Source: Escherichia phage vB_EcoM-101112UKE3-1. Taken from it: 64,000 bases of DNA. The notes beneath the pieces were generated by a model. That model did not search any database and was not told where the DNA came from. It saw nothing but the letters and a program-made list of their open reading frames with translations. The stretch is taken from sequence record MZ234013.1. One strand, given 5' to 3'. A program made the translations under genes and the position numbers. Of this stretch, positions 1-64,000 are shown piece after piece; positions within the stretch are counted from its first letter, which is position 1, and each line of letters begins with the position of its first letter.

Positions 1-1
1 A

Positions 2-730
2 GAATTCGCCGAAGTAGCTGAATCACGTACTGCATCTAATGGCATCGCCAATAAATCTTTAAAGGGAACCATTTCTGAAAAAGAAGCACAATGCATGAAG
101 TTTCAGGTCTGGGATTATGTACCGTTGGTAGAAATATACGGTCTTCCTGCATTTCGTTTGAAATATGATGTACGTTTTTCTAAACTAGAACAAATGACAT
201 CAGGCTATGATAAAGTAATTTTAATTGAAAACCAGGTAGTAAATAACCTAGACGAAGCCAAGGTAATTTATAAAAAGTATATTGACCAAGGTCTTGAAGG
301 TATTATTCTCAAAAATATCGATGGATTATGGGAAAATGCTCGTTCAAAAAATCTCTATAAATTTAAAGAAGTAATTGATGTTGATTTAAAAATTGTAGGA
401 ATTTATCCTCACCGTAAAGACCCTACTAAAGCAGGTGGATTTATTCTTGAGTCAGAGTGTGGAAAAATTAAAGTAAATGCTGGTTCAGGCTTAAAAGATA
501 AAGCCGGTGTAAAATCGCATGAACTTGACCGTACTCGCATTATGGAAAACCAAAATTATTATATTGGAAAAATTCTAGAGTGCGAATGCAACGGTTGGTT
601 AAAATCTGATGGCCGCACTGATTACGTTAAATTATTTCTTCCGATTGCGATTCGTTTGCGTGAAGATAAAACTAAAGCTAATACATTCGAGGATGTATTT
701 GGTGATTTTCATGAGGTAACTGGTTTATGA
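2..730 (+). CDS. 30: ATP-dependent DNA ligase, C-terminal part (5' end lies upstream of window)
   Basis: Frame is open from window start with no upstream stop; C-terminus ...FEDVFGDFHEVTGL and overall sequence match my recollection of T4 ligase; synteny with alt downstream. Confidence 0.8.
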   Translation, partial: EFAEVAESRTASNGIANKSLKGTISEKEAQCMKFQVWDYVPLVEIYGLPAFRLKYDVRFSKLEQMTSGYDKVILIENQVVNNLDEAKVIYKKYIDQGLEGIILKNIDGLWENARSKNLYKFKEVIDVDLKIVGIYPHRKDPTKAGGFILESECGKIKVNAGSGLKDKAGVKSHELDRTRIMENQNYYIGKILECECNGWLKSDGRTDYVKLFLPIAIRLREDKTKANTFEDVFGDFHEVTGL

Positions 731-915
731 AAGCTTACTTAGAAACAATTGTCATTGCTCAAAAAGAAGGTGGAGATGTTTCTACTTCTGTATCACAAGT
801 CATTCTCGAATTTGTAGATGCATACGCTTATAATAAATTCACAGAAACATTTGATGCCTATGAAAAAGGTCCAAAGTTTGAAATATACCGTACTCTCTTA
901 CCAATAGATTATTAA
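727..915 (+). CDS. small hypothetical protein (62 aa)
   Basis: ATGA start/stop overlap with ligase gene; followed by a hairpin terminator. Confidence 0.5.
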   Translation: MKAYLETIVIAQKEGGDVSTSVSQVILEFVDAYAYNKFTETFDAYEKGPKFEIYRTLLPIDY

Positions 916-939
916 AGGCCTTCGGGCCTTTAATTTTAT
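916..939 (+). terminator. rho-independent terminator-like hairpin (aaaggccttcgggccttt + T-run)
   Basis: GC stem with TTCG loop followed by T-rich tract, read directly. Confidence 0.5.
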
Positions 940-944
940 AAATA
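937..944 (+). promoter_or_regulatory. T4-type late promoter TATAAATA upstream of alt
   Basis: Exact TATAAATA about 20 bp upstream of the alt start codon. Confidence 0.55.
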
Positions 945-964
945 GAATAAACACTAGAGAGGAT

Positions 965-3022
965 ATGATGGAACTCATTACAGAATTATTTGACGAAGAT
1001 ACTACTCTTCCGATTACAAACTTAAATCCAAAGAAGAAAATACCGCAAATTTTTTCAGTTCATGTTGATGATGCAATTGAACAACCAGGCTTTCGTTTAT
1101 GTACCTATACATCTGGAGGTGATACTAATCGCGATTTAAAAATGGGCGATAAAATGATGCATATTGTTCCTTTTACATTAACTGCTAAAGGTTCAATTGC
1201 TAAATTAAAAGGTCTTGGTCCAAGCCCAATTAATTATATCAATTCAGTTTTTACTGTTGCAATGCAAACAATGCGTCAGTATAAAATTGATGCCTGTATG
1301 CTTCGTATTCTTAAGTCTAAAACCGCTGGTCAAGCTCGACAAATTCAAGTTATTGCTGATAGACTTATCCGTAGTCGTTCAGGTGGCAGATACGTCCTTC
1401 TTAAGGAACTCTGGGATTACGATAAAAAGTATGCATATATTCTTATACATCGCAAAAATGTATCACTAGAAGACATTCCGGGAGTTCCGGAAATTAGTAC
1501 TGAGCTCTTTACTAAAGTTGAATCGAAGGTCGGTGATGTTTATATCAATAAAGATACTGGAGCTCAAGTAACTAAAAATGAGGCAATTGCAGCATCTATT
1601 GCGCAAGAAAATGATAAACGTTCTGACCAAGCTGTAATCGTTAAAGTTAAAATTTCCCGTAGAGCAATTGCGCAAAGTCAATCATTGGAATCTTCTAGAT
1701 TTGAAACGCCGATGTTTCAAAAATTTGAGGCTTCAGCAGCAGAATTAAATAAACCTGCTGACGCTCCTTTAATTTCTGACGCTAATGAATTAACTGTTAT
1801 TTCTACTTCAGGATTTGCATTAGAGAATGCTCTTAGTAGTGTTACAGCTGGAATGGCATTCAGAGAAGCTTCTATAATTCCTGAAGATAAAGAATCTGAT
1901 GTTAATACAGAAATAAAAAATAAAGCTTTAGAAAGATTACGAAAAGAATCTATTACTTCAATAAAAACTTTAGAAACTATTGCTTCTATAGTTGATGATA
2001 CTTTAGAAAAATATAAAGGTGCTTGGTTAGAAAGAAACATTAACAAGCATTCGCATTTAAATCAAGATGCTGCGAATGAGTTAGTACAAAATTCTTGGAA
2101 TGCAATAAAAACAAAGATTATTCGAAGAGAATTGCGTGGATATGCTCTTACCGCTGGATGGTCACTACATCCTATAGTCGAAAATAAAGATTCATCTAAA
2201 TACACACCGGCACAAAAACGCGGAATTCGTGAATACGTAAGTTCAGGATATGTAGACATAAATAACGCTCTTTTGGGATTATATAATCCAGATGAGCGTA
2301 CAAGTATTTTGACAGCATCTGATATAGAAAAAGCTATTGATAATTTAGATTCTGCCTTTAAAAATGGTGAACGATTACCAAAAGGTATTACTTTGTATCG
2401 TTCACAACGAATGTTACCTTCAATATATGAAGCACTGGTAAAAAATCGAGTTTTTTATTTTAGAAATTTTGTGTCAACATCATTATATCCAAACATTTTT
2501 GGTACTTGGATGACTGATTCAGCTGTTGGTGTTTTACCAGATGAAAAGCGTTTAAGTGTTTCTATTGATAAAACTGATGAAGGACTAGTAAATTCTAGCG
2601 ATAATTTAGTTGGAATTGGATGGGTTATTACTGGGGCTGATAAAGTCAATGTTGTTTTACCAGGTGGAAGTTTAGCACCTTCAAATGAAATGGAAGTCAT
2701 TTTGCCACGTGGATTAATGGTCAAAGTTAATAAAATAACCGATGCATCTTACAATGATGGAACAGTTAAAACTAACAACAAGCTTATTCAAGCTGAAGTT
2801 ATGACCACAGAAGAACTCACCGAATCGGTAATTTATGACGGTGACCGTCTAATGGAAACCGGCGAAGTAGTTACAATGACAGGTGATATTGAAGTAGAAG
2901 ACAGAGTTGACTTTGCATCATTTGTTTCATCAAATGTTAAACAGAAAGTAGAATCATCTCTTGGAATTATTGCGTCTTGTATAGATATTGCAAACATGCC
3001 TTACAAGTTCGTTCAAGGATAA
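965..3022 (+). CDS. alt: Alt ADP-ribosyltransferase (packaged, injected protein), copy 1
   Basis: 685 aa; N-terminal MELITELFDE capsid-targeting/gp21-cleavage-type leader; ART R-S-E type motifs LYRSQ, FVSTSL, EMEVILPRG; position next to gene 30 as in T4. Confidence 0.85.
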   Translation: MMELITELFDEDTTLPITNLNPKKKIPQIFSVHVDDAIEQPGFRLCTYTSGGDTNRDLKMGDKMMHIVPFTLTAKGSIAKLKGLGPSPINYINSVFTVAMQTMRQYKIDACMLRILKSKTAGQARQIQVIADRLIRSRSGGRYVLLKELWDYDKKYAYILIHRKNVSLEDIPGVPEISTELFTKVESKVGDVYINKDTGAQVTKNEAIAASIAQENDKRSDQAVIVKVKISRRAIAQSQSLESSRFETPMFQKFEASAAELNKPADAPLISDANELTVISTSGFALENALSSVTAGMAFREASIIPEDKESDVNTEIKNKALERLRKESITSIKTLETIASIVDDTLEKYKGAWLERNINKHSHLNQDAANELVQNSWNAIKTKIIRRELRGYALTAGWSLHPIVENKDSSKYTPAQKRGIREYVSSGYVDINNALLGLYNPDERTSILTASDIEKAIDNLDSAFKNGERLPKGITLYRSQRMLPSIYEALVKNRVFYFRNFVSTSLYPNIFGTWMTDSAVGVLPDEKRLSVSIDKTDEGLVNSSDNLVGIGWVITGADKVNVVLPGGSLAPSNEMEVILPRGLMVKVNKITDASYNDGTVKTNNKLIQAEVMTTEELTESVIYDGDRLMETGEVVTMTGDIEVEDRVDFASFVSSNVKQKVESSLGIIASCIDIANMPYKFVQG

Positions 3023-3025
3023 ATC

Positions 3026-5083
3026 ATGGAACTTATTACAGAATTATTTGACGGCGCTTCGGCGCCGGTTGTTAACTTAAATCCTAAGCATAAAATACCA
3101 CAAATTTTTGCTATTCAAGCCGGCGAAGAAAGCGTGCTTCCTGGATTTAGATTTTGTACATACACCTCTGGTGGTGATACGAATAAAAACGTTAAGCCAG
3201 GCGATAAAATGATGCATATCGTAATGATAGGTGTTAATGAGAAACTATCATTAGTTAAGCTTAAAAACTTGGGTGGAAATCCAATTGGTGTCATTAATGC
3301 CGTTTTTGATACTGCTCTTCAAACAATGAAACAGTATAAAATCGACGCATGCCTATTCCGCGTACTAAAAAGTAAAACAAATGGCGCAGCTCGTCAAATG
3401 CAAGTTATTGCTGACCGTTTAGTACGTACTAAAGGAGCAGGTCGATATGTTCTTTTAAAGGAAATCTGGGACTATGATAAGAAATATGCATATATTATGG
3501 TTTACCGTAAAAATGCCAATTTAGAAGACATTCCAGGTGTACCTCCTATTTCAACTGAGTTATTCACAAAAGTTGAATCAAAGGTCGGTGATGTTTATGT
3601 AGACGTTAAAACAGGAAATGCTGTTCCTAAAGCTGTCGCTGTTGCTGCTTCTATTGCTTTAGAAAATGATAAGCGCACGGACCAAGCTGTTATTCAGAAA
3701 ACTAAAATCAGTCGTCGATTAGCAGCACAAGCTCAATATTCTACTGTTGATGCTTCACTTCAGGGTGATAGCTTTGCTGCCAAGAAATATCAAGAGTTTG
3801 AATCTAAAGTTCCGGTATATAAAGCAGAAGGTCCGATGAACTCTGGCGTTATCCAGATTGGTTCAAACTTCAGCAAAGGAGCTATCGGTGGTATGAGAAG
3901 TGCTTCTCGTTTTAAATCTAACGATTATGAACTAGAAAGCTTCCGAAATCATATTGCATTGGCCCATGCACGTTTACGTGATCCATCTATCAAGTTGCAG
4001 AGCGATATAACATATCAAGGTTCTCAAGAATATTTAAAGAATAAAGAATTCTTTGATTATAAAACTGATAAAATTTTAAGCGATCTTGCTGACATTAATA
4101 TTTCTAATAGCTTTGATGTTATTAAGAAAATTATCAATGATTTGGTTAAAGGTTCTAAAGCCACGCCAGATGAAAAGACAGCTATTATTCAATTTGTAAT
4201 GAATGGCATTTATAAATTGATTAATGAATCTGCTGCCCAGGCATATGAATACGCAAGCACCGAAGTAGCTCCAAAAGGACTGACTCAGGCTGAATCTGAT
4301 GTAATTGAAGATTATTGTGCAGATTCATATGTTGAAATGAACTCGTTCCTTTTGGGTAAACCAGATTCTACCCGTGAAGAATACATGGAACGAGCTATTA
4401 AGCACATCGAGACGTTAGATTCTGCCTTTGCCAAAGGATCAGTTCTTCCTCCAGGAACTACACTTTACCGTGGGCAAGAAGTTACCTTTAAAACTTTGCG
4501 TCATAACATTGAAAATAAAATGTTCTATTTCAAGAACTTCGTATCCACATCGCTTAAACCAAATATCTTCGGTGAGCATGGTAAAAACTATATGGCTCTA
4601 GATGATTCTGGCGCAGTATTTTCTGGCGAAGGAGAAGGTTCCGTTGATACAGAAGATTTGATGCATATGGGTAGTCATTCTACATATGCTAATGAAGATG
4701 CTGAAACTAGCGTGGGTATGGTAATTAAAGGAGCTGAGCGAATCAAAGTTATCGTTCCAGGTCATTTATCAGGATTTCCATCAGAAGCTGAAGTTATTCT
4801 ACCACGTGGAATTTTACTGAAGATTAATAAAGTAAGTACGTACTTTATGAAAGAAACTGCTTATAACAAGTATCTAATCGAAGGTACAATCGTTCCTCCT
4901 TCTGAACAATTAGAAGAATCAGTATATGATGGAGACCATCTAATGGAAACTGGTGAAGTTCGTCCAATGGCTGGATTTAATCAATTCCTTGTAGAAGAAT
5001 CAAAAGAAGAGGAAAATGAAGTTTCTCAAATCTTGGCTTCTTTGGTTAACATCAACGGAATGTCTAAAAAGTTCAAAATGTAG
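3026..5083 (+). CDS. Alt-family ADP-ribosyltransferase paralog, copy 2
   Basis: 685 aa; same N-terminal leader (MELITELFDG...NLNPKHKIPQIF); conserved LYRGQ, FVSTSL, EAEVILPRG; central region diverged from copy 1. Confidence 0.8.
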   Translation: MELITELFDGASAPVVNLNPKHKIPQIFAIQAGEESVLPGFRFCTYTSGGDTNKNVKPGDKMMHIVMIGVNEKLSLVKLKNLGGNPIGVINAVFDTALQTMKQYKIDACLFRVLKSKTNGAARQMQVIADRLVRTKGAGRYVLLKEIWDYDKKYAYIMVYRKNANLEDIPGVPPISTELFTKVESKVGDVYVDVKTGNAVPKAVAVAASIALENDKRTDQAVIQKTKISRRLAAQAQYSTVDASLQGDSFAAKKYQEFESKVPVYKAEGPMNSGVIQIGSNFSKGAIGGMRSASRFKSNDYELESFRNHIALAHARLRDPSIKLQSDITYQGSQEYLKNKEFFDYKTDKILSDLADINISNSFDVIKKIINDLVKGSKATPDEKTAIIQFVMNGIYKLINESAAQAYEYASTEVAPKGLTQAESDVIEDYCADSYVEMNSFLLGKPDSTREEYMERAIKHIETLDSAFAKGSVLPPGTTLYRGQEVTFKTLRHNIENKMFYFKNFVSTSLKPNIFGEHGKNYMALDDSGAVFSGEGEGSVDTEDLMHMGSHSTYANEDAETSVGMVIKGAERIKVIVPGHLSGFPSEAEVILPRGILLKINKVSTYFMKETAYNKYLIEGTIVPPSEQLEESVYDGDHLMETGEVRPMAGFNQFLVEESKEEENEVSQILASLVNINGMSKKFKM

Positions 5084-5112
5084 TTTACAAGTCCCTCGTG
5101 TTGTGTTATAGT
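5083..5112 (+). promoter_or_regulatory. early-type promoter (GTTTAC -35, 18 bp spacer, TGtTATAGT extended -10)
   Basis: Sigma70-like hexamers with T4 early GTTTAC box upstream of ORF 5144. Confidence 0.45.
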
Positions 5113-5143
5113 AGTCTTACTGACATAACATGAGGAACACAAA

Positions 5144-5434
5144 ATGAAATCTTCTTTGCGCTTTTTAGGTCAAGAACTTGTAGTTGAAGGAGTTATTCCT
5201 GCTGATAATGCTTTTAATGAAGCAGTTTACGATGAATTTATCAAAATTTTTGGAACAGATAAAAAGTTCGGAATTTTTCCTTCTGAAAATTTTTCAAAGC
5301 CAGAACAGACTGAAAGTATTTTCCAAGGTGTAGTAACAGGTAAATTTGAGTCAGAAGCTCCGGTAAAAATTGAAGTTTATATTGAAGACAGTTTAGTTGC
5401 TTCAGTTTCTGCTTTCATTTCATTCCGTAAATAA
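5144..5434 (+). CDS. hypothetical protein (96 aa)
   Basis: ORF with AGGA-containing RBS region (catgaggaacacaaaATG); between alt and gene 54. Confidence 0.55.
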   Translation: MKSSLRFLGQELVVEGVIPADNAFNEAVYDEFIKIFGTDKKFGIFPSENFSKPEQTESIFQGVVTGKFESEAPVKIEVYIEDSLVASVSAFISFRK

Positions 5435-5440
5435 AAATAT

Positions 5441-5462
5441 GGGGACCAAAAGGTCCCCATTG
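5441..5462. terminator. bidirectional terminator hairpin (ggggaccaaaaggtcccc) between convergent genes
   Basis: Perfect 7-bp GC stem flanked by A/T runs on both sides; lies between + ORF end and gene 54 end. Confidence 0.6.
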
Positions 5463-6428
5463 TTATATTGCTCCTAATATTTTACTCTGCGAATTGACAA
5501 TTCCTGTCATAGTATTAATATTTGAAATGCTTCCTGTAGTTCCCCCTAATCTACTAAGTCGTGAAAGCGAATTAGATAGTCCAGTAACACCTCCACTATT
5601 TCCGAGAACGCTTTGAATACCATTTATAGTAGCAGATTCAAGCCATTCAAGGGCAGCTTGTCTATCAACTGCTCCAGCCTGCATCACTCTATACGCAAAA
5701 GTAACATCAAATGTAGTTATTTGGTTATCTCCATCATATGATAACTCAGGAGCGCTTACGGACACTGGAATGCATCCAGTGAACATCACCGCAGTATGTG
5801 GTAATCCATTGCGAGAATGAAGATTAACCTGAATATCTGCCTCGACATCTTGCGGCAAAGCACGCAATCCAGTTACTGGGTCTTGAACAGCGTTAACCCA
5901 GTCTTGCATTGCACGATAGTTACAAGCTTCTGAATCCATTCTGAATGAAATAACCAAAGGGTCTAATTCTCTCCCAGTTATACGAATATTAGGAGAATTA
6001 TAGTTCCAGTCAGTTTCATAGGATAATCTATTCTCTGGCATTTTTACAGAGTATATCATCAATCCAGATGAGTTATATGCCACGTTAAAGAAGTCAATTA
6101 AATATGTACCAACTGTAAATGAGCCTAATAAACTTTGAACTGTACGTTGACTCATGGCACCAATAAGATATTTACTAACCCCTGATTTTCTTATCAGTTT
6201 TTGTGTGCCAGCTGTAATTAGCGTAGTAATTCCCTGATTAATATCGCCTTGAGTTAATCCTAACCAATCTGAATTTAGGCCCAAGTTATTATAAGAAAAG
6301 TTGCTAATTGAACTTATCAACGAAGAGCTTTTAGTTGATGGAGTTGTAGCAAAAACACAGCTGAACATATTATTACGTTGGAAATCTGCGTTTATTGCTT
6401 GATTATTAAATTCCTCTAAAGAATACAT
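5463..6428 (-). CDS. 54: baseplate tail tube initiator gp54
   Basis: 321 aa; T4 gene order 54-48-29 and size match. Confidence 0.8.
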   Translation of the reverse strand: MYSLEEFNNQAINADFQRNNMFSCVFATTPSTKSSSLISSISNFSYNNLGLNSDWLGLTQGDINQGITTLITAGTQKLIRKSGVSKYLIGAMSQRTVQSLLGSFTVGTYLIDFFNVAYNSSGLMIYSVKMPENRLSYETDWNYNSPNIRITGRELDPLVISFRMDSEACNYRAMQDWVNAVQDPVTGLRALPQDVEADIQVNLHSRNGLPHTAVMFTGCIPVSVSAPELSYDGDNQITTFDVTFAYRVMQAGAVDRQAALEWLESATINGIQSVLGNSGGVTGLSNSLSRLSRLGGTTGSISNINTMTGIVNSQSKILGAI

Positions 6429-7522
6429 TAAAAAGTCCCCGCATATAAAGAAGCACGGTTTAACGTGATAATTTCTCTCATAGTAATCTCGAGAGTAAAT
6501 GTACTAGGGAGATTTGGAGCAATAGCTAATCCGTTAAAGTTACCATTAGGTGTTTTATCAAATCTGATACTCTGGATTTGACATGGACCGAATATTTCCG
6601 TTTTTCCATCAAACTTAGATGTTGCACCAAAGTTTTTCACCATCCAAATTGTCGGGTTTGAAACTACAAGAACGTTAGTTAAACTCGATGTCATTTTCTC
6701 AAATAACGTCTTATTTTTAACTGCATCTTCTGGAGTTAACGGCTCAATAAAAGTAGAACGGTACCACTCATCTAAATATCCTTTTATTTCAGCAGCATAT
6801 TGAGATTTACCAGTTTCACCGTAAGAAAAATAGTTAAAATACTGATAGATATTAATAATAGCCATTAAATCTTCTGTTGAGCGCGGAGTCAAATCCCAAG
6901 TGAACACTTTAGTTCTATTTTCAGCACCGCCGTACATGCTTCTGGCTGTCGTATAAATCTGTTCATTATTATCAGCCATTATACCTTGTGTTATACTTTC
7001 CAGCGCTCCAAATACTGCGGTTGAAGCCATATTGCTTAGCACACCAGTAGCAGTACCTCCACCTTTTGTAATAAGACTATCTTGAACATCATTAAATCTA
7101 TGTGATGACGTATCGACGTCAGATTTAGATCTAGGTAAAAGAATATTTGCAACAGGAACTTTACTTATTGTTCCTGAATTATTATCTGATATTAGTCCAT
7201 TTGATAGTTTTGATACTGTATTACTGATAGTGTTTCTGGCTGTACGTAAAATACTCGAAGATGAAGAAGAGTAGTTAGATCTCATCGTTCTAAGACTTCC
7301 AGAATCCCTAGATGACATATTGTATGCAGTAAATAATAATCCATTCTTATATAGATCTGTTACCTGGAAGTCCCCTGTAGTGTCATTACCACTAGCACGC
7401 CCAGTTGGAAACTGGGCTGTGTATGTTTTAGTTCCTACTTCTGATTTAGTACTCTGTCCGGCTGAAATTGTTTCACCGGACTTTTTAATTAAATCAGCAG
7501 TTATTTCTTTAACAATTGCCAT
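6428..7522 (-). CDS. 48: baseplate tail tube cap gp48
   Basis: 364 aa, same as T4 gp48; synteny. Confidence 0.8.
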   Translation of the reverse strand: MAIVKEITADLIKKSGETISAGQSTKSEVGTKTYTAQFPTGRASGNDTTGDFQVTDLYKNGLLFTAYNMSSRDSGSLRTMRSNYSSSSSSILRTARNTISNTVSKLSNGLISDNNSGTISKVPVANILLPRSKSDVDTSSHRFNDVQDSLITKGGGTATGVLSNMASTAVFGALESITQGIMADNNEQIYTTARSMYGGAENRTKVFTWDLTPRSTEDLMAIINIYQYFNYFSYGETGKSQYAAEIKGYLDEWYRSTFIEPLTPEDAVKNKTLFEKMTSSLTNVLVVSNPTIWMVKNFGATSKFDGKTEIFGPCQIQSIRFDKTPNGNFNGLAIAPNLPSTFTLEITMREIITLNRASLYAGTF

Positions 7523-7530
7523 ATTATTCC

Positions 7531-9303
7531 TTAATTAACTCCCGTCGCACCAAATACACCAGGAGCAGTTGTGCTTGTGACAGGTGTCATATTATGAACG
7601 ACAGTATTTTTCTTAATAACATTATTAGTATTATTGATTGAAGGAGATGCTTGTTGAACAGGAGCTTGTTGTGCTTTGTTCTTTTCAATCACCTGGACCT
7701 GTTTTGCTTCTGGTGATTTAGCAGAAGTTTCAGGTTTTGCTTCAGGTTGATTTTTCTTGAGCTCTTGATAAGTGGCATCAATTTTAGCAAATCTAGAAGC
7801 AAGTTCTTTTTTAACTGCTGGTGAATTATTTAAATCCGGATCATTCATTCGTTTTTTAAGGTCTTCATGAGCAGCTTCAATTGATTTAACTGTCGAGTCT
7901 TTGCTCATATCAGCTGAATCAGCGTATTTTTCAAAACGAATCATCGCAGCACGAGCTTCATTAGCTTTCATTAAAGCATTTTTTCTTTCTTCCGGTGAAA
8001 GTTGTTTTAATTTTTCTTCTTCTGCTGCACGTTCTTCGTCAGTAGTCAATGCTTCTTTATTATCTACACCACGAATCCAGTTAGATGCACGAGTTTTCCA
8101 GTTCGCAATTTTGTCTAATCCTTTTGCTATTGGGCCAAGATCATCATTCATTCGTTTATCTTGATAATTTGCTACTTTTTCTTGGTCTTCTTTATTAAGA
8201 GATGCTCCAGTAGAATTTTGGAAATTTTCTAATGCTCTTCCTTCTACTTCATCAGCAGTATCCTTCATGCCAGGAATGACTCGAAGAATTGCTGCAGATA
8301 ATTTAGCCATACCTAATTGAATAAGCTCTCCTAAATTATAAAGAACACTTCCAAGCCCTTCAACAATAGCTACTGTTAATCCGCCCCAATCTCCAGCTTC
8401 CCAGAACTTTTTAATTTCATCAATAGATTCAAAGATGCTTTGTAATAAAGGGCCCCAAGTTCCTGTTTCGCTTGAGAAAGTTTTAAAATCAGTGCTAAAT
8501 AAATCCCAGGCTTTTGAAAATTTATCTGACCAGTATTTAAAATGAACCATCAGCAGGTCTATTCCAATAACAACAGCCATTATCAATGCAACCATTTTAG
8601 CAGCTTCAATAGCAGCACTGACGGTATACTTAAATAGCATGCTAGATATTTTATCAGTAATTGAAATAGATTTCTTAAATCCGAAATCAACTGTCTTTGT
8701 TAATTTATCTAAAGCTTGAGATAATTTTAAGTTAAATGCGTCTCTTTTTTGCTTCTCTTCTGGAGACTCTTGTTTTGGTTCAATTGGCTGAGGAGTAGGG
8801 AAAAAATCAGCATCAGGATCATTATTAACTGCTTCAGGAGCCGGTAATAAAGGACCCACAGATTCAGCTGTATCATCCTCGACGACTTTAACAGGAATAG
8901 CATTTTCGACTACTGCTAAACTCGTTCCAGTCTGTTGAATTCCAGCTGTTTGAATTTTTTGTTCTAATAAACTCGTTAATTTATCTAATTTGCTTCCGAG
9001 TGATTCGCCTATTTCTTTATTGATATTATTGCCAATTTCAACAGTCTCGGCAATTAACTCAGAACCGGCAGTAGTATCACTCACTGCGCTTTCAACGTTA
9101 TCAATTGCTCCAACTATTTCATTTGATTTTTCTTCAACAGTCTGAGCTATTAATTCAGAGGCAGCTTGAGCATCATCTAATTTTGTAGAAATGTCATTAA
9201 GACCAGATAAAGTATTAGAAGCGGATTTAGCCGCTTCCTGTGTTGGTTTATTATCTGAAATAACTTTTCTACGCATCGTTTGCATTTCTTGTGGCTTTTT
9301 CAT
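7531..9303 (-). CDS. 29: baseplate hub / tail length tape-measure protein gp29
   Basis: 590 aa as T4 gp29; Ala/Glu/Lys-rich extended protein; synteny. Confidence 0.8.
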   Translation of the reverse strand: MKKPQEMQTMRRKVISDNKPTQEAAKSASNTLSGLNDISTKLDDAQAASELIAQTVEEKSNEIVGAIDNVESAVSDTTAGSELIAETVEIGNNINKEIGESLGSKLDKLTSLLEQKIQTAGIQQTGTSLAVVENAIPVKVVEDDTAESVGPLLPAPEAVNNDPDADFFPTPQPIEPKQESPEEKQKRDAFNLKLSQALDKLTKTVDFGFKKSISITDKISSMLFKYTVSAAIEAAKMVALIMAVVIGIDLLMVHFKYWSDKFSKAWDLFSTDFKTFSSETGTWGPLLQSIFESIDEIKKFWEAGDWGGLTVAIVEGLGSVLYNLGELIQLGMAKLSAAILRVIPGMKDTADEVEGRALENFQNSTGASLNKEDQEKVANYQDKRMNDDLGPIAKGLDKIANWKTRASNWIRGVDNKEALTTDEERAAEEEKLKQLSPEERKNALMKANEARAAMIRFEKYADSADMSKDSTVKSIEAAHEDLKKRMNDPDLNNSPAVKKELASRFAKIDATYQELKKNQPEAKPETSAKSPEAKQVQVIEKNKAQQAPVQQASPSINNTNNVIKKNTVVHNMTPVTSTTAPGVFGATGVN

Positions 9304-9833
9304 TCAAATAATCCAATAATATTGCCAATTCCGGTTATTGGACCATTAGGGCCAGGAATTGCTAAAGTTGTAGAAATATCATTTGCCCATTTTAAAACAA
9401 ATGCTGGCATCTCAAGAAAATTAATTTCTTTAACTTCATCATTGACCTTAAGCAAGCATTTGGATAACATATCGCTTACAGTTAAAAATTGTTCAAATTT
9501 TCCAGGAGGTCTAAAATAAAATGTATTTCCTTGGTATTGAAATTCCAATCTTTGACATACATAAACGTCATTAATATCATAAGTATAACCATCTATTTCT
9601 TTACGAGATTTAATCTTTCCATTAAATTCCAATAAATGAATAGAAACGAAATCAACTTCTGCCGGTGATAAATTCGGACAAATAGAATCAATAAGAAGTT
9701 TTAAATTTTCATCAGGACCTTTAACATCTTTTAAAATGTTATAATGTTTAAGACCCATCTTAGGAATAGAAACTTCTTTATTACTTATTGGAAGAACTAC
9801 TTTCTTCAGTGGTAGTATCAGATTTAAATTCAT
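9300..9833 (-). CDS. 28: baseplate hub distal subunit gp28
   Basis: 177 aa as T4 gp28; synteny; start overlaps gp27 3' end. Confidence 0.75.
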
Positions 9834-10953
9834 TTTTAACCTTAACTGGGTCTATTGTTTCCAGTTTCGTCGCATTAGTGAACATATATAGATGAGTTAC
9901 TGAATTATTATTTGATAATTCATGGATAACTTCATCAACGTAAAATTCTGTTTTAAATTGGTTTTTACTATCATTAAAAATAATTTTAACACCAGGAGTC
10001 AAGTTAAAATTACCGACAGTAGAACATTTAGCATAGCCATCATATTGCGCCATAGTTTGAAGACGAATAGCTTCTTCATAGCCATTTCTATAAGTCATTT
10101 CAGAATAAGCACCTGACCTTGACACTACAATAGAGTTTTCACCCTTTCCTGTAGTAATCATTGGCAGTGAAGAATCTAAAAACGAATGAGCATAGATAGT
10201 AGCATTTTTCATTGGATCACGTTTATGCGGGTTTGATTTAGTCAACCAAACAAAATCATATGCTAATGGATATTTCAATTCTTGGACGAATTGACCTATT
10301 AAAGTTGGCTCACCTACAATCATTGGATATGGTTCTTGATTTATCATCATATCATAGTCCATCATGTTAACTCCCATGATGTCTTGCCATACAAATACGA
10401 ACTTATCGCTTCCTACCGCTAGAGCAACTTCTCTTACATAGGACAAATAATTTTCAAATGTACTAGTCCATGGAATATCAGGAACATAAGCATTTATAGC
10501 ATTTATTGCTGGAGTTAATAATGTGCGGTCTTGATAAATGACACCAAGCATTTCTTTTATAGATTCACCTGCATCAGGGAAAAATGGTCTACCAAATTTA
10601 AGATTTTCTATAGAATGAATAGTTCCCAATTCAATAGCAATGATGTTATCGCCTTTTGAATCTACTGACACGGAAAAATGTTTGCATCCATAAATTCGTG
10701 TTTTAACATTATTAATATCGTTTGCATTAGCTACAGAAATTTGAATTATTTCATTTCCATCCATTTTTGTATGAATGTTTTTAGAATCATAAAATTGTAG
10801 CATTCCTTCATTTCGACCATAAAGAGAGTCACGCATAGTTAATGTGGTAATAGTAGCAGCTAATTCAACAAATCTATTATTACTCCAAGCGTCATAACTC
10901 TCAAATAATTTAACGCTGAGATTTGGATATCCAGGACGTTGTAACATACTCAT
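9781..10953 (-). CDS. 27: baseplate hub subunit gp27
   Basis: 390 aa (T4 391); synteny 51-27-28-29. Confidence 0.8.
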
Positions 10954-11702
10954 TGATGTTTATCCTTCTCAATCAGTTTTAATACGAATCCGCGTTCGGC
11001 AGGAATCATTTTCATTATTGAATTTAAGCTATAATTACTTTTTACAAGCGTGTGATTAATTTGATAAAAAGTAAATATCTCATCTGGATTAACTAATAGC
11101 TTAAACACATCTACTATATCAGTGTATTTTTTAATGTACTTATCACAACACGACATGTGCAATGTTAAATTAATAGGATTCATTGCATCGAGAATTTTTT
11201 CTAATGTTTCTATCTCGATGGCGTCAACTAGTTCTATTTGACTGGACTCGCTAATTTCCTTCCAATCATACCATATTTCATCTACTTGAACAGAATGAAT
11301 ATTTTCAGTAATCATCTTTGCTTTATTTTCATAAAACTCAGAAGGAAACTTTAATTTAATTTTAACATTAGCTACATCAAAAACAGGTTCCTTTAATTCT
11401 TTTTGATATATTTCAAATGGAACTGTCTTTTCTTTTTTACATTTTGGACATACAAATGTGACCGGTACTTTAGTTTTACCTATTGAACCTACAAATACCT
11501 GCAAAAATATAAATGGTTGCCAAGTCTTTGGATAGTCTCCAAAATAATCAGCAATTAAATCAGCAATTACTTCTTTTTGTTCTTGTGGTGACCGATGTTC
11601 TATATCGTTTCGAACTAACAAAAAATCTCGATAATCTTCTACCGTAAATGGTTTAAAACGATGAACACCATCTGGTAATTTACAACGAATAATGTTTGCC
11701 AT
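10950..11702 (-). CDS. 51: baseplate hub assembly catalyst gp51
   Basis: 250 aa (T4 249); divergent from gene 26. Confidence 0.75.
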
Positions 11703-11719
11703 AGATGCTCCTTTTATTC

Positions 11720-11727
11720 TATTTATA
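11720..11727 (-). promoter_or_regulatory. late promoter TATAAATA for gene 51
   Basis: Reverse complement of tatttata lies about 18 bp upstream of gene 51 start. Confidence 0.55.
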
Positions 11728-11731
11728 AATA
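11724..11731 (+). promoter_or_regulatory. late promoter TATAAATA for gene 26
   Basis: tataaata about 22 bp upstream of gene 26 start; overlaps the opposite-strand late promoter. Confidence 0.55.
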
Positions 11732-11752
11732 TGATAAATAAAGGAGCTAAAT

Positions 11753-12379
11753 ATGTATGAATACAAATTTGATGTGAGAGTTGGTTCTAAAATAATCAAC
11801 TGTCGCGCATTTACTCTTAAAGAATATCTAGAACTTATTACTGCTAAAAAGAATGGTTCAGTAGAAGAGATTGTTAAAAAGCTAATCAAAGACTGTACAA
11901 ATGCAAAAGATTTAAACCGCCAAGAATCAGAACTATTACTGATTCATTTATGGGCGCATTCTCTTGGAGAAGTTAATCACGAAAACTCCTGGAAGTGCAC
12001 CTGTGGAACTGAAATACCAACCCATATAAATCTATTACATACACAAATAGATGCACCAGAAGACCTCTGGTATACACTGGGTGACATTAAAATTAAATTC
12101 CATTACCCTAAAATTTTTGATGATAAAAATATAGCCCACATGATAATATCATGTATAGAAACGATTCATGCTAACGGTGAAAGCATTCCAGTTGAAGACT
12201 TAAATGAAAAAGAACTGGAAGATTTATATTCTATCATCACAGAGTCAGATATTGTAGCTATAAAAGATATGCTTTTAAAGCCTACTGTTTATTTGGCTGT
12301 TCCAATTAAATGTCCAGAGTGTGGAAAAACTCACGCTCATGTAATAAGAGGACTCAAAGAATTCTTTGAGCTATTGTAA
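11753..12379 (+). CDS. 26: baseplate hub subunit gp26
   Basis: 208 aa as T4 gp26; AGGAG RBS; synteny. Confidence 0.8.
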
Positions 12380-12777
12380 TGGCAAATATTAATAAGCTTT
12401 ATTCTGATATTGACCCAGAGATGAAAATGGATTGGAACAAAGACGTTTCAAGATCACTTGGATTAAGGTCAATTAAAAATAGTCTTTTAGGAATTATTAC
12501 AACAAGAAAAGGTTCAAGACCGTTTGACCCTGAATTTGGATGTGATTTATCAGACCAACTTTTTGAGAATATGACTCCTCTTACTGCTGACACGGTTGAG
12601 CGTAATATCGAAAGCGCAGTAAGAAACTATGAGCCACGTATTGATAAATTAGCAGTTAATGTAATACCGGTTTATGATGATTATACTTTGATAGTAGAAA
12701 TACGCTTTTCAGTCATCGATAACCCTGATGATATTGAGCAGATAAAACTACAACTGGCTTCCAGTAATAGAGTATAA
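12379..12777 (+). CDS. 25: baseplate wedge subunit gp25
   Basis: 132 aa as T4 gp25; synteny. Confidence 0.85.
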   Translation: MANINKLYSDIDPEMKMDWNKDVSRSLGLRSIKNSLLGIITTRKGSRPFDPEFGCDLSDQLFENMTPLTADTVERNIESAVRNYEPRIDKLAVNVIPVYDDYTLIVEIRFSVIDNPDDIEQIKLQLASSNRV

Positions 12778-12843
12778 TGCTTCACGTATAAACGTGGTAT
12801 AATGAATCTAAGTCCATCCAATAACAATTGAATAGAGAACAAT

Positions 12844-13257
12844 ATGAGATTAGAAGATCTTCAAGAAGAATTGAAGAAAGATGTATTTATAGATTCGACT
12901 AAATTACAGTATGAAGCAGCTAATAATGTGATGTTATATAGTAAATGGCTTAATAAGCATTCAAGTATTAAAAAGGAAATGCTTAGAATTGATGCACAGA
13001 AAAAAGTTGCTCTTAAAGCTAAATTAGACTACTACTCGGGACGAGGAGATGGTGATGAATTTAGTATGGATCGTTACGAGAAATCAGAAATGAAGACAGT
13101 TCTATCAGCTGATAAGGATGTTTTAAAGGTTGATACCTCGTTACAGTATTGGGGGATTTTATTAGATTTCTGTAGCGGAGCTCTTGATGCTATTAAATCA
13201 CGTGGATTTGCTATTAAGCATATTCAAGACATGCGAGCATTTGAGGCTGGAAAATAA
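12844..13257 (+). CDS. uvsY: recombination mediator protein UvsY
   Basis: 137 aa as T4 UvsY; position between gene 25 and uvsW. Confidence 0.85.
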   Translation: MRLEDLQEELKKDVFIDSTKLQYEAANNVMLYSKWLNKHSSIKKEMLRIDAQKKVALKAKLDYYSGRGDGDEFSMDRYEKSEMKTVLSADKDVLKVDTSLQYWGILLDFCSGALDAIKSRGFAIKHIQDMRAFEAGK

Positions 13258-13481
13258 TGAGATATAGCATTGATGATGCTTTTAATTATGAAGAAGAATT
13301 TGAAACGGAAATTCAATTCTTAATGAAAAAGCATAATCTTAAGCGTCAGGATATTCGTATCCTGGCCGACCACCCGTGCGGTGAAGATGTTCTTTATATT
13401 AAAGGAAAATTTGCCGGATATCTTGATGAATATTTTTATTCTAAAGATATGGGCATTGATATGCATATGAGAGTTGTATAA
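13257..13481 (+). CDS. hypothetical protein (uvsY.-1-like, 74 aa)
   Basis: ATGA-type start overlap with uvsY stop. Confidence 0.5.
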   Translation: MRYSIDDAFNYEEEFETEIQFLMKKHNLKRQDIRILADHPCGEDVLYIKGKFAGYLDEYFYSKDMGIDMHMRVV

Positions 13482-13509
13482 ATAGATATATAATTCAGAG
13501 GAGACAATC

Positions 13510-13677
13510 ATGTCAGATAAGATTTGTGTTGTCTGTAAAACTCCAATCGATTCTGCATTGGTTGTTGAAACAGACAAAGGTCCTGTACATCCTGGGCCTT
13601 GCTATAATTACATTAAAGAACTACCAGTTTCAGAAAGTTCGGAAGAACAATTAAATGAAACGCAACTTTTGCTATAG
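13510..13677 (+). CDS. small Cys-containing hypothetical protein (55 aa; not in the supplied ORF track)
   Basis: ATG with AGGAG RBS (cagaggagacaatcATG); CVVC...C motif; reading frame traced by hand. Confidence 0.4.
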   Translation: MSDKICVVCKTPIDSALVVETDKGPVHPGPCYNYIKELPVSESSEEQLNETQLLL

Positions 13678-13699
13678 TGTGACCTTTAGTCTATAGTTT

Positions 13700-13729
13700 T
13701 GGCCCTTCCTTTTTGGTTGGGCCTTTTTT
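13700..13729. terminator. terminator-like hairpin between convergent genes
   Basis: ggccc...gggcc stem followed by TTTTTT. Confidence 0.4.
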
Positions 13730-13732
13730 AAT

Positions 13733-13975
13733 TTAAAAGCTTTCTTCTACTTCATCGTCTGAATCTTCTAATTCAGCTCTTTTTCCTGCCAAAGCATCTC
13801 TGACTGAGATGTCATCAGTATCTTTTAATTCAGTTTCTTTAACTCTTTTCTTATAATAAGCTTCAAGTTCTTCTAAACCTTCTAATGTTTGACAAGAGGC
13901 AATTTTACCCATAAATTCATCAATAGAAGCTTCATAAAGAAATTGTTTAAATTCTAGTAACATCTTTTTCTCCAA
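13733..13975 (-). CDS. uvsW.1: UvsW.1-like small acidic protein
   Basis: 80 aa directly downstream of uvsW, as in T4 uvsW/uvsW.1 arrangement. Confidence 0.6.
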   Translation of the reverse strand: MEKKMLLEFKQFLYEASIDEFMGKIASCQTLEGLEELEAYYKKRVKETELKDTDDISVRDALAGKRAELEDSDDEVEESF

Positions 13976-13988
13976 AGGGCCGAAGCCC

Positions 13989-15500
13989 TTATAAATTAAC
14001 TGTTTTCATTACGTAATTAAATTTTTCATCTGCGTAGCGCTGAATACGATCAATGCCGTGTTTTAAAAGATAGTTCAAATGAACGTATTTCTTTTTCGTA
14101 TTAGCAGATTTTGGCTTAACGCCACAATCATCTATGAGGTCCCAGACGGTTGCTATTGTCTTAGAACCATGCTTACGTAATACACGACCGATTGTTTGTA
14201 ATACAATGATTTTTGATTTAACACCGTGTGCTAAAACAACGTGATGCAGATTTTTAACTGAAATACCAGTAGAAAATACACCATAACTAGCTACTATAAT
14301 TATTCCTTTACCGTTTTCAGCTAAGGTTTTCATTATATTGCGGGTTTCGGTATCAACTTCCCCTGATACGTAATAAACTTTATCGTATTCATTTTTAATT
14401 AAATCGAAAATAGCTTTACCATGCGATACGTGTTTAAACATGACAAAAGCGTTTTCATCTTTTTGTGCAAGCTTAATAGCTAATTTAGCGATCCATTTAT
14501 TTCTTTTACTAAGCCCAGTAATAATTTTTATTTCTTCTTGGTAAGTTTTTCCCTTTAATTTAGTAGTGAACTCATCGGGATAGCGAAGAAAAATACTATT
14601 AATTTTTAACTCAGTTACTTGTCCATCTTCCATTAATTTAGAGGTCGTTACTGGCTTAAATATTTCACCAAACATTCCAACATACTGCATGATATTGGCT
14701 TTGCCATCACGTAATGAACCAGACAAACCGAATTTGAACATGCAGTTATTTAAACCTGATATGATAGATGAAATACTTTTTCCTGTAGCAAGATGACATT
14801 CATCATTCATCATCATTCCAAACTGTGAGAACCATTCTTTCGGTTGTTTTACTACAGTTTGCCATGTACCAACAACGACCGGTGCATCATTTTTATATTT
14901 ATCATCTTTTGATGCTCCACCACCGATTTTCTTTATCATTGCATGACTGAATAAACGATAGTCAACAAAGTCATCAGCCATCTGAGTTGTCAGAGCAGTT
15001 GTTGGAACAATAATAAGAATTTTGCCTTCATAATTTTCCAAATAATACCGAGCAAGCAAAGCTTGAATTAAAGATTTACCTGCGGATGTTGGAAGATTAA
15101 GAATTCTACGACGATTAACTAATCCTTCGAACACTGCATCTTTTTGATACCAATGCGGTTCAATTCTTTTATTTCCTGAATAGATTTCTAATTTAGAAAG
15201 CCATTCATCAAAATCTTTTCTTGATAATTCTTCTTTTTCGTTAATCTGTGGGTCAATCCAGGCTTTATAGCCAAAGTTATCGCAGAACTTTTTAATTTGC
15301 CCGACTAAACCGAATGGAAGAAGGCGATTATAATCTAAAAGACGAATTCGTCCATCCCAGTGGCCATATCTGTACTTCGGATTAAAACGATACCCATCAG
15401 CTTCAAAGCTAAAGAAATCACGGAGTTCATGAAATGTACTTTCTTCACAATCAATTCTCACGTGACTAAAATCATAAAAATGTACTTTAATGTCAGTCAT
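13989..15500 (-). CDS. uvsW: UvsW DNA/RNA helicase (SF2)
   Basis: 503 aa; Walker A PTSAGKS and DECH box present in translation. Confidence 0.85.
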   Translation of the reverse strand: MTDIKVHFYDFSHVRIDCEESTFHELRDFFSFEADGYRFNPKYRYGHWDGRIRLLDYNRLLPFGLVGQIKKFCDNFGYKAWIDPQINEKEELSRKDFDEWLSKLEIYSGNKRIEPHWYQKDAVFEGLVNRRRILNLPTSAGKSLIQALLARYYLENYEGKILIIVPTTALTTQMADDFVDYRLFSHAMIKKIGGGASKDDKYKNDAPVVVGTWQTVVKQPKEWFSQFGMMMNDECHLATGKSISSIISGLNNCMFKFGLSGSLRDGKANIMQYVGMFGEIFKPVTTSKLMEDGQVTELKINSIFLRYPDEFTTKLKGKTYQEEIKIITGLSKRNKWIAKLAIKLAQKDENAFVMFKHVSHGKAIFDLIKNEYDKVYYVSGEVDTETRNIMKTLAENGKGIIIVASYGVFSTGISVKNLHHVVLAHGVKSKIIVLQTIGRVLRKHGSKTIATVWDLIDDCGVKPKSANTKKKYVHLNYLLKHGIDRIQRYADEKFNYVMKTVNL

Positions 15501-15529
15501 GTCTAAATACCATGTAATAAATATATCTA

Positions 15530-15537
15530 TATTTATA
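15530..15537 (-). promoter_or_regulatory. late promoter TATAAATA for uvsW
   Basis: Reverse complement of tatttata about 30 bp upstream of uvsW start. Confidence 0.5.
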
Positions 15538-15550
15538 CTGAGGAAATATT

Positions 15551-16231
15551 ATGATAGATAAAGATTATATTGCAGAGCTGAAGGCTCTTGATGATAATAA
15601 AGAAGCTAAAGCTAAATTAGCTGAATATGCTGAACAGTTTGGTATAAAGGTCAAAAAGAATAAATCTTTTGATAATATCGTTAATGATATTGAAGAAGCT
15701 CTCCAGAAGCTCGCTAGTGAACCTATGCCAGAGACTGATGGGTTATCTATTAAAGACTTAATTGATGCTGCTGATGCCGCAGACGGATTAAAATATGACG
15801 ATGAAGAAGTCAATCCAGAGGCAGCACTTCTGATTGATTCTCCGGTTAAATCTGACATTAAAATTGAAGTAGTAGAAACGGATAAAATTCCTGAAAATAC
15901 CACTGTTTTAATTGAAGATACTCCTTTTGTTGAAGAAAAATTCGAACAGGCTGTAGCTGAGATTATTGAATCTGAAAAGCCGTCTGTATTTACTCTTCCG
16001 GAAAACTTTAGTCCGAATCTTCAGCTGATTGGAAAAAATCCAGGATTCTGCACTGTTCCTTGGTGGATTTATCAATGGATTGCTGAAACCCCAGATTGGA
16101 AATCTCACCCAACTAGTTTTGAACATGCGTCGGCACACCAAACTTTATTTAGCTTAATTTACTACATTAATCGTGACGGATCAGTTCTAATTCGTGAAAC
16201 ACGTAATTCTTCTTTCGTAACATTAAAATAA
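15551..16231 (+). CDS. inh: Inh, inhibitor of prohead protease (capsid-associated)
   Basis: 226 aa as T4 Inh; located immediately upstream of hoc. Confidence 0.7.
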   Translation: MIDKDYIAELKALDDNKEAKAKLAEYAEQFGIKVKKNKSFDNIVNDIEEALQKLASEPMPETDGLSIKDLIDAADAADGLKYDDEEVNPEAALLIDSPVKSDIKIEVVETDKIPENTTVLIEDTPFVEEKFEQAVAEIIESEKPSVFTLPENFSPNLQLIGKNPGFCTVPWWIYQWIAETPDWKSHPTSFEHASAHQTLFSLIYYINRDGSVLIRETRNSSFVTLK

Positions 16232-16240
16232 GGATAACTT

Positions 16241-17371
16241 ATGACTTTTACAGTTGATATAACTCCTAAAACACCTACTGGAGTTATAGATCAGACTCAG
16301 CAGTTTACTGCTACACCCAGTGGTCAAACTGGAGATGGACCTATTACATATGCTTGGACTGTAGACGACGCTCCACAGGAAGAAACGTCAGCAACTTTTA
16401 GTTATGTACTAAAAGGACCTGCCGGTCAAAAGACTATTAAAGTAGTTGCAACCAATCAAGTTGCAGAATCTGAACCTGAAACAGCAGAAATTAGTACAAC
16501 TATCACAGTTCAAAATAAGACACAAACAACTACTTTAGCTGTAACTCCTGGTAGCCCTGATGCTGGAGTGATTGGAACTCCAATTGAATTTACCGCTGCC
16601 TTAGCTTCACAGCCATCAGGTGCAAACGCTACGTATCAATGGCACGTTGACGGTTCTCCTGTAGACGAAGCAACTGACGCTACATTCAATTACACTCCTG
16701 ACACAAGCGGAGTTAAAAAAATCAAGTGTGTAGCTCAAGTAACTGCGGCAGATTATGATGCACTAAGCGTTACTTCTAATGAAGTATCATTGACTGTTAA
16801 TAAGAAAACAATGAATCCACAGGTTACATTGACTCCTCCTTCTATTAACGTTCAGCAAGATGCTTCGGCTACATTTACGGCTAATGTTACGGGTGCTCCA
16901 GAAGAAGCACAAATTACTTACTCATGGAAGAAAGATTCTTCTCCTGTAGAAGGGTCAACTAACGTATATACTGTCGATACCTCATCTGTTGGAAGTCAAA
17001 CTATTGAAGTTACTGCTGTCGTTACTGCAACTGATTACGATAGCAAAACTATTACAGCAGAAGGTCAAGTTCAGGTAACTGATAAAGTTGCTCCAGAACC
17101 AGAAGGTGAATTGCCTTATGTTCATCCTCTTCCACATCGTACTTCAGCTTATATCTGGTGCGGTTGGTGGGTTATGGATGAAATCCAAAAAATGACCGAA
17201 GAAGGTAAAGATTGGAAAACTGAAGATCCAGACAGTAAATACTACCTGCATCGTTACACTCTTCAGAAGATGATGAAAGACTATCCAGAAGTTGATGTTC
17301 AAGAATCACGCAATGGATACATCATTCATAAAACTGCTTTAGAAACTGGTATCATCTATACCTATCCATAA
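16241..17371 (+). CDS. hoc: Hoc, highly immunogenic outer capsid protein
   Basis: 376 aa as T4 Hoc; three internally repeated Ig-like segments (TYAWTVDD..., TYQWHVDG..., TYSWKKDS...). Confidence 0.85.
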   Translation: MTFTVDITPKTPTGVIDQTQQFTATPSGQTGDGPITYAWTVDDAPQEETSATFSYVLKGPAGQKTIKVVATNQVAESEPETAEISTTITVQNKTQTTTLAVTPGSPDAGVIGTPIEFTAALASQPSGANATYQWHVDGSPVDEATDATFNYTPDTSGVKKIKCVAQVTAADYDALSVTSNEVSLTVNKKTMNPQVTLTPPSINVQQDASATFTANVTGAPEEAQITYSWKKDSSPVEGSTNVYTVDTSSVGSQTIEVTAVVTATDYDSKTITAEGQVQVTDKVAPEPEGELPYVHPLPHRTSAYIWCGWWVMDEIQKMTEEGKDWKTEDPDSKYYLHRYTLQKMMKDYPEVDVQESRNGYIIHKTALETGIIYTYP

Positions 17372-17381
17372 TCATAATCAT

Positions 17382-17410
17382 AAGGGGCTTCGGCCCCTTT
17401 CTTCATTTTG
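17382..17410 (+). terminator. rho-independent terminator (aaggggcttcggcccctt + T-rich)
   Basis: Perfect GC stem with TTCG loop and downstream T-rich tract after hoc. Confidence 0.6.
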
Positions 17411-17466
17411 AAAGCACACAAAACATACTCAGAAAATGATGTATATAATGGCATCAACTCGATAAC

Positions 17467-17664
17467 ATGAGATTGATTATGAGAACTGAGGTTGTGGTGT
17501 TTACTCTTCATGAGTCTGGAAAGTCATTCATTGAAATTGCTCGTGAATTAAACTTACAGGCGAAAGAAGTGGCTGTATTATGGGCTCGAGCTATGACTGC
17601 TAAGAATAAATTTGAAACTCGAGAAAAAGTTGTCTATAGAAAAAGACATATTAATAAAAGGTGA
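17467..17664 (+). CDS. small putative helix-turn-helix protein (65 aa; start may be the second ATG at 17479)
   Basis: Segment SFIEIARELNLQAKEVAVLWARAM looks HTH-like; position between hoc and rnlB. Confidence 0.45.
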   Translation: MRLIMRTEVVVFTLHESGKSFIEIARELNLQAKEVAVLWARAMTAKNKFETREKVVYRKRHINKR

Positions 17665-17667
17665 AAA

Positions 17668-17946
17668 ATGGAACAGTATGATCTTTATGAAAATGAATCT
17701 TTTGCTAATCGATTACGCGAAAAAGCACTTAAAAGTAAACAGTTTAAGCTAGAGTGTTTTATTAAAGATTTTTCGGAACTTGCTAATAAAGCAGCTGAAC
17801 AAGGTAAAACATATTTTAGTTATTATTGTACTGCTCGCGATAAATTGATTACTGAAGAAATTGGTGATTGGCTGAGAAAAGAAGGATTTAGCTTTAAAGT
17901 CAATAGTGATCAGCGTGATGGTGATTGGTTAGAAATTACATTTTGA
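17668..17946 (+). CDS. hypothetical protein (92 aa)
   Basis: ORF with GGTG RBS region; position between hoc and rnlB. Confidence 0.5.
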   Translation: MEQYDLYENESFANRLREKALKSKQFKLECFIKDFSELANKAAEQGKTYFSYYCTARDKLITEEIGDWLRKEGFSFKVNSDQRDGDWLEITF

Positions 17947-17955
17947 GGATTAATT

Positions 17956-18960
17956 ATGTTTAAAAAGTATAGCAGTCTTGAAAATCATTACAACTCTAAA
18001 TTTATTGAAAAACTTTATAGCTTGGGATTGACTGGTGGGGAGTGGGTAGCTCGTGAAAAGATTCACGGCACAAATTTCTCATTGATTATTGAGCGTGATA
18101 AAGTAACTTGCGCTAAACGCACTGGTCCTATTCTTCCTGCTGAAGATTTCTTTGGGTATGAAATTATTTTGAAGAATTACTCTGATTCCATTAAAGCAGT
18201 ACAAGATATTATGGAAACTTCAGCGGTTGTATCTTATCAAGTTTTTGGCGAATTCGCTGGACCTGGCATTCAGAAGAATGTCGATTATGGCGATAAAGAT
18301 TTTTATGTATTTGACATTATTGTTACTACAGAAAGTGGTGATGTGACTTATGTCGATGATTATATGATGGAATCATTTTGTAATACATTTAAATTTAAAA
18401 TGGCTCCACTTTTAGGTCGCGGTAAATTTGAAGAACTTATTAAATTGCCAAATGATTTAGATTCTGTCGTCCAGGATTATAATTTTACGGTAGACCATGC
18501 TGGATTAGTTGATGCAAATAAATGCGTTTGGAATGCTGAAGTAAAAGGCGAAGTATTTACCGCTGAAGGATATGTATTGAAACCTTGTTATCCTTCTTGG
18601 ATGCCTAATGGCAATCGCGTAGCTATCAAATGCAAGAACTCTAAATTTAGTGAAAAGAAAAGGTCTGATAAGCCTATTAAAGCTAAAGTTGAACTGTCAG
18701 AAGCTGATAACAAATTGGTTGGAATTTTAGCTTGTTACGTTACACTGAACCGAGTAAATAACGTTATTTCTAAAATTGGTGAAATTGGTCCAAAAGATTT
18801 TGGAAAGGTGATGGGGCTAACTGTTCAAGATATTTTGGAAGAAACTTCTCGTGAAGGTATTACTCTAACTCAAGCGGATAATCCTTCTTTGATTAAGAAG
18901 GAATTAGTTAAAATGGTACAAGATGTACTTCGTCCGGCTTGGATTGAATTGGTAAGTTAA
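17956..18960 (+). CDS. rnlB: RNA ligase 2
   Basis: 334 aa as T4 Rnl2; nucleotidyltransferase motif I KIHGTN near N-terminus. Confidence 0.85.
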
Positions 18961-18963
18961 ATA

Positions 18964-18991
18964 AAAAGGGACCTTTCGGTCCCTTTGTTTT
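18964..18991. terminator. bidirectional terminator hairpin (aaagggacctttcggtcccttt)
   Basis: GC stem with A-run upstream and T-run downstream, between convergent rnlB and gene 24. Confidence 0.6.
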
Positions 18992-20273
18992 ATTCATCAA
19001 TGATAATTTTTGGTAGCTTAACACCTAATAAAACAGACAAATCTGAACGACCCGCCATTTTATCCATATCTCCACCATCAATTACTCTTGCTTCTTTTTC
19101 ATCTTTTGCTACAGTGTAAGGATTTGCAGATAAAGCATATCTAACTAATAAACCGATAGATGGCTGCAAACTTTCTGGATCAACTACAACTTTAAATGCA
19201 CCTACATGTTCAGGGTCATCTAAGTCAAGACCTTCTGTATACGGAGCATAGAAAATTGATCCAACAATTTCTTTTTCACCAATATTTTCTACTACGCCAA
19301 CGATTACATAATCTAATGGACTGTTGGTATCGCAATAAAGCGGTAAACCATTAGCTAAGAACCCGTAGGCATTTTGTGAAAGATATTTATCATCTTCTGG
19401 TTTATGTTTTAACCAACCTGATGCAGCAAGAATCGCAGCGGCACGAGCTGAAGCAACACAGAACGTTGCTGTATAAGTTGATTCTTTTTGGATATGCGAA
19501 ACCATTTCACATACCATTCGGTATAATGAACGACCAGCTTCAGGTGCAGATGCATAACTCAAATCGATGAATCCAGTATCAGTAATTCCTGTAACTTTAT
19601 AGCGTTTTGACACTGTAATCAAAGACTGCAGAATATCTTTATTGATTTCATCTGCCATTTCAGTTGCAAGCAAATCTTCCAAGAAATTAGGAGCATCGAA
19701 TCCATTTGCTTCTAAATCTTGTGCTAATTCAACTGTGATACCAGTTTTAAGTTTACGAGATTTAACTGCGGTTTGCCATTTATTAATCTGGAATCTAGCA
19801 TCCGCAATTTCACTATCAGAGCTTTCAAATTTGCTTGTTGACGCTGCGTCAGAAAATAGACGAACCTTTAAAAGAACAATTGCAATCTGAAGAGCTAATT
19901 CTAAATCGCTTTCTTCAATATCAGCAAATGGTGTATCTTCTAATACTTTATAAACGATATTATTATATTTGAATAAATCGCCCTTATTGAGAGTTAATTT
20001 AGACTCTTCTGTTAATTCTGTGATTTGTTCTCGGTCTACATATCCAGCTTCGCCAGCATAAGTAGCACCAGTTTTAAATGTAAATTCATTGTCTGGGTTA
20101 AGGTATTTGATACCATAAAAAGCAGCAACAGGTTGATTAGTTCTTTGCGTTGCTACAATGTCAGAATATATTAATTTAGTGGTAGCGCGAGTCAAAGCAA
20201 CGAGATTTGGGCGACCGATTGAGTTGCTATTCGTTGTGGTTGATTCGCGCAGAAGTTCGTTGATTTTAGCCAT
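18990..20273 (-). CDS. 24: head vertex protein gp24
   Basis: 427 aa as T4 gp24; recognisably related to gp23 core fold; synteny. Confidence 0.85.
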   Translation of the reverse strand: MAKINELLRESTTTNSNSIGRPNLVALTRATTKLIYSDIVATQRTNQPVAAFYGIKYLNPDNEFTFKTGATYAGEAGYVDREQITELTEESKLTLNKGDLFKYNNIVYKVLEDTPFADIEESDLELALQIAIVLLKVRLFSDAASTSKFESSDSEIADARFQINKWQTAVKSRKLKTGITVELAQDLEANGFDAPNFLEDLLATEMADEINKDILQSLITVSKRYKVTGITDTGFIDLSYASAPEAGRSLYRMVCEMVSHIQKESTYTATFCVASARAAAILAASGWLKHKPEDDKYLSQNAYGFLANGLPLYCDTNSPLDYVIVGVVENIGEKEIVGSIFYAPYTEGLDLDDPEHVGAFKVVVDPESLQPSIGLLVRYALSANPYTVAKDEKEARVIDGGDMDKMAGRSDLSVLLGVKLPKIIIDE

Positions 20274-20300
20274 TGCGCTTTCCTTTTGGTTTATATGATT

Positions 20301-20308
20301 TATTTATA
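20301..20308 (-). promoter_or_regulatory. late promoter TATAAATA for gene 24
   Basis: Reverse complement of tatttata about 28 bp upstream of gene 24 start. Confidence 0.55.
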
Positions 20309-20310
20309 CC

Positions 20311-20342
20311 ATAAAAACAACTAAAGGGACCCGAAGGTCCCT
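20311..20342 (-). terminator. terminator downstream of gene 23 (agggaccttcgggtccct + T-run on - strand)
   Basis: GC hairpin with TTCG-type loop followed by T-rich tract when read on the - strand. Confidence 0.5.
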
Positions 20343-20356
20343 TAAATCGTCAAAGA

Positions 20357-21922
20357 TTAGATACCTTTAACATATACACGGCGGAAGTAAGCATTTTTAC
20401 CAAGGCTATTCAGAATAGAAGGCATACCGCTCTGGATGCGAGAAGCCGGAGCCTGAGCAGCGGATTCTGCAAATGGGTTGATACCGATACCGTAACGAGT
20501 TTTGAATCCCATTACCGGTTGGAAGTTCTTCGGATCGGAACCACGCAGCGGAGTCAGAGCTACATATGGAGCGTAGTAAATACCAGCATCCATTTCGTTC
20601 GGACCTTTATAACCTACAGTGAAATAATCCTGTTTAGCATACTGGTCGATATATACACGGTATTTACCACCCAGAACACCAGCAAATACTGACTTGGTAG
20701 TATCAGTGTTAAAGCCGGTAGCCAGACCCTGTGCAGCATAAGAAATGCCGGTATCAACTGAAGCCAGAACGTTAACTACGTTACGGGAAGCGATAATGAA
20801 GTTACCTTCGCCGCGACCAGTCTGACGAGCAATTTCAACTGCTTCTTTGTCAATCTGGAACAACAGAGCTTTAAAGGATTCACCTGCCCAGCGAGCACCA
20901 CGAATATCGATTGGGTCCTGGAAGTCAAATACACCAGCTTTAGAACCCGGAGTCAGGGTCATACCAGATTTACCAACCTGAGCGGAGTAGTTAATCCAAT
21001 CAACAACTTCGCGGTTGATTTCCAGCATAATTTCTGTAGCCAGAATACCAGACAGTTCAGCATCAGCATCCATACCATGAACAGCGCGGAGGTCTTGTGC
21101 TAATTCAATAGAGTAAGCAGCTTTCAGCTGACGAGATTTAGCTTCGATAACTTGTTTATCGATACGGAAGCCCATTTCATTCCATGGGTTATCGGTAGAA
21201 CCGTTGAAACCTTCCTGAAGTTCAGCGATAGAAGTAGCCATACCTTCAGCGATTTCTACCAGTACACCAGCTTCCATTTGTTTCTTAATTTCAGCATCTA
21301 ATTTGTCTGCGTCAGATGCGCCTGAATCAATTTGTTTAGCTGCTGTAGCTTGCAGATATACAGTACCAGTTTCCTGGAAGAAGTGAGTATAGATATCACC
21401 TACTTTGGTTTGTGTGCTAGCAGCCAGAGCTGGGAATTTCTTAGCAGCACCCTGACCAGAGAACATTGCATCTGGACCATACATTGGGTGGAATGCTTCT
21501 TTAGCATCAGCAGCGATTGGGTCTTTACCATATACTGCACGCAGTGCGAATACCTGGCCAGTCGGGCTATTCATTGGCTGAACACCACAAATATCGAAAG
21601 CAATCAGGTTAGGAATAGCACGACGTACCATACCCATAACAGCTGGGCCAATCTGAGTTACTGCTCCAGAAGTCTGACCTGCAGCGATGTTGGTAGCATT
21701 GTAACCGTGGTCACCACCGATTTCAGCTTCTGTTAAGAAAGAACCGAATGCCTGAGCAATTTTTTCGTCTTTATATTCCGGAGCTGTCTGGAAATCTTTT
21801 TCCTGGTTTTCAAAGATTTTAGCGATAATCGCTTGTTTGCTATTAGCAATTTCCGGTAAACCTTCACCTTCCAGTAATGGCTTCCATTTGTTCAAAAGTT
21901 CAGCTTTAGTTTTGATAGTCAT
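20357..21922 (-). CDS. 23: major capsid protein gp23
   Basis: 521 aa; N-terminus MTIKTKAELLNKWKPLLEGEG and C-terminus ...YFRRVYVKGI as I recall for T4 gp23; distinct, more GC-rich codon usage. Confidence 0.95.
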   Translation of the reverse strand: MTIKTKAELLNKWKPLLEGEGLPEIANSKQAIIAKIFENQEKDFQTAPEYKDEKIAQAFGSFLTEAEIGGDHGYNATNIAAGQTSGAVTQIGPAVMGMVRRAIPNLIAFDICGVQPMNSPTGQVFALRAVYGKDPIAADAKEAFHPMYGPDAMFSGQGAAKKFPALAASTQTKVGDIYTHFFQETGTVYLQATAAKQIDSGASDADKLDAEIKKQMEAGVLVEIAEGMATSIAELQEGFNGSTDNPWNEMGFRIDKQVIEAKSRQLKAAYSIELAQDLRAVHGMDADAELSGILATEIMLEINREVVDWINYSAQVGKSGMTLTPGSKAGVFDFQDPIDIRGARWAGESFKALLFQIDKEAVEIARQTGRGEGNFIIASRNVVNVLASVDTGISYAAQGLATGFNTDTTKSVFAGVLGGKYRVYIDQYAKQDYFTVGYKGPNEMDAGIYYAPYVALTPLRGSDPKNFQPVMGFKTRYGIGINPFAESAAQAPASRIQSGMPSILNSLGKNAYFRRVYVKGI

Positions 21923-21940
21923 TTGTGTTAACCTTTAAAA

Positions 21941-22750
21941 TTAGAAACGAGATGCGACTTTCGCATATACACTTACAATATCTTCTGCACCTTGTGCAGA
22001 TTTATCTTCTACAGCTTCAGTGACGAAATTCAGTCCGGCTGCTTCAGTATCAGGAGTATTTATACTCTCAGTAATAGTGCTTTCATCTTTATTAGATTTC
22101 TTCACCATTTCTACGATTGCACTCAATTTACTTGAGAATGCATCTGAATAATCCATACCTTCGACCAGAGCAGAGACTTTTTCTTTTTGAGACTCAGTCA
22201 GATCTTTAGTACTTTCGCTCAATGCCACTTCACGCTGCACATAATTGATATATGCGTCACGCTTATTGAGTTCTTCGAACAGACGAGCTGATTCTTCTTT
22301 ATGTTCTTGCAGTTCTTCTTCCATTTCAGCTACAACATCAACTGATTCTTCTGGAACAACAACGTTGTGTTCAACGAAGAGCTCTTTCAATCCACCAAGC
22401 ATGGATTCAAACAGTTCGGCTTTGATACCTTTATCTACTGCTAATTTATTTTCAGTGAGCCATTCTTTTGCAAGATGGTCAAGGAATTTAGAAGCTTGCT
22501 CAGCGATTTTCTTCTCAGCTTTTTCTTCTGCTTCTTCTTTATTTTTTTCTACTTCTTCTTCTGCTTTTTCAGCAATTTTAGCGATATGAGATTCAGCTAA
22601 TTTAACGGCGTGCTGCTTGACGGTAGCTTCGAATACAGTGCCGAAAGTTTCTTTTGCTTCCGGAGAAATATTAACTGATTCGAAAATACTATCAAGAGCA
22701 ACGGAAGCATCAATTTTCTGCGCTTCGGCAATCAGTTGTTCTTTAAGCAT
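21941..22750 (-). CDS. 22: prohead core scaffold protein gp22
   Basis: 269 aa as T4 gp22; Glu/Lys/Ala-rich coiled-coil-like composition; synteny. Confidence 0.85.
   Translation of the reverse strand: MLKEQLIAEAQKIDASVALDSIFESVNISPEAKETFGTVFEATVKQHAVKLAESHIAKIAEKAEEEVEKNKEEAEEKAEKKIAEQASKFLDHLAKEWLTENKLAVDKGIKAELFESMLGGLKELFVEHNVVVPEESVDVVAEMEEELQEHKEESARLFEELNKRDAYINYVQREVALSESTKDLTESQKEKVSALVEGMDYSDAFSSKLSAIVEMVKKSNKDESTITESINTPDTEAAGLNFVTEAVEDKSAQGAEDIVSVYAKVASRF
22057..22064 (-). promoter_or_regulatory. possible late promoter for gene 23, located inside the 3' end of gene 22
   Basis: Reverse complement of tatttata about 135 bp upstream of gene 23 start. Confidence 0.35.
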
Positions 22751-22777
22751 TTTGTAGTCCTGTTGTTTAGATAATAA

Positions 22778-22785
22778 TATTTATA
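22778..22785 (-). promoter_or_regulatory. late promoter TATAAATA for gene 22
   Basis: Reverse complement of tatttata about 28 bp upstream of gene 22 start. Confidence 0.55.
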
Positions 22786-23419
22786 ACGCTTTTTTCATGG
22801 CCTCTGCGAGAGCCATATAGGCGTCATCGGCACTTGTATCGGCTTCCGCCGTCTGTGATTCGGTAATTTCCTTAGGAGTTACCCATGCATCTGGAGCACT
22901 TGGACCCCATACTGCATCAACACCTACAGTTAATTTGAATCCTTCGTTTACGATACGATAACCTTTATTTGTGTCAGTCAATGAACCTAATCCACGAGAA
23001 GAAACTCCTGGAATCCATCCGGCACGAATATTAGCTGCTAATTTATCTCCAGGACCGTGGTCACCTTCAATAACACGAGCTCGTCCGTATACGTCATTTC
23101 CTTTCCACCACATATCTTCTATAATGATAGCGGCTTGCATCGGGTCAACATTAGCGCGTGGAGGATGATTTAATTCTCCGAGAGCTTGTTTAGTTAAAAC
23201 TTGCTCATTAATATAGTCTTTTACCGCTTTTTCTAATATACGTTTTGGATAAAGACGTTTATTTCTATTGACGACTTCCGCTTGCATGAATATTCCTTCG
23301 ATGTATAAACCCGGTTTTAAACCTAAGTCTTTTCCATCATGAGATTCAAGCATTGGTACGCCATCAATAATTTCGCCAGGTTGACCCCAAGTTTCAATTA
23401 GTAATTGGGGTTCATTCAT
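22781..23419 (-). CDS. 21: prohead core protease gp21
   Basis: 212 aa as T4 gp21; synteny 20-67-68-21-22-23. Confidence 0.85.
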   Translation of the reverse strand: MNEPQLLIETWGQPGEIIDGVPMLESHDGKDLGLKPGLYIEGIFMQAEVVNRNKRLYPKRILEKAVKDYINEQVLTKQALGELNHPPRANVDPMQAAIIIEDMWWKGNDVYGRARVIEGDHGPGDKLAANIRAGWIPGVSSRGLGSLTDTNKGYRIVNEGFKLTVGVDAVWGPSAPDAWVTPKEITESQTAEADTSADDAYMALAEAMKKAL

Positions 23420-23844
23420 TAGCTTAATCCTAATGCTTTACGGCGTTTAAGAGCTTTTTTACGCTTACGCTGAGCACGAGATTGACCTGCTGGATTGGCA
23501 ATCTTCGTTTTGGTAGCTTTACGAGCAATTTGTCTACGTTTTGCTTTAGACAGCCCAGTGGTTTGAAATGCATTACGTTCACGCGTTTTGCGGTCTTTGG
23601 TACGTGTAATTTCACCACGGGCGGAAACATGTTTAACGATAAATTCATTTAGCGGCATATTTTCATTAATAGAAGCTAATGCAACCGCTAAATCAGTTTC
23701 ATCATCAAGCATATTCTCGACAATTGTATTTATATCGTCTTTATTTAAAGCAGAAGACAATTCGTCAAAGCGACCCTGTGCTTCAGGAATAAGTGCTTCG
23801 ACATTCTCGAGAACTAATTCATGAGTTTCAGGGATCAGAAGCAT
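23419..23844 (-). CDS. 68: prohead core protein gp68
   Basis: 141 aa as T4 gp68; basic C-terminus; synteny. Confidence 0.7.
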
Positions 23845-24070
23845 TATTCATCATCCTCGTCTTCGTCTTTTTTGTCGTCTTTATCATCACTATCTTCGTC
23901 TTCGTCATCATCCTCGTCTTCAGGTTCTTCACCTTCGATTAAGAAATTACGAGCGATAGCGATTTTTTCTTCTTTAATTAAATCAATCGTTCTTGCAGCC
24001 ATGGCTTCAGCAAATAATTTACGAGCGGCTACGAGGTCGTTTGATTTAATAGCTTCAATTAAACCTTCCA

Positions 24071-24071
<1 letters not shown>
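23844..24071 (-). CDS. 67: prohead core protein gp67
   Basis: 75 aa with poly-acidic C-terminal tail ([25 protein letters not shown]). Confidence 0.75.
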
Positions 24072-25696
<1,625 letters not shown>

Positions 25697-25728
25697 TTAA
25701 GCAGGATGGGGATTTCTCCCCATTCATT

Positions 25729-26220
25729 TTATTCCCAATAATCGAGAGCAAGAGTTACTTCAAAGGTTTGGATTTCATTGTTTGAATCCCAATCTAATTG
25801 AAGCTCACCCACGTTAGTAGGCCACAGACCTTTAATTTCAATTTCTTTTGTTACTGTTTTAGCATCACGAGCATATTGACGAACAATAGCGCTCTTTTTA
25901 TACTCTGCAGGTTTTCCACCAGTAATTTCGTTTCCTTGACCAGCAGCAATGCTTTGCCAATCAACAAACTTCTGGCGAGCATCATGAGCTTCATCGTTCA
26001 TTACTGTAACAGTCCAGTCATCGAATGTACGATCGCCTGCTACGTTAATTTTACGGTTCATAAATCCAACTGGAATTTTTTCTACAATACCAGCTGGTAA
26101 AGCAGTGGCTTTACATTGGAATGTAAAATTTTGTCCAAGATAAGAAATTTCTACTTGGAATAAGTTAGGTCGAGCAAAATCACCAGATTCAAACGCTCGT
26201 GTTACATCATCTACAAACAT
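25729..26220 (-). CDS. 19: tail tube protein gp19
   Basis: 163 aa as T4 gp19; synteny. Confidence 0.85.
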   Translation of the reverse strand: MFVDDVTRAFESGDFARPNLFQVEISYLGQNFTFQCKATALPAGIVEKIPVGFMNRKINVAGDRTFDDWTVTVMNDEAHDARQKFVDWQSIAAGQGNEITGGKPAEYKKSAIVRQYARDAKTVTKEIEIKGLWPTNVGELQLDWDSNNEIQTFEVTLALDYWE

Positions 26221-26234
26221 ATTAGCCTCTGTAG

Positions 26235-26242
26235 TATTTATA
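26235..26242 (-). promoter_or_regulatory. late promoter TATAAATA for gene 19
   Basis: Reverse complement of tatttata about 15 bp upstream of gene 19 start. Confidence 0.5.
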
Positions 26243-26327
26243 TCCCTATGTTTAACCTAGGGCATATAGAATTAAAGAATTAAGGATATAGTGTATTTAT
26301 ATGGCCTGCCGAAACAGGCCTTTAGAA

Positions 26328-26885
26328 TCATTCTAGTAAATCCCAAAGATCTACGCTATTTCTTTTTGACTTTTCTCGATTAGATTCCCAAGTGATTATT
26401 TCTAAATTTTTTACGCTTGCTATAATTTCCGGCGGAATTAAATTATCAAATCCATATTTGATAGATACTTTATGATCAAGTTGGTAAGCACCTTCTACGC
26501 CGCACACTCCTATTTTATCAGCATTCGGCCATTTTGACCAAATTTTTCTTATTTTAGCTGACTTAGTTATAGAATGAACTCTACTAGCATATAATGCAAA
26601 CTCTTTTCTTTTACCAGTCCATCGAGGATGTTTATCGCCTCTTTGCCATGGTCTGCTTATTCCAGATTGAACTTCCGAATTTTTAATAGCAACTTGTTTA
26701 ATGCTACATTTTCTACATGCATGTGTGGGTGTTCTATTTAAAAGCTGAATGCTTCTACTAAATTTAATACCACACAAATCACATTTAGCGTCAACCATTT
26801 TATTACTATTCTTTGGCATTAATTCTATTGGAACAGATATTGTATCATGGTATGATACTTTATATCCCAGAATTGTCGACCACAT
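26328..26885 (-). CDS. HNH homing endonuclease (free-standing), inserted between genes 18 and 19
   Basis: Cys pairs CDLCG...CRKC (zinc finger-like) and HNH core QLDHKVS...NLEIITWESNREK; first in-frame ATG at 26885 (the open frame runs to 26972 but begins with TTG and overlaps a hairpin). Confidence 0.7.
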   Translation of the reverse strand: MWSTILGYKVSYHDTISVPIELMPKNSNKMVDAKCDLCGIKFSRSIQLLNRTPTHACRKCSIKQVAIKNSEVQSGISRPWQRGDKHPRWTGKRKEFALYASRVHSITKSAKIRKIWSKWPNADKIGVCGVEGAYQLDHKVSIKYGFDNLIPPEIIASVKNLEIITWESNREKSKRNSVDLWDLLE

Positions 26886-26976
26886 TTTTGAATGATTTCT
26901 TGGTTTTATTGTAACAAACTTAGAAATAATCACTTGTTTCCTCGAGAATAGGGGCCGAAGCCCCGCAATCAATCAA

Positions 26977-28956
26977 TTAACCTGCAAGACCAGTTAACTC
27001 ATCGAAATCTGCACCAGTAGCAGTTGCGACGAAATTAAGTTGGATATAATTTATACTACGAGCCGGTTGAATGTAGAATGTTGCAACAAACTCATTTCTA
27101 TCAATTACTGACGGAGTGTTATTTGTTGTATCGCAAACTACACGATATTCATAAATTCCACCGAGAGCTTTAATTCCCTGTAAGTATTGGGCAGTTTCTG
27201 TGCGGAATGATGAACGAGTAAACGCGTTGTTTAATTCGAACAAACGATATTTTGAACTACGTCCGATATTCGTTTTCAACATATTAAACAGACGACGAAC
27301 GTTAATACGATCAAATGGAGAAGGAACAGAAGTAGCTGTTTTATCACCATACAATACGTAACCATCGCCACCTGTACCAGTTACCGGGTTGATAGCTTCT
27401 TGGTATAAACGGTCGCGCTGAGCCTGGCGAGTTTCAATAGCAAGTTTAATAACGTTAAGAATCTGACCACGATTATAACCAGCTGGAGACATCCAAGTCT
27501 GAGATACGTTATCAGTTCTTGCGCATAAACCAGCAATATCAGCTGCTAATGGAACCCAACGATTCACATCATTATATTTGTCATACTGATATTTGTAGTT
27601 ACCATCGATTGCTGCATAGGTTGAACTGATATTAAAGTTATTATCAGTGTATGAACCTGCTGCAGTTCTCCAATTGACTAAGTTATCAACAGCACGAGTT
27701 ACAGGAATTCCAACTACAGTTTCACGCGGAGGAGAGCACAATACTAAGCAATCTTGGCGAGCATCCCCAATTGAAACGACGTGTTTTTGGACAGTAGATG
27801 CTGTTTCTAAAGATTCACCGGCACAAGAACCCGCAATAAACAATTGAACATCAACGGATTCACGGTCAGCAAAGAAGTCCCAAGCTTCCATCAAATCTCC
27901 TGCTGTTACTTCAGCATTTGATGATAATCCACCAGACAGAGTTAAAATTCCAGAGAAGCCTTCTGGCCAGTTTTGTGCAGTTGCAAAAATATATTCTGAA
28001 CCACCTTTTGCGAAAAAGTCATCGATATAGATGTTACTATCGTAAATATCTTTTTCACCACGCTTAGTTGAAAGAACAACGCTTTGAACAATAGCATCAT
28101 TACGACGAACTATAATAGCGTACTGTGAATCAGTTTGTGGTCCATATCCAAACACTGCTTTAGCAGTAGATGCACGAGTACCACCACCTGGATAAATTGG
28201 GAGTAATGCAGAAGCTCCTTTTGCATAGTCAGCTTTAGATACGATTTCAATTTCAATTTTATCGCCCAACTCACCTGGATAAAGAGCTACTACTCCTGGA
28301 ATTCCGTATTTTTCGAGATTTGCTTGAAAGTCAACCGCTGTCATAGCAGCTTCAGCATTTTCAATTTCAGCTAATAAAATACCAGAATCAGTAATAATTT
28401 TTCCAAGAGTTATTACTGCGGCTAAACCAGAGAAAGACGAAGAAATTTCTGCAGTCCAGTTAGAACCTAGTGTTGGATATTCACCGACTTCTTTCGCTTT
28501 AGCGATAATTTTTGCAGTAGGAATATTAATTTTCTTAATTTTTCCATCTGCGTCTACTTCAGTAATTTTACCTTCAGTTTCAATATCATCTGAAACATAT
28601 TTGACCGTGATTTTATCTCCAACCGCATAGTTACTACCTGGGGTAGAAATTGTGTATTCAATATTACCAGCAATCGGAGATGAGTTTTTAGCGGTATCTC
28701 TATCGACAGCGCGCACAACTCGCAAATCATTTCCATATTGTAAGAAATTCATTGCAGACATAAAATAGTCAGCAGTTTCAGCTGTAGGTTGACCAAAAGT
28801 ATTAACTAAATCTACTTCGTTTGTAACCTGTTTAATCTGAAAAGCAGGACCCCACTGGAATTTACCGGCCAAAGCTGCTGTACCAGTAGAGTTATTAACC
28901 ACGGTGCTTTGAACCGTAGTTTCTTTGAGCTCAATGCCCGGAGATAATAAAGTCAT
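26977..28956 (-). CDS. 18: tail sheath protein gp18
   Basis: 659 aa as T4 gp18; synteny. Confidence 0.9.
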   Translation of the reverse strand: MTLLSPGIELKETTVQSTVVNNSTGTAALAGKFQWGPAFQIKQVTNEVDLVNTFGQPTAETADYFMSAMNFLQYGNDLRVVRAVDRDTAKNSSPIAGNIEYTISTPGSNYAVGDKITVKYVSDDIETEGKITEVDADGKIKKINIPTAKIIAKAKEVGEYPTLGSNWTAEISSSFSGLAAVITLGKIITDSGILLAEIENAEAAMTAVDFQANLEKYGIPGVVALYPGELGDKIEIEIVSKADYAKGASALLPIYPGGGTRASTAKAVFGYGPQTDSQYAIIVRRNDAIVQSVVLSTKRGEKDIYDSNIYIDDFFAKGGSEYIFATAQNWPEGFSGILTLSGGLSSNAEVTAGDLMEAWDFFADRESVDVQLFIAGSCAGESLETASTVQKHVVSIGDARQDCLVLCSPPRETVVGIPVTRAVDNLVNWRTAAGSYTDNNFNISSTYAAIDGNYKYQYDKYNDVNRWVPLAADIAGLCARTDNVSQTWMSPAGYNRGQILNVIKLAIETRQAQRDRLYQEAINPVTGTGGDGYVLYGDKTATSVPSPFDRINVRRLFNMLKTNIGRSSKYRLFELNNAFTRSSFRTETAQYLQGIKALGGIYEYRVVCDTTNNTPSVIDRNEFVATFYIQPARSINYIQLNFVATATGADFDELTGLAG

Positions 28957-28984
28957 TTTTAATCCTCTTTAATATGCTTTAATA

Positions 28985-32125
<3,141 letters not shown>

Positions 32126-32166
32126 GATTTCTCCTAATCTGGGCTTTAATTAGTTTATAATATTTA

Positions 32167-34677
<2,511 letters not shown>

Positions 34678-34689
34678 TTAAAATCCTTT

Positions 34690-34705
34690 GGGGCCTTGCG
34701 GCCCC
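34690..34705. other. intergenic GC hairpin (ggggccttgcggcccc) between wac and gene 13
   Basis: Perfect 6-bp GC stem; no T-run, so probably an mRNA-stability or processing hairpin. Confidence 0.4.
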
Positions 34706-34708
34706 ATG

Positions 34709-36166
34709 TTATGCTGGTGATAAAAAGGTAGAAAGTAGTACCCATTCGCCGTCTTTACGAACGTAAGCTTGGCCATCTTTTGGAGCTTCAGGAATATAAC
34801 CTGCTTCTTGTAGAGCTTGAACGCTGCTCTGTAAAGAGGATATATTGTCTTTAGCTGTATTTACTTCATGTGTGACTGCCGCAATGTTAGTTTCATTCGT
34901 TTTTATAGAATTAGTTAATCCTCGTTCTTCAACAGTTGATCCGTCAGGATTATTTCCATTTATAAGTGAAGTAAGTTCAATAACTTGACCTTTAATTCCT
35001 GTTCTATTATTTCCTATTTCAACTTGTATATTTTGAACATTATTGTTTAAAACTGAAACTTCTCCTTCAAGCACTGAAACTTTATTTAATAGAGATCCAG
35101 AAGGAGACGGTTGTCCTCCGCTGGAGTCAGTTCCAACAATTTGATTTAACCACGAAACATTCGCTCTTAAACCAGACGAAGTGTTTTCACCAACAATTCC
35201 GTTTAAAGACTCAATAGAAGTTGTGTGATTTTTAATTTTTCCTTTAATACTAGAAGGAATATCATCTGAACCTATAGAAGTTTCAATAGCCGTTAAGCGC
35301 TGTTTAACACCTTCACTCTGATTTAATTCATTATTAATAGCTTCAATGCTACTTTTGTTATTATTAATTTCTGTTATTATAGAAACATTTTCTGGGTATC
35401 CAATAGAAGATTTAATTTCTGCTATATCAGAAATTATTAAAGTTTGTTTATCATCTATGGTGTTTAATCTATTATAAATATTTGGCCCAAAATCTACTGG
35501 TTTATTACCAAGTTCATCACGTAATTTACCAACTTCAACAGTTAATGATCCTACGTCAGATTCAGTAAATTTATTTTCTAATTCACTTAAACGAATGCCT
35601 TGTGAAGATAATAATGTACTATTTGTTATTATTCTGTGTTTCATTCCTGTGCTAGCATTACCAACAACAGGAAGACCGTTAATGTCTTGGCCAGAATATT
35701 GTCCTAATTCCTGTTTAATCCACAATAAATCATTTCTAATTGTTCTATAAACAGAGTTTTCTTCATCATTAAATGGACCTATATCAGCAATAATTTTGTC
35801 AACTGTATTATTAGTTCCAGTTAATATATCAGTGTGTTCACTGGTAAGTGTCTTTAAATTCGATATGTCATTTTTATTAACACTGATCTGCGATAGTGCT
35901 TCTATATCTCCTGATACATCTAAAACTCCTTGAATTGTTTTAATATCTTTCTGTGATGTTTCAATGGCAGTTTTAAGAATTCCCACATTTTCATCAAGAA
36001 CTTCGACGTTTTTAAACACGGAAACAATTGGTCTATTCATTGATCCATCATTTCCATACTTAGTACTAGCTCCTAATATTTCTTCACCATTTTTAATCCA
36101 TGAAATACGTTCCTGACCTTCGTCAGGAACGCTATCAACAAAAGGTAACTCTTTTAATTCAATCAT
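34709..36166 (-). CDS. wac: fibritin (whisker/collar protein)
   Basis: 485 aa (T4 487); long heptad-like repeat segments typical of coiled coil; synteny between 13 and 12. Confidence 0.85.
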
Positions 36167-36175
36167 TTGTAATCC

Positions 36176-37732
36176 TTAGTAATGAATTTTAATAATATAG
36201 TTTAATGATATATTCCATGGTCTAGTTTCATAACCAATTAACCCTTCGCGATTTAACGTGCCGAACGAATCACGAGCCCCACCCATTTCAAATCCGTCGT
36301 TAGTAAAGAACAAATGGTTGTCCCAGTCGGCGCTTCTACCATTGCCCAAATATCCACTGCCATTAGATGCGCCAAACGGTGCATAACCTCTGTTATTTCC
36401 ATTTTCCCCCCAGGCGCCAGCATGTTTATGGTATGATATTTGTTGTGCTTGAACACCGCCAACATGCATTCCATCGCATCCTACACCAAGTCTATCCTTC
36501 CCATAACCATCTTGTCCTCGTTGATTTAAAATATGACCACCGGTGCCCGCTCCTCTGACGAAAAGACCTCGCATATCAGGAATCCCTGGATTATTCCAAT
36601 CCCCACCAAATCTTGTTCCAACCGTGTTTCTATAATCAGGATATTGGTCTCCTGACACAGTTCCACCATGACACATAATCCAACCTGGAGGTGCTGAATC
36701 ACCCGCAAACATCATAATAGTTCCAACCGGAACTCGTTCGGACGCATATCTTTCAGTGGCAACAGGTTGATCGCCATTTTTCCACATTCCACCGCGTGAC
36801 CAAATTCCATTTGCTGTAAGATGGTCTAAATTTAAAGAACCATTAATAGTTTGTCCACCACGAGTATTAATTACATCTGCGTTCCAGGCTAATGCCCCAG
36901 AGCTATCACCTTCAGGAGCAATACCAGCTTGCGTCGTTAATTTTACTACCCCACGCATAGAACCGGTAGCTCCTCGACCATTTAGTGTTTCACCTGTTAC
37001 TGCAACATCCCCCAAATTATTATTAATTTCTGCTTGTGTTCCTAGACGTATAACACCCTTATATTCTTGTGTTGCAACAGAATTCATAAAGGTATACGGG
37101 GAAATTGCATATCCTTCGCGGAGAGTTCCTTGACGAGTTTGTGCAACAGTAGATAATTGAACTACTCCTCTCACAGATTCTGTTGCAGTGTCTTCTGAAG
37201 GAGCTATTTGTGAAATTAATTTTATTGCAAGTTTTTGGGTTTTCAGCGGAGTCATCGCCGTAGTATCATCAACTCCAGCCAAAGCTGCAGGTGTAGATGA
37301 TATTTTAATAACCCCGTTTGATGACTCAGACGAATATCTATTTTTGAACACATCGTCAGTGTGGTATTTCAGTTTTTGTGGTGTTATTGATGAATTATTA
37401 TCTGAGCCTTTTAATGTTTCTTCATTTGTTGAATAACGCGTTAAACCATATTTAGTTTCAGTAGCATTTGGATACAATAATCTTGTTGCTAATGTAGCTG
37501 GTGTAACGATTTTAGAATTATTAGTTCCATCTAAAACCTCTTGCTCTGACGCAATCATTGCTATTCCTTTAACTTCCATAGTTGCATCAGGAATACCATT
37601 TACGCCGATATTACTTATTTTTGATAATGCAGACTGCACTGTCGTAACAGTGTCAGGAAAATTCGATCCAACTGGATCGAATTTAACATATTTTGATTCA
37701 TTTGATACGTGCTGATATGTATTATTACTCAT
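36176..37732 (-). CDS. 12: short tail fibre protein gp12
   Basis: 518 aa (T4 527); synteny. Confidence 0.85.
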
Positions 37733-38388
37733 GCTATTCTCTCAAAATAATAAAATACTGTAGGTTGTGTGTGACTATCTAACGTGACAGTTTGCGCACC
37801 TAATAATTGCCAAGTTCCATATCCAGGTTTAGAAGGAGAAATTATTTCTTGCTTGAAAGTAATTCCTTTATCAGAGTATTGCTCTAAGATATGTTCTTGG
37901 TTATCTAAATACTTAACTTGTATTTTATTTCCTATGGTAGGATGGTCTTCAAATGAATCAATTGCAATAAATTTTGCAACCATTTCCTGTAGAGCTATTC
38001 TAACGGCACTGGTAAATTCAATTGAAGTCATTCCGTTAGTAGCTTTAACTGGAATACCAAACATGTTAACAATAACTGGGTCACCTGGTTTGGCTGAAGT
38101 ATCAGTAACAGTTCCTTCAAATGACCAATAGTCAGTTTGTTGTACGCCAGTAGGAGATACGCCGCTTATATTAATTAATACGGCTCCAACCTGTTGCTCT
38201 GCCATATTTCTAACATCATTGATAGCAGATTCTACATTTGGGTCATAAAAACCTTTTGCTATTTGTGAAATTGTTACAGCGCCTACCGGCTGATTATTCA
38301 TAACCGAAATATCATTTTTCTTAGTTCTAAAACCAAGAAAATCTGCTAAGCGGGAAATAACTCCCGCTTTATTATTAAGTAAACTCAT
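37729..38388 (-). CDS. 11: baseplate wedge protein gp11
   Basis: Met 7 of the 225-aa ORF gives 219 aa as in T4 gp11 with a 1-nt stop/start overlap with gene 10. Confidence 0.8.
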
Positions 38389-40193
38389 TATGCAATCCTT
38401 ATCCAACGGTATACAGTAATAGACGGTTGAATATTACTAATATTAGCAGGAGGAGTATGTGAAGAGTTTGTTGTTGCGTAGTCTTCACGATATTTTGTAT
38501 ATATAGGACCAGTTTCGTCTGGGTCATATTGACATCCTCCAATAATAACTGATCCATTTTCGTCTTCAATTAAAACTCTTTCATCAGTTTTAGTCGCAGG
38601 AAGATTTGCGTTTTCAAGCGTTACTGATGTTGTACCAACTGTTCCACCGGCGGTATGTGAAGGATTTCCGCTAGAATCTAAATCATTATTGTTTAATGCA
38701 AAGTTTGGATCTGTAACATCATCATTCCATCCTACTAAAACCTGCCCTTTACCAAATAATTTCCATGAACCAAATCCCATATAAGTCACTGGATTATTTG
38801 GATTTATAGCATTTTCATAAATTGAACCAACAGGATAAATGCTGTCGAAAATAGATGATATTGAATTATACGTTCTAGTATAAGAATCAACTTTTTCAAC
38901 ATTTGGCCAACCGATTTTATCAAAATCTGTTAAGGCTACATCACCAGTAACTTCAGTAGATGATCCTTTACTAACATAACGGTCATCAGTTAATTCAATA
39001 ATGTCATCTTTTTCTAAAAGAGTTCCTAAATCATTATTGAACCATGTTATAACGATTATATCGCCGGATTCAAATTTTCTATCAAATAAAAGACTGACAG
39101 GTTTTCCATCTTCATATTCTATAGAATAATCTGTATTCGATTCTTTCCATTCACCACCAAGAGATATACATCCTGCTTGCGTATCTGAGTTAGCACCTTC
39201 ACACAAAAACAGAGGATATCCTGCTGTTCCAGCTTGTTGTTGTAAAATTCCATTAAAACGAACTTCAAGAGAATTAGGATTAATAGGTTCTCCAGGAATT
39301 AATCCAAATGCAGAGAATGGAATTGATTTCATTGTTGATAAATCAGTAACGTAAATACTTCCTTCTAAAGAAGTTTTTGACGTTAATTTTGAATCTAATA
39401 CTTTTATTTGGCGTCTTGTATATGAACTTCTCCATTGTGATATACCATCCATAAATGTTTCAATTTGAACAGTGTCACCAATATTACAAGGCTGTCTTAA
39501 CCTAATATTAAATCCATCAAGAGGAATCAATTCTCCTTCATTTTCCCCAGGAGAGCCAAAGTCACTGTTTTCACTAAATACATCGCCATAATATAATTCA
39601 TTACCGCGGTGTTTTACTCGGATGTTATTAACATTATAGCTAGTTCCGCGGAAAACATCTAAAAAGTCTGTTTGTCCTTGAACTTCGACTAAAAATTCTT
39701 TACGTGCTACATTACTAATATCTGAACTAATAATTTTGTCAATTTGTTTGTTTTTGACATATTCCCAACGTCCTGGAGCACAATAAACGAGCTCTAAATC
39801 ACTAAATTGAGTATTAATTTCAACCGATGATGACGACCCTTTAATTGTATCCCCAGAAGCAGCTACTAAAGTAACTGGATTAATGTTCCATGTTGCAAAT
39901 ACATCCCTAGCTCTAATTACTTTATTATAATCATTAACAGTTCCTTTAGGAAGTTGTAAAGTTACTCTTCCAGAAGAGGTATTAATAGCGTATGATTTTC
40001 CCCACTTAGCTTTTAATGTTTGACCGGATGAAGCATTATAAGTTTTCCAGGCACCGGCTGAATATGGAACATCTCCATCGCCAAGTTCATAATAAAGTTC
40101 ATCAAAGTTTTCATTTATTTTTATACCACCTTTACGCAGGTAGTCACCGGTACCATCATCAACAACATTACCGATATTAATATTTTGTTTCAT
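38388..40193 (-). CDS. 10: baseplate wedge protein gp10
   Basis: 601 aa (T4 602); synteny. Confidence 0.85.
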
Positions 40194-41059
40194 TATTGAG
40201 CCACCCCGATTTTCTGCGTAGCGATAACTTTAACTGCTGCTCTCATACCGACAGTTGAAGAACTTATAGTTGCCGTTACATAATTTTCTTTAATACTAAA
40301 TGCAATATTAGCGATTTCGTCTTCTTCTGTTTCATTTCCAACCCGCATGACAGCATATTCAGAAGAAATGACCGCTGAATTAACAGTATCTACAAGAATA
40401 TTTATTTCTGCCGTTTTAATTTTTCTTCCATCTACTGATTGGCATGTAACTAACAATTTAGCCATGTTATATTCAGTACGATGAAACAATGGAATGTCAA
40501 CTGATCCGGATGTAGAAATATTCCATGTACCTTCAGCTGGTGATTCCTTTTGTCCAAACATACTTTCAATAGAATAATTCCAAACCGATGTAGAATTATC
40601 AGATGAAATACAGCGTAAAGTTACTTTACTATATGGGCTAGTTACTACTAAATTACCTGAAACACCTTTAATTGAATCAATAGCTTGAATTGTTAAAGGA
40701 TTAGTAACTGATATTGATCCATTAGAGTTAATGAATTCAACACAATCGCCGAGTTCGCCTCTTTCAATAATAACTTTAACACCTACAGTAGAGGTATCAA
40801 TATCATGTCTAGTGCCAACTTTCACTGGAGTTGCGTACTCTGTAATAGAGTGTTTTTGATAATACCCAGTAGCATGGATAATTTGACCATCTGCTCCAGT
40901 GCCATTTGCTACTGCCATTTTACGCTGATCGCCAAACGCATTATAAATTGCGTTAAAATCACTATTAATTTTATTACCACCGTCGAATAAGATATCACCA
41001 GTAGAAGCGTTACCAATTTCGCCGGTATCAATCAATTTCTTTGGTTCTTGAATGAACAT
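40193..41059 (-). CDS. 9: baseplate wedge protein gp9 (long tail fibre socket)
   Basis: 288 aa as T4 gp9; synteny. Confidence 0.85.
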   Translation of the reverse strand: MFIQEPKKLIDTGEIGNASTGDILFDGGNKINSDFNAIYNAFGDQRKMAVANGTGADGQIIHATGYYQKHSITEYATPVKVGTRHDIDTSTVGVKVIIERGELGDCVEFINSNGSISVTNPLTIQAIDSIKGVSGNLVVTSPYSKVTLRCISSDNSTSVWNYSIESMFGQKESPAEGTWNISTSGSVDIPLFHRTEYNMAKLLVTCQSVDGRKIKTAEINILVDTVNSAVISSEYAVMRVGNETEEDEIANIAFSIKENYVTATISSSTVGMRAAVKVIATQKIGVAQ

Positions 41060-41083
41060 AGCGGTTTCCTTATGAGTTTATAA

Positions 41084-41091
41084 TATTTATA
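41084..41091 (-). promoter_or_regulatory. late promoter TATAAATA for gene 9
   Basis: Reverse complement of tatttata about 25 bp upstream of gene 9 start. Confidence 0.5.
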
Positions 41092-41123
41092 AAGAAAAAA
41101 GGGAGCCCATGGGCTCCCTTAAT

Positions 41124-42128
41124 TTAAAATGTAAACAGAATATTGATTTCTTCTGTTTGATCCATTGCCATAATAATAGGTGGCCTATTTTCCATATAAA
41201 TCATTTCGCCCGAATGCCTCATTAAATCTTCTGGGTCATAATAATCCTTTTCAGCTTTAACGTTTGGGTCATTTGGATGAGCTTTAGCTTCAAGAGGATT
41301 CGTGATTATTGATATTTGTCTAAATCCTTTATTTCCTGGCAATGCAGCATCAGGAAAATAAACTGAATCTAAATATGCTTTAAAACGGATAGTATTTGCC
41401 TTAACCCGGTAAATTAATCCAAAATCATCTTGCTGCCAAGTGAGATTATCTTCATATCCCCATCTAGTCGGGTCTTCTTTTAATTCCTCAGGCCAAGGAA
41501 CTACGATATATTCATTCGTGCATCTATTTATAGATACATCGGGTGGAATCTCAAAAAGATATTCCCATACATACCCGTCCCCAGGTTCAATTGTTCCTTC
41601 AGCATCTCCTCGACCTTCAGGAGGAGTCATTGACCTAACAGAAGGTGTCCATTTTCCGCCTAATTTAAGGCATTCATCCTTATCAGTTAAAGATGCGATT
41701 GAACACATTCCAGTATCAGGAACATCTAAACAACGATATACTAACCAGCCTGCGCCTGATTCAGTAGCGTTGTAAGGAGCTGAGTTACACACTACAATAT
41801 CGTTAATTCTAAATGTGTATGGATCCGGATATCTAGTATCTCCCCAATCTCTGCGAGGAATAACAGCATCAAGCATTGATGGAAGAACTTTTACTGTTCC
41901 CATCATATGCGTCCACATGTCAGTTACGCCTAATACAGAATCGGTTGGATAAGGTGGGGCAAAGCCCACCTCATTTTCATTTGATGACCACGGTTCTGAT
42001 CTTCCAAATGTGATAAAGATAGTGTTTTTATCCGGACCACTTCCAATTGAATTATAAAAATTCAGCATTTTTTCTGTTCTAAATTTTGAAGTAACTATCG
42101 CACGATAGATAACACTTGAATCATTCAT
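41124..42128 (-). CDS. 8: baseplate wedge protein gp8
   Basis: 334 aa as T4 gp8; synteny. Confidence 0.85.
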   Translation of the reverse strand: MNDSSVIYRAIVTSKFRTEKMLNFYNSIGSGPDKNTIFITFGRSEPWSSNENEVGFAPPYPTDSVLGVTDMWTHMMGTVKVLPSMLDAVIPRRDWGDTRYPDPYTFRINDIVVCNSAPYNATESGAGWLVYRCLDVPDTGMCSIASLTDKDECLKLGGKWTPSVRSMTPPEGRGDAEGTIEPGDGYVWEYLFEIPPDVSINRCTNEYIVVPWPEELKEDPTRWGYEDNLTWQQDDFGLIYRVKANTIRFKAYLDSVYFPDAALPGNKGFRQISIITNPLEAKAHPNDPNVKAEKDYYDPEDLMRHSGEMIYMENRPPIIMAMDQTEEINILFTF

Positions 42129-45100
42129 CTATTTTAACCTGTGTTGGATTTTCAGGGTCTCTTGGATTTCCTATATTATCTTTTAGACGTTTATTAACTA
42201 AATCCCTAAATTGCGCAAATGTTGTTCCAGAAGCATCAAATAGGGGACTCATTAATTTACGTCGTTCAGACGGCAATTGACCTTGAAATATTGAATTATT
42301 ATTTTCAGCATTATAGTCATCAGGAAGAGGATATTCTACACCAGCCATTGGGCCAGGCTCATAAATTGCTTCGCCTGTTACTGAATCATACTCAATTTCA
42401 CCGGTTGGAGTTAATTTAGCTACTCTATCAGCATATTCAGTAGGCAATCCAGAATCCCATTTATAGTTTTTGTATTTATTAATTATGGTCTCTGTATGTT
42501 TAAGAGTTAAACCAACATTAATAAACATCGTTAAAAGGGTAATTGCTATAAATCCAAATCCTACTGGATGAACAAAACGAATAACGTCAGATTTCCAGCG
42601 GGAAGAAGGTAAATTGGATTTAATTTTCATTACATAGTATGATCTACTTCTATTAATATAGTCTATATTGTTTTGAAGCAAATCCTTTCCTTTAACTCCA
42701 CGAATAATTTCGCCTTCAAAACTAGGGAGTCTTTCTGCTTTAACTTCTTGCCCTGCTATTAAACGCCCCAAAAGATTATGTATAGTCACGGTCCATTGCA
42801 ATTTACCATTAGAATAACTTCTTTCTATATAAGTAACATTACATCTTCCTGTAGCTGTATAAATCGTTTGTCCTACTAAATCCTCAGTCAAAGAATCAGA
42901 TTGAACGATTATATCATATTCAGTACCAGCTCCAGATTCAATTTCAATTTCAACTTCTTCATTATAAAGAACTTTAAAAAGAAATTTGTATGATGCTTCA
43001 ATTCCTTTAGTAGAATAAAAATCATAACTACGTGATTCAAAAAATCTTGCAACAGCATCACGTTTGTCAGCATTTAAATAAATGTTTCTTTTATATATCT
43101 CTGACCACAAATATTCCCACGCATGCTCTTCTCGTGGATACTGATTACGAATTAAATTTCGTAAATTATTATACTGAGTTCCGTATCCGTCAGAAAGATA
43201 TTGAATATATGCTTCACAAAATGCCTCAAAATTCGAATCCTGCAACAAATAAGAATCAGGCATCATTGTGCCAATTAATGGTCTTAAATCAGGGTCAGCT
43301 AATCCATGCTCTTCTTCTGGCGACCAAGGAGTCTCATGCTCTTGGTTTTGTAAAAATGCTTTTAAAAATACTCCAGTCGGCTTCCAAATAATTTCTACTG
43401 TATCTCTCACACGATAGTTAAAATCATAATAAGAAATTATTTCACCAGAAGATTTATAAAAAAGCATCCCAGACGCATATTTTTTAAATCCCGTGAATTT
43501 AACATTTGGCATTACTATCGTACAATCACCATCATCCCAGTATTCATGAACTAATCTATCTGGTGATGTTTCCGGAATATTTTCTATAACTTTAGTGTAT
43601 TTTAAATCAGCATAAACTACTACAGCTCTATTAGAGTTGTTTATCCAACAGCGTGTGTTAGATTTTTTAGACCAATTAAAGAACGGTTCTGCGTAGTATT
43701 TCATTGGCTGAGGCGTAAAAGTTTCCCAATCAGACTTTTCATCTGCTATAAATGCCATCATATGATAATGCTTATCAGCTAACCATTCACGAGGAAATTC
43801 ATATTTAACGGCACCGATTAACTGATATTTTGCTACAGTTTCAGGGTCATTAACAACGTTATCATTTAAAAATTTAAAATTACTCGAAGATAGAGAAACT
43901 AATTTACCATCAGTTGACATATTCGCATACCCAGGTTGAATACGTCTTCTTTCTTCTTCAGTGTTGCCAAAAACTCTTTTCCACGTTTTTGTGTCATGAT
44001 TTAAAACATATATTCCTTTATCAGTAGAATCAATTATTTTTGACGTTCTAGGATTAGCATTTAATGTTTCAACTTCACCGATAATAAGAGCAAAAACTTT
44101 ATCACCAATAGAATCCATTTTATAGCATACTGCTTTAGGATTTCCAGTTATAGTCATTGTATCAGATTCAAATAGCCTTTCCGAATATGTTGGAGATAAT
44201 GGATCAGAATCTATAGGTGCATTGCTCGTTTTTATATATCTAACTTTATCTCTGGCAACAACATAGATATAATCATCCGTACAAGTAATGGCTTCAGCTA
44301 TACGATATACATTCGCTGGTAAAGTCGCATAAGTACCAAAGATTTCTACATCAAATCCTAAATGTAACTGGTCGCCAAGTTTAGCAAATGTTATATCCTG
44401 CGAACTGAATCTGACATCATCTGCTGACCATCTAACGTCAGTCGATTTACGGCCATAGAAAATCTTGTCGTATCCTAGAACGTATGTTGTGTTCGCAGAT
44501 TGGTAATATACTGTCTTAGATAAAGGATATCCTACACGGTCATTGAAGAGCTTTACGGCTTTCCAGGTTTGTCCTTTATCATTGGATACTTTAACTACAG
44601 GTTGATAGCGCTCAAAAAGATATAGAATTCCTTCTGATTCCATCAAATAAACTCGGTTAATATCCTTACATACTTGCTGAATAGAACCTTGTATTTCATG
44701 ATACTCATTTTCACCAATAATAAAATTACTTATTGATGAAACATCAACATACGATGGGCTGAATTGAAATGATTCATTCATCAATGCAGCCATTATAGTG
44801 TCATTGTTAAAATTAACATAATCAGAATTATTAAGAGTAAATTTTTCCTGAATGAATTTATTGGCTAATTGCATTTCAATCATGTTTTGAAATGTATAAG
44901 CATTTGTAGCAAAAGTTTCAAACTCTTCGGTATAAATCCAATCAGACTGCTCAAAATCTTGCGCAGCTGTAGCTACTCTGATAATGTATGATGTCAATGG
45001 GTCAGCATCATCAAAAAAGAAGCTGTTATTTGCAGTATATCCTAAGTTAATCCATCTGTATTGATTACTCGGGAGATTTTCCCCCGAGTTCGTTTTTGTC

Positions 45101-45219
45101 TCAGCGATTTCTACAAAATAGTAGAAATTAGCACCAACGTCATCCCAGCGTACTTGCACCTGATTTGCGGATAACTTGGAAATTCTGAGACTAGTGACTG
45201 AAGGTGCTTTTACTGTCAT
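42121..45219 (-). CDS. 7: baseplate wedge initiator gp7
   Basis: 1032 aa as T4 gp7; synteny. Confidence 0.85.
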   Translation of the reverse strand: MTVKAPSVTSLRISKLSANQVQVRWDDVGANFYYFVEIAETKTNSGENLPSNQYRWINLGYTANNSFFFDDADPLTSYIIRVATAAQDFEQSDWIYTEEFETFATNAYTFQNMIEMQLANKFIQEKFTLNNSDYVNFNNDTIMAALMNESFQFSPSYVDVSSISNFIIGENEYHEIQGSIQQVCKDINRVYLMESEGILYLFERYQPVVKVSNDKGQTWKAVKLFNDRVGYPLSKTVYYQSANTTYVLGYDKIFYGRKSTDVRWSADDVRFSSQDITFAKLGDQLHLGFDVEIFGTYATLPANVYRIAEAITCTDDYIYVVARDKVRYIKTSNAPIDSDPLSPTYSERLFESDTMTITGNPKAVCYKMDSIGDKVFALIIGEVETLNANPRTSKIIDSTDKGIYVLNHDTKTWKRVFGNTEEERRRIQPGYANMSTDGKLVSLSSSNFKFLNDNVVNDPETVAKYQLIGAVKYEFPREWLADKHYHMMAFIADEKSDWETFTPQPMKYYAEPFFNWSKKSNTRCWINNSNRAVVVYADLKYTKVIENIPETSPDRLVHEYWDDGDCTIVMPNVKFTGFKKYASGMLFYKSSGEIISYYDFNYRVRDTVEIIWKPTGVFLKAFLQNQEHETPWSPEEEHGLADPDLRPLIGTMMPDSYLLQDSNFEAFCEAYIQYLSDGYGTQYNNLRNLIRNQYPREEHAWEYLWSEIYKRNIYLNADKRDAVARFFESRSYDFYSTKGIEASYKFLFKVLYNEEVEIEIESGAGTEYDIIVQSDSLTEDLVGQTIYTATGRCNVTYIERSYSNGKLQWTVTIHNLLGRLIAGQEVKAERLPSFEGEIIRGVKGKDLLQNNIDYINRSRSYYVMKIKSNLPSSRWKSDVIRFVHPVGFGFIAITLLTMFINVGLTLKHTETIINKYKNYKWDSGLPTEYADRVAKLTPTGEIEYDSVTGEAIYEPGPMAGVEYPLPDDYNAENNNSIFQGQLPSERRKLMSPLFDASGTTFAQFRDLVNKRLKDNIGNPRDPENPTQVKIDE

Positions 45220-47198
45220 TGTGATATAGGCTCCAAATCGATAGTTAAGTATTGTGGACGTAAGTCATTTTCAAATACAATCAGTGAACCGTCGCGAGTA
45301 AAGATAACATCATCGGTTGGGTCAGAATATAATTCGATGGTCTGAACTTCAAATTTTTCAGATGTTAAATTAATTTTAGCGATATTCCAATAAATCACAT
45401 CAGCTGGATAATTTATTTCACCGATAACATAGTATTTGTCGCGTCCATCAGAATTTGCTAATTTGTTAAAATCGTTGCCTGTATATGGCTGAATGTTTTC
45501 ATTTTCTGTAACATCGCCAGAAGCAAATGGACCAATAATAACTTTACCAATTCCTTTAGAATCTCGGTCTGTTGATACTATGCGAACGTCATATAATACA
45601 TCTTCTTCTAAACCAGTATCAGGATTTACAACCTTTCGTCCAGAATTAAATGAAAACGTATTAGATTCCATAGAACGATCTTTTATTTGATTATTGTATT
45701 TAATACCTGCTTCAGGCGTTTTATAGAAGTTTTGTACTTCACGAACAATTTGAATTGTCGCTGATGAGCCAATGATAGAATGATCTGCATCATCTACATA
45801 TGTCAACATCTTAGATTTAGCGAAAGATGAATTAAAAATTTCTACGTCTTCGGTATAATAACGATCAATTTTATCAATTATTTGACCTTCGAGCCACTGT
45901 TCGGATTCTTGCAGCTTATTTAAAGCATATGTGACTTTTAAATTAGTCTTAATAAAAAGATAATTAGGAGAAATAATTGATGGCGTAATAGGAGCTAAAT
46001 TATAGTCTTTGAGATAATTTTTAATATCTTCACGCTGTACAGTAGTTAAATACAGACCTGATTTAGGTTTAGCAGCAATAAATGCATAACCAGGTTTAGT
46101 AGAATCAGTGAAAGTCTGAACTGCTTGAATAATAGAACCAAATCTCTCTGAAACGAATGTATCATAGTCAGTCGCAGTTACGCAGCGTTGCTGGGTTTCG
46201 CGTTTAATAGTACCCAATTCGCGGATACGCTCAATATCTTCTGGATCACCGCCGCCATCTGCCCCAACAAAATCTGGGTCATCGTTTGGATTTTCATTAA
46301 TATTGATGACAGTTATATTTGTTAATGTATCTGCGTATGAAAATCCGACTGCTCCGTTCGCGTCAGCACCATTAGTACTGATGTACTCAATAACAATCGT
46401 AGAGTTCTGAGTAGGTTTAAGACCTCCGATATAATTAGCGGTCAAAGCTCCTTCAGAAGCATTAACAGAAATTTCACCTTCACCAAAATAGAATTCAGTA
46501 TTTCCATCAATAGTTTCACGCATGTAGTAAATTGTCGATGTAGAACCAGCATGAACCATTGACTTTCTTGTCCAGTTAATCCATTCTGCTCCATCAACGT
46601 ATAATTTAACCTGGTTTCTATCAATATTTTTATCATAAATGATAATAGGTGTTAATTTATCATAAATGATTTCAGTTCTTACTATACGTCCCTGGGCCAA
46701 TTTTAAACGCGGAAAATATTGGTTATTTTTATCACGAATAGCAATAACGTCTTCGGTAGAAACGAAGTTATATGGATTAACAGAAGTATCTTTTGCATAT
46801 GCTAAAAAGCGAGTTCCGCGAGGAATAGTAATGTAATTCCTATTCAATGCGTCGGTGCATGTTAACATAATTTCGGTCTGCGCAGCGGATTTTGAAGTAG
46901 GTAAATATCCGTTATCTTGTGCAGCTTGAACAACTGAACTTCGTAAGTTAGCAGTACGCATAAAGCTTTCATACACAGCAGCATTACCAAACTGTTGAAT
47001 GTACAATGTATTATAAGCTAAAAGGTCACACAGAACGTTTAATCTTGAGCCTTCAAAATCATAATCCAAAAATTCATTTTGGCCATTAAGCCATTCAATG
47101 AGGTTTTGTTTTATTTCAGCAAACGTACCCCCGACGAATATCTCGGGAATAGCATTTGCTGTTCTTGTTAATTGATAATTTACAGGGGTATTTGCCAT
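45216..47198 (-). CDS. 6: baseplate wedge protein gp6
   Basis: 660 aa as T4 gp6; synteny. Confidence 0.85.
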   Translation of the reverse strand: MANTPVNYQLTRTANAIPEIFVGGTFAEIKQNLIEWLNGQNEFLDYDFEGSRLNVLCDLLAYNTLYIQQFGNAAVYESFMRTANLRSSVVQAAQDNGYLPTSKSAAQTEIMLTCTDALNRNYITIPRGTRFLAYAKDTSVNPYNFVSTEDVIAIRDKNNQYFPRLKLAQGRIVRTEIIYDKLTPIIIYDKNIDRNQVKLYVDGAEWINWTRKSMVHAGSTSTIYYMRETIDGNTEFYFGEGEISVNASEGALTANYIGGLKPTQNSTIVIEYISTNGADANGAVGFSYADTLTNITVININENPNDDPDFVGADGGGDPEDIERIRELGTIKRETQQRCVTATDYDTFVSERFGSIIQAVQTFTDSTKPGYAFIAAKPKSGLYLTTVQREDIKNYLKDYNLAPITPSIISPNYLFIKTNLKVTYALNKLQESEQWLEGQIIDKIDRYYTEDVEIFNSSFAKSKMLTYVDDADHSIIGSSATIQIVREVQNFYKTPEAGIKYNNQIKDRSMESNTFSFNSGRKVVNPDTGLEEDVLYDVRIVSTDRDSKGIGKVIIGPFASGDVTENENIQPYTGNDFNKLANSDGRDKYYVIGEINYPADVIYWNIAKINLTSEKFEVQTIELYSDPTDDVIFTRDGSLIVFENDLRPQYLTIDLEPISQ

Positions 47199-47206
47199 TT
47201 TAAATC

Positions 47207-47500
47207 CTATTTAATGAATACTTTAGATGATGCCTGAGCCACAGTATCACCGCATGATATTGGATCAGCCATTTGAACAGCTTTCTTTCCAGTGACATAT
47301 ACCTTAGAAGTTCTGGGTTGTGTCACTCCGCCATGTGTTTCATATGGCTTTTTAATTTCTGTATGTTCTGTAATTGGATCACCTGCTACGAGAACAGCAA
47401 TTCCTCCAGTGAATACTTTACTTTGTGTAGCATTCACAACTGTTGGAGGCCATGCTTCATGACCAGCAGTAACACATTTATCATAACTTAATCCTGACAT
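47207..47500 (-). CDS. 5.4: PAAR-repeat spike tip protein gp5.4
   Basis: 97 aa as T4 gp5.4; position immediately downstream of 5 and 5.1. Confidence 0.75.
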
Positions 47501-48058
47501 CTATGACCTCTCATACACATAGCTTCTTAATTTATTAGCCCAACGACTCCAATTTCCAACTATAGTTTTAGTATAATTTTTAACGAGAGTTTTTCTTACT
47601 GGAGCAGGAGGATCTGTCGGTTCAGTAGTATCAGAAGATGACCTAGAATTACTGCCAGAACCTCCAGATTCACTTTGTTCTTGGTAGTCATATATTAATG
47701 TTACTTCGTAAGTGAATGTCTTCTGGAGGTTTTGAGGAGCTTTCCATAAATACAACTGAGTATCAGAATCAGTAGGAAGTTCTTCCCATGAAGCAGCAGT
47801 TTTAAATTCATCGCCTAAACGATATTTCAACGCGTCATTTCCAAATCCAAACACAGATTCATATGTTCCGTATAAGCGATTTTCTTCTACTAAAACCCCA
47901 GGAGTTTCTTCGTAACTAGTTATATTTATAGATACTAACGTTTCACCTGTTTCTAATTGAGCGGTAAAGGTGACGTCGATAGAAGAACCTTCCATGGATT
48001 CTCCTAAATCAGCGCTCATTGGAAGTATATTAGCCAATGTCAATCCTCGATCCATCAA
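47501..48058 (-). CDS. 5.1: hypothetical protein gp5.1-like
   Basis: 185 aa between gene 5 and 5.4; acidic Ser/Thr/Glu-rich. Confidence 0.55.
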
Positions 48059-49757
48059 TTGTGTATTGACCAGATGAAATAGAACTCATAGATGCCATTT
48101 TTTCTGTCCAATCACCACCAACGTCCCAATCAACTGTCCCAGCAACTTTCCAAGAAAGATTTCCATTTACTGTGTTAGTTTGATTTCCTTCAACTAAAGT
48201 GGTAGCATCTCCTTTAACTGTGATGTCAGCATTACCTTCAACTACAATAGTAACATTACCTTTAACTAGGATAGTTCCATTGCCTTCAACAGTTTTCGTT
48301 TCGTCGCCACGTACAAATATTGTATTGCTTCCATCTATCTGGTGAAGACGATTATCCATGTTGTAATAAATTTCTGATCCACCGACGTTAGTCTTTTTAT
48401 CACCGGCTACCAAAAAATTACCATCAGCGTTGGTTATATCATACAAATTATCAACAGTTTTTCTTGTTCTTCTTCCTGACGGTGATACTTCTTCATAAGT
48501 TCCAGTTGGATGAACTAATCTGTATCGTTCTTGCCCAGGGGTATCATCAAATTCCTGAATATGTCCACTTTCAGTTTCCATTGTATGCACATAAGGATAT
48601 TCACCTTTATATGAAGAAACTGGTTCTTTGAATAAAATTCTCGAGTCATTTGGAATAGGAGGGTCAGCAGGGTCAGAAGATTTAGCTACAGTAGCAGCCA
48701 TTGCTGATAGAGACCTAGCTGGGGTTTTCACTTCAACGCCATATGATTCTAAATTTCCCGTAAGAATAATCATGGTAACACGGGATGCACGGCCTTTTGT
48801 TTGTTGATACCACAATGAATCACGACCGGCTTTATATGCTTTTTCCCAATCTCCTGCTAACATAGCAGTTAACATTGTGTTAAATTTAGCTACACCGCCA
48901 ACACCCATCTGAAACGCCATATTTTCTAATGCCATTTGACGAGAACGGTTGACAGCTTGCCAGACTGGTCCTACTTTAGAATGTGATTTAATATCCCTTT
49001 GCATATCAGCCAAATCACGTTCAAATAAAGTCGTCGCCTCTTCCATCGTAATAGAACCTGGGTTTCCAGTAATTTCACGACCAACTTGTTTTGATAAAAC
49101 TTTATTAATTTGAGCCATATCACGAACTGGCTGCTTCATGATAAGATGACCAATACCAATTGTCGGATATCCTTCTGTATCCCAATAGACTTTTAGTCTT
49201 AATCCTTCATCACGGCGAAGCATTTCAGCCATTGACATATTTGGATTATCATCGGTTGGAATCTCTGATAGTGGTCTATCATCGGGATTTATTGCAGTGT
49301 CTAAGTTACTATCTTGGATAATGTTAGAAGACGAATCATATCCTACTTCTCCGCCTTGGTTTAATACATTAGTATCATTTCCTAAACGTCTAGGATATTG
49401 CCCAGTTGGGTCAGAAAATCCTTCAAGTCTATTCGGTTTTTCGCGAACTATTCCACCATACGTGCCAAGGACAATTCCGTTAGTTTTCCATTTGTCTAAA
49501 AAATGACCATAAACTCTAGTTCCTTCTACCGGTCCAGTAACAGAACCTCCAATTCCAGACATTGCTGCAGAAGTTATAGGTTGAATAACTGACATCCATG
49601 GTAATTTTTCAGTTGGAATACCCATTACATCGCCTTGTGCTCTTTGAGGTGGATGCAGACCAACCACACGAACACGAACACGACCTAATTTTAATGGGTC
49701 CATTCTATCTTCAACAACACCAACAAACCAATTAAGGTTATTACTTATCATTTCCAT
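48030..49757 (-). CDS. 5: baseplate central spike / tail lysozyme gp5
   Basis: 575 aa as T4 gp5; C-terminal repetitive VxGx beta-helix-like repeats (VEGNGTILVKGNVTIVVEGNADITVKGD...); synteny. Confidence 0.9.
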   Translation of the reverse strand: MEMISNNLNWFVGVVEDRMDPLKLGRVRVRVVGLHPPQRAQGDVMGIPTEKLPWMSVIQPITSAAMSGIGGSVTGPVEGTRVYGHFLDKWKTNGIVLGTYGGIVREKPNRLEGFSDPTGQYPRRLGNDTNVLNQGGEVGYDSSSNIIQDSNLDTAINPDDRPLSEIPTDDNPNMSMAEMLRRDEGLRLKVYWDTEGYPTIGIGHLIMKQPVRDMAQINKVLSKQVGREITGNPGSITMEEATTLFERDLADMQRDIKSHSKVGPVWQAVNRSRQMALENMAFQMGVGGVAKFNTMLTAMLAGDWEKAYKAGRDSLWYQQTKGRASRVTMIILTGNLESYGVEVKTPARSLSAMAATVAKSSDPADPPIPNDSRILFKEPVSSYKGEYPYVHTMETESGHIQEFDDTPGQERYRLVHPTGTYEEVSPSGRRTRKTVDNLYDITNADGNFLVAGDKKTNVGGSEIYYNMDNRLHQIDGSNTIFVRGDETKTVEGNGTILVKGNVTIVVEGNADITVKGDATTLVEGNQTNTVNGNLSWKVAGTVDWDVGGDWTEKMASMSSISSGQYTIDGSRIDIG

Positions 49758-50331
49758 AAGATTTCTCCATTATACGTATAAGGTCGTTCATAAATGAATT
49801 AATGTCTGATTTTGCTATTATTTTTATTTGACGAAGTTTTTCATTTTCAAGAACAGCATCTTCATACGTATTAACAGCAGCAAGTGCTCCTTCATATTGA
49901 GGATATTTTCTAGCTTTATCACCTTTATCATACCAAACATATGGATTATCATCGTATGATATTAAATTATAAAATTTTTCACCGTTCTCATTCACATGAT
50001 ATACTATTTGGTCTCCACCTACATTTTTGTATTTTTGTATAGATGCTTGATAAGCTGCTTCTTGTGAAGTAATCCATCCATAATACGGGTCATAATTATC
50101 ATTACACATCAATAAAACCCAATACAACTGTGGATTTCCATATATAGTATTTGCTAATTCTTCCGGGCGTGGTGAACCTTTGATATAATAAGTACGTAAG
50201 CGGTATCCCGCAAGAGCGCGTTTAAAATAGTCTTTATAGTTTCTAAAAATATCTGTCATAGGAATAGTCGGCGCGTTTTTATTCACCGTTTTGGCCGCAT
50301 ATTCAATCGGATCAAAAAATGTAAAGAGCAT
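49741..50331 (-). CDS. 53: baseplate wedge protein gp53
   Basis: 196 aa as T4 gp53; synteny. Confidence 0.8.
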   Translation of the reverse strand: MLFTFFDPIEYAAKTVNKNAPTIPMTDIFRNYKDYFKRALAGYRLRTYYIKGSPRPEELANTIYGNPQLYWVLLMCNDNYDPYYGWITSQEAAYQASIQKYKNVGGDQIVYHVNENGEKFYNLISYDDNPYVWYDKGDKARKYPQYEGALAAVNTYEDAVLENEKLRQIKIIAKSDINSFMNDLIRIMEKSYGNDK

Positions 50332-50344
50332 GGGCCCTCCTGTT

Positions 50345-50352
50345 TATAAATA
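50345..50352 (+). promoter_or_regulatory. late promoter TATAAATA for gene 4
   Basis: tataaata about 27 bp upstream of gene 4 start. Confidence 0.55.
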
Positions 50353-50359
50353 TATTATC

Positions 50360-50367
50360 TATTTATA
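50360..50367 (-). promoter_or_regulatory. late promoter TATAAATA for gene 53
   Basis: Reverse complement of tatttata about 29 bp upstream of gene 53 start; divergent from the gene 4 promoter. Confidence 0.55.
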
Positions 50368-50378
50368 AGGAGAATCCA

Positions 50379-50831
50379 ATGGCATATTCTGGAAAATGGG
50401 TTCCTAAAAATATATCAAAGTATAGAGGTGACCCTAAAAAAATTACGTATAGATCAAATTGGGAAAAATTCTTTTTTGAATGGTTAGATAAAAATCCAGA
50501 AATTATTGCATGGGGTAGTGAAACAGCAGTAATTCCTTATTTTTGTAATGCAGAAGGGAAAAAACGTAGATACTTCATGGATATTTGGATGAAAGATTCT
50601 TCTGGACAAGAATTTTTTATTGAAATAAAACCTAAAAAAGAAACACAACCACCAGTTAAACCAGCACATCTAACAACCGCAGCGAAGAAAAGATTTATGA
50701 ATGAAATTTATACATATTCTGTTAATACCGACAAATGGAAAGCAGCGCAAGCTTTAGCTGAAAAGCGTGGAATAAAATTTAGAATTCTGACAGAAGATGG
50801 ATTACGAGCTCTTGGCTTTAAGGGGGCATAA
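50379..50831 (+). CDS. 4: head completion protein gp4
   Basis: 150 aa as T4 gp4; AGGAG RBS; synteny. Confidence 0.8.
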
Positions 50832-51658
50832 TGGCTATTTTTCAAATAATTAATGAAAGCACTCCCCAAGTTCCAAAGGTTAAGCAATCATTAAACGAAA
50901 AGAAATGGATTCAGATAGGTCTTGAATATAAAAAGGCCAAAGCAAAAGGAATGACAGGAAAGCAATTTGCTGAAGAAAGAGGAATCAAATACTCTACGTT
51001 TACTTCAGCAATGTCAAAATATGCTTCAGGAATTAAAACGGCTGAAAAGATTCAAAAGCTTGAATCAAAACCAATGAATAAACTCAATAAGCAAGAAAGA
51101 CAACTGCTTATGATAAATTCATTCAGACAAACATTGCGCGATAAAATTCGTAATGAAGGTGCAGCAATTAATAATAAAACCAGAAAGTGGTTTGCTGAAA
51201 CTATTAAGCAAGTAAAAGGACATAAGGTTGTTCGCCCGCAGCCGGGACGAATATATGCTTTTGCTTATGATGCTAAACACAAGGAAACTCTTCCTTACTG
51301 GGATAAATTTCCTTTGATAATTTATCTTGGTTTAGGTAAACATAATTTAATGTACGGATTAAACTTGCACTATATTCCACCTAAAGCTCGTCAGCAATTT
51401 CTAGAAGAGCTTTTAAAGCAATATTCAAATACACCTACTATTACTAATAAAACGAAATTAAAAATTGATTGGAGTCAAGTGAAAGGATTTAGGGGTGCAG
51501 ACCAAATGATTAAGGCATATATACCTGGTAATATTATGGGTAGCCTTGTTGAAATCGCCCCGAAAGACTGGGCGAACGTTGTGTTAATGCCACTCCAAAG
51601 CTTCTACTCCAAAGGAAAACGTTTCTCTGCAAACAAAGTTTGGAGCAATGTACGATGA
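50831..51658 (+). CDS. 2: DNA end protector protein gp2
   Basis: 275 aa (T4 274); synteny. Confidence 0.8.
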
Positions 51659-52314
51659 ATTATGAAAAAATTTATAATTTACTAATTGATAGGGCTCGCA
51701 ATAGAGCCCTTATTGGATATAAAGAAAGACATCATATTATTCCGAAATGTTTAGGCGGTAGTAATGATGCTTCTAACTTGGTTGATTTAACTCCAGAAGA
51801 GCATTATGTTGCACATCAGCTATTAGTAAAAATACACCCAAATTCTTTAAAATTATCTTATGCAGCCATAAAAATGACGGTTTCAACTAAATATGTTAGG
51901 AGAAATAATAAAGTTTATGGTTGGTTAAAAAGAAAACATGCAAATAATATTTCAAATACACAAACTGGACGAAAATATTATAATAATGGTAAAAGATGTA
52001 TAAAATTACATGATGGAGATATAATTCCTGAGGGATTTATTTTAGGAAGAGGATGGAGTCCGACACAAGGAACAACTCATTCTAGAAAAAATGACACATT
52101 TAAAAACAAAAAGCTTCAATCTGCTTTAGCTAATAAACGGTGGGAAAAAGAAAAGAAAATAATGTTAGATAACTTTGGAGTTAACACTATTGATGAAGCA
52201 AAGAAAATTGTTCTTGATTTTAAATCAACTTGTCATCCAAGATATTGGCGAAAGCCAACTTTAGAAAAATTTCCATTTATGACTTCTGCTCGTTTAAGAA
52301 GTCTAATAAATTAA
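51655..52314 (+). CDS. HNH homing endonuclease (mob-like), inserted between genes 2 and 3
   Basis: HNH core [32 protein letters not shown]; ATGA start/stop overlap with gene 2 (the track ORF begins at an upstream TTG); N-terminus [13 protein letters not shown] paralogous to ORF 32939-33751. Confidence 0.75.
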
Positions 52315-52420
52315 TTCTATTATCTTCCATTCTTTTCTGTTGTTTGTTCTAAATGGAATTGAATGGAAGGGACTTAGACCCATTATACCACCAACAGTTA
52401 TAAAGCATTATGAGGAATAT

Positions 52421-52951
52421 ATGTCGCAAGCACTGCAACAAATTTTTAACCAAGCAAATACAACTAACTTTGTAGTATCAATACCACATAGTAATACTAC
52501 ATCTGCTTTTACTTTAAATGCTCAGTCAGTTCCTATTCCAGGAATTAGAATACCTGTTACTGATACCGTGACTGGGCCGTTTGGACTGGGCCGAGCACAA
52601 CGTCCAGGTGCTACATTTGAGTACGATCCACTCATCGTGAGATTTATAGTTGATGAAGAACTTAAGTCATGGATAGGAATGTATGAATGGATGCTAGGAA
52701 CTAGCAACTATCTTACAGGTGAAAATACTGCCCAAAAAACAGGTCCTGAATACATTACGCTTTACATTTTAGATAATAGCAAAACTGAAATCGTGATGTC
52801 AATAAATTTTTATAAGCCTTGGGTTTCTGACCTATCTGAAGTAGAATTTAGCTACACAGAAGATTCAGACCCGGCTTTAGTATGTACAGCAACGATTCCT
52901 TATACGTATTTTCAAGTAGAAAAAGATGGAAAAATTATAGCGGAAGTTTAA
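52421..52951 (+). CDS. 3: tail completion / sheath stabiliser protein gp3
   Basis: Met 28 of the track ORF gives 176 aa as in T4 gp3; synteny. Confidence 0.75.
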   Translation: MSQALQQIFNQANTTNFVVSIPHSNTTSAFTLNAQSVPIPGIRIPVTDTVTGPFGLGRAQRPGATFEYDPLIVRFIVDEELKSWIGMYEWMLGTSNYLTGENTAQKTGPEYITLYILDNSKTEIVMSINFYKPWVSDLSEVEFSYTEDSDPALVCTATIPYTYFQVEKDGKIIAEV

Positions 52952-53000
52952 TGCTTCAGTTTCATGTGTTATAATCTTAACTAAATTTGAGGAGAAACAT

Positions 53001-53725
53001 ATGAAACTAATCTTTTTAAGCGGTGTAAAGCGTAGTGGAAAAGATACTACTGCTGATTTTATCATGAGCAATTATTCTGCAGTTAAATACCAACTTGCTG
53101 GTCCTATTAAGGATGCATTGGCTTATGCATGGGGAGTATTTGCTGCAAATACTGACTATCCTTGCTTAACTCGTAAAGAGTTTGAAGGAATTGACTATGA
53201 TCGTGAGACTAATTTAAATCTAACTAAATTAGAAGTAATCACGATTATGGAACAAGCATTTTGCTATCTTAATGGTAAAAGCCCAATTAAAGGTGTGTTT
53301 GTTTTTGATGACGAAGGACAAGAATCAGTTAATTCCGTAGCATTTAACAAGATTATTGACGTTATAAATAATATTGAAGATCAATGGTCAGTCCGTCGTC
53401 TGATGCAAGCCCTAGGTACGGATTTGATTGTTAATAACTTCGACCGCATGTACTGGGTAAAATTATTTGCTTTAGATTATCTTGATAAATTTAACTCAGG
53501 TTATGATTATTATATCGTTCCTGATACCCGTCAAGATCATGAAATGGATGCGGCTAGGGCGATGGGTGCTACAGTAATTCATGTAGTTCGTCCTGGTCAA
53601 AAATCCAATGATACACATATTACAGAAGCTGGATTGCCAATTCGTGATGGCGATTTAGTAATTACAAACGATGGTTCTCTTGAAGAACTTTTTTCTAAAA
53701 TTAAAAATACACTAAAGGTACTATA

Positions 53726-53726
<1 letters not shown>
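53001..53726 (+). CDS. 1: deoxynucleoside monophosphate kinase gp1
   Basis: 241 aa as T4 gp1; P-loop GVKRSGKDT; GAGGAG RBS. Confidence 0.85.
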
Positions 53727-54411
<685 letters not shown>

Positions 54412-54423
54412 TTTCACAAAGTT

Positions 54424-54453
54424 GTTTACATACTGATGAGGTAGTGATACTAT
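54424..54453 (+). promoter_or_regulatory. early-type promoter module (TTCACAAAgttGTTTAC -35, 18 bp spacer, TGaTACTAT) with palindrome GAGGTA...TACCTC
   Basis: Near-identical module repeated at 54755 and, in part, at 55053 and 58571. Confidence 0.5.
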
Positions 54454-54484
54454 TACCTCATCAAAATTAATTAGGAAAATAAAA

Positions 54485-54742
54485 ATGAAAACTTTCAAAG
54501 AGTTTGCTACAAAAACTACTATCACTGAATCTTCCCACGGTATGGAAGTAAAGCTTGGAATGGCTTTAGCTGAAGCTGAGCGTCTTTTCTCTCGTATTAA
54601 AGAACTTGCTGCTGCGGTCGATCCTTCATCTTTTAAAGGAGACCAAACTAAAGTTAAAGCACTTTTAGCATTATGCTCCGATGCAGGAGAAATTGCTAAA
54701 AATGGCTCTAAGATGAAGAAACGATTAGAAGATTTAAAATAA
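54485..54742 (+). CDS. small internal-protein-like protein with CTS-like N-terminus (MKTFKEF...ITE)
   Basis: 85 aa; N-terminus resembles the T4 internal protein capsid targeting sequence MKTYQEFIAE; own early promoter. Confidence 0.55.
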   Translation: MKTFKEFATKTTITESSHGMEVKLGMALAEAERLFSRIKELAAAVDPSSFKGDQTKVKALLALCSDAGEIAKNGSKMKKRLEDLK

Positions 54743-54754
54743 TTTCACAAAGTT

Positions 54755-54784
54755 GTTTACATAGGGTTTTAGTTGTGATACTAT
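54755..54784 (+). promoter_or_regulatory. early-type promoter module (second copy)
   Basis: aatttcacaaagttgtttacata identical to the copy at 54411; -10 TGtgATACTAT. Confidence 0.5.
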
Positions 54785-54818
54785 TACCCTATCAAAACAA
54801 AACCAAATGGAAATCAAA

Positions 54819-55052
54819 ATGAAAACTTACCAAGAATTTATTGCTGAAACTGCTGATGTAAAAGTTGAGTTTATTTACACTGGCAAGAAAGATAAAATGG
54901 GTGAAATGCCTCATGGAGTTCTTCGTGATGCATTAGATAATTTCGGTCAACTCGCCGCAGAAGATTACGGTGATAAAATTGTTGTTACTGGTCCTGCTGC
55001 AGTTATTGAAAAATGGGCAGCAGAAAATAAATCAATTTTTCGTAAAAAATAA
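54819..55052 (+). CDS. internal protein with canonical capsid targeting sequence MKTYQEFIAE
   Basis: Exact MKTYQEFIAE leader (gp21 cleavage motif I-A-E); 77 aa from this ATG (track ORF starts 12 nt upstream at 54807). Confidence 0.65.
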   Translation: MKTYQEFIAETADVKVEFIYTGKKDKMGEMPHGVLRDALDNFGQLAAEDYGDKIVVTGPAAVIEKWAAENKSIFRKK

Positions 55053-55082
55053 GTTTACTTTTAGATAGGGTAGTGATACTAT
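55053..55082 (+). promoter_or_regulatory. early-type promoter module with 9-bp perfect inverted repeat flanking the -10 (GATAGGGTAgtgatactatTACCCTATC)
   Basis: GTTTAC, 18 bp spacer, TACTAT; palindrome 55064-55091. Confidence 0.5.
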
Positions 55083-55110
55083 TACCCTATCTACTACTGA
55101 GGAGAATAAA

Positions 55111-55296
55111 ATGAAACGTTGTGAATTAATTCGAAATGTTGCTATTGCAATTTCTGCTTCCGCTTTCAGTTTTTCAATGTTTGTTGGATTTATATGCGGA
55201 TTATTGACTACGGCAGAAAATGTTTTTTCACTTGTAGTAGCATTTTTAATTGGTTTAATTGCTATTGTTATGGATAAAATTTCTAAAGGTGAATAA
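55111..55296 (+). CDS. small hydrophobic (membrane) protein, 61 aa
   Basis: GAGGAG RBS; two hydrophobic stretches. Confidence 0.5.
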   Translation: MKRCELIRNVAIAISASAFSFSMFVGFICGLLTTAENVFSLVVAFLIGLIAIVMDKISKGE

Positions 55297-55694
55297 TGAA
55301 CGTTGAATATTATGTATATGCGGATTACGAAAATAATCCGTCTAAAGATGAAGATAATCGTTTAGGTGTAGATGCTTTCGATTCCCCTGCGGCGGCATGG
55401 CAATGGGTTGAAAGAACCGATATTCCTTACCGTTATATTGAAGTGGTTGACCACGCAGGAAACAAGTATCCTAAGGAAGCATATGTTCCTTCCGGGAAGG
55501 TAAATTTCCTTTTGTTTGCAGGTGATAATTATTATCCACGTGGTGGGTATACCGATTTAATCGCTAAAGCATTCTCTGAAGATGAACTCCGTGACATTAT
55601 CAAAGAAAATGAAAACAAACCGATGGGTTCTAATCGCTTTGACTGGTGGCAAATCGTAAATGCCAATACTCATACTATTGTTGATGAAGGCTGA
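55296..55694 (+). CDS. hypothetical protein (132 aa)
   Basis: ATGA-type overlap with preceding ORF; no recognisable motif. Confidence 0.5.
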   Translation: MNVEYYVYADYENNPSKDEDNRLGVDAFDSPAAAWQWVERTDIPYRYIEVVDHAGNKYPKEAYVPSGKVNFLLFAGDNYYPRGGYTDLIAKAFSEDELRDIIKENENKPMGSNRFDWWQIVNANTHTIVDEG

Positions 55695-55696
55695 TA

Positions 55697-55984
55697 ATGA
55701 TTCTTTATGCTAAAGTATCATCCATTGAAAATGGATATAAATATGATCAAGAAGCAGCTAAAGCCTTGATTGATGATTATGGCATTTTAACCTGTTTTGA
55801 AGTTGAAAAGGTTTACATTGACCGTTCATCTTCTCAAGTTAAATTAGTGAAGGAAGACCGTAAATTTAACACAGTTAACTTTGATTTCTTTATTGAAACG
55901 GAAAAAGGTCCTCTTGAATATAATATTTTCAAGAATCCTTTGGGTCTTGAATGTATCGTAAATACGTATTATCATAAATGGTAA
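55697..55984 (+). CDS. hypothetical protein (95 aa)
   Basis: Tightly packed after previous ORF. Confidence 0.5.
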   Translation: MILYAKVSSIENGYKYDQEAAKALIDDYGILTCFEVEKVYIDRSSSQVKLVKEDRKFNTVNFDFFIETEKGPLEYNIFKNPLGLECIVNTYYHKW

Positions 55985-56054
55985 ATATGCTTTAAGAATT
56001 ATTTGTTATTATTAACTCATATCGCACTGATTAATACCCTCTATCATCAAGGGT

Positions 56055-56082
56055 TCTTGCTTAAGAGCCTTTGTTAATAATT
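56055..56082 (+). promoter_or_regulatory. possible T4 middle promoter (MotA box cTTGCTTAa + -10 TAATAAT) upstream of tRNA cluster
   Basis: TGCTTA about 12 bp upstream of a TAnnnT -10 element. Confidence 0.35.
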
Positions 56083-56154
56083 GGGAATTAGCCAAGTTGG
56101 TAAGGCACTGGATTTTGATTCCAGGATGCAAAGGTTCGAGTCCTTTATTCCCAG
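56082..56154 (+). tRNA. tRNA-Gln (anticodon TTG)
   Basis: Acceptor TGGGAAT/ATTCCCA, anticodon loop tTTTGAt, T-loop GGTTCGAGTCC. Confidence 0.85.
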
Positions 56155-56155
56155 C

Positions 56156-56242
56156 GCGAGAATGGCCAAATTGGTAAAGGCACAGCACTTAAAATGCTGC
56201 GGAATGATTTCCTTGTGGGTTCGAGTCCCACTTCTCGCACCA
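56156..56242 (+). tRNA. tRNA-Leu (anticodon TAA), class II with long variable arm
   Basis: Acceptor GCGAGAA/TTCTCGC, loop cTTAAAa, encoded CCA. Confidence 0.85.
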
Positions 56243-56247
56243 AATTT

Positions 56248-56321
<74 letters not shown>

Positions 56322-56331
56322 ATTTAATTTA

Positions 56332-56405
56332 CTCCGTGTAGCTCAGTTTGGTAGAGCGTCTGCTTTGGGAGCAGAATGTCGTAGGTTCAAATCCTGCCAC
56401 GGAGA
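56332..56405 (+). tRNA. tRNA-Pro (anticodon TGG)
   Basis: Acceptor CTCCGTG/CACGGAG, D-arm GCTCAGTTTGGTAGAGC, T-loop GGTTCAAATCC. Confidence 0.85.
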
Positions 56406-56407
56406 CT

Positions 56408-56494
56408 GGAGGCGTGGCAGAGTGGTTTAATGCACCGGTCTTGAAAACCGGCAGTCGCTCCGGCGACTCATAGGTTCAAATCCTATCGCCTCCG
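56408..56494 (+). tRNA. tRNA-Ser (anticodon TGA), class II
   Basis: Acceptor GGAGGCG/CGCCTCC, anticodon loop cTTGAAa, long variable arm. Confidence 0.85.
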
Positions 56495-56496
56495 TT

Positions 56497-56572
56497 GCTG
56501 ATTTAGCTCAGTAGGTAGAGCAACTCACTTGTAATGAGAAGGTCGGCGGTTCGATTCCGTCAATCAGCACCA
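56497..56572 (+). tRNA. tRNA-Thr (anticodon TGT)
   Basis: Acceptor GCTGATT/AATCAGC, loop cTTGTAa, T-loop GGTTCGATTCC, CCA. Confidence 0.85.
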
Positions 56573-56573
56573 A

Positions 56574-56650
56574 GGCCCTGTAGCTCAATGGTTAGCAGCA
56601 GTCCCCTCATAAGGGAAAGGTTACCAGTTCAAATCTGGTCTGGGTCACCA
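56574..56650 (+). tRNA. tRNA-Ile (anticodon CAT, presumably lysidine-modified to read AUA)
   Basis: Cloverleaf with anticodon loop cTCATAa, T-loop AGTTCAAATCT, CCA; T4 is known to encode an AUA-reading tRNA-Ile. Confidence 0.75.
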
Positions 56651-56659
56651 AATTAATTA

Positions 56660-56746
56660 GGGGAGTTATCCCGTAGAGGTAGCGGTGTGGACTGTAAATC
56701 CATTGTCATTGCGACTCGGGTGGTTCGACTCCATCACTCCCCACCA
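56660..56746 (+). tRNA. tRNA-like gene, anticodon GTA (Tyr-type), class II with long variable arm
   Basis: Acceptor GGGGAGT/ACTCCCC (7 bp), anticodon stem GTGGA/TCCAT with loop cTGTAAa, variable-arm hairpin GTC/GAC, T-arm GGTGG-TTCGACT-CCATC, encoded CCA; D-arm spacing atypical. Confidence 0.5.
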
Positions 56747-56792
56747 ATTTATGACTCGTCGTGAGACGCTCAGTTCTTTATTAAGGACTGAT

Positions 56793-57458
56793 ATGCATTT
56801 TTATCTTTATAAAATAACAAATAAAATTAATAATAAAATTTATATTGGTGTGCATTCTACCGAAAATTTAGATGATGGATATATGGGTTCTGGTAAATTA
56901 TTAAAAAGAGCCCAAGACAGGTATGGTATAGAAAATTTTTCTAAAGAAATATTAGAATATTTTGATGATAAAGAATCTATGCTTGAAGCCGAGAAAAATA
57001 TTGTTACAGAAGAGTTTTTAAATAGACCAGATGTGTATAATTTAAAACTTGGCGGTGAAGGCGGATGGGATCATATAAATATTCCTGAGATGCTAAATCA
57101 GAAGAAAGACGCTAGTTTAAAAGGAGCTAAATCGTTTAAGTCACGTTTTAAAAATGATATTTTACTTCAAGAAAAATATCGTCAAAATGGTTCAAATGTA
57201 TTTAAACGTTTATGGTCAACTCCTGAATACAAGGAAAAATTTTTAAATAATAGCAGATTTTTAAATAAGCATCATACTCTTGAAACTATTAATAAAATGA
57301 AAGAAATTCACGCTAAAAATAATCACCAGAAAGGTGAAAAGAATTCCCAATTTGGTATGATGTGGATTCATTCATTAGATGAAAAAGTTTCTAAACGTAT
57401 TAAGAAAACTGACCCAATTCCAGAAGGATGGTTTAAAGGTCGAAAAATGAAATTTTAA
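56793..57458 (+). CDS. segB: SegB GIY-YIG homing endonuclease
   Basis: GIY-YIG motif FYLYKITNKINNKIYIGVHST...GYMGSG; start at internal ATG with AAGGA RBS gives 221 aa as in T4 SegB; location inside tRNA cluster as in T4. Confidence 0.8.
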   Translation: MHFYLYKITNKINNKIYIGVHSTENLDDGYMGSGKLLKRAQDRYGIENFSKEILEYFDDKESMLEAEKNIVTEEFLNRPDVYNLKLGGEGGWDHINIPEMLNQKKDASLKGAKSFKSRFKNDILLQEKYRQNGSNVFKRLWSTPEYKEKFLNNSRFLNKHHTLETINKMKEIHAKNNHQKGEKNSQFGMMWIHSLDEKVSKRIKKTDPIPEGWFKGRKMKF

Positions 57459-57463
57459 ATTAC

Positions 57464-57538
57464 GTCCCGCTGGTGTAATGGATAGCATACGATCCTTCTA
57501 AGTTTGCGGTCCTGGTTCGATCCCAGGGCGGGATACCA
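57464..57538 (+). tRNA. tRNA-Arg (anticodon TCT)
   Basis: Acceptor GTCCCGC/GCGGGAT with CCA, T-arm CCTGG-TTCGATC-CCAGG, anticodon loop cTTCTAa. Confidence 0.7.
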
Positions 57539-57882
57539 AATGAGAAACCGGGTCGCTACCGGTAAGTCGTCGGACTGATGTTCCCTGTTTAAGGACTGGC
57601 ATTAATAAATCTTTATGTTTTGTTAATGCCCCCTTATATCACAGCAGAAACGGCGCACCGAATTATCGATTCGAGGAAATATCTTTGCCATAAGCCGAGT
57701 AGCGTTTTTGACGGAACGTTCGGATATGGTCGAGATATGGCCTTTTAAAAATATTGAGTAGCGTCAACTGCTTAATAACCGGGTTCGAATCCCGGCGTTT
57801 CGTACAAACACTTGCCTTAGCAGGTGGAACCCCGACAAGGTTGCCGCAAGGCTTAGCCCCGACCGAAAGGTTGGGGCTTTTT
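57539..57882 (+). ncRNA. candidate stable small RNA(s) (T4 rnaC/rnaD-like region) ending in a terminator
   Basis: About 340 nt without a plausible ORF, containing hairpins (ggcattaa...ttaatgcc) and a tRNA-like T-arm CCGGGTTCGAATCCCGG; exact RNA ends not determinable by eye. Confidence 0.45.
57855..57882 (+). terminator. rho-independent terminator (agccccgaccgaaaggttggggct + TTTT)
   Basis: 10-bp stem, GAAA loop, T-run. Confidence 0.7.
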
Positions 57883-57928
57883 AGTATAAATAAGTATATT
57901 AAAACCCCGAATTAAAACAGGAAATAAG

Positions 57929-58402
57929 ATGAAATCATATACTCAATTTTTAAATGAAGCGGTGTTAAATGAAGCATCTAGCACTGAAATTCAAGCTGTT
58001 GCAAAAGCTGCCATTGCCGCGGGTAAATATTCCTATAAAGATGCTTCCGATGAATCACGATTCCAATTTGCTCGTGATATGAAAGCCGAAGGATTTACAG
58101 GGAATGCAGTTAGTATGGCTTGGAAAAGTTTAGTTGCTACTGGAGCTGCTTTTGCAAAGGCTTCAGGTAAACCTGCTCCTAAAGCAGATCCTAAAGTCAC
58201 ACAAGAGAAAAATATTGTTAAAGGAATTATCTCCAAATATGAAGCTATCCTTAAAGAGCTTTTAGTAATCAAAACTGAAGGCCAAAAGCTAGCTCGTGCT
58301 TATAGTTTCAAAGATAACCCACATGTTCACTCTCTTGAGTATGTTGAAGACATCCAAAAAATTATTAAAGACCGCATTTGGTCTGCTAAACAAATCAAAT
58401 AA
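57929..58402 (+). CDS. hypothetical protein with CTS-like N-terminus (MKSYTQFLNEA), possible internal protein
   Basis: 157 aa; N-terminus fits MK[TS]Y..F[IL].E pattern of T4 internal proteins; Ala/Lys-rich. Confidence 0.55.
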   Translation: MKSYTQFLNEAVLNEASSTEIQAVAKAAIAAGKYSYKDASDESRFQFARDMKAEGFTGNAVSMAWKSLVATGAAFAKASGKPAPKADPKVTQEKNIVKGIISKYEAILKELLVIKTEGQKLARAYSFKDNPHVHSLEYVEDIQKIIKDRIWSAKQIK

Positions 58403-58409
58403 CATTCTT

Positions 58410-58437
58410 AGCCCCGACCAAAAGGTTGGGGCTTTTT
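58410..58437 (+). terminator. rho-independent terminator (agccccgaccaaaaggttggggct + TTTTT), near-identical to the one at 57855
   Basis: Same stem sequence as the 57855 terminator with a 1-nt loop difference. Confidence 0.7.
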
Positions 58438-58570
58438 GGTATCTAGGCCTTTCCGGGCCTCTCTAGACATCATTTAGTTTCTACCCTTTATAATATATTA
58501 TCCTATCTTTTAATTGCCCCTCCCTGCCCTAGAATTCCCTAAAACTTTTTAAAAATTTTTTCACAAAACT

Positions 58571-58600
58571 GTTTACATCCCTGTTCTTCCATGGTACTAT
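58571..58600 (+). promoter_or_regulatory. early-type promoter (TTCACAAAactGTTTAC, 18 bp spacer, TGgTACTAT)
   Basis: Shares the TTCACAAA...GTTTACAT upstream box with the promoters at 54424 and 54755. Confidence 0.5.
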
Positions 58601-58630
58601 ACAACTATCAACTACTGATACAAAAACAAC

Positions 58631-58906
58631 TTGGAGAATGAAATGGATAATTACGGCGAACTGTTCAACTTCTTTATGAAATGTGTTTCAGAAGATTTCG
58701 GTCGTACAGTGAATGATATTAAAGTTATCGGTCCTGACCATCCGATGTTTGAAACCTATGCAGTAATGGGTAATGAAGATGGTCAGTGGTATACTGTAAA
58801 GGTTGTGATTAACATGTTCACTGCTGAAGGTTATGTTAAACTGTCTTCTAAAGTTTACCATGATAACGATGAAATCGCAGAAGAATATTTCAATAATATG
58901 AAATAA
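58631..58906 (+). CDS. hypothetical protein (91 aa)
   Basis: GGAGAA RBS; preceded by early-type promoter. Confidence 0.5.
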   Translation: MENEMDNYGELFNFFMKCVSEDFGRTVNDIKVIGPDHPMFETYAVMGNEDGQWYTVKVVINMFTAEGYVKLSSKVYHDNDEIAEEYFNNMK

Positions 58907-58975
58907 TTGTGTACAAACGCCAAGGACGGTGTTATTATAGACTTATCAAAACAAATACAGAAAACGGAGAAATAA

Positions 58976-59152
58976 ATGACTACTTTAATTATTTGGTTCG
59001 ACGAAAATGAAGAAACATACTGCGTGAACATTGGCGAAAGCCCAATGCCAGAATTTGAATCTTCGGATAAAAACTCGGTTGTATCTTGGGCTGAAGGTTA
59101 TAAAGCAGCAAAAGGCGATGTTGAAATAGTTTACAAACTATCCGGAGTATAA
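58976..59152 (+). CDS. small hypothetical protein (58 aa; not in the supplied ORF track)
   Basis: ATG with GGAGAA RBS (aaaacggagaaataaATG); frame traced by hand. Confidence 0.4.
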   Translation: MTTLIIWFDENEETYCVNIGESPMPEFESSDKNSVVSWAEGYKAAKGDVEIVYKLSGV

Positions 59153-59195
59153 TACTCTCATGGATTTTAAATCTCAATTAACCTAAGGAAATACT

Positions 59196-59789
59196 ATGAA
59201 CACACTGAAGAAAATTGTTGAGTTTATTCGCACTAAACTTGGTTCTGCTATGGCTAAAAATCTATCTGTCGAAGAACAGTATACTGCTGCAGCAGCAAAA
59301 CTACTTGATAAAATTAAAGATCTAAAAACTGCTTCTGTTAAATCTATTAACGAAGAAAAACGTATTCGTGAACTTGTTATCGAAAAGAATCGACAGGCCG
59401 AATCAAAAGAGCGTGAAATTCGTAAACTTCTTTCCGAAGGCCAAGATGTAACAATGCATGCTAAACTCGGTTTACTATATCGTCGAACAGCTGAGCAGTT
59501 GACTACTAAGGCTGACGGTTATGCTGAAATGCGAATTGAAATCGCCAAGAAAGTAGTTGAGTTAGATGATGCTCGTCAAGAACTTGCGGTTAAATTGGAA
59601 TATATCCGTGAAACTCGTGCAGCAAATGCCCTTGGAATTAGTACTGCCGATGATGTAGTTGAAATTGCAGCACTGACTAAGGTTGATATTGAAGATACCC
59701 TTGCTCGAGTTGAAACCTTTAACGGTAATATTTCTGGGGTTGAAACTACCTCTGCCGATGTTCAGGAATACATTAATTCTCTGAAATAA
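59196..59789 (+). CDS. coiled-coil protein, possibly PspA/IM30-like
   Basis: 197 aa, heptad-rich; segment [10 protein letters not shown] resembles the DDTLARMKKE region of E. coli PspA as I recall it; unverified. Confidence 0.45.
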
Positions 59790-59793
59790 TGAT

Positions 59794-59811
59794 AAGGGGC
59801 TTCGGCCCCTT
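59794..59811 (+). other. GC hairpin aaggggcttcggcccctt (identical 18-mer to the hoc terminator stem at 17382)
   Basis: Perfect stem with TTCG loop; not followed by a T-run. Confidence 0.4.
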
Positions 59812-59830
59812 ATACTTGGAGTAAATAGGA

Positions 59831-60439
59831 ATGAAAATGCAAAGTGATTTCAATTCAATGTTTGAAGAGTTCCAAAGACAGGTTGATGTTCCAGACCAAT
59901 TACTAAATGCTCTTAAACGCATGGCAGAAGGACGTAATTACTATTGGGGGTCTTCATATGAAACTGATGAAAGCCTTTCCGGAAGATTTTCTAGAGGTAA
60001 AAAGTCTTTAATACGTCCTGGAATACTCATTAACAGTATTGAATCAATTCATTCATTGACGTGTGATTTTGATGTTGAATTTACTGATTTCATTTCTCCT
60101 GAATGGACGGTTTGTTATTTAAACGACGATTTTGATTATCTCGGTGTTTATAGTTTAAGTGACGCATGGTTTAAACGTAATTTACAAAAGTCAAATTTAT
60201 TTTATATTGATACTACTGTAAAATTTCAGGGCAAGAAATATTTCTTTACTCTTATAGTTGATTCTGAAACGAAGCATGAAAATAAACGTATTCTTAGTAA
60301 AAAGAATATCTTAACTATTGTTGATGATCTTTTTGATAAATTTGTAGAAAATCCCAATTTTGAAAGTGATTTATTACTAGAAAAATTTGTTAAGGAATGT
60401 AGAGAATATGTCAAAACCATCACTATACCTTCCAAGTAA
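59831..60439 (+). CDS. hypothetical protein (202 aa) with C-terminal FVKECR motif
   Basis: GGAGTAAATAGGAATG RBS region; C-terminus ...EKFVKECREYVKTITIPSK. Confidence 0.55.
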   Translation: MKMQSDFNSMFEEFQRQVDVPDQLLNALKRMAEGRNYYWGSSYETDESLSGRFSRGKKSLIRPGILINSIESIHSLTCDFDVEFTDFISPEWTVCYLNDDFDYLGVYSLSDAWFKRNLQKSNLFYIDTTVKFQGKKYFFTLIVDSETKHENKRILSKKNILTIVDDLFDKFVENPNFESDLLLEKFVKECREYVKTITIPSK

Positions 60440-60800
60440 ACCTGTGAAGTATGAACCAAAGCGTCAGATAATTTCTACTGATGTGTTAATAGGTCCTGTT
60501 ATACTCATATCATTTGTAATTCTATTGATTATTGGAGGTGTTTTAGATGTTATGACTGATATTGATTCTGGCGAAATACTTGTGTTAATGCTAATTCTTC
60601 CATTAATAGTTCCACTTTTATTAGTACCCGTAAATTGGGTAGGATACTGGTATCAAGGAAGACATTATCGTAAACGTGTACGTGATTGGAAAGCTCAGTG
60701 TAAAAAGATTAAAAAGGAACACCAGCTTAAGCTAGATATGTATGAATTTGATGAAATTATGAAATTTGTTAAGGAATCACGATGCAAAAGCCAAAACTAA
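60408..60800 (+). CDS. small membrane protein, family member A (130 aa from Met 8 of track ORF)
   Basis: Two hydrophobic helices, basic juxtamembrane segment, C-terminal ...FVKESRCK. Confidence 0.5.
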   Translation: MSKPSLYLPSKPVKYEPKRQIISTDVLIGPVILISFVILLIIGGVLDVMTDIDSGEILVLMLILPLIVPLLLVPVNWVGYWYQGRHYRKRVRDWKAQCKKIKKEHQLKLDMYEFDEIMKFVKESRCKSQN

Positions 60801-61144
60801 ATAAAGTCAAATATTCGTTTCCTGAGGCACTATTAATTCTTGCTGTATCAGTATTTACAGCTCTTGCGGGTAGTCTTATTGGATTGTTAATTGACTGTTT
60901 TATTTTAAATATCGACGGCACAGTAATTATAACAGAGGTTTGGAGTGAACTTCGTTTTACTATAGCGATTTCATTATTTTCATTCTTTGGTACCATGTTA
61001 TATTTTCATTATGATAATTTTAAAATAAATTGGCAAAGAAAAAAGGATTACAAAATACAATTAAAAGAATATAATAGCTACATGTCTTATATTGAAAATG
61101 AGTCAATGAAAGAGTTTGTGAGTGATTGTAGGAAAATTAAATGA
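60782..61144 (+). CDS. small membrane protein, family member B (120 aa)
   Basis: Hydrophobic helices; C-terminus ...KEFVSDCRKIK. Confidence 0.5.
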   Translation: MQKPKLNKVKYSFPEALLILAVSVFTALAGSLIGLLIDCFILNIDGTVIITEVWSELRFTIAISLFSFFGTMLYFHYDNFKINWQRKKDYKIQLKEYNSYMSYIENESMKEFVSDCRKIK

Positions 61145-61629
61145 TTTTAAAAACTCGCTGGTATGATTTAGATGATGGGGACGATGGCATTTCAGTTGAT
61201 AGAGTTGACTGGAATGGTTGTTCCGAAGATATGAAAAATTTGTTGATTAGGGAGTTTAGAATGGGATATCAAGCAGCTAAGCCATTTACTGTAACAGATG
61301 ATAAGTTCGTATGTATTCAAAACGGTCGCGCTAAGTTAACGAATGCTGATTGGTTCACAGATAAGAAGGTTCTTCTGTGGTATATCATTAGTCTTCCTAT
61401 ATCATCGTTCGTATTTTACTTTTTTATAAAAAATCCAATGGACAGAATAGGAGATTGGGTTCTTTTAACTATACTTGTTAATATTTTTACAGCAGCAGTA
61501 TTATCAGGAATATGGCGTATGTTCATTGAAATGCCATGGCGTTTACGCAGACAACAAAAGATTTTTGATGAAAAGAAATATACTCAAAATTTAAATAACT
61601 TTATCACTGAATGCAGGAAATTAAAATGA
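61141..61629 (+). CDS. small membrane protein, family member C (162 aa)
   Basis: Hydrophobic helices; C-terminus ...NNFITECRKLK. Confidence 0.5.
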   Translation: MILKTRWYDLDDGDDGISVDRVDWNGCSEDMKNLLIREFRMGYQAAKPFTVTDDKFVCIQNGRAKLTNADWFTDKKVLLWYIISLPISSFVFYFFIKNPMDRIGDWVLLTILVNIFTAAVLSGIWRMFIEMPWRLRRQQKIFDEKKYTQNLNNFITECRKLK

Positions 61630-62066
61630 AAACACTATCAGCTGGTATTATCTTTATGACAGAAGATAAAGATTTATTTATGGGTCGGGTTACTGGTTCT
61701 CGTAAGCCTGGAATGATGGCACATCGCTGGGATATTCCAAAGGGCCGCGTAGAAAGTTCTGATTTGAATGCACTGGAAGCTGCAAAAAGAGAATGCTTAG
61801 AAGAGACCGGTTTTAGCAATTATAATCCAGACCTTCTAGAAGACCTAGGTGTATTTAAATATTCTAGTAATAAAGACTTACAGTTATTTTATTATACGAT
61901 TCCAGTAGAGCATGAGATGTTTAGAAATTGCCATTGCGAGTCTTATTTTGAAAATAAAGATGGCGTTATGATTCCAGAGATGGATGCTTTTGCTCTTATT
62001 CCTCGTACTCAGTGGCAATATGTGATGGGTCCTTCACTTTACCGAATAATGAACAGCCTCTTTTAA
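61626..62066 (+). CDS. nudE: Nudix hydrolase
   Basis: Nudix box GRVESSDLNALEAAKRECLEETGF; ATGA overlap with previous ORF and AGGAAA RBS (track ORF starts 15 nt upstream at 61611). Confidence 0.75.
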   Translation: MKTLSAGIIFMTEDKDLFMGRVTGSRKPGMMAHRWDIPKGRVESSDLNALEAAKRECLEETGFSNYNPDLLEDLGVFKYSSNKDLQLFYYTIPVEHEMFRNCHCESYFENKDGVMIPEMDAFALIPRTQWQYVMGPSLYRIMNSLF

Positions 62067-62597
<531 letters not shown>

Positions 62598-62601
62598 AGT
62601 T

Positions 62602-62631
62602 GTTTACTTTCTCCTAGAATTGTGATAGTAT
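62602..62631 (+). promoter_or_regulatory. early-type promoter (GTTTAC, 18 bp spacer, TGtgATAGTAT) upstream of denV
   Basis: Same architecture as the other early-type promoters in the window. Confidence 0.5.
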
Positions 62632-62656
62632 ATTCACAGTTACTTGGAGGGATAAA

Positions 62657-63073
62657 ATGACTCGTATTAATTTGACTTTAGTATCTGAACTTGCTGATCA
62701 ACATTTAATCGCAGAATACCGTGAATTGCCGCGTGTTTTTGGTATAGTTCGTAAGCATGTGGCAAACGGTAAGCGCGTTAAAGATTTTAAAATATCTTCT
62801 AAATTTATTTTAGGTTCTGGTCATGTTACTTTCTTTTACGATAAGTTAGAATTTTTGCGAAAGCGTCAATCGGACATTATAACGGAATGCTTAAAACGCG
62901 GGTTCAGTATAAAAGATACTGAAGTTCCTGACATCAGCGATATTCCAGTAGAATGGAAAAATGATTATAATCCATGTAAATCAGCTATTAAGTTGAGTCA
63001 ACAACGACTCGATGAAAAAATTTTAATGAAGCCACACTGGTATAAGTATTACGGCAAAAATATTTACATTTAA
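62657..63073 (+). CDS. denV: endonuclease V (pyrimidine dimer DNA glycosylase)
   Basis: 138 aa; [26 protein letters not shown] as in T4 DenV; GGAGG RBS. Confidence 0.9.
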
Positions 63074-63170
63074 ATAACATGGGAATAACCTGGACCTCAT
63101 GATTCTGTGAGGGATTCCCGCCAACCTGTAATAAGGTCGAGCCCAAGTGCGGTAATGGGTAAATACAGAA

Positions 63171-63761
63171 ATGGACAATTCATGCGCCATGGAATGGCCC
63201 AAACCTAGAGAGAACAAAATGAGAACATTTTTAACTGGTCCTTATCTATCCCTGATGAATGCTTTTACACACCATTCTGATGCTAGAGTAGAAGAAATTT
63301 GTAAAAACGAATATATCCCGCCATTTGAAGACTTACTTAAACAGTATTGCACACTTCGACTAGACGGTGGACGTCAATCTGGTAAATCAATTGCTGTGAC
63401 TAACTTTGCTGCTAATTGGTTGTATGATGGCGGAACAGTTATTGTTCTTTCTAATACTTCAGCTTACGCTAAAATTTCTGCAAATAACATTAAAAAGGAA
63501 TTTTCGCGTTATTCTAATGATGATATACGTTTTCGTTTATTTACTGATTCTGTCCGTAGTTTTGTTGGTAATAGAGGTAGCAAGTTCAGAGGTTTATCGC
63601 TTTCACGAATTTTGTATATAATTGATGAGCCTGTTAAATCTCCTGATATGGATAAAATTTACGATATTCATATTGAAACTGTGCAACACTGCTGCTGTAA
63701 TATTAAATGTTGCATTGGTGGTATTACTCGTCCACAGTTTTTCGTAATCGGAATGCAATGA
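63171..63761 (+). CDS. hypothetical protein with Walker A-like motif and C-terminal Cys cluster (start may be 63219)
   Basis: GGRQSGKS P-loop-like motif; C-terminal HCCCNIKCCIGG. Confidence 0.5.
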   Translation: MDNSCAMEWPKPRENKMRTFLTGPYLSLMNAFTHHSDARVEEICKNEYIPPFEDLLKQYCTLRLDGGRQSGKSIAVTNFAANWLYDGGTVIVLSNTSAYAKISANNIKKEFSRYSNDDIRFRLFTDSVRSFVGNRGSKFRGLSLSRILYIIDEPVKSPDMDKIYDIHIETVQHCCCNIKCCIGGITRPQFFVIGMQ

Positions 63762-64000
63762 TGACAGACACTCAGCTTTTCGAATATCTTTATTTTTCGC
63801 CAAAAACTATTAAAAATAAATTGGTGAATCATTTTGAAATTTTGGCAAAAAATAACATTTTGAGCGAATTTTATCCCAAGCAATACAAATTACAAAAAGG
63901 CGTATTCAAAGGATGCAGAGTTTTGTGCACGGCTCCTAATGCACGGCTAATGAATAAAATTCCATATTTTACCATGGAATTTATTGATGGGCCTTTTAAA
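63758..64000 (+). CDS. hypothetical protein, 5' part only (runs off window end; not in the supplied ORF track)
   Basis: ATGA overlap with previous ORF; open frame to window end. Confidence 0.4.
   Translation, partial: MMTDTQLFEYLYFSPKTIKNKLVNHFEILAKNNILSEFYPKQYKLQKGVFKGCRVLCTAPNARLMNKIPYFTMEFIDGPFK

Follow-up and report, generated by a model that had tools for sequence, protein, structure and literature searches.

Organization of the alt locus

The window analysed here, a stretch of 64,000 nucleotides from Escherichia phage vB_EcoM-101112UKE3-1 (record MZ234013.1), carries two full-length Alt-family genes in tandem, in the order gene 30 (DNA ligase, 95-730), alt.1, alt (copy A), copy B and alt.-3, followed by the convergent baseplate genes 54, 48 and 29. 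Both copies occupy the site typical of the Alt family, from gene 30/alt.1 to alt.-3/gene 54 and behind a late-promoter match. The first small gene, alt.1 (727..915, + strand), lies between gene 30 and alt, as T4 alt.1 does, and encodes 62 aa matching Pfam PF24647 Phage_blade (E 2e-29). Directly 3' of it, a terminator-like GC hairpin (AGGCC-TTCG-GGCCT, 916..929, + strand) followed by a T-rich run can be read from the sequence; it was missed by a consensus scan, and the fPS-65 record annotates a terminator at the matching place. The T4 late-promoter consensus TATAAATA follows at 937..944 (+ strand). In the window, 26 matches to this consensus were observed against 10.8 expected; this one is the sole + strand match within 1-11,700, so that copies A and B probably share it; the scan of the window revealed none between the two copies. 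The shared promoter is a consensus match, and read-through of early transcription from upstream may also occur.

Copy A is located at 968..3022 (+ strand) in an ORF that opens at 965. The second ATG (968), giving 684 aa, is most likely the true start, since it is the annotated start in T4 and relatives and since a GAGG Shine-Dalgarno sequence (959-962) is placed 5 nt from ATG 968 and only 2 nt from ATG 965. Copy B, a second full-length Alt paralogue of 685 aa, was found in the ORF list at 3026..5083 on the same strand, after a 3-nt spacer (ATC, 3023-3025). The initial annotation had described two same-strand 685-aa ORFs 3 bp apart, and both are present (965..3022 and 3026..5083), with a likely 684 aa for copy A. 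A Shine-Dalgarno sequence AAGGA (3015..3019, + strand), read from the sequence 6 nt before the ATG of copy B, overlaps the last codons of copy A, which suggests translational coupling.

Directly 3' of copy B, an early-type (sigma-70-like) promoter match, TTTACA-17-TATAGT (5084..5112, + strand; 10 of 12 positions, with a TG extension), precedes alt.-3, and the fPS-65 record annotates it as a predicted early promoter. The last gene of the block, alt.-3 (5144..5434, + strand), encodes 96 aa of DUF5498 (PF17602, E 5e-64) and has the same position as T4 alt.-3. Between it and the convergent gene 54 lies a hairpin readable as a terminator on both strands (5439..5460; 9-bp stem with 6 GC pairs), where terminators are annotated in fPS-65.

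Two members of the Alt family

Copy A can be identified by alignment as the orthologue of T4 Alt (NP_049811, the head-packaged NAD+--arginine ADP-ribosyltransferase), to which it is 98% identical and with which it has in common the flanking genes, the late-promoter position, ITE-6 and LTE-619. Both copies matched the ADP-ribosyltransferase (ART) family PF03496 well above the Pfam gathering cut-off of 23.4 bits (copy A, E 7e-35, 120.5 bits; copy B, E 5e-20, 72.1 bits) as well as phrog_802 (E 8e-262 and 2.5e-256, respectively), and no NCBIfam model matched either of them. A sequence search of the PDB gave only a marginal CdtA match for copy A (E 0.009) and none for copy B, thus no Alt structure is available. 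In copy A, the codons of interest are those of ITE-6 (977-985), R478 (2399-2401), S503-T-S505 (2474-2482), E574 (2687-2689), E576 (2693-2695) and LTE-619 (2816-2824).

Copy B can be divided into four parts. Residues 1-238 (3026..3739, + strand) comprise a leader ending in ITE-6 (codons 3035-3043) and an alpha/beta domain, PF26846 Tevenvirinae_ADPRT, and are presumed to be the head-targeting part; this part was modelled by AlphaFold with a pLDDT of 85 and a pTM of 0.83, compared with 75 and 0.70 for the entire protein. The PF26846 assignment was taken from precomputed listings, which cover cluster P0001 (99% identical) as well as A-type clusters. This family is confined to 73 clusters, and a profile of the N-terminal domain retrieves Alt-like proteins only. 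Residues 239-412 (3740..4261, + strand) form a hypervariable, all-helical centre (predicted helices, pLDDT about 72-91). The ART domain follows at residues 413-625 (4262..4900, + strand), with R482 (4469-4471), S507-T-S509 (4544-4552), E587 (4784-4786) and E589 (4790-4792); its ADP-ribosyltransferase fold is modelled with confidence, apart from an insert of about 35 residues (aa 517-554) of low model confidence. Finally, alignment and the motif list place at residues 629-685 (4910..5080, + strand) an L-E-E motif (4910-4918) and a presumed C-terminal propeptide that opens with the conserved SVYDGDHLMETGEV; the model shows disorder at residues 630-663.

The two copies are related far beyond chance (BLASTP, 41% identity over 717 columns, E 3e-158), and their divergence is unevenly distributed. 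Over whole regions, identity falls from 67% in the N-terminal residues 1-238 to 15% for the centre, and the ART domain is intermediate at 37%; in 30-column windows it ranges from 53-80% in residues 1-238, through 0-20% in residues ~240-420, to 37-57% around the catalytic motifs. The conserved N-terminal block and the strongly diverged middle of the initial annotation were thus recovered, and so were its ART motifs YR[SG]Q, FVSTSL and E[MA]EVILPRG, copy B keeping R-S-ExE: LYR-S/G-Q contains R478 in A and R482 in B, FVSTS contains S503-T-S505 and S507-T-S509, and E-M/A-E-VILPRG contains E574/E576 and E587/E589. The catalytic R, S, E and E are the same in all of A, B, ModA and ModB, and R482, S507, S509, E587 and E589 of copy B are invariant in a 16-sequence family alignment. 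With their Pfam and phrog_802 matches, both genes can be considered full-length Alt-family members, as had been proposed. The suggestion that the extreme C-termini differ was right as to their low identity (about 27-43%), but the tails are not simply unrelated, since downstream of the conserved L-x-E both open with a conserved block, SV(I)YDGDxLMETGEV. Similarly, the centre, to which target recognition and divergence had been attributed, is indeed the most variable part, but divergence is not confined there, the catalytic domain being only 37% identical.

The proposed leader with a prohead-protease motif is also present, as ITE-6, in both copies, and in most family representatives listed the leader motif L/I-x-E is followed by (V/L)FD. 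T4 Alt is cleaved by the prohead protease at ITE-6 and LTE-619 (PMC5694885). Motifs of the gp21 type, for which cleavage is known for T4 Alt alone, occur at homologous positions in our two proteins: ITE-6 in both, LTE-619 in copy A and LEE-631 in copy B, the latter at the position homologous to T4 LTE-619. T4 Alt and copy B are alike in length, domain order, catalytic residues and placement of the cleavage motifs, whereas they are only 41% identical overall (centre 15%, ART 37%), and copy B has a longer ART insert and a different C-terminal tail.

Copy B is an old, intact paralogue that has remained under strong purifying selection with its catalytic residues complete. Every full-length example examined is an intact 685 aa ORF, and comparison of 7 phages gave a dN/dS of 0.018-0.055, dS reaching 0.27. 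Since A and B show saturated dS in all regions, and since B-type and A-type lineages are both found in Dhakavirus, these comparisons indicate that the pair did not arise by recent duplication. Recent A-B gene conversion in the window was rejected as well, the N-terminal DNA being only about 67-72% identical (dS 1.56).

Other known ADP-ribosyltransferases resemble the two copies in part. T4 ModA and ModB belong, like A and B, to the R-S-E clade and share the invariant R, S and E-x-E, but they are early proteins of about 200 aa with neither the N-terminal domain nor the helical centre nor the protease sites, and in the aligned ART domain their identity to our proteins is only 14-17%. To our knowledge, packaging of ModA or ModB has not been reported. 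A and B were not retained as early ARTs of this type, given that they measure 684 and 685 aa and possess additional N-terminal and central parts. The C3/VIP2/iota-type R-S-E toxins (for example Vis 4xzj, C3bot2 1r45 and VIP2 1qs1) and polymorphic toxins share only 17-27% sequence identity with them; Alt proteins rely on head packaging and ejection, whereas C3/VIP2/iota-type toxins depend on secretion or on a binary B component. The MuF-fused or polyvalent head-packaged effectors (Iyer et al. 2017/2022) show a functional resemblance only, and assignment of A and B to this group was rejected because Pfam revealed neither MuF (PF04233) nor a second effector domain.

Distribution, loss and cassette exchange

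The pair is not a novelty, and reference T-even genomes do carry it in annotated form, which the initial annotation had named as a reason for refuting it: the two-gene arrangement is already known and is the normal, annotated state in most T4-type coliphages, T4 being the exception. Full-length copy B (>=80% covered) was found in 401 of the 497 matching Tequatrovirus records, and reference T-even genomes such as T2, RB7, wV7, HY01, fPS-65 and SHFML-11 (about 400 records) already annotate both genes. The second Alt-like genes of relatives (T2 XUQ83099, wV7 YP_007004936, RB7_192 'alt.-2', RB32ORF194c, fPS-65 g194c, SHFML-11, 6phi13) are copy B at the same place, and their products are 98-100% identical to ours with no difference of substance (98.8% aa identity for T2). 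The gene is often annotated as "Alt-like RNA polymerase ADP-ribosyltransferase (x2)" and elsewhere named alt.-2, alt_2 or 'Alt-like'; some records of relatives label it 'hypothetical protein'. The alt paralogues have been noted in print since PMC1524935, and a 2026 study (PMC13600099) describes the paralogous Alt pair and speculates on diverged targets. With annotations in hundreds of genomes of T4-type phages and mentions in print, the second alt gene is an ordinary genome feature.

The question whether T4 itself has a second full-length copy can be answered in the negative, as only alt.-1 and alt.-2 are present. These two ORFs (NP_049810, NP_049809), labelled in the T4 record 'an old duplication of the first part of gene alt', are the remnant of a full-length copy B rather than a partial duplication of alt. 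Their first 348 nt are 97% identical to copy B, and their PHROGs (23015 and 15247) match residues 1-56 and 62-117 of copy B (E 2e-40 and 3e-38 against B versus 1e-21 and 2e-19 against A). Two changes produced the T4 remnant, namely a deletion that removed 1,699 nt between 9-nt direct repeats and a 1-nt frameshift. In our window, the repeat CTAAAAAGT is present on the + strand at 3365..3373 (the left copy, bounding the T4-type deletion) and at 5064..5072 (the right copy); the T4 junction retains one CTAAAAAGT copy, with the 1,699 nt between the copies gone, and this junction is common to 90 phage records. At least two independent losses of copy B have occurred, one leaving a 5' remnant in T4-type phages and the other a 3' remnant in phage sutha, and hybrid genes merging A with B exist in Logan contigs. 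Assembly collapse is an unlikely origin of these hybrids, because A and B have no long identical DNA tracts in common. Given that about one fifth of relatives, T4 included, are without copy B, it is dispensable, at least on laboratory hosts.

Tandem alt paralogues between gene 30 and gene 54 are also found in other Tevenvirinae (Dhakavirus UP19 with two copies and PSD9 with three; 44RR ORF187c/188c, RB49, Bp7 alt'), where copy number varies from 1 to 3 and the N domains are genus-specific, with 42-48% identity between genera. The last Dhakavirus copy is the B orthologue (centre 45%, ART 58%, C-terminus 61-64% identical), and the centre of copy B, only 15% identical to that of A, is 45-46% identical to those of the Dhakavirus third and second copies. 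The N domain clusters by phage genus, whereas the centre, ART and C-terminus cluster by paralogue type. Between T4-type and T2-type A genes, nucleotide identity is 99% in the N-terminal and 96% in the C-terminal part versus 54% in the centre and 70% in the ART, and the T2-type ART is 91% identical in nucleotides to that of Dhakavirus PSD9 copy 2 (dS 0.44, against above 2 in the flanks). These patterns indicate that a cassette of centre and ART has been exchanged between alleles and between genera. The Alt family would be built like a polymorphic effector, with a conserved delivery part and a swappable centre and ART cassette.

Possible function of copy B

We consider, with a probability of roughly 0.8, that this is the alt locus in its standard form, as found in a T2/JB75-like Tequatrovirus, and that it operates through a two-enzyme mechanism, taken together as one explanation. 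According to this mechanism, A and B would both be transcribed late from the single TATAAATA promoter (937-944), and copy B would be translated by coupling to copy A. Each protein would enter the prohead core via its N-terminal part, that is the leader ending in ITE-6 and the genus-specific alpha/beta domain, and the prohead protease gp21 would trim both at ITE-6 and at the L-x-E near residue 620-630 to mature products of about 68 kDa (A) and 69 kDa (B). Both trimmed proteins would be ejected along with the DNA, as is T4 Alt, present in about 40 copies per head. In the new host, each would mono-ADP-ribosylate arginines of host proteins using NAD+, with the helical centre and the catalytic domain of each copy setting a differing substrate range. 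Our literature search found no biochemical data on copy B, nor any experiment or proteome documenting its synthesis, packaging, cleavage, ejection or activity.

More tentatively, and at slightly under even odds, copy B might be a second capsid-packaged, injected ART with its own host targets, unstudied because T4 deleted it, and Alt proteins might be polymorphic injected effectors, in which the exchangeable centre and ART cassette would be bounded by a head-targeting N-terminal domain specific to the genus and by a C-terminal tail that can be cleaved off. The polymorphic part of this proposal is based on the 91% nucleotide identity of the T2-type ART to a Dhakavirus copy and on T4-type and T2-type alt differing only in the cassette. 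It is unlikely that copy B is instead a redundant back-up or dosage copy, acting on the targets of Alt (RNA polymerase alpha Arg265 and other Alt substrates) and providing more packaged enzyme. A and B are alike in architecture, catalytic residues, promoter and processing motifs, and T4 thrives without B; however, a dosage copy is expected to be homogenised or lost, not to stay distinct this long. The low identity of the centre (15%) and ART (37%), the saturated A-B dS, the persistence of B-type and A-type as separate orthologous groups in two genera and the tight purifying selection on copy B itself do not fit with such a role.

Copy B might also be decaying or non-enzymatic, being a structural head-core or filler protein or a pseudo-enzyme heading to the T4 state, in line with its independent losses in T4-type phages and sutha, its merging with A in hybrid genes and its lower ART Pfam score (72 versus 120 bits). 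We regard this as very improbable, in view of the 685 aa ORF kept intact in every full-length example examined, the dN/dS of 0.02-0.055, the retention of R482, S507-T-S509 and E587/E589 and the confidently modelled ART fold. Just as little weight can be given to an unpackaged copy B that acts late in the producing cell, as ModA/ModB do early, or that modifies RNA or another non-protein substrate. Packaging of copy B is deduced rather than observed, the T4 ART ModB takes unexpected substrates (RNAylation; PMC9503650), and work on CmdTAC indicates that ARTs can target mRNA (PMC11618068). Against this, copy B has kept its N-terminal domain complete along with the ITE-6 leader, both absent from ModA/ModB, together with the C-terminal L-x-E site and its conserved flanking block, and it is located behind a late-promoter match and beside baseplate genes, a context regarded in the literature as indicating head packaging (PMC5512222).

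What is known of injected ADP-ribosylation in T-even phages seems to come mainly from T4, itself a natural deletion mutant for copy B. In studies of host takeover and defence escape, as in therapeutic work with Tequatrovirus, the single Alt of T4 should not stand for the genus. Cassette exchange between conserved delivery ends would moreover provide a simple basis for the choice of chimeras and for target profiling. The N-terminal fold gave structural matches (E 1e-8 to 1e-4) to proteins carrying zeta-toxin, deaminase or ParB domains, and in other large myoviruses it may act as a module delivering effectors that are not ARTs.

Two full-length alt genes in tandem

The initial annotation described two adjacent Alt-type ORFs, and the ORF list, BLASTP, Pfam and PHROG confirmed that both are full-length. 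Copy A (965..3022) and copy B (3026..5083) lie on the + strand, encode 685 aa each and are separated by 3 nt; the pairwise alignment proposed for them gave 41% identity (E 3e-158, BLASTP). Both match PF03496, the ADP-ribosyltransferase exoenzyme family (Pfam, E 7e-35 for copy A and 5e-20 for copy B), and both fall into PHROG 802, "Alt-like RNA polymerase ADP-ribosyltransferase". The catalytic motifs quoted earlier were recovered in each copy, at R478, S503-T-S505 and E574-M-E576 in copy A and at R482, S507-T-S509 and E587-A-E589 in copy B, and alignment with T4 ModA and ModB showed no variation at the R, the first S or either E. Judged by its alignment to T4 Alt (670/684 identical residues; 2 aa are inserted close to the C-terminus), copy A is the orthologue of this protein, and its start is probably the ATG at 968 rather than 965, because T4 starts at the same ATG and a GAGG box (959-962) sits 5 nt away. 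Upstream of copy A are the 3' part of the DNA ligase gene 30 (95-730) and the counterpart of T4 alt.1, encoding a 62-aa Phage_blade protein (727-915). Downstream of copy B, the counterpart of T4 alt.-3 (5144-5434, 96-aa DUF5498 protein) is followed by genes 54, 48 and 29 on the opposite strand.

Within the genus, the two-gene alt locus is the usual arrangement, annotated in other records and already known. A megablast search of 50,697 phage records with copy B as query matched 497 records, and in 401 of these the match covers 80% or more of the gene (identity 94-100%); full-length carriers include T2 (98.8% protein identity to copy B of the window), RB6, RB7, RB68, wV7, AR1, HY01, fPS-65, phiD1 and SHFML-11. 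The stretch 700-5500 is 99.7% identical to Escherichia phage vB_EcoM_JB75. In many records both genes are labelled Alt or Alt-like; copy B is also called "alt.-2" in RB7, "alt_2" in one record and "hypothetical protein" in others. Nolan et al. 2006 (PMC1524935) pointed out that RB49, 44RR and T4 (alt.-1, alt.-2) have alt paralogues, among them a full-length duplicate in 44RR, and a 2026 paper (PMC13600099) described a pair of Alt-like paralogues, 43% identical, in the Tequatrovirus phages 6phi13 and SHFML-11, for which it proposed functional divergence and a wider target range. The arrangement is therefore not novel, since the reference T-even genomes examined already show and annotate the same pair and the literature covers it. 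The two proteins may be diverged injected effectors, a reasonable idea that was put forward in print before. Beyond existing annotations, our analysis brings modest refinements, namely the exact mechanism of the T4 deletion, a conserved C-terminal cleavage motif in copy B, two alt allele classes, and a genus-specific N domain with an exchangeable effector cassette.

Retention and loss of copy B

Comparison of seven copy B alleles (window, fPS-65, T2, RB7, wV7, HY01 and 11B_SA; Nei-Gojobori) gave dN/dS values of 0.018-0.055 at pairwise dS of up to 0.27; these low ratios show that the intact frame of 685 codons is under strong purifying selection. The structure of copy B modelled with AlphaFold2 on 16 aligned sequences (mean pLDDT 75, pTM 0.70) has disordered residues 1-11, an alpha/beta domain (15-215), an all-helical region (219-470), an ADP-ribosyltransferase (ART) core (480-622) with a low-confidence insert (517-554), a disordered stretch (630-663) and a final helix (660-672).

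T4 is the derived state, a deletion derivative. Its gene order (NC_000866) is 30, alt.1, alt, alt.-1, alt.-2, alt.-3, 54, and its locus is colinear with the window through 3373 and again from 5064. The 9-nt direct repeat CTAAAAAGT occurs in the window at 3365-3373 and 5064-5072, bracketing exactly the 1,699 nt absent from T4, and once at the T4 junction (5105-5113 of the extracted T4 locus). Two repeats in the window against one at the junction therefore show a deletion between short direct repeats that removed 1,699 nt of copy B from T4; what is left, 348 nt, is split into alt.-1 and alt.-2 by an extra 1-nt deletion. A note in the T4 record derives these two genes from an old duplication of the initial part of alt; by this alignment the event ran the other way. 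The PHROG families made up of alt.-1-like and alt.-2-like proteins score far better with copy B than with copy A (2e-40 vs 1e-21 and 3e-38 vs 2e-19, respectively). The exact T4 junction is present in 90 records; thus about one fifth of the sequenced relatives share this one event and about four fifths retain copy B.

Other states of the locus were also found. Escherichia phage sutha (3317-5520 of its extracted locus) carries one T2-type alt and, behind it, a 38-aa ORF whose similarity to copy B is confined to the final 128 nt of that gene, a 3' remnant by which we recognise an independent loss. Metagenomic contigs hold a single hybrid alt with A-type residues over the first ~50, ~190 or ~222 positions and B-type residues over the remainder (L013 4001-6055, from Logan SRR24155011; L012 4001-6061; protein P0003), a structure suggestive of unequal crossing-over of the two tandem genes. 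An assembly artefact keeps some residual probability as the source of these genes. In L013 the hybrid is the sole alt between alt.1 and alt.-3, and one hybrid lies in a 65-kb contig in the order ligase, alt.1, hybrid, alt.-3, 54. In Dhakavirus, alt copies also stand in tandem, two in UP19 and three in PSD9.

Processing and modular evolution of the Alt family

Mass spectrometry placed the prohead-protease cuts of T4 Alt at ITE-6 and LTE-619, which leave a mature protein of 68.2 kDa (PMC5694885). Copy A retains both sites, and its residues 7-619 have a calculated mass of 68.1 kDa. Copy B also carries ITE-6, and its counterpart of LTE-619 is LEE-631, which stands ahead of SVYDGDHLMETGEV, the conserved block that opens the C-terminal tail; like T4 Alt, it would be processed at ITE-6 and the L-x-E site, and its residues 7-631 calculate to 69.1 kDa. 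A family search with the N domain among 1.84 billion clustered proteins gave 73 representatives, most of which start with a leader ending in L/I-x-E and then (V/L)FD, and this supports a targeting leader, putatively removed by the protease, across the whole family. Four distant relatives of the N domain were also seen (P0182, 1142 aa; P0183, 541 aa; P0180, 485 aa; P0187, 347 aa). Pfam detected no ART domain in these four, and our in-house ART profile had no match in P0183 and P0187 and short partial matches only in P0180 and P0182; effector domains of another kind may be present in these proteins.

Region-wise comparison showed that the N-terminal 238 residues cluster by phage genus. Identity in this domain is 67% between copies A and B and 61-67% among the Dhakavirus copies, and only 42-48% between Tequatrovirus and Dhakavirus for every paralogue compared. 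The centre (~240-420), the ART domain and the C-terminal tail cluster by paralogue type: in these regions copy B is 45%, 58% and 61-64% identical to the last Dhakavirus copy, and 15%, 37% and 42% identical to copy A. Since dS between copies A and B is saturated in all regions (at least 0.97), their N-terminal likeness reflects constraint or old conversion within the genus, and the A/B duplication is, by this measure, old. Such likeness within a genus would be expected of a part that has to match the prohead core of the phage that encodes it.

Copy A itself occurs in Tequatrovirus as two allele classes, a T4-type of 682-684 aa (T4, window, fPS-65) and a T2-type of 697 aa (T2, RB7, wV7 and HY01, at 304-2397 of loci L008, L010, L009 and L007, respectively). 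They are only 72% identical overall. At the nucleotide level the N domain (99% identity) and the C-terminal tail (96%) hardly differ, but the centre (54%) and the ART domain (70%) diverge strongly, which points to cassette replacement. Moreover, the T2-type ART domain (T2 copy A) is 91% identical in nucleotides and 95% in protein (dS 0.44) to that of the second of three copies in the Shigella phage PSD9, a Dhakavirus (3916-5997 of its locus, L005). For the same pair, dS in the flanks (N domain and C-terminal tail) is above 2, which indicates that the two genera exchanged the catalytic module fairly recently. Thus, given the regional identities, the allele classes and this exchange, the centre and ART domain together behave as one cassette, which recombination through the conserved ends swaps both inside a genus and across genera.

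Predicted transcription and translation signals

The T4 late-promoter consensus TATAAATA is matched at 937-944 (+ strand), just after a small hairpin that ends alt.1; it is the only + strand copy in the first 11.7 kb, with none ahead of copy B. Copy B has an AAGGA box 6 nt ahead of its ATG, overlapping the end of copy A. A bidirectional terminator (5439-5460) closes the alt block. The window holds 26 copies of TATAAATA against an expectation of 10.8 (0 of 100 shuffles reached 26). The majority are on the - strand, from 11.7 to 48 kb, where late promoters of the T4 structural gene block would be expected. The alt.-3 gene has its own predicted early-type promoter right after copy B (5084-5112); mutations that extend the C-terminus of its T4 counterpart let the phage escape CmdTAC by blocking CmdA degradation (PMC11618068).

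Follow-up and report, generated by a model that had tools for sequence, protein, structure and literature searches.

A probable free-standing HNH-type homing endonuclease gene between the tail sheath and tail tube genes of a T6-like Escherichia phage

Introduction

Free-standing homing endonucleases of the HNH type have been known in the T-even phages for decades. They include MobE, the characterised member of the T4 MobA to MobE group (PMC2790892), and the T4 literature describes seg and mob cassettes that lack a promoter, as well as promoters placed within the 3′-terminal part of the preceding gene (PMC2988022). Repeats resembling CapR and DUF4379 occur in the homing endonucleases of phage group II introns (PMC12350094) as well as in putative restriction endonucleases of marseilleviruses (PMC5513546). 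The former study, from 2025, considers that CapR/DUF4379-like domains probably serve phage homing endonucleases as accessory DNA-binding units. Additionally, one unnamed 'other HNH' was counted in phage T6 by Petrov et al. (2010), which may or may not correspond to the homologue of the gene examined here. A search of the literature returned no paper on the present element.

Here, the region between genes 18 and 19 was examined in a stretch of 64,000 nucleotides (the window) from Escherichia phage vB_EcoM-101112UKE3-1 (MZ234013.1), which matches the genomes of T6-like Tequatrovirus phages at ∼98–99% identity (98.9% for VEc20 and 97.7% for T6). A preliminary description had read an open reading frame (ORF) at this position as a homing-endonuclease insertion, an interpretation that draws support from the comparative and structural evidence presented below and not from Pfam.

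Results

Gene order and insertion junction

The late-gene block of the window is encoded on the minus strand and follows T4 order, with the ORF lying between genes 18 and 19:

28988–30820, minus strand: gene 17 (from the ORF list)
26977–28956, minus strand: gene 18, tail sheath, the upstream neighbour of the ORF (ORF list and T4 annotation)
26328–26972, minus strand: putative nuclease ORF, open frame of 214 amino acids when counted from TTG
25729–26220, minus strand: gene 19, tail tube, the downstream neighbour of the ORF (ORF list)
24071–25657, minus strand: gene 20 (ORF list)

The last 149 residues of gp18 show 98.7–100% amino acid identity between the window and T4 and relatives, and gp19 is 100% identical to T4 gp19. 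Genes 18 and 19 are indeed adjacent in T4, as stated in the preliminary description, with just 116 bp of ORF-free spacer between them. The Cys pairs reported for the intervening ORF are present in its translation (CDLCG...CRKCS), as is the string that had been assigned to an HNH core (YQLDHKVSIKYGF...NLEIITWESNREK). Alignment of the window with T4 and RB9 delimits the inserted segment and the resident signals behind it:

26329–26976, minus strand: inserted cassette of 648 nt, comprising hairpin, ribosome binding site and ORF
26303–26320, minus strand: resident stem-loop GGCCUGUUUCGGCAGGCC, ΔG −12.8 kcal/mol, with the same sequence in the window as in T4 and RB9
26294–26301 and 26235–26242, minus strand: resident gene 19 late-promoter motifs TATAAATA, identical in T4

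The cassette begins directly behind the gene 18 stop codon and stands in for TACGGTGC, the 8 nt found at the T4-type empty site, which in ORF-less loci reads TAA-TACGGTGC-ATTCTAAAGG and is identical in seven ORF-less Tequatrovirus loci, those of T4 and T2 among them. On the gene 18 side the flank matches T4 as far as the stop codon of gene 18, and on the gene 19 side the match resumes from ATTCTAAAGGCCTG..., where the final A of the TGA that ends the ORF is the first matching base. The resident stem-loop, which sits directly behind gene 18 in T4, is found behind the inserted ORF in the window, and both gene 19 late-promoter motifs are likewise kept behind the cassette. The cassette is intergenic, lies on the same strand as genes 18 and 19 and leaves these resident signals intact, and the alignment shows that the ORF is a precise insertion between the two genes. 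In L018 and Bp7, the gene 19 TATAAATA motif is situated within the 3′ end of the ORF.

The presence/absence polymorphism that had been suggested as a means of checking for mobility was found, in that a 648-nt cassette and an 8-nt empty site alternate at a precise junction and the cassette is patchily distributed among relatives. T4 and T2 have the empty site and T6 the occupied one. In the phage collection searched, the T4 empty site is intact in 533 of 653 matching records (the 533 including ∼150 from more distant relatives at 60–80% identity), and the occupied left junction is present in 117 of ∼498 records. About three quarters of close relatives are without the cassette at this site.

Coding sequence and start codon

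The start of the ORF was assessed from an alignment of 32 homologues and from the start codons of individual loci, leading to the following assignments:

26328–26933, minus strand: most likely coding sequence, 201 amino acids, from GTG at 26933 to TGA at 26328–26330
26940–26943, minus strand: Shine-Dalgarno sequence GAGG, with a 6-nt spacer to GTG 26933, kept in RB9 and T6

Conservation across the homologues sets in at the residue encoded by GTG 26933, with the sequence (V/M)-I-I-S-K. The codon at the equivalent position is GTG in five of the nine loci checked and ATG in the rest, and the GenBank record of T6 gives T6ORF160 as a 201-residue protein with an identical start. On these grounds GTG 26933 is most likely the true start, and both TTG 26972 and ATG 26885 were dropped in its favour. 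TTG does open the frame at 26972, as originally described, and the first ATG is correctly placed at 26885; GTG 26933 with its GAGG had been overlooked.

A chance ORF can be ruled out by the match to PHROG 5104, by the 6681 HMM cluster representatives described below and by dN/dS ratios of 0.11–0.35. Indeed, in seven pairwise comparisons dN/dS was 0.11 against T6 and 0.14–0.35 across genera, 232 of 242 database copies span at least 80% of the protein, and all copies of the ORF that were examined are intact. The substitution pattern in these alignments shows an ORF evolving under purifying selection.

Hairpins and expression

The GC hairpin noted in the preliminary description at the start of the open frame is present, with coordinates that differ by 1–2 nt from those first given:

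26951–26964, minus strand: cassette GC stem-loop GGGGCTTCGGCCCC, of the C(UUCG)G type (GGGGCUUCGGCCCC), ΔG −11 kcal/mol

From the gene 18 stop codon to this stem-loop there are 12 nt, and from the stem-loop to the Shine-Dalgarno sequence 7 nt. It appears in both the minimum free energy and the centroid folds, with the Shine-Dalgarno sequence unpaired in the latter; across nine loci, the unpaired probability of the Shine-Dalgarno region is 0.37–0.67. A stem-loop occupies the equivalent place 5′ of the ribosome binding site in six loci, with four different stem sequences, and in RZ and the Acinetobacter phage it holds a TATAAATA motif. Sequestration of the ribosome binding site by the hairpin, as in I-TevI, mobE and segB, was considered and rejected because the loop ends 7 nt before the Shine-Dalgarno sequence and in view of these unpaired probabilities. 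No unusual mechanism of translation need be invoked, since the GTG and its good Shine-Dalgarno sequence lie downstream of the hairpin, which does not pair with them in the predicted fold.

A search of the window for the TATAAATA pattern returned 26 matches against 10.8 expected. Between the gene 18 promoter motif (28985–28992) and the ORF there is no exact TATAAATA; a 7/8 match to the late promoter, TATAAATT, is found inside gene 18 at 27048–27055. Neither hairpin was called as an intrinsic terminator, both being without a U-tract. Of the two modes of expression originally put forward, hairpin-regulated translation is therefore set aside, and transcription by read-through from the late message of gene 18 is still plausible. 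The cassette, which has no consensus promoter of its own and is co-oriented with its neighbours, would then probably be transcribed late by read-through from gene 18 past the UUCG stem-loop, and translation would proceed from GTG 26933 by way of an ordinary Shine-Dalgarno sequence. The gene 18 message has its 3′ stem-loop displaced, and the cassette hairpin could feasibly stand in for it.

Domain structure of the predicted protein

Two domains can be distinguished in the predicted protein:

26664–26933, minus strand: N-terminal domain, residues 1–90, a CxxC...CxxC zinc module with C51, C54, C73 and C76
26331–26621, minus strand: predicted C-terminal nuclease domain, residues 105–201, containing an HNH(N) core
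26472–26477, 26406–26408 and 26379–26381, minus strand: HNH(N) core residues D153-H154, N176 and N185, respectively

Profile searches gave little indication of the nature of the C-terminal domain. PF01844 and PF13392, the families that had been named in advance as likely to detect an HNH domain, gave no match to the protein even at E ≤ 1, nor did any other Pfam HNH family at that threshold, and there was no match in NCBIfam. Sequence and profile searches of the PDB, with the single protein and with profiles built from 32 and 62 sequences, returned no HNH chain, only zinc-finger noise and DUF4379/mS66. Among relatives, PF13395 was matched by one of 32 (E 0.078) and PF01844 by three of 62 (best E 0.0024).

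The assignment as a nuclease domain comes instead from the pattern of conservation and from the predicted structure. D153, H154, N176 and N185 are the sole invariant columns across 62 diverse relatives. AlphaFold returned a full-length model with pLDDT 90.4 and pTM 0.50, and a model of the C-terminal domain alone with pLDDT 90.5 and pTM 0.80. In the model, a strand at residues 150–154 ends at H154, N176 precedes a strand at residues 177–181, and N185 lies within a helix at residues 182–188. An HNH motif has D/H-H at the end of the first strand, Asn at the second strand and N/H in the helix, and the modelled layout of D153-H154, N176 and N185 is such a ββα-metal arrangement. A Foldseek search with the full-length model yielded no meaningful match, which is attributable to the pTM of 0.50 for the two-domain model; with the isolated C-terminal domain the top matches were 4h9d, the NmeCas9 HNH domain, ScoMcrA and PtuB, at non-significant E-values. 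In an hhalign comparison with the HNH segment of SpCas9, using a hand-typed SpCas9 sequence, the DH/N/N residues fell in register at a non-significant E of 0.17. The fold comparison with solved HNH nucleases is consistent with the assignment, but weak. From motif and modelled topology it is concluded that the C-terminal domain is a divergent predicted HNH(N) nuclease domain, and the protein presumably has nuclease activity.

The N-terminal domain was modelled with pLDDT 93–96. In the homologue alignment C54 is invariant, and C51 and C73 are conserved in at least 90% of sequences. DUF4379 (PF14311, 'probable treble-clef zinc finger') scored against the protein with E 0.013–0.015 and 16 bits, below the Pfam cutoff of 24.5, and matched 12 of 32 family members with a best E of 8e-4. 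The family profile matched the DUF4379-type protein mS66 with E 2.6e-4, and CapR (PF21817) matched one relative with E 2.4e-8. In other relatives, NUMOD3 or HTH modules replace the zinc module. The N-terminal module, which is treble-clef-like, probably reads the DNA target.

Family members and alleles

The protein matches phrog_5104 in PHROGs ('unknown function') with E 2.5e-82, and an exhaustive HMM search identified 6681 cluster representatives (50% identity) at E ≤ 1e-3, of which 1717 fall at E ≤ 1e-10. Nearly all of the homologues in 242 phage records are labelled 'hypothetical protein' in GenBank. A few homologue records carry other labels (holin, head morphogenesis protein, type II restriction endonuclease), and a handful already carry that of 'HNH endonuclease' or 'homing endonuclease'. 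The gene is present as a single copy per genome by tblastn, and no paralogue was found within the 64-kb window.

In all 16 loci examined the homologue lies directly downstream of the sheath gene. These loci include those of T6, RB9 and Ec_YwIITB1 (Tequatrovirus), UP19 and Bp7 (Dhakavirus), RZ (Gaprivervirus), CHI14 (Winklervirus), Klebsiella phage Roth19, Acinetobacter phage AB-Navy, Aeromonas phage AS-zj, Shewanella phage Thanatos-2, two metagenomic contigs, one IMG/VR genome and Sinorhizobium phage phiM7, such that several genera of the Straboviridae are represented in addition to phiM7. In phiM7 the gene downstream of the homologue is not the tube gene, which leaves the sheath gene as the neighbour that all of these loci share. 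P0047, a distant relative, has a different genomic context.

The divergence of the ORF does not follow that of its surroundings. Identity to the window for gp19 and the ORF product, respectively, is 100% and 51% in RB9, 72% and 67% in UP19, 72% and 36% in CHI14, and 71% and 33% in L018, and as judged from these identity tables ORF divergence is incongruent with that of the flanking genes. Tequatrovirus and Dhakavirus each have empty sites together with two strongly divergent alleles. The Tequatrovirus alleles, referred to here as A (window type) and B (RB9 type), are mosaic, with 80–100% DNA identity over the first ∼25 nt and the last ∼225 nt, and enclose a segment delimited by sliding identity:

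26555–26910, minus strand: central segment, approximately residues 8–126 and including the zinc module, with DNA unalignable to the RB9-type allele

This comparison shows two Tequatrovirus alleles at a single site, with N-terminal halves that have been swapped.

A variable patch at the 3′ end of gene 18

The gene 18 sequence upstream of the cassette contains a further feature:

27028–27060, minus strand: hypervariable, near-wholly synonymous patch, codons R-S-I-N-Y-I-Q/T-L-N-F-V, within which lies TATAAATT, the near match to the late promoter

The last 36 residues of gp18 (KPARSINYITLNFVAT.TGADFDELIG) are near-invariant from T4 through phiM7. At the DNA level, the window differs from T4 by 13 mismatches in one 60-nt block, compared with ∼2 on average, and at least four haplotypes of the patch are found in Tequatrovirus. 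In three independent within-genus pairs (window and T4; L018 and L017/L019; UP19 and Bp7), gene 18 is near-identical for hundreds of bases and then becomes densely polymorphic ∼95 nt before the stop codon, with ratios of synonymous to non-synonymous codons in the polymorphic stretch of 11:1, 14:3 and 20:0 for the three pairs. L017 and L019, both of which are ORF-less, show no jump in divergence in the block when compared with each other. Such a patch would be the expected trace of repeated break repair from diverged templates, or of escape at the target site, and its location suggests that the enzyme may act within or beside it.

The patch haplotypes do not track the presence of the ORF. ORF-less T2 has an RB9-like patch, ORF-less L010 and L016 have a T6-like patch, and the T4-type patch is found together with allele B in Ec_YwIITB1. 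Since the haplotypes are independent of ORF status, the patch is no simple immunity marker. The idea that the ATA-AAT codons or TATAAATT mark ORF carriers, as a late promoter or immunity site, was dropped when no consistent rule emerged: the feature is present in six of nine ORF-containing loci and three of 15 ORF-less loci, is absent in RZ, CHI14, Bp7 and phiM7, and is present without the ORF in T2, L010, L013 and L016. It was also considered whether genomes with the T4-type haplotype of gene 18 are always empty; this proved false for allele B, which occurs with that haplotype in Ec_YwIITB1, sb1 and sb3. Allele A and the T4-type haplotype were never found together, the best chimeric match being 92.3%.

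Discussion

It seems probable, on balance, that the ORF is a free-standing, site-specific homing endonuclease gene belonging to an uncharacterised branch of the HNH (ββα-metal) superfamily, and the conserved 3′ end of gene 18 is proposed as the target region. During mixed infection, the enzyme would break the DNA of an ORF-less co-infecting relative in or beside the conserved 3′ end of the sheath gene, with the C-terminal HNH(N) domain (D153-H154, N176 and N185) nicking or cutting the target. Recombinational repair from the ORF-carrying genome would then copy the cassette, and some of the gene 18 flank, into the broken genome. The literature searched contains no cleavage or homing experiment on any family member.

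The constant position of the gene in very distant phages, and purifying selection over deep divergence, would also fit a useful resident gene. Such a gene could encode an accessory nuclease of benefit to the phage, either in interference competition against relatives or as an aid to DNA packaging comparable to the terminase-associated HNH nickases of HK97-like phages and GVE2, in which case its position in the terminase–sheath–tube–portal block would be functional. The ORF is two genes from the large terminase gene, the top structural matches are small phage and bacterial HNH nickases, GVE2 HNH among them, and PMC11620839 reports on a phage endonuclease with a part in the competition among viruses that infect the same cell. 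However, T4, T2 and some three quarters of close relatives thrive without the ORF, allele divergence is incongruent with that of the flanking genes, and interference would use an identical cutting mechanism, differing from homing only in the beneficiary. Moreover, T4-type phages package DNA by a headful mechanism that needs no HNH helper, which counts against a role in packaging. An accessory nuclease is accordingly regarded as unlikely.

The absence of a consensus promoter belonging to the ORF and the stable hairpin that separates it from gene 18 could indicate an inactive remnant of a past invasion, neither expressed nor mobile in this phage lineage, and defunct endonuclease genes are known in T4 (mobA and I-TevIII). 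Yet the reading frame is complete, a good ribosome binding site precedes it and its catalytic residues are intact, and neither the low dN/dS, against T6 or across genera, nor the extent of the protein covered by nearly all database copies is what would be expected of a relic, rendering this reading very unlikely. Still harder to sustain is a zinc-finger nucleic-acid-binding regulator of late tail genes, in which the HNH-like motif would be non-catalytic. The zinc module is the only part of the protein with sequence-profile support, and I-TevI is a known case of an endonuclease that also acts as a repressor (PMC2988022), but it is the four catalytic-type residues that are the sole invariants in 62 relatives. 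The zinc module, by contrast, is exchanged between alleles or replaced by other modules, and the gene is missing from most close relatives. A regulator of this kind appears extremely improbable.

With homing as the preferred reading, a broader and decidedly tentative proposal can be made, which we consider possible but on the whole doubtful. It envisages an HNH lineage whose speciality is the ultra-conserved 3′ end of the gene for the contractile sheath. The lineage would move between genera and families (from the Straboviridae to phiM7), and alleles with exchanged zinc-finger modules would compete for one site. Repeated cutting would drive the formation of the four or more synonymous haplotypes located 45–95 nt upstream of the stop codon of gene 18, and the hairpin, brought in by the cassette, would substitute for the stem-loop displaced from the sheath mRNA. 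If true, such a sheath-targeting lineage would represent a DNA-level arms race inscribed in an essential structural gene.

The main value of the analysis lies in the correction of an annotation and in an easily testable homing system of T6 versus T2 and T4. Because the domain family is large, with its 6681 cluster representatives at 50% identity, a correct label would spread widely. Since T6 carries the gene and T2 and T4 are without it, classical T-even crosses could test homing, exclusion of markers at genes 18 and 19, and co-conversion. Additionally, many therapeutic Tequatrovirus isolates carry the gene, and a recombination hotspot in the tail module is thus predictable.

Comparison with known systems

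Elements of this kind are classical; for the family, the way its domains are arranged and its constant pairing with the sheath gene there is no earlier description. In common with T4 MobA to MobE, it is a small, free-standing, intergenic gene that is oriented with its neighbours, patchily distributed in T-even phages and endowed with an HNH-superfamily motif, and as with several seg and mob genes the cassette is promoter-less or promoter-poor (PMC2988022). Kinship with the T4 Mob proteins was nonetheless rejected, given the lack of HMM similarity and the opposite domain order. Against MobB, MobC and gp49 the family HMM scored no more than ∼3 bits, with no meaningful score against MobA. In Mob proteins an HHxxP...N...H HNH domain stands at the N terminus and a binding region at the C terminus, whereas the present protein has the reverse order: its zinc module comes first, and the D-H...N...N core, which is without cysteine pairs, is C-terminal.

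The best structural matches of the model are the small HNH nickases Gme HNH (4h9d), phage GVE2 HNH (5h0o) and phage T5 SciA (9qgx), and, like them, the modelled domain has ∼100 residues with helices in addition to the ββα element. The core residues also aligned with those of the Cas9 HNH domain (D839-H840, N854 and N863 of SpCas9), in the non-significant comparison at E 0.17, and the biological context of that domain is wholly different. The ∼60-residue zinc module, placed N-terminal to the nuclease as a proposed specificity module, resembles the CapR/DUF4379-like repeats. The proteins that bear these have three to five copies together with an EDxHD/Vsr-like or restriction-type nuclease, whereas the present protein has a single copy, with DUF4379 below threshold, joined to an HNH-type domain. 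Finally, seg43(25) of Aeromonas phage 25 differs in being a GIY-YIG seg-type gene at another locus, but shares with the cassette a very stable RNA hairpin just upstream of the endonuclease ribosome binding site that does not sequester it (PMC2988022).

Variation around the 3' end of gene 18

Between the stop codon of gene 18 (sheath) and the stem-loop that precedes the Shine-Dalgarno sequence of the endonuclease ORF (window 26965-26976), phages were found to differ by a 4-nt repeat. The spacer reads TTGATTGATTGC in the window and TTGATTAT in both T6 and Ec_YwIITB1, and TTGATAT in RB9; this 4-nt repeat difference accounts for the observed match lengths of 1797 versus 1801 nt.

Of the amino-acid changes within the variable patch at the gene 18 3' end, just one recurs, a replacement of Thr by Gln (I-T-L versus I-Q-L), the Gln codon in the window being located as follows:

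27037-27039, gp18 Gln codon CAA in the variable patch

The Gln form is common to the window, T6, two loci that lack the ORF (L010 and L016), the Gaprivervirus locus RZ and the Acinetobacter phage, and may have been left behind by inter-genus gene conversion that accompanied the type-Ia allele.

This Tequatrovirus region is present also in records named as Pseudomonas or Staphylococcus phages. The region in OR584013 ('Pseudomonas phage PsgM02F') and PV654520 ('Pseudomonas phage vB_PSGBLB0006') shows 97.5-98% identity, while MG010123 ('Staphylococcus phage SAJK-IND') holds the RB9-type allele (51%). All three records probably carry wrong host labels or are wrong assemblies.

Further sites in more distant phages

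P0047, a distant relative that combines DUF7487 with the nuclease domain of the cassette family, is encoded on a phage-like contig of ∼190 kb. Comparison of the related contigs L026 and L027 downstream of position 4867 revealed that several small genes differ directly after the P0047 gene, and hence this is another variable spot adjoining a member of the nuclease family.

In the Dhakavirus Bp7 (L024), a second HNH endonuclease gene is annotated between genes 19 and 20, and the annotation splits the portal gene into two parts (gp20' and gp20). The annotated features of this region are:

L024 3769-4350, gene 19 to gene 20 region
L024 4408-5630, gene 19 to gene 20 region

Together, the additional HNH gene and the split portal annotation suggest a further endonuclease invasion, one gene beyond the gene 18/19 site.

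The large terminase gene of Shewanella phage Thanatos-2 (L030 1-1980) appears to consist of two ORFs, the first of which matches Terminase_6N and a Tn7 TnsA-like N-terminal nuclease domain. Given this domain match and the two-ORF structure, gene 17 of this phage may contain an inserted element.

Late promoters and hairpins along the tail block

In the window, 26 copies of the late-promoter motif TATAAATA were counted where 10.8 would be expected. The order gene, hairpin, late promoter recurs in this block, and is observed at gene 19 (tube) too:

25704-25725 (-), GC stem-loop GAATGGGGAGAAATCCCCATCC 3' of gene 19
25674-25681, TATAAATA ahead of gene 20, after the gene 19 stem-loop

In the type-III alleles (L018 and Bp7, L024), the endonuclease ORF directly abuts gene 19 and the motif lies within the ORF itself:

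L018 ∼2930-2945, TATAAATA within the endonuclease ORF 3' end
L024 ∼3120-3135, TATAAATA within the endonuclease ORF 3' end

With the motif embedded in this manner, deletion of the cassette would be penalised, and both alleles resemble T4 segG and mobB/C in this 'embedded host promoter' arrangement.

Follow-up and report, generated by a model that had tools for sequence, protein, structure and literature searches.

A free-standing Mob-type HNH homing endonuclease gene at the end of gene 2 in a T4-like Escherichia phage

In phage T4 (NC_000866) genes 2 and 3 are adjacent, gene 2 lying at 76061-76885 and gene 3 at 75424-75954, and the 106 bp between them contain no annotated or open reading frame. 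In Escherichia phage vB_EcoM-101112UKE3-1 (MZ234013.1) the same two genes are separated by an additional reading frame, and this raises the question of what the frame encodes, how it came to lie between two genes of a late virion operon and how it could be expressed there. We analyzed it within a stretch of 64,000 nt of that record, called here the window, whose positions are numbered from its first letter. The window is a T4-like (Tequatrovirus) segment, oriented opposite to the T4 map. Genes 5 (48030-49757) and 53 (49741-50331) lie on the minus strand, and are followed on the plus strand by gene 4 (50379-50831), gene 2 (50831-51658), the additional frame, gene 3 (52421-52951), gene 1 (53001-53726), and then 57A and 57B. 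Gene 2, encoding the DNA end protector gp2 (275 aa), was assigned from the list of open reading frames and from how identical genes are annotated in RB32, T4 and other phages, and gene 3, encoding the tail completion / sheath stabilizer protein gp3 (176 aa), from a match to Pfam PF06841 (Phage_T4_gp19, 2e-12) and the annotations in RB32, T4 and others. Directly after the gene 3 stop, at positions 52952-52985, gene 1 (dNMP kinase) has a textbook middle promoter of the MotA type, TGCTTCA-12 nt-TATAAT.

The additional frame, on the plus strand, begins with an ATG (51655-51657) that overlaps the TGA of gene 2 (51656-51658) as ATGA, three bases being shared; this arrangement is evident in both the sequence and the list of open reading frames. 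The frame remains open up to a TAA ending at 52314, and codes for 219 aa counted from the ATG. A preliminary description of this DNA had recognized the overlap but delimited the gene from position 51640, which is merely the first in-frame TTG of the open frame. The ATG at 51655 is the real start, since the product then begins MNYEKIYN..., matching the MNY... N-terminus of every homolog. Alignment to T4 defined the frame as a clean insertion of 660 bp. At its right junction both T4 and the window read TAA followed by TTCTATT..., and the spacer from there to gene 3 is identical in the two (52315-52420, 106 bp), apart from population polymorphisms. At the left junction, the final codons of gene 2 are TGG TCA AAT ATC TAA in T4 versus TGG AGC AAT GTA CGA TGA in the window. 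Both the adjacency of genes 2 and 3 in T4 and the gene 3 start at 52421 had been anticipated in the preliminary description, which had also considered that a conserved T4 reading frame at this junction, or damage to the regulatory signals of gene 3, might be found. Neither was: T4 has no such frame, and the spacer matches that of T4, with the ribosome-binding site of gene 3 and a long hairpin (CUUCCAUUC...GAAUGGAAG, -23.2 kcal/mol) intact. This hairpin is found in carriers and non-carriers of the insertion alike; one record labels it a terminator, and in phage KMB23 it contains a 20-bp tandem duplication (AATGGAATTG x2). The GC content of the inserted frame is 29%, versus 33-37% in the neighboring genes.

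The frame is not a chance one. In a big protein collection its product has 2861 homologs, of which about 23 are orthologs over the full length (44-63% identity), and PHROG 655 ('homing endonuclease') is matched at 1.7e-57. The copy in the window is itself full length, and shares 99% identity with a cluster that has 137 member sequences. Its N-terminal HNH domain shares 62% identity over 63 aa with T4 MobE (E=2e-26), with no similarity beyond that domain. MobE itself, an HNH enzyme that nicks DNA, has been shown by experiment to be mobile (PMC2790892), and in the His-Me finger classification MobA-E belong to the HNH group (PMC5714182). An HNH core of the form ...N...EEHYVAH had been proposed earlier, and the motif is indeed present at residues 23-54. 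Within the catalytic stretch (residues 25-54; 51727-51816, plus strand), H26, H27, N41, H50 and H54 are invariant in an alignment of 23 orthologs, down to 44% identity, and the profile of these orthologs aligns residue for residue to the HNH motifs of McrA (6ghc, E=0.0066) and of a group II intron maturase (E about 0.007). The motif is there although the Pfam HNH scores of the window protein fall below the gathering thresholds (PF01844, 16.4 vs 21.4; PF14279, 17.6 vs 27.5); PF01844 was matched at E<=0.01 by 17 of the 23 orthologs, and T4 MobE is itself borderline in Pfam (21.5 vs 21.4). Beside the sub-threshold HNH matches, the Pfam and NCBIfam scans returned a sole weak match to IscB, which was rejected as spurious.

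An AF2 model of the protein (pLDDT 86) predicts a beta-beta-alpha unit at residues 24-60, followed by two small beta-hairpins, a linker that is disordered or of low confidence (137-148) and, at the C-terminus, a region of four helices (152-174, 179-192, 199-205 and 211-218). Fold searches with this model placed HNH domains near the top, at scores without significance. The C-terminal helical region (residues ~149-219; 52099-52311, plus strand) resembles neither MobE nor the paralog described below, and is presumed to be a DNA-binding domain specific to the lineage associated with gene 2. The gene is free-standing, since no RNA family, notably no group I intron, was detected with Rfam within 50300-53100. 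Together, the homology to MobE, the HNH residues invariant among orthologs and a sporadic occurrence among T-even phages bear out the earlier view that a mob-like HNH endonuclease separates genes 2 and 3. We consider it very probable that the insertion (51655-52314) is a free-standing homing endonuclease gene (HEG) of the T4 Mob family (HNH / His-Me finger), inserted exactly at the gene 2 stop codon, with promoterless late expression and, by analogy with MobE, homing at the end of gene 2.

The distribution of the gene is that of a mobile element. About 517 phage records matched the gene 2-gene 3 region; 36 contained the full insert and one, Shigella phage CT01, a deletion remnant, the HEG being absent from T4 and from about 93% of the matching records. 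Carriers include RB32, RB33, HY03, vB_EcoM_112, fPS-2 and CAM-21. As a typical HNH homing endonuclease gene of the Mob type, it has been annotated before, both in RB32 and in dozens of other genomes. The RB32 record (2006) describes it as 'putative site-specific intron-like DNA endonuclease, similar to mobB; not conserved from T4 position', and later records as 'homing endonuclease'; 'intron-like' in this annotation denotes the protein family, the intron itself being absent. By tblastn, 115 records showed a full-length match (at least 80% of the query), and those sampled include Serratia LC53 (62%) and Acinetobacter W16 (57%).

Some copies are decayed. In CT01, an in-frame deletion of 486 nt that starts in the 5' hairpin of the gene (see below) leaves a remnant of 57 aa. 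FL23 and FL44 share a 1-nt deletion in an A-run (equivalent to 51834 in the window) which cuts the protein short immediately behind the HNH motif, and in Salmonella phage Manna a 1-nt deletion (equivalent to 52308) removes the HEG stop, the record annotating an ORF of 431 aa that fuses the HEG, via the spacer, to gp3; this fusion may be real or a sequencing error. Sporadic presence, clean junctions, low GC content, decayed copies and association with the end of gene 2 together form the pattern that is standard for HEGs.

These decayed copies, along with the sub-threshold Pfam scores, would also fit a defunct passenger, that is, a HEG-derived frame that no longer cuts and persists through the rarity of precise deletion or by hitch-hiking with its neighbors. 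I-TevIII of T4 is reportedly a precedent for such a non-cutting passenger, and HEG-less alleles that carry part of the carrier haplotype, described below, could be read as footprints of its loss. Nevertheless, we regard this explanation as improbable. The copy in the window is full length and nearly identical to the other members of its 137-member cluster, the active MobE is equally marginal in Pfam, and the catalytic residues and the whole 219-aa architecture are retained in orthologs from other genera at 44-63% identity, a degree of conservation that needs purifying selection on the protein.

The place of insertion is also conserved. In all seven ortholog loci whose context was read, the HEG directly follows gene 2, the stop/start spacing being -4 nt in five of them and -1 and +1 nt in the other two. 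In contig L104 the ortholog follows gene 2 but its downstream neighbor is not gene 3, which indicates that the association is with the end of gene 2. The ortholog of Serratia phage LC53 (UYM28804.1) was previously described as a homing endonuclease variable between winklerviruses (PMC10132071). An IMG/VR scan for related loci retrieved no true gene-2-site orthologs; all that it yielded were paralogs similar in the N-terminal domain. Klebsiella phage 15882-3-3 (Jiaodavirus) carries a 43%-identical homolog one gene over, between genes 53 and 4 (2501-3609 of locus L005). The adjoining frame of gene 4 (head closure) has been annotated as a pair of overlapping CDS, and the start of this gene may be disrupted or mis-called.

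Regarding expression, an exact-match scan located the nearest exact T4-type late promoter, TATAAATA, upstream of gene 4 (50345-50352, plus strand). Between this site and gene 3 just weak variants with one mismatch occur, making it the nearest plausible transcription start for a gene 4 - gene 2 - HEG - gene 3 message. The 47-bp gap between genes 53 and 4 contains the TATAAATA element back-to-back on opposite strands (50345, plus; 50360, minus). No convincing promoter for the HEG itself was found before or inside its ORF, sigma-70-like matches not exceeding the shuffled expectation in a consensus-level test, and no exact late or convincing MotA-type middle promoter for gene 3 was found inside the HEG ORF. 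Several T4 mob and seg genes are promoterless cassettes, and translational coupling has been proposed for nrdA/mobE (PMC2988022). Translation of the HEG would likewise be coupled to that of gene 2, a suggestion strengthened by the stop/start arrangement kept in the seven orthologs examined.

The late timing expected from the promoter at 50345, shared with virion genes, and a linkage to gene 2 that persists across genera even where the downstream order changes, might instead point to a domesticated nuclease with a benefit for the phage, in place of homing or on top of it. Such an enzyme could cut gene 2 of co-infecting relatives, as a weapon of marker exclusion or interference competition, or, given the linkage to gp2 and gp4, help with DNA ends and packaging; the T4 literature, in which homing endonucleases are linked to the exclusion of T2 markers (PMC2790892), lends this idea some credit. 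We judge it highly unlikely. More than 90% of the close relatives, T4 included, lack the HEG and are viable, which argues against an essential role in packaging or end protection; target-site specificity alone would yield the linkage to gene 2, and the exclusion of competitors is a by-product of homing, not a separate mechanism. Homing by a Mob-type enzyme is therefore the reading followed below.

A second feature bearing on expression is a GC hairpin, AGGGCUC-GCAAUA-GAGCCCU, at codons 13-19 of the HEG (51691-51710, plus strand), where the local fold reaches z=-3.9. The hairpin occupies the same codons as that of T4 mobE, experimentally shown to be a weak internal intrinsic terminator 27 nt after the AUG (PMC2790892), and as that of a second Mob-like copy located between genes 13 and 14 of the window. 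When the protein was kept and synonymous codons were resampled, the window and seven orthologs gave p values of 0.029, 0.05, 0.0055, 0.18, 0.52, 0.001, 0.007 and 0.87, with no excess structure in two of the orthologs (p=0.52 and 0.87). The same null gave p=0.004 for mobE and p=0.002 for the gene 13/14 paralog. Fisher's method yielded a combined p of about 1e-5, for lineages that are not independent. In six sequences sharing a common register, 95% of the hairpin cells were paired, and one pair appeared as GC, AU, CG and UA, that is, with compensatory changes.

By analogy with mobE, this hairpin may act as a terminator. The U-tract that follows it is poor (UAUUGG), and a terminator scan did not call the hairpin at 51691-51710. 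As a control, 76 metagenomic (IMG/VR) Mob-like paralogs were subjected to the same null; the hairpin was mostly absent (median p 0.79), with 7 of the 76 at p<0.05, and we dropped the idea of a family-wide trait or a by-product of the RAxxRA peptide. Among the seven positive paralogs, four (L023, L058, L071 and L099) have starts that overlap or abut the upstream gene; for the other three the upstream gene was undetected or lay 33 nt away. This pattern hints at a link between the hairpin and Mob genes that are embedded in operons and lack promoters. Another predicted structure, an A/U hairpin over the start codon (51656-51681), was set aside as it is explained by the family-wide MNYxKIYN codons.

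Where the enzyme would act was approached by aligning the alleles of eight carrier and eight non-carrier Tequatrovirus phages. Polymorphisms 5' of 51590 and 3' of 52314 are shuffled between the two classes, whereas the last 57 nt of gene 2 show class-specific fixed substitutions (51595-51652, plus strand) in two blocks. Block A (51595-51610) changes LQQFV to LQSFY in carriers, and block B (51640-51652) comprises a synonymous recoding of Ser (TCA to AGC) and a new C-terminus, NVR*. The same pattern was found outside this genus: the Winklervirus pair LC53 (carrier) and CHI14 (non-carrier), nearly identical elsewhere, differ at about 20 positions within the same 58 nt. At the protein level, PLQQF[VM]SKGKR is kept by non-carriers of three genera and altered in six of the seven carrier lineages with a readable gene 2 end, the remaining lineage (L100) retaining QQFM. 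A comparable polymorphic nicking region exists in nrdB in the case of MobE (PMC2790892). These comparisons suggest that the substitution cluster likely marks a homing target or immunity site, and that the target would lie about 45-60 bp upstream of the insertion point.

The two blocks do not always travel together. At least 13 HEG-less records listed (15 by an identity-band count), including vB_SsoM_113, SG1 and T4_ev151, combine a carrier-type block A (LQSFYSKG) with T4-type terminal codons and an empty junction, and these hybrid alleles rule out a strict 'immunity haplotype'. Several origins are conceivable for block A: the polymorphism may be ancestral, it may have been left behind when co-conversion was incomplete, when homing was aborted or when the HEG was lost, or it may mark an empty site selected for immunity. 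Regarding block B, the change of TGG-TCA to TGG-AGC creates a GGAG (51641-51644, plus strand) 10 nt before the HEG ATG that is present in carrier alleles only. The creation of this motif, visible in the comparison with T4, offers a simpler reading of block B, in which GGAG would serve as a Shine-Dalgarno-like element for the HEG.

From these data a working model of a Mob-type homing cycle can be drawn. The promoterless HEG would be transcribed late, within the gene 4-2-3 message, and ribosomes ending at the gene 2 UGA would probably restart at the overlapping AUG, aided by the carrier-only GGAG, giving low-level translation that the hairpin at codons 13-19, in the position of the mobE terminator, probably limits further. 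In a mixed infection, the C-terminal domain would bind, as proposed by analogy with MobE, the end of gene 2 in a related phage that lacks the HEG, and the N-terminal HNH domain would nick or cut near the ...PLQQF(V/M)SKGKR... codons (CAGCAGTTCGTT, encoding QQFV, in T4 gene 2). Recombinational repair from the carrier genome would then copy the HEG into the recipient, and the gene 2 end of the carrier would be protected from its own enzyme by the substitution cluster and by the insertion itself.

We further propose, as a tentative extension that may well prove incorrect, that the stop/start overlap and the codon-13-19 hairpin form a selected expression-limiting module shared by mobE, the HEG and the gene 13/14 copy, and that the gene 2 end records an ongoing arms race, with the hybrid HEG-less alleles as immune empty sites originated by aborted homing or resistance selection. 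If this were true, the HEG would be a second Mob enzyme, one whose predicted target and insertion site are only about 50 bp apart.

The HEG is a further example of how near-identical T4-like phages come to differ in gene content mainly through homing endonucleases. Its importance beyond correct annotation is small; GenBank records and at least one paper already label it as such an endonuclease. The modest additions of our work are a target predicted for the 3' end of gene 2 and the hybrid alleles as candidate immune sites, together with a hint that the internal-terminator design of mobE is reused by other operon-embedded Mob genes.

Among known systems, the closest copies are RB32ORF146c and its near-identical counterparts in RB33, HY03, vB_EcoM_112, fPS-2, CAM-21 and others. 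These are the same gene, with 98-99% DNA identity and the same position and overlap, and no difference of substance from the HEG of the window. The gene-2-associated orthologs of Serratia LC53 (gp151, UYM28804.1) and SP1/4S, of Acinetobacter W16 and of metagenomic contigs are full length at 44-63% identity and keep the same place and stop/start arrangement; six of the seven examined have the hairpin. Unlike the window copy, they reside in other phage genera and hosts, and the register of the hairpin and the substitutions at the gene 2 end vary by lineage.

On the minus strand, the second Mob-like HNH endonuclease gene of the window (32939-33751) is flanked by gene 13 (33748-34677) and gene 14, both of which it overlaps. 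The preliminary description had called the two genes paralogs; this is true of their N-terminal parts, which are 45% identical over 116 aa (E=6e-26), and the strand of the second copy is here corrected to minus. This copy belongs to the same PHROG 655, overlaps its flanking late genes in a similar style, and has a 9-bp hairpin of its own at codons 13-19 (the p=0.002 given above). In contrast to the HEG, it shows no similarity past the N-terminal 116 aa and its C-terminal half contains CxxC zinc-ribbon-like motifs; its insertion site is different, and presumably its target too. Its HNH domain scores above the Pfam threshold (PF13395, HNH_4; 24.4 vs 22).

The most informative comparison is with T4 MobE, a free-standing HNH homing endonuclease encoded between nrdA and nrdB (Wilson & Edgell 2009, PMC2790892). 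Both genes are promoterless cassettes whose start overlaps the upstream stop (by 1 nt for mobE and nrdA, by 4 nt for the HEG and gene 2), both form a GC hairpin at corresponding codons, some 30-37 nt downstream of the AUG, and in both cases a polymorphic patch in an adjoining conserved gene, nrdB for MobE and gene 2 for the HEG, separates carriers from non-carriers. They differ in size (141 aa for MobE vs 219 aa) and in their C-terminal regions, which are unrelated, and in their setting, MobE lying in the early/middle nrdA/nrdB operon and the HEG in the late gene 2/3 virion operon. MobE acts on the 5' end of the downstream gene, whereas the HEG would act on the 3' end of the upstream one, and MobE contains a promoter for the downstream nrdB whereas none is evident inside the HEG ORF for gene 3. 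In the fusion of a Mob-homologous N-terminal domain to a lineage-specific C-terminal region, the HEG has the architecture of the Mob family, and a similarity to mobB is stated in the RB32 record.

Follow-up and report, generated by a model that had tools for sequence, protein, structure and literature searches.

A ninth tRNA gene in a T-even phage tRNA cluster: a tRNA-Tyr of a widespread phage lineage with a probable role in counter-defence

Phage T4 carries eight tRNAs, and in its genome (NC_000866) a spacer of ~41 nt is all that separates tRNA-Ile from the downstream segB. The eight T4-type tRNAs are also found, in T4 order, in a stretch of 64,000 nucleotides from Escherichia phage vB_EcoM-101112UKE3-1 (MZ234013.1; this whole stretch is called the window), as a preliminary description made from the letters alone had claimed and as ARAGORN bears out. 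Between tRNA-Ile and segB, however, the window holds an additional 87-nt element, which that description read as a Tyr-type class II tRNA and for which it left three options: a pseudo-tRNA, a processing signal, or a genuine extra tRNA supplementing a rare codon. Is this element a working tRNA gene, and if so, what would a phage gain from it?

Results

A tRNA-Tyr gene between tRNA-Ile and segB

ARAGORN called a tRNA-Tyr(gta) with the exact boundaries of the element on the plus strand (class II, 87 nt, CCA encoded), so that the extra Tyr-type tRNA beyond T4's eight stands; its sequence is GGGGAGTTATCCCGTAGAGGTAGCGGTGTGGACTGTAAATCCATTGTCATTGCGACTCGGGTGGTTCGACTCCATCACTCCCCACCA. The acceptor stem, U33 with GTA, long variable arm, TTCGACT loop and encoded CCA that had first drawn attention to it all lie at the positions given in Table 1. 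T4 does not contain the sequence: compared with T4, the 87 nt and a little sequence on either side amount to a clean insertion or deletion, and the concern that the T4 reference might carry the same letters annotated as spacer is thereby inapplicable. ARAGORN labels the neighbouring tRNA-Ile as Met, owing to its CAT anticodon.

The general tRNA model of Rfam (RF00005) gave the element 30.2 bits (E = 0.028), marginally above the gathering score of 29 and the lowest value among the nine tRNAs of the window, the remaining eight of which score 48.8-72.9 bits. In E-value mode the tRNA-Sec model (RF01852) ranked slightly above RF00005 (34.4 vs 30.2 bits); this candidate was rejected, as its score lies below the gathering score of 47, many of its pairs are non-canonical and the anticodon is GUA.

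Recognition by E. coli TyrRS depends on G1-C72, the discriminator A73, the GUA anticodon and a long variable arm. All of these are present in the window's tRNA-Tyr, and its anticodon loop, CTGTAAA, aligns with the identical loop of E. coli tyrU. The D-loop AGAGGTA holds the equivalents of A14, R15, G18G19 and A21 (in a shifted register, see below), and the T-loop TTCGACT shows the T54-Psi55-C56-R57-A58 pattern; the columns of both loops are invariant or nearly so among 18 homologues. A promoter and terminator scan around the cluster returned 8 promoter-like sites, vs 7.3 in shuffled sequence.

Table 1. Features of the tRNA-Tyr locus, in window coordinates.
Feature	Position	Strand	Description and evidence
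Nine-tRNA cluster	56082-57538		ARAGORN; the Rfam general tRNA model finds all nine
Upstream tRNA array	56082-56650	+	Gln, Leu, Gly, Pro, Ser, Thr, Ile(CAT); ARAGORN, Rfam
Microhomology ATTAATTAG	56652-56660	+	5' edge of tRNA-Tyr; partner ATTCATTAG exactly 718 bp downstream
tRNA-Tyr(GUA)	56660-56746	+	Class II, CCA encoded; ARAGORN, RF00005, annotated copies in T6, T2, RB3, PST, RB27, RB14
Acceptor stem, 7 bp	56660-56666 / 56736-56742	+	GGGGAGT with ACTCCCC; 7/7 pairs 100% paired in 18 homologues; 6/7 compensatory
Acceptor-D connector TATC, 4 nt	56667-56670	+	U8 A9 invariant, then 2 variable nt; register test, RNAalifold
D-arm	56671-56685	+	Stem CCGT/GCGG (56671-56674/56682-56685), 7-nt loop AGAGGTA; 72/72 cells paired, one compensatory change
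Anticodon arm	56687-56703	+	5-bp stem GTGGA/TCCAT, loop CTGTAAA; 100% paired, 3/5 pairs compensatory
Anticodon GTA	56694-56696		Preceded by U33
Long variable arm TGTCATTGCGACTCG	56704-56718	+	Stem GTC/GAC, loop ATTGC; 3/3 pairs compensatory; same letters in T6 and T5
C48	56707		Context UGUCAU, identical to T6
T-arm	56719-56735	+	GGTGG-TTCGACT-CCATC; 97.8% paired, 3/5 pairs compensatory
Discriminator A and encoded CCA	56743-56746
segB	56793-57458	+	GIY-YIG homing endonuclease, 221 aa, directly downstream of tRNA-Tyr; ORF/translation, T6 annotation at same position
Partner microhomology ATTCATTAG	57370-57378	+	3' part of segB, ~codon 194 of 221; offset scan
tRNA-Arg(TCT)	57464-57538	+	Beyond segB; ARAGORN, Rfam

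Comparative support for the cloverleaf

A single-sequence minimum-free-energy fold of the element (z = -0.91) contains no cloverleaf. Such folds are uninformative for tRNA, and the verdict that this is a real tRNA was therefore decided by comparative evidence. We aligned 18 distinct homologues, one of them on an E. coli phage-plasmid-like replicon and the others in phages of at least 10 groups; the phage members are T6, Elenatom, rV5-like, Karamvirus, Moonvirus, Phapecoctavirus, two Tequintavirus, Sugarlandvirus, Felixounavirus, Mooglevirus, a Hafnia Ounavirinae phage, two Klebsiella T4-like phages and two Enterococcus Herelleviridae phages. Cloverleaf pairing holds in 99.5% of cells, 16 of the 24 pairs show compensatory changes, and all five helices covary. 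None of 500 shuffled alignments reached any of five measures, pairing fell to 44-60% when the 3' partners were slid by 1-3 columns, and RNAalifold, run unguided, returned the same consensus fold. The anticodon, A73, the A37 equivalent and the T-loop are invariant, and G1-C72 is found in 18/18; the copy of T5 itself, aligned separately, has G1-U72. Judged by these alignments, the tRNA-Tyr gene is under strong purifying selection for tRNA structure and is no relic.

These data bear directly on the first two options, namely that the element is a pseudo-tRNA or serves merely as an RNase P or other processing signal that frees the segB message. Such a reading could appeal to the borderline Rfam score, to the labels in some GenBank records ('tRNA-Pseudo-GTA', 'tRNA-OTHER' or none) and to a C×C mismatch in the D-stem as ARAGORN draws it. 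The mismatch, however, reflects a wrong register, since the true D-stem is fully paired in 18/18 homologues. The covariation of all helices, together with the conserved anticodon loop, identity elements and CCA end, also argues against a pseudo-tRNA, as do functional data on the T6, T5 and SP15 copies: T6 expression and phenotype and a suppressor note on T5 (below) contradict both options. A role as processing signal is further at odds with RB3 and T2, which keep tRNA-Tyr with no segB downstream. We regard both options as effectively refuted.

An extended acceptor-D connector

The preliminary description had also remarked on atypical spacing of the D-arm, and this is real. In canonical tRNAs, just two nucleotides, 8 and 9, connect the acceptor stem to the D-stem, as they do in E. 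coli tyrU and in the window's own tRNA-Leu and tRNA-Ser; the window's tRNA-Tyr has four. Three registers of the D-stem were compared across the homologues. The one drawn by ARAGORN (U10-C13/G23-G26, including the C×C mismatch) is paired in only 63.9% of cells, and an E. coli-like 3-bp D-stem in 55.6%; both were rejected. Pairing CCGU with GCGG, two nucleotides on from ARAGORN's register, fills 72/72 cells, one C-G to U-A compensatory change included, and leaves a textbook D-loop, AGAGGUA. It is this shift that yields the 4-nt connector.

The extension is common to the whole tRNA-Tyr lineage, at 4-5 nt, with 5 nt in the Karamvirus, Moonvirus and Phapecoctavirus copies. Members of the lineage score 22.8-39.1 bits with RF00005, some of them below threshold, against 53.4 for E. 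coli tyrU, and the extended connector is the likely cause of these low scores. GenBank labels for the homologues are correspondingly inconsistent, and censuses of phage tRNAs probably under-count tRNA-Tyr, given that standard finders under-score or mis-draw the lineage. By analogy with the T5 homologue, which has the same connector and is noted as convertible to a suppressor, the deviation would be a matter of architecture and no argument against function.

Might the connector itself be under selection? A conserved 4-5-nt connector could be a selected hallmark of a mobile-element tRNA-Tyr lineage, for example by altering how tRNA-targeting enzymes recognize the molecule, although we hold this idea only tentatively and think it rather improbable. 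If true, the connector would alter the tRNA core and thereby change recognition by host nucleases or by modification and processing enzymes, while function with TyrRS and the ribosome would be kept.

A mosaic locus among T-even phages

Over a 241-nt span that takes in the element, the window matches Escherichia phages Pu-Krd-SF1/2/5/6/7 at 100% identity and T6 and Yersinia phage PST at 99.2%; the records of these phages annotate the element as tRNA-Tyr between tRNA-Met(Ile) and segB. The T6 copy (MH550421 66473-66559; AP018814) shares 85/87 nt with the window's and occupies the same locus, with tRNA-Ile upstream and segB then tRNA-Arg downstream; the variable arm, the C48 site and the 718-bp microhomology with segB are all identical. 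The two differences preserve pairing: where the window has C41 and U75, T6 has U41 and C75, exchanging G-C for G-U in the anticodon stem and G-U for G-C in the T-stem. Elsewhere in the array the window phage keeps tRNA-Pro and tRNA-Ser, whereas T6 has neither.

RB3 (AJ884578, deposited with the 2008 SegB study of Brok-Volchanskaya et al. 2008, PMC2330249) carries a tRNA-Tyr identical to the window's, and the T2 copy is 1 nt off; both follow tRNA-Ile(CAU). In RB3 and T2, tRNA-Tyr is succeeded by tRNA-Asn and tRNA-Arg without segB, whereas in the window segB stands in the place of tRNA-Asn. These comparisons show a locus of mosaic content in T-even phages, with T4 as the member that lacks tRNA-Tyr. 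A blastn search with the 87 nt matched 1,389 phage records, with identity of at least 95% in 508, and the records that carry the gene mostly label it tRNA-Tyr. The window's ninth tRNA is thus neither an error nor a novelty, as T2, T6, RB3 and hundreds of relatives carry tRNA-Tyr; the gene is already known, having been annotated since at least the 2005-2008 work on RB3 and T2L and its function dissected in T5 (2024) and T6 (2026).

The adjacent endonuclease gene, whose ORF is intact in the window, raises the question of whether tRNA-Tyr persists chiefly as a selfish hitch-hiker, carried in the co-conversion tract or target region of SegB. SegB cleaves inside tRNA genes of T2L, tRNA-Tyr included, and its homing replaces the Met-Tyr-Asn-Arg region (PMC2330249); the patchwork of phages with Tyr and Asn but no segB (RB3, T2), with Tyr and segB (T6, the window) and with segB only (T4) is what such traffic would leave. 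Against this, the lineage is conserved, with compensatory changes, where no segB is adjacent: in rV5-like, Felixounavirus, T5-like and Enterococcus phages and in a phage-plasmid. RAWTSGAAC, the motif published for SegB, moreover has no exact match in the window's tRNA-Tyr, and exact matches fall only in the Gly and Thr genes; the closest approach in tRNA-Tyr is GAGTCGAAC on the minus strand of the T-loop, with one mismatch. We consider hitch-hiking very unlikely as the main reason for the gene's persistence.

Sequence between tRNA-Tyr and segB resembles that after tRNA-Arg (~62% over 34 nt, with a 10-nt exact core), a likeness too weak to interpret.

A probable role against PtuAB nucleases

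What, then, does the gene do? Our preferred explanation, which we hold to be very probable, is that it encodes a functional phage tRNA-Tyr(GUA) that adds to the decoding pool, and that its best-documented benefit is counter-defence against PtuAB. The experimental basis lies in two close studies. During T6 infection, the Septu system EcB88 (PtuAB) cuts E. coli tRNA-Tyr at C48/A49 in the variable arm (Chihara et al., Nat Commun 2026, PMC13096335). T6 tRNA-Tyr gives a northern signal, is itself cleaved by Septu at C48 and is 'relatively unstable'; its overexpression restores plating under Septu and partly suppresses degradation of host tRNA-Tyr, whereas tRNA-Arg, tRNA-Met and tRNA-Thr do not restore plating (PMC13096335). 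Wild-type T6 is protected only partly, deletion of its tRNA region makes it more Septu-sensitive, and T4, which has no tRNA-Tyr, fails to escape (PMC13096335). T6 escapers arise by SegB-dependent amplification of a 718-bp tRNA-Tyr+segB unit, accompanied by a 28-aa truncation of SegB (PMC13096335). Similarly, tRNA-Tyr of the T5 family (T5, SP15) rescues phages from the PtuAB of retron-Eco7 (Azam et al., Nat Commun 2024, PMC11555353). That rescue is lost with anticodon or stem mutations, and E. coli tRNA-Tyr driven by a strong phage promoter also rescues (PMC11555353); the anticodon dependence and the rescue by E. coli tRNA-Tyr together argue for the supply of a decoding-competent tRNA.

In the mechanism that we propose, tRNA-Tyr would share its transcription with the T-even tRNA cluster and undergo the same maturation as the other tRNAs there. 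E. coli TyrRS would recognize it through G1-C72, A73, GUA in a host-identical loop and the long variable arm, enlarging the decoding tRNA-Tyr pool. When PtuAB-type nucleases (Septu, retron-Eco7) cut the variable arm of tRNA-Tyr, the extra phage tRNA would sustain translation in a dose-dependent manner, and SegB would raise the dose through tandem amplification of the 718-bp tRNA-Tyr+segB unit via the microhomology.

The window's gene is an ortholog of the T6 copy for which counter-defence was demonstrated and belongs to the same lineage as that of T5. Two pair-preserving bases away from T6's tRNA-Tyr, it would be expected to behave as T6's does. It also has the hallmark of an amplifiable unit, an adjacent segB with microhomology: an offset scan found the best register at 718 bp (14/31 matches, including an exact ATTAG), and this register, with its endpoint near codon 194 of 221, equals the published unit length and SegB truncation of T6. 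With tRNA-Tyr, segB and the microhomology all in place, we predict that the window phage can amplify the unit when exposed to Septu, as T6 does.

T5 offers a more distant comparison. Its tRNA-Tyr is ~84% identical to the window's and shares the 4-nt connector, the D-stem register and identical variable and T arms, whereas the acceptor and anticodon stems differ by compensatory changes. A GenBank note on the T5 gene (T5t22) records that replacing its anticodon yields an effective amber suppressor, and by this analogy tRNAs of the extended-connector architecture would undergo charging and work on the ribosome in E. coli. For charging with tyrosine, this note and the anticodon-dependent SP15 rescue are indirect evidence, and full decoding competence of the T-even allele is predicted from these T5 and SP15 relatives. 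The proposed role, keeping up tRNA-Tyr supply under PtuAB attack, would be common to T5 and the window, and the routes to dose differ: T5 has a strong promoter, T6 SegB-driven amplification. T5 tRNA-Tyr has been described as resistant to cleavage by retron-Eco7, which was credited to 'its distinctive variable loop', whereas that of T6 is cut by Septu (PMC13096335). Given that the variable arms of T5 and of T6 and the window are identical, the difference in resistance must come from the nuclease, from tRNA parts outside the variable arm or from the assay.

The T6 authors left open whether their tRNA acts as 'decoy or supplement' (PMC13096335), and their wording invites the alternative that the RNA mainly soaks up the PtuAB nuclease and spares host tRNA-Tyr, with charging and decoding unneeded. 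Cleavage of the phage tRNA at the same C48 and the partial sparing of host tRNA-Tyr on overexpression would fit a decoy, which could also tolerate an unusual connector and a low tRNA-model score. A change to the anticodon alone nevertheless abolishes rescue in the T5-family homologue (PMC11555353), and T5's tRNA-Tyr acts as an amber suppressor when given another anticodon. The TyrRS identity elements and anticodon loop are, besides, invariant across very distant phages, and a pure decoy needs neither. A decoy function in place of decoding is in our judgement quite unlikely.

Another alternative accepts decoding and dispenses with defence: tRNA-Tyr would simply meet the phage's higher demand for Tyr codons in an AT-rich, TAT-rich genome. 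In 60 long ORFs of the window, which is 35.6% G+C, Tyr accounts for 4.2% of codons, with TAT as 78% of these; E. coli proteins contain ~2.8% Tyr. The cluster's other tRNAs match codons that the phage uses often. PMC13096335 cites codon demand as the classical view, and such a benefit is compatible with the counter-defence explanation and plausible as a contribution to it. As the sole explanation it is possible but doubtful, in that T4, with essentially the same codon usage, grows well without tRNA-Tyr, a gene that it has lost, and the sole reported phenotypes of the gene are related to defence. Nor is there a rare codon to supplement: Tyr is served by one isoacceptor, both of its codons are decoded by one and the same GUA tRNA, and neither codon is rare. 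Of the third option in the preliminary description, then, the genuine tRNA survives and the rare codon does not, and we moved the rationale to tRNA-Tyr supply under PtuAB cleavage because the experimental evidence points there.

Distribution across mobile elements

Beyond T-even phages, the lineage occurs in rV5-like, Felix-O1-like, T5-like, Phapecoctavirus, Klebsiella T4-like and Enterococcus Herelleviridae phages and in E. coli phage-plasmids. The chromosomal tRNA-Tyr genes of E. coli (tyrT/tyrV/tyrU) resemble the window's in being class II and in the loop CUGUAAA, G1-C72, A73, the GUC/GAC variable stem and the C48-A49 context. They differ in a 2-nt connector, a 3-bp CCC/GGG D-stem with a large loop and a variable loop of 3 nt (5 in the window), and are too diverged from the window's copy for detection by blastn. 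Among 5,426 complete E. coli genomes, blastn returned 0 chromosomal matches, and no cellular source of the lineage was found there; all 273 matches, at 90-95% identity, lie on plasmids. No description of the extended connector was found in the literature searched, which says nothing firm on novelty; only its conservation and the restriction of the lineage to mobile elements appear undescribed in that literature.

One plasmid copy belongs to a tRNA cluster, Asn-Tyr-Thr-Ser, beside genes for DNA ligase, PhoH, glutaredoxin and an integrase, a phage-plasmid-like context. A strict signature scan of GTDB representatives of ~185,000 species, which demanded exact matches and could let diverged cellular relatives escape, hit only two contigs, from a Ruminococcus metagenome-assembled genome and a Tissierella genome (Firmicutes). 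Both copies keep the extended connector, and their neighbours are mobile-element-like, unlike those of a cellular tRNA operon.

Phage-type tRNA-Tyr genes on plasmids and in Firmicutes

Among 5,426 complete E. coli genomes, 269 carry phage-type tRNA-Tyr genes (90-95% identical to the window gene), only on plasmids of ~70-120 kb; none of the chromosomes in this set carried one. Plasmid NZ_CP024264.1 looks like a phage-plasmid because its Asn-Tyr-Thr-Ser tRNA cluster (3921-4471) adjoins genes for DNA ligase, PhoH, GrxA and an integrase.

The lineage also has Firmicutes members. On the 58-kb contig CALESG010000001.1, from a Ruminococcus metagenome-assembled genome, the tRNA-Tyr gene (7235-7319) keeps a 4-nt connector between the acceptor stem and D-arm and does not encode CCA; upstream of it, a 915-aa ORF (2135-4882) matches the Pfam RdRP family (PF05183, E = 3.9e-13). 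The contig may represent a phage whose RNA polymerase is of the two-barrel, RdRP-like type. The second member, in Tissierella sp. P1 (~1074-1157, minus strand), is not called by ARAGORN. Its neighbors include a dual-specificity phosphatase, an ERCC4 nuclease and, right beside it, an ORF (1236-2120, minus strand) in which a PemK/MazF toxin domain is fused to a Schlafen AlbA_2 domain. The juxtaposition of a tRNA gene with a putative tRNA nuclease of the Schlafen type is suggestive.

Annotation and two further copies

GenBank labels for the lineage vary between 'tRNA-Pseudo-GTA', 'tRNA-OTHER' and none, as seen at the compared loci L006 (phage Pet-CM3-4), L007, L008, L010, L015 and L016 and among blastn matches to the 87-nt gene. 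ARAGORN misses the tRNA-Tyr gene in 6 of the 20 loci scanned, and counts of phage tRNA-Tyr are probably underestimates.

The tRNA-Tyr of phage T5 (NC_005859, 10341-10428, minus strand), which is reported to resist cleavage, has exactly the variable-arm and T-arm sequences of the window gene (56704-56735) and of the T6 copy, which is cut by Septu. Since the variable arms are the same, their sequence cannot explain a T5/T6 difference. The T-even copy in Escherichia phage Elenatom (101-187) has GA at D-loop positions G18G19, which are otherwise nearly invariantly GG in the homologue alignment; the change could mark a weakened allele or come from a sequencing error.

The segB junction

We sought the published cleavage motif of the homing endonuclease SegB, RAWTSGAAC, in the tRNA genes of the window. 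Besides the exact matches tabulated below, the tRNA-Tyr T-loop carries the motif with one mismatch.

Exact SegB motifs in tRNA genes and the hairpin preceding segB (window coordinates)
Feature	Position	Strand	Location
Exact SegB motif (GAATCGAAC)	56298-56306	-	T-loop of tRNA-Gly
Exact SegB motif (GAATCGAAC)	56549-56557	-	T-loop of tRNA-Thr
9-bp hairpin TCAGTTCTT-TATT-AAGGACTGA	56770-56791	+	immediately 5' of segB ATG (56793)

The Shine-Dalgarno-like AAGGA of segB lies inside the hairpin, which could sequester the ribosome-binding site in transcripts reading through from the tRNA cluster. Such sequestration is known among other T4 homing-endonuclease genes. The T4 spacer between tRNA-Ile and segB is unrelated in sequence to the hairpin-bearing spacer of the window.

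This tRNA-Tyr/segB spacer (56747-56792) weakly resembles the sequence directly 3' of tRNA-Arg (57539-57600), at ~62% over 34 nt, and the two share an exact 10-mer, TTAAGGACTG, at 56781 and 57589. The likeness may be a recombination scar of segB insertion, or it may be due to chance; the downstream segment is the 5' part of a homologue of T4 rnaD (species 2 RNA).

Follow-up and report, generated by a model that had tools for sequence, protein, structure and literature searches.

The tRNA region of phage T4 encodes two small stable RNAs, species 1 and species 2, the products of rnaC and rnaD, which have been known since the 1970s. In the T4 genome (NC_000866) the gene order is tRNA-Arg, rnaD, rnaC, with rnaD annotated at 71053–71171 as "small, stable RNA; species 2 RNA" and rnaC at 70908–71046 as "species 1 RNA", and the record of phage RB33 annotates the two genes in the same way. 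The T4 tRNA cluster is described as giving one ~1.75 kb transcript, the precursor of eight tRNAs and of the species I and II RNAs, and its transcription terminates past the species I RNA gene (PMC2330249). RNAC and RNAD of T4 have been seen by RNA-seq and RNAC also by Northern blot, and both are classed as late RNAs (PMC9697503). The initial annotation of the DNA studied here called the functions of these RNAs unknown, which agrees with papers from 2010 (PMC3014915), 2022 (PMC9697503), and 2025 (PMC12685909).

Our window is the whole analyzed stretch of 64,000 nucleotides from Escherichia phage vB_EcoM-101112UKE3-1 (MZ234013.1), and the region of interest is 57539–57882, all of whose features lie on the + strand. 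It had been proposed from the letters alone that species 1 and 2 are encoded there. This proposal is upheld by alignment with T4, in which the stretch matches base for base in the same order after tRNA-Arg, and the T4 rnaD and rnaC genes align over their full lengths with 57540–57659 and 57666–57804, respectively, at ~95% identity and with full synteny. The mature ends used below are the T4 annotation coordinates mapped through this alignment. In a three-way alignment the overall identity is 92% and both RNAs are nearly invariant. The stretch is thus, with hardly any room for doubt, this Tequatrovirus's set of T4 rnaD and rnaC orthologs, which stand last in the tRNA operon, with a trailer and then an intrinsic terminator after them, and since both alignment and annotation match T4, the window comes from a T4-like phage. 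A megablast search with 57400–57950 returned 744 phage records, nearly all of them Tequatrovirus, and homologs of the stretch occur in about 800 phage records altogether. The identification is correct but already known; it re-finds textbook T4 genes and alone adds nothing new. For the account that follows as a whole, in which identity, structure, biogenesis, loop contact, and function are taken together, we would give a probability of roughly 0.8.

The upstream neighbor is a tRNA-Arg(TCT) gene with an encoded CCA (57464–57538), called by ARAGORN and identical to the T4 tRNA-Arg. It scores 48.8 bits with the Rfam tRNA model. The covariance search that had been suggested as a check matched neither rnaC nor rnaD to a family: Rfam 15 has none for either RNA, and nothing over them reached a gathering score. 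The rnaD 5′ end at 57540 is one spacer nucleotide past the tRNA-Arg CCA, which ends at 57538, and a 6-nt spacer, GAAUUA (57660–57665, from the mapped T4 annotation), separates rnaD from rnaC; in Karamvirus a like spacer of 4–5 nt lies between rnaC and the tRNA that precedes it. Beyond the shared order of tRNA-Arg, rnaD, rnaC, trailer, and terminator, the mapped boundaries and the helices are also the same in the two phages. They differ by a handful of substitutions, several of which are compensatory changes in the apical hairpin of rnaD (G-U to A-U, U-G to U-A). The rnaD gene is 120 nt here and 119 nt in T4, and its 3′ end reads CACCG here and CACCA in T4. The window also encodes a tRNA-Tyr and a SegB-like GIY-YIG gene; the upstream tRNA-Tyr and a cassette past the terminator with a 157-aa ORF are found in this phage and not in T4.

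A 3′ trailer with three small hairpins (57805–57854) follows rnaC. It is near-identical in T4, where it lies beyond the rnaC annotation, so it would be removed from mature rnaC, and in phages without rnaC the trailer is directly 3′ of rnaD. It runs into the intrinsic terminator of the tRNA operon (57855–57883), AGCCCCGACC GAAA GGTTGGGGCT plus TTTTT, whose 10-bp stem (57855–57878) contains 7 G-C pairs; the strong terminator of the initial annotation is real. Trailer and terminator together fold with z = -4.8, better than all 200 dinucleotide shuffles. By homology with T4, discrete stable RNAs of ~140 nt (rnaC) and ~120 nt (rnaD) would be expected in this phage. When the complete precursor is folded, the minimum-free-energy (MFE) structure has the rnaC T arm paired with the region of the rnaD 5′ hairpin, and we regard this cross-pairing as an artefact of self-complementary CCGG because the local hairpins covary separately and each RNA exists alone.

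To compare structures, 23 distinct versions of rnaC were gathered from Tequatrovirus, Enterobacter Karamvirus phages, the Kanagawavirus Kosakonia phage 305, and unclassified IMG/VR genomes. The rnaC of this phage (57666–57804) is 139 nt long and has an MFE of -50.6 kcal/mol (z = -4.1), and none of 200 dinucleotide shuffles folds as well. The RNAalifold consensus of 22 of the 23 versions coincides with the minimum-free-energy fold of the rnaC in the window, a tRNA-shaped four-way junction. Standard pairs make up 98.1% of the cells in this 22-sequence alignment, and 22 of the 45 pairs show compensatory change. Neither figure was reached by any of 500 column shuffles, and when the partners were slid by one to three columns as a control only ~40% of the cells were paired. 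Covariation likewise supports the structure described below for rnaD, a 5′ hairpin and a rod-like stem-loop, and we are confident of both architectures.

The two ends of rnaC form an acceptor-like stem of seven positions, in which CGAUUCG (57667–57673) pairs with CGUUUCG (57796–57802) around two invariant U-U mismatches, and which stacks on the T arm. The end-to-end pair at alignment columns 4:139 is split evenly among the 22 sequences, 11 having A-U and 11 G-C, and the remaining four acceptor-like pairs are invariant. The T arm (57779–57795; CCGGG/UUCGAAU/CCCGG) has a 5-bp stem whose middle pair is G-C, U-A, or A-U among the relatives, with covariation at columns 120:132. A single copy of its 17-mer, CCGGGTTCGAATCCCGG, is present in the 64-kb window, and the T-arm-like element had been placed exactly there by the initial annotation; it is not an isolated element, the whole of rnaC being tRNA-shaped. 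In the L009-type rnaC the T loop is UGCAUGC, unlike the tRNA consensus. The D-arm position is taken by a long arm (57674–57743) of ~25 bp in four helical segments with the apical loop UUGACG (57708–57713), and the anticodon/variable-arm position by hairpin 2 (57752–57777), whose 10-bp stem carries the loop CGUCAA (57762–57767). Both are supported by covariation: compensatory changes are numerous in the long arm of KMB17, Kosakonia phage 305, and L131 (a divergent rnaC whose source is the IMG/VR scan) while its loop is unchanged, and hairpin 2 has compensatory change at eight of its 10 pairs with a loop invariant in all variants.

The likeness to tRNA (Rfam RF00005) thus consists of a 7-position acceptor stem to which both ends contribute and which is stacked on a 5-bp T stem (loop UUCGAAU), the four-way junction, and the location in a tRNA cluster with tRNA-like spacing. 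On the other side, rnaC is 139 nt long, has two conserved U-U mismatches in its acceptor stem, and is without a 7-nt anticodon loop, a D arm, or an encoded CCA. The 10-bp hairpin with its 6-nt loop and the ~70-nt arm occupy the anticodon-arm and D-arm places, and the 3′ end reads GUA and then CAAACAC, so that CCA is not encoded. With tRNA model scores that also fail (below), rnaC has the outline of a tRNA but is not a tRNA. Nor is it a tmRNA: it has no tag reading frame, ARAGORN made no tmRNA call in the window, and no Rfam tmRNA match was found.

Other tRNA-like RNAs that do not decode include the tRNA-like domain of tmRNA, the bacterial YrlA Y RNAs, the tRNA-like RNAs of the herpesvirus MHV68, mascRNA, and the precursor of the phage P1/P7 C4 RNA, and some of these are virus-encoded and of unknown function. 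What rnaC has in common with them is an acceptor/T module on a non-tRNA body and an expected maturation by tRNA-processing enzymes. The topology of YrlA differs, its ends making a Ro-binding stem and not an acceptor stem. None of these RNAs gave a sequence or Rfam match to the stretch, and rnaC resembles them only in principle. Among them, the phage P1/P7 C4 antisense RNA precursor is an RNase P substrate (PMC11143913).

The two rnaC hexamer loops, UUGACG (57708–57713) and CGUCAA (57762–57767), are perfect complements with a duplex energy of -5.5 kcal/mol. Both are invariant in every version, including those of KMB17, Kosakonia phage 305, and L131, in which the stems under UUGACG are entirely different in sequence. 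We roughly estimate that among three conserved loops two would match in this way by chance in about one case in a thousand. Covariation is uninformative on a loop-loop contact because neither loop ever varies, and on complementarity and conservation we put the chances that the two loops do make such a contact at about even. A contact of this kind would need the ~25-bp arm to be bent back onto the 10-bp hairpin.

The rnaD RNA (57540–57659; T4 mapping, MFE, and pair counts) comprises a 7-nt 5′ tail, a hairpin H1, an AA linker, and a rod closed by a stem P1. Its MFE is -36.9 kcal/mol (z = -3.1; none of 200 dinucleotide shuffles folds as well), and the same architecture is seen in single-sequence folds of six sequence types. 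An alignment of 19 sequences has 98.2% of its cells paired and compensatory change at seven pairs, and none of 500 shuffles matched it. H1 (57547–57563; ACCGG/GUCGCUA/CCGGU) covaries, A-U being replaced by G-C in L021 and L022 and C-G by U-A in the Vequintavirinae phage W70; Karamvirus and Jiaodavirus have another hairpin (AUCAGAA/UUCUGAU) in its position. In P1, which is taken from the MFE fold, GUCGUCG (57566–57572) pairs with CGGCGCAC (57651–57658), with C57656 bulged. This stem is the same in all 19 aligned sequences, and its motif recurs in the elements of Karamvirus, Jiaodavirus, and W70; because it never varies it is uninformative for covariation. Above P1 come an asymmetric internal loop (GACUGA/GAAA), the stem P2 (UGUU at 57579–57582 with AGCA at 57643–57646), and a second loop with a conserved CCCUG. 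P2 is supported by covariation at columns 42:114, its pair U57579:A57646 being A:U in six of the 19 sequences and broken in just one.

The rod ends in an apical hairpin (57598–57630; from sequence and MFE fold) with a 12-bp stem in which 57598–57609 pair with 57619–57630. The base of this stem, GGCATTAA at 57598 and TTAATGCC at 57623, is the ggcattaa/ttaatgcc hairpin singled out earlier, which is therefore a real feature. In the L034, G4507/L011, and W70 types the sequence of the apical hairpin is swapped wholesale and a hairpin is still present.

Two motif assignments for rnaD were tried and rejected. As a hammerhead (CUGAUG...GAAAC) it lacks the third helix, and no Rfam hammerhead was matched at E values up to 10; moreover, the U of CUGAUG pairs and covaries with the A of GCAG, and Karamvirus has a UUUAAU/AUUAAA helix there. 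The GACUGA/GAAA loop as a kink-turn is contradicted by adjoining bases that pair and covary and by a plain helix in Karamvirus. This internal loop may be a non-canonical G-A motif.

The distribution of rnaC and rnaD among phages makes them independent modules. In Karamvirus, rnaC lies between tRNA-Trp and tRNA-Gly with no adjoining rnaD, and an rnaD-like element is found ~1 kb upstream of it, directly after tRNA-Asn. Kanagawavirus has rnaC without an adjacent rnaD, and the rnaC copies of Kosakonia phage 305 and L131 have a protein gene in front of them and no neighboring tRNA. Elements like rnaD follow tRNA-Asn in Jiaodavirus KP182 and tRNA-Met in W70, where H1 is altered by compensatory substitutions, and rnaD and rnaD-like elements always start a few nucleotides past the CCA of a tRNA. 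In five T4-like genomes the trailer adjoins rnaD directly, with a clean absence of rnaC. The two RNAs were also sought more widely. A gapped rnaC pattern run against metagenomes (at least 120 matches), with a parallel IMG/VR scan and profile filtering, gave two new T4-like copies and the divergent L131 among the matches listed. The corresponding rnaD pattern had at least 120 matches in bacterial genomes, which were GC-rich, and none passed the profile among the matches listed; a 15-mer pattern for wider homologs gave mostly chance matches, and nearly everything listed by the metagenome and bacterial scans was likewise due to chance. As a side observation made by eye, the only sequence common to rnaC and rnaD is a short CCG(G)UAAG(Y)CG at a helix junction.

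By analogy with tRNAs, both RNAs are probably excised from the tRNA-operon transcript by host tRNA-maturation enzymes. The acceptor/T-arm minihelix of rnaC would be presented 4–6 nt past the preceding RNA, as one tRNA is after another in a cluster, and with such a minihelix and tRNA-like spacing RNase P would be expected to make the rnaC 5′ end. Its 3′ end could then be made by exonucleolytic trimming, and the 5′ end of rnaD would be linked to the way the tRNA before it is matured at its 3′ end.

As to function, our best guess, which draws on shape, location, and patchy distribution, is that rnaC and rnaD are trans-acting structured RNAs and that rnaC mimics a tRNA without decoding and so keeps occupied, or diverts, a protein that recognizes tRNAs. 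We offer it tentatively, as the role is possible and no better than that. Mimicry is suggested by a tRNA shape without anticodon or encoded CCA, and the target of rnaC would most plausibly be a host tRNA-directed defense nuclease or a tRNA-processing enzyme. With such a role, both RNAs would serve the tRNA locus as accessory functions that are host-specific and can be dispensed with. On laboratory strains T4 grows even when its tRNA region is deleted, which fits an accessory role and equally no role at all. Strict mimicry is weakened by the T loop, which is not universal (UGCAUGC in the L009 type). The neighboring tRNA-Tyr of the same locus counters the Septu defense in T6 (PMC13096335), and when a T4-like phage was evolved on a semi-permissive host, all three lines acquired one convergent SNP within rnaD (PMC12685909). 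These two observations and the patchy presence of the RNAs among close relatives fit a role in host-specific counter-defense or adaptation. A broader proposal makes rnaC and rnaD two separate classes of phage RNA that move horizontally and serve anti-defense or host adaptation, each neutralizing a host tRNA-directed nuclease or tRNA-processing factor, with rnaC a decoy whose body is locked by its complementary loops and rnaD a tRNA-linked rod shared by Tevenvirinae and Vequintavirinae; we consider this unlikely, and if true it would settle the role of RNAs found in the 1970s.

The alternative that survives best, to which we give slightly less credence than to the decoy, is that the RNAs are stable by-products or cis elements, structured spacers that steer or buffer the RNase processing of neighboring tRNAs or shield the 3′ end of the transcript, persisting by virtue of their stable folds and with no trans function. 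Both are co-transcribed inside or at the end of tRNA clusters (PMC2330249), and the fixed start of rnaD and its like just past a tRNA CCA is what such a spacer would show; close relatives may miss either RNA, and neither has a known target or partner. Against this stand the rnaC genes of Kosakonia phage 305 and L131, which adjoin no tRNA, the loops that stay invariant across genera while the stems are rewritten, the rnaD core kept between Tevenvirinae and a Vequintavirinae phage, and the convergent adaptive SNP in rnaD (PMC12685909). We therefore favor action in trans over a passive spacer because of the invariant loops on rewritten stems, the tRNA-free occurrence of rnaC, and the transfer of rnaD between unrelated phage groups.

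It is improbable that the two are regulatory sRNAs that base pair with phage or host mRNAs through their conserved loops. The unpaired rnaC hexamers and the internal-loop sequences of rnaD are indeed conserved, and the T4 RNAs accumulate late in infection and have been termed "small regulatory RNAs" in a paper that gives no evidence of regulation (PMC9697503). However, the mutual complementarity of the rnaC loops speaks for a contact within the RNA and not for an external target common to both, nearly all of each RNA is base-paired and neither offers a long single-stranded seed, and T4 has no characterized trans-acting sRNA (PMC3014915).

Relative to the recent papers, what may be new is the structure derived by comparison, the pair of complementary loops, and the modular way in which the RNAs are distributed; the four-way-junction fold of rnaC may already be present in older ones (Paddock and Abelson 1975; Mazzara et al. 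1981; Pragai and Apirion; Miller et al. 2003). Phage tRNA loci are now recognized as counter-defense loci, and the comparative features make the function of rnaC and rnaD directly testable. Mutation could be aimed at the end-to-end stem of rnaC, with its two conserved U-U mismatches, and at the complementary loops UUGACG/CGUCAA, and natural phages without one or the other RNA are ready-made controls.

The comparison also bears on annotation, as most of the ~800 homologous records leave the region blank, fill it with "hypothetical protein" ORFs, or call part of rnaC tRNA-Met or tRNA-Lys. The last of these calls amounts to the reading that rnaC is a decoding tRNA, formed by its 3′ 94–95 nt, which ARAGORN and the GenBank records take for tRNA-Met in phage PG7 and tRNA-Lys in phage G4507. 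A canonical T arm is there, and an internal ACGGAACG is able to pair with the 3′ strand; the best sub-threshold Rfam score over rnaC is that of tRNA-Sec (16.6 bits, with a threshold of 47). The cloverleaf of PG7 and G4507, with ACGGAACG as acceptor strand, is nevertheless ruled out by covariation, having none in its support and a pair 49:139 that is broken in 10 of the 22 sequences. The supposed anticodon is CAU, UUU, or not called among the relatives, the internal acceptor strand is wholly absent from the rnaC of KMB17, Kosakonia phage 305, and L131, the mature rnaC 5′ end of the T4 annotation is 45 nt upstream of the proposed tRNA start, and in the window neither ARAGORN nor the Rfam tRNA models make a call over rnaC. 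A decoding role is accordingly very improbable.

A small-protein reading of the region, implied by the "hypothetical protein" ORFs overlaid on it in many GenBank records, is refuted for practical purposes: the ORFs touching 57539–57882 are all of 53 aa or less, in line with the initial annotation, which saw no plausible ORF there, the two longest (42 and 53 aa) start with TTG and span the rnaD/rnaC and rnaC/terminator boundaries, they are not conservable because the flanks of rnaC in Karamvirus are tRNA genes, and the relatives show 1- and 2-nt indels in loops and paired substitutions in stems. A covariance model of the kind built here would mend such annotation; in the window our rnaC model finds a single copy at exactly 57666–57804, matched end to end with 161.6 bits.

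Public records, in line with an ARAGORN-type call, enter the 3′ two-thirds of rnaC as tRNA-Met in phage PG7 (positions 1554–1648 of locus L003) and as tRNA-Lys in phage G4507 (positions 1165–1258 of locus L005), and "hypothetical protein" ORFs have been placed across rnaC and rnaD in many other public records. These tRNA and protein features are annotation errors of a kind that a covariance model would clear.

An rnaD-like element is also present in Escherichia phage W70 (positions 1497–1597 of its locus L119), where it starts directly 3′ of a tRNA-Met. W70 belongs to the Vequintavirinae and is unrelated to T4; the conserved core strands of its element match their T4 rnaD counterparts almost exactly. 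The finding suggests that this small RNA gene has moved horizontally between phage families. In Karamvirus and Jiaodavirus, a further interval of about 140 nt, between the rnaD-like element and tRNA-Asp, carries no annotation (about positions 506–647 in L003, and likewise in loci L004, L120, L121 and L122). This stretch opens with a CCGAAAGU...ACUUUCGG hairpin and could be another stable RNA.

When the whole rnaD-rnaC precursor is folded, pairing is predicted between the 5′ part of rnaD (window 57540–57563) and the rnaC segment made up of the T arm and the 3′ strand (57778–57803). This pairing probably arises artefactually from the self-complementarity of CCGG; less probably, it is a structure specific to the precursor.

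Upstream, a SegB-like GIY-YIG homing endonuclease gene (window 56793–57458; Pfam GIY-YIG, 26.1 bits) separates two tRNA sub-clusters, its 3′ end lying 5 nt short of tRNA-Arg. Just 5′ of this gene is a tRNA-Tyr(GTA) (56660–56746), absent from T4, whose Rfam tRNA score of 30.2 bits is only just over the threshold of 29. According to a 2026 paper, T6 amplifies its tRNA-Tyr together with segB and thereby escapes the Septu defence (PMC13096335), so the arrangement in the window is of the T6 type.

Downstream, the operon terminator occurs twice in almost identical form (window 57855–57883 and 58410–58438), and a cassette of about 555 bp (57884–58438) lies between the two copies. T4, by contrast, has only one terminator, followed by the same sequence that lies 3′ of the second copy here, and so the cassette looks to have been gained or lost through recombination between the terminator repeats. 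The cassette contains a 157-aa ORF (57929–58402) with no Pfam match; just 5′ of this ORF is TATAAATA (57887–57894), which resembles a T4 late promoter.

Follow-up and report, generated by a model that had tools for sequence, protein, structure and literature searches.

The gene at positions 57929 to 58402 of the phage DNA examined here is best explained as part of a self-contained late-gene cassette that encodes an unnamed T4-type internal head protein, which would be packaged and injected; we put the probability of this reading at roughly three in four. The window, as the term is used throughout, is a 64,000-nucleotide stretch of Escherichia phage vB_EcoM-101112UKE3-1 (sequence record MZ234013.1), numbered from its first letter. 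On the best reading of the evidence, the family of the 157-aa product is an unnamed internal-protein (Ip) family at a third Ip locus, between rnaC and e.8. A known class would gain a member in this way, with no new mechanism involved.

The window derives from a Tequatrovirus, i.e., a T4-like phage, with 96% identity to UPWr_E4 and 94% to both RB32 and RB33. Gene order on its + strand is that of T4, read along the direction of early transcription. The relevant features are as follows.

57B (Acb1 family), +, upstream of the two Ip genes
54485-54742, +, Ip5-type gene
54819-55052, +, Ip6-type gene
tRNA.4, tRNA.3, and tRNA.2, +, after the Ip genes, followed by eight tRNAs, segB, and tRNA-Arg
57464-57538, +, tRNA-Arg, upstream of the rnaD and rnaC homologues
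~57540-57658, +, rnaD homologue (approximate coordinates transferred from T4)
~57665-57803, +, rnaC homologue (approximate coordinates transferred from T4)
57852-57887, +, copy 1 of a repeat, an intrinsic terminator (stem-loop 57855-57878, GAAA loop, T-run)
57885-57892, +, T4-type late promoter core TATAAATA, 44 nt before the ATG and right after the copy 1 T-run
57919-57922, +, Shine-Dalgarno motif AGGA, 6 nt before the ATG, read from the sequence
57929-58402, +, coding sequence of the 157-aa precursor (phrog_2280), an ORF beginning MKSYTQFLNEAVLNEASS, between the rnaC homologue and e.8
57929-57973, +, predicted propeptide MKSYTQFLNE/AVLNE/A (codons 1-15), comprising a capsid targeting sequence (CTS, residues 1-10) and two L-N-E/A sites
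58407-58442, +, copy 2 of the repeat, an intrinsic terminator (stem-loop 58410-58433, AAAA loop, T-run)
58572-58600, +, sigma-70-type early promoter TTTACA-17-TACTAT with TG, for e.8 (58643-58906)
e.8 to e.3, then nudE, e, and denV, downstream of the 157-aa ORF

The initial annotation, made from the letters and a list of ORFs, had placed this ORF after the stable RNAs. Alignment to T4 bears this out: window positions 57452-57887 match the T4 tRNA-Arg/rnaD/rnaC/terminator stretch at 95%, so that homologues of tRNA-Arg, rnaD, and rnaC precede the ORF. A search of Rfam returned no family covering the rnaD and rnaC homologues (57540-57803).

ORF 57929-58402 is a real gene under purifying selection. 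Its dN/dS ratio is 0.08 to 0.13 across five relatives (dS 0.06 to 1.8), a homologue is present in 511 phage records, and all nine loci of an alignment share the ribosome site AGGAAA. Frameshifts occur in two phages, fPS-65 (at a run of A) and SfPhi01, and the gene can therefore be considered dispensable, as Ip genes are. In fPS-65 the frameshift lies at positions 1780-1800 of locus L005 (GAAAAAAAAATAT, compared with GAGAAAAATATTG in the window), and in both phages the product is shortened to 111 to 112 aa. The run of A may be a slippage hotspot.

The first line of evidence for packaging is the leader. For IPIII of T4 (leader MKTYQEFIAE), the first 10 residues are sufficient for packaging, with residues 4 and 7 mattering most for targeting and residues 8 and 10 for processing (PMC9026906). 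The leader of the 157-aa protein, MKSYTQFLNE, retains Y4, F7, L8, and E10, the functional residues mapped in T4. To gauge specificity, all ATG starts followed by at least 40 codons were collected from the six frames of the 64-kb window; the pattern MK[ST][YF]..F[IL].E was matched by 2 of these 567 starts, namely, those of ORF 57929-58402 and the Ip6-type gene at 54819. The match is not due to chance, and the original description of the N terminus as an MK[TS]Y..F[IL].E sequence with an L-x-E cleavage site is upheld at the level of the sequence motif. A looser form of the CTS pattern also picked out a 76-aa protein (13963-13733, - strand) that starts MLLEFKQFLYEAS, which we rejected as a CTS protein. 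It belongs to phrog_1143 ("DNA helicase"), is encoded beside uvsW, and has a leader that resembles a CTS shifted by one residue; no late promoter was found upstream of its gene. We take this protein to be T4 uvsW.1, and its resemblance to a CTS is probably a matter of chance.

The gp21-type motif occurs twice in the leader, as L8-N-E10/A and L13-N-E15/A. Across 21 aligned family sequences, which share as little as 21% identity, just four columns do not vary (M1, F7, E15, and P82), and A16 is nearly constant. Because E15 is invariant and A16 almost invariant, the conserved gp21 cleavage would most likely take place at L-x-E15/A16. Judging from the repeated letters (FLNEA-VLNEA), the E10 site looks like a five-residue duplication.

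These conserved positions bear on a different explanation of the leader, in which the gene encodes a late protein that is not packaged and the leader is a relic of recombination that spread a promoter-RBS-leader module, with no role in targeting. In its favor, conserved leaders and regulatory repeats do allow Ip loci to exchange segments; most annotators recognized nothing in the 157-aa protein; and the virion proteome discussed below is contaminated, such that detection there could be carry-over. A relic would be expected to decay, yet F7 and E15-A16 are among the few invariant positions in proteins whose remaining sequence falls to ~21% identity, and the residues retained are exactly the functional ones mapped in T4. 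We consider a nontargeting leader very improbable.

Alignment with T4 IPIII had been proposed as a check on membership among the internal proteins, and the outcome was divided: similarity was recovered at residues 1 to 10 and none was recovered in the mature region. Specifically, hhalign against IPIII (phrog_5341) aligned residues 1 to 10 only, BLASTP gave E > 2, and the two proteins fall into different PHROGs. Since internal proteins share only the leader, likeness to IPIII confined to this segment is normal. Homology to T4 IPIII, Ip4, or other named Ips was rejected, as nothing beyond the 10-residue leader is shared. Ip4 is also 157 aa long, by coincidence.

The predicted mature protein comprises 142 to 147 aa, with a pI of 9.5 to 9.6, 20 Lys residues, and a net charge of +7 to +8; it is small, basic, and lysine-rich, as Ips are. 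In an AlphaFold2 model (mean pLDDT of 80.9), the leader is disordered, residues 18-71 form a three-helix N-domain, residues 75-87 a Pro/Ala/Lys linker, and residues 88-154 a helical C-domain. Model confidence is low for residues 1 to 15, consistent with disorder. Fold searches with the predicted model gave no informative match, Pfam and NCBIfam held no significant family for the protein, and a profile search of PDB sequences returned nothing below an E value of 0.03.

Evidence from virions comes from Yersinia phage fD1, purified particles of which were analyzed by LC-MS/MS by Skurnik and colleagues (PMC8309999). The product of fD1 g140 (67942-68415, 157 aa, 17.3 kDa), which is 98.7% identical to the 157-aa protein, was classed as a particle-associated protein (PPAP) at the strict threshold; Table S3 of that study gives e112_137 as its best match and records no similar protein in T4 (PMC8309999). 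The strict-threshold list is unspecific, in that it contains 113 of the 277 phage proteins (41%) along with 672 host proteins, DenV, lysozyme, and NudE being among those listed (PMC8309999). Given this lack of specificity, the detection only roughly doubles the odds of packaging and is no proof of it. The search was fully tryptic and no cleaved N terminus was reported (PMC8309999); a processed N terminus is not visible in such data, owing to the fully tryptic search. A second proteome, that of phage SH7, was too shallow to serve as virion evidence, and the paper on the fPS phages contains none.

The fD1 data also bear on whether a targeted protein would remain in the head. Conceivably, the product is a CTS-targeted accessory of the prohead core that is broken down by gp21 and expelled like the scaffold protein gp22, being neither retained nor injected. 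An internal L-K-E at residues 108 to 110, where further cleavage is possible, constitutes a third L-x-E site and lies in a long helix, and late-only expression fits the timing of a scaffold. On the other hand, at least two peptides were found in mature fD1 virions at the strict threshold, the site at 108 to 110 is not conserved in distant members, and, in contrast to genes for core components of the scaffold, this one can be dispensed with and often carries frameshifts. Expulsion of this kind appears unlikely to us.

The late promoter is conserved. ATAAATA is invariant across nine divergent loci aligned with a mean column identity of 68%, and Klebsiella phage Mineola (Jiaodavirus) has the same order of tRNA cluster, terminator, TATAAATA, and gene. 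In the fPS-65 record, another group independently annotated a "predicted late promoter" at the same position. The late promoter and the two hairpins together define a predicted monocistronic late unit, in which one and the same hairpin serves as upstream insulator and as downstream terminator. In contrast to the 157-aa gene, for which the only promoter is a late one, the Ip genes at the ipI site of the window are preceded by repeats of an early-type promoter and have no TATAAATA in their vicinity.

The initial annotation had suggested a third packaged internal protein. The retained CTS, the conserved motif, the late promoter, the basic mature protein, and the fD1 orthologue found by virion mass spectrometry all point to such a protein. 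Counting against a packaged Ip are the lack of a functional clue from the fold and a mature part that resembles no known Ip, the late-only promoter in a phage whose Ip genes have early-type ones, the near-universal label of hypothetical protein, the L-K-E at 108 to 110, and the dispensability of the gene.

The boundaries of the cassette are two near-identical terminators, each a hairpin with a 10-bp stem, a tetraloop, and a T-run. Predicted folding energies are -20.3 kcal/mol for copy 1 (z score of -3.9) and -19.5 kcal/mol for copy 2 (z score of -4.5), relative to shuffled controls. With their flanks, they form a direct repeat of 36 nt, 34 of which are identical, with the copies placed 555 nt apart. 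Copy 1 ends the tRNA/rnaC transcription unit and forms the left cassette boundary; copy 2 ends the monocistronic late transcript and forms the right one. Allowing up to 3 mismatches, a 30-nt terminator pattern was found at only these two sites in the 64 kb (0 expected by chance), and in the compared loci of relatives it is present only at the same locus. The pattern being confined to this locus in both the window and its relatives, it does not represent a general consensus terminator, an explanation that had been named as one that would refute the idea of a duplicated boundary.

Comparison with T4, which lacks the 157-aa gene, places the recombination junction in the repeat. Two blocks of the window, 57452-57887 and 58408-58906, align to T4 and overlap there by 35 bp, corresponding exactly to the terminator. 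The single T4 terminator is a chimera that takes its left flank and GAAA loop from copy 1 and its right flank from copy 2. Phages T2 and PST likewise have a single chimeric terminator and no gene. The earlier description of a duplicated cassette boundary is thus supported, and the check proposed with it, whether the repeat marks recombination junctions in relatives, came out in its favor: T4, T2, and PST have one collapsed, chimeric copy where the window has terminator, gene, and terminator. In the RB32 record, annotators of the orthologue (RB32ORF133c) already noted a 34-bp imperfect direct repeat as its flanks. More-divergent relatives keep flanking repeats with lineage-specific sequence; in locus L012, for instance, AGGCCCTTCCGAAAGGTTGGGCC occurs twice (31/31).

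As to the direction of change, the gene was probably lost from T4, T2, and PST through recombination between the two terminators. Because family members are found at one and the same position across several genera, the ancestral state was probably presence, with repeated gain less likely. The duplication could instead reflect the recent arrival of a mobile cassette in a T4-like ancestor, a reading that concerns direction only. Near-identity of the copies within a genome (34/36 here, 31/31 in L012) would fit insertion, as would the variation of the terminator sequence by lineage, which is expected where cassettes bring in or convert boundaries of their own; gene conversion, however, can also keep copies alike. 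Moreover, the gene occupies the same place in Tequatrovirus, in Mosigvirus-like loci, and in Mineola, after the tRNA/stable-RNA terminator and before e.8/e.6, and related paralogues occur in Dhakavirus-type, Serratia, Enterobacter, and Yersinia phages, so that ancestral presence with repeated loss is more parsimonious. We regard a recent insertion as possible, though doubtful.

The arrangement recalls the PeSL (promoter-early stem-loop) cassettes of T4-type phages described by Arbiol et al. in 2010 (PMC2839356) and Comeau et al. in 2014 (PMC4122927). As in those cassettes, a nonessential ORF lies between two stem-loops, a relative has a single chimeric copy (PMC2839356), and the crossover falls inside the stem-loop region. 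Unlike in PeSLs, the repeated unit here is the terminator stem-loop and T-run alone, and a late promoter follows copy 1. No sigma-70 early promoter was found within 57852-57887 or 58407-58442; the nearest lies ~140 nt past copy 2. This is the e.8 promoter (58572-58600), which lies outside the terminator repeat and is common to the window and T4. PeSL membership was rejected because no early promoter is present inside the repeat. The case shows that cassettes subject to gain and loss can also be bounded by a terminator repeat that lacks such a promoter.

The 157-aa protein is assigned to phrog_2280, labelled "unknown function". For the named Ips, the corresponding PHROGs carry the label of internal head or virion protein. 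This family comprises 157-, 187-, and ~205-aa paralogues from several Tevenvirinae genera. In an exhaustive profile search of 1.8 billion representatives, only 26 clusters were retrieved, apparently all from T4-like phages, and tBLASTN located family members in phages of Escherichia, Shigella, Yersinia, Salmonella, Citrobacter, Klebsiella, Enterobacter, and Serratia. Among members whose mature parts drop to ~21% identity, a CTS-like N terminus is retained, the pattern x-[YF]-x-[EQD]-F-[LI]-x-E opening almost all of the full-length sequences. Examples of such leaders are MKTYAEFLTEA, MKTYNEFLNES, MYTFNEFLAET, MLKFKEFISEA, MKFKEFLAEA, MINFSDFLNEG, MLKFNEFLAEG, MITFNEFLNESEMINEAG, MINFSDFLNEGA, and MNFKEFLKEEALNEA. 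A single UniRef entry, a 177-aa member from a Klebsiella phage, carries the name "Internal head protein"; all other database names read for the family are hypothetical.

The 187-aa proteins (fPS-65 g135c, Shfl2p135, and RB14ORF136) and the ~205-aa proteins of the IME281 and IME08 group (MKTYNEFLNESVLNEAG...) share PHROG, locus, and leader with the 157-aa protein and are full-length matches to phrog_2280. They also share its architecture of a helical N-domain, a Pro/Ala/Lys linker, and a helical C-domain. They differ in being only 21 to 30% identical to it, in a linker that reaches ~40 residues in the 205-aa form, and, for the 187-aa gene, in having no exact TATAAATA upstream. We rejected the idea that the ~205-aa protein is swapped cargo behind a shared leader, as it is a distant paralogue from the same PHROG. 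In some phages, the 187-aa paralogue, which bears a CTS (MKTYAEFLTEA), is encoded in tandem with the 157-aa gene. This second cassette lies directly 3' of the 157-aa gene in fPS-65 (positions 1974-2710 of L005) and also in loci L008, L009, and L015; its product begins MKTYAEFLTEAAK... and is encoded in 165 phage records. The second cassette ends at a third, different terminator, the 3' flank of which matches that of copy 2 in the window.

In comparison with the T4 Ips, the 157-aa protein is likewise small and basic, with a leader of the form M-K-[TS]-[YF]-x-[EQ]-F-[IL]-x-E ending in a gp21-type L/I-x-E site, and likewise has a mature part unrelated to that of every other Ip. Ip genes and the 157-aa gene alike are nonessential, are present in some phages only, and sit in a variable region as repeat-flanked cassettes. 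There are also differences, in that the 157-aa protein has a double L-N-E/A site, unlike the named Ips, and its family extends across several genera, far wider than theirs. Two Ip loci are given in a 2025 description (PMC12373910), and a polymorphic series, Ip4 to Ip9, was described for T-even phages by Repoila et al. in 1994 (as cited in PMC3012670 and PMC12373910). The 157-aa gene lies at neither the ipI site (57B-tRNA.4) nor the ipII/ipIII site (e-denV) but at a third, rnaC-e.8. The functional claim is not weakened by this location, which is descriptive rather than mechanistic.

Both established sites can be located in the window. The ipI site (54396-55099) holds two CTS genes, an Ip5-type (MKTFKEF...ITE/S) and an Ip6-type (MKTYQEFIAE/T), each preceded by a 71-nt repeat with an early-type promoter (GTTTACA...GATACTAT). 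Three copies of this repeat are present (54396, 54727, and 55025), together with a partial fourth at 62596, before denV. At the second site, e (62103-62597) is followed directly by denV (62657-63073), such that the ipII/ipIII/Ip4 site is empty in this phage; between the two genes (62597-62657), the early-promoter-like repeat alone remains. Elsewhere, the e-denV site holds ipIII and ipII (T4), Ip4 (RB32), or ipIII and ipIV (PST). With this site empty, the 157-aa protein would be the only large CTS protein of the phage.

We infer the targeting, cleavage position, retention, injection, and target of the 157-aa protein as follows. Late in infection, gp55-modified RNA polymerase would start a few bases after TATAAATA, near 57899, and produce a monocistronic mRNA of ~0.53 kb ending at the downstream terminator (58410-58437), with the copy 1 terminator insulating the gene from tRNA/rnaC transcription. 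The CTS (Y4 and F7) would carry the 17.3-kDa precursor into the assembling prohead core, and the prohead protease gp21 would cut the leader at L-N-E/A after E15 and possibly also after E10. The resulting N-terminal peptides would be ASSTEIQAVAK for a cut after E15, AVLNEASSTEIQAVAK for a cut after E10, and SYTQFLNEAVLNEASSTEIQAVAK for an intact leader. The basic, lysine-rich, all-helical, two-domain protein of ~15.5 kDa would then stay in the head with the DNA and be injected with it at the next infection, most likely as a premade protective factor. Homologous recombination between the terminator copies would delete or transfer the cassette.

The three T4 proteins Ip1, Ip2, and Ip3 are injected inhibitors, each directed at a different variant of the GmrSD Type IV restriction enzymes (PMC12373910). 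By analogy, the injected protein may inhibit a host nuclease, e.g., a GmrSD-type Type IV restriction enzyme, and an anti-restriction role is our leading guess. Neutralization of DNA charge through the lysine-rich linker (PMC3012670) is a possible alternative role.

A broader proposal, which we advance only tentatively, is that phrog_2280 is the oldest and most widespread Ip family of the Tevenvirinae, comprising late-made, head-packaged, and injected effectors with tandem paralogues that track host-defense variants and with late, PeSL-like boundaries. If this were true, the family would have been kept at the third Ip locus in phages of Escherichia, Shigella, Yersinia, Klebsiella, Enterobacter, and Serratia; its tandem paralogues would track host-defense variants as Ip1 to Ip3 track GmrSD variants; and the terminator and late-promoter boundaries would be a late-gene counterpart of PeSLs, by which genes are lost, regained, and duplicated. 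A third Ip locus would supply ready candidate anti-defense effectors and would explain some of the host-range differences among near-identical Tequatroviruses. The CTS-bearing family occurs in >500 sequenced phages, many of them therapy candidates, in which it is "hypothetical" almost everywhere. The value of the present analysis lies in a concrete candidate effector family and an example of a terminator-bounded late cassette.

Several minor observations concern the surrounding region. The position of T4 e.7 is a further replaceable slot, occupied by a 58-aa ORF (58976-59152, phrog_5461) in the window and by another ORF, of 172 aa, in RB32. A ninth tRNA, tRNA-Tyr (GTA), which T4 lacks, lies at 56660-56746, between tRNA-Met/Ile(CAT) and segB. 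The longest segB ORF (GTG start at 56685) overlaps this tRNA, and the true segB start must therefore be further downstream. Finally, 57B (53953-54411) matches the Pfam family Acb1, an anti-CBASS 2H phosphodiesterase, with an E value of 2.7e-60; an anti-defense gene thus adjoins the internal-protein site.
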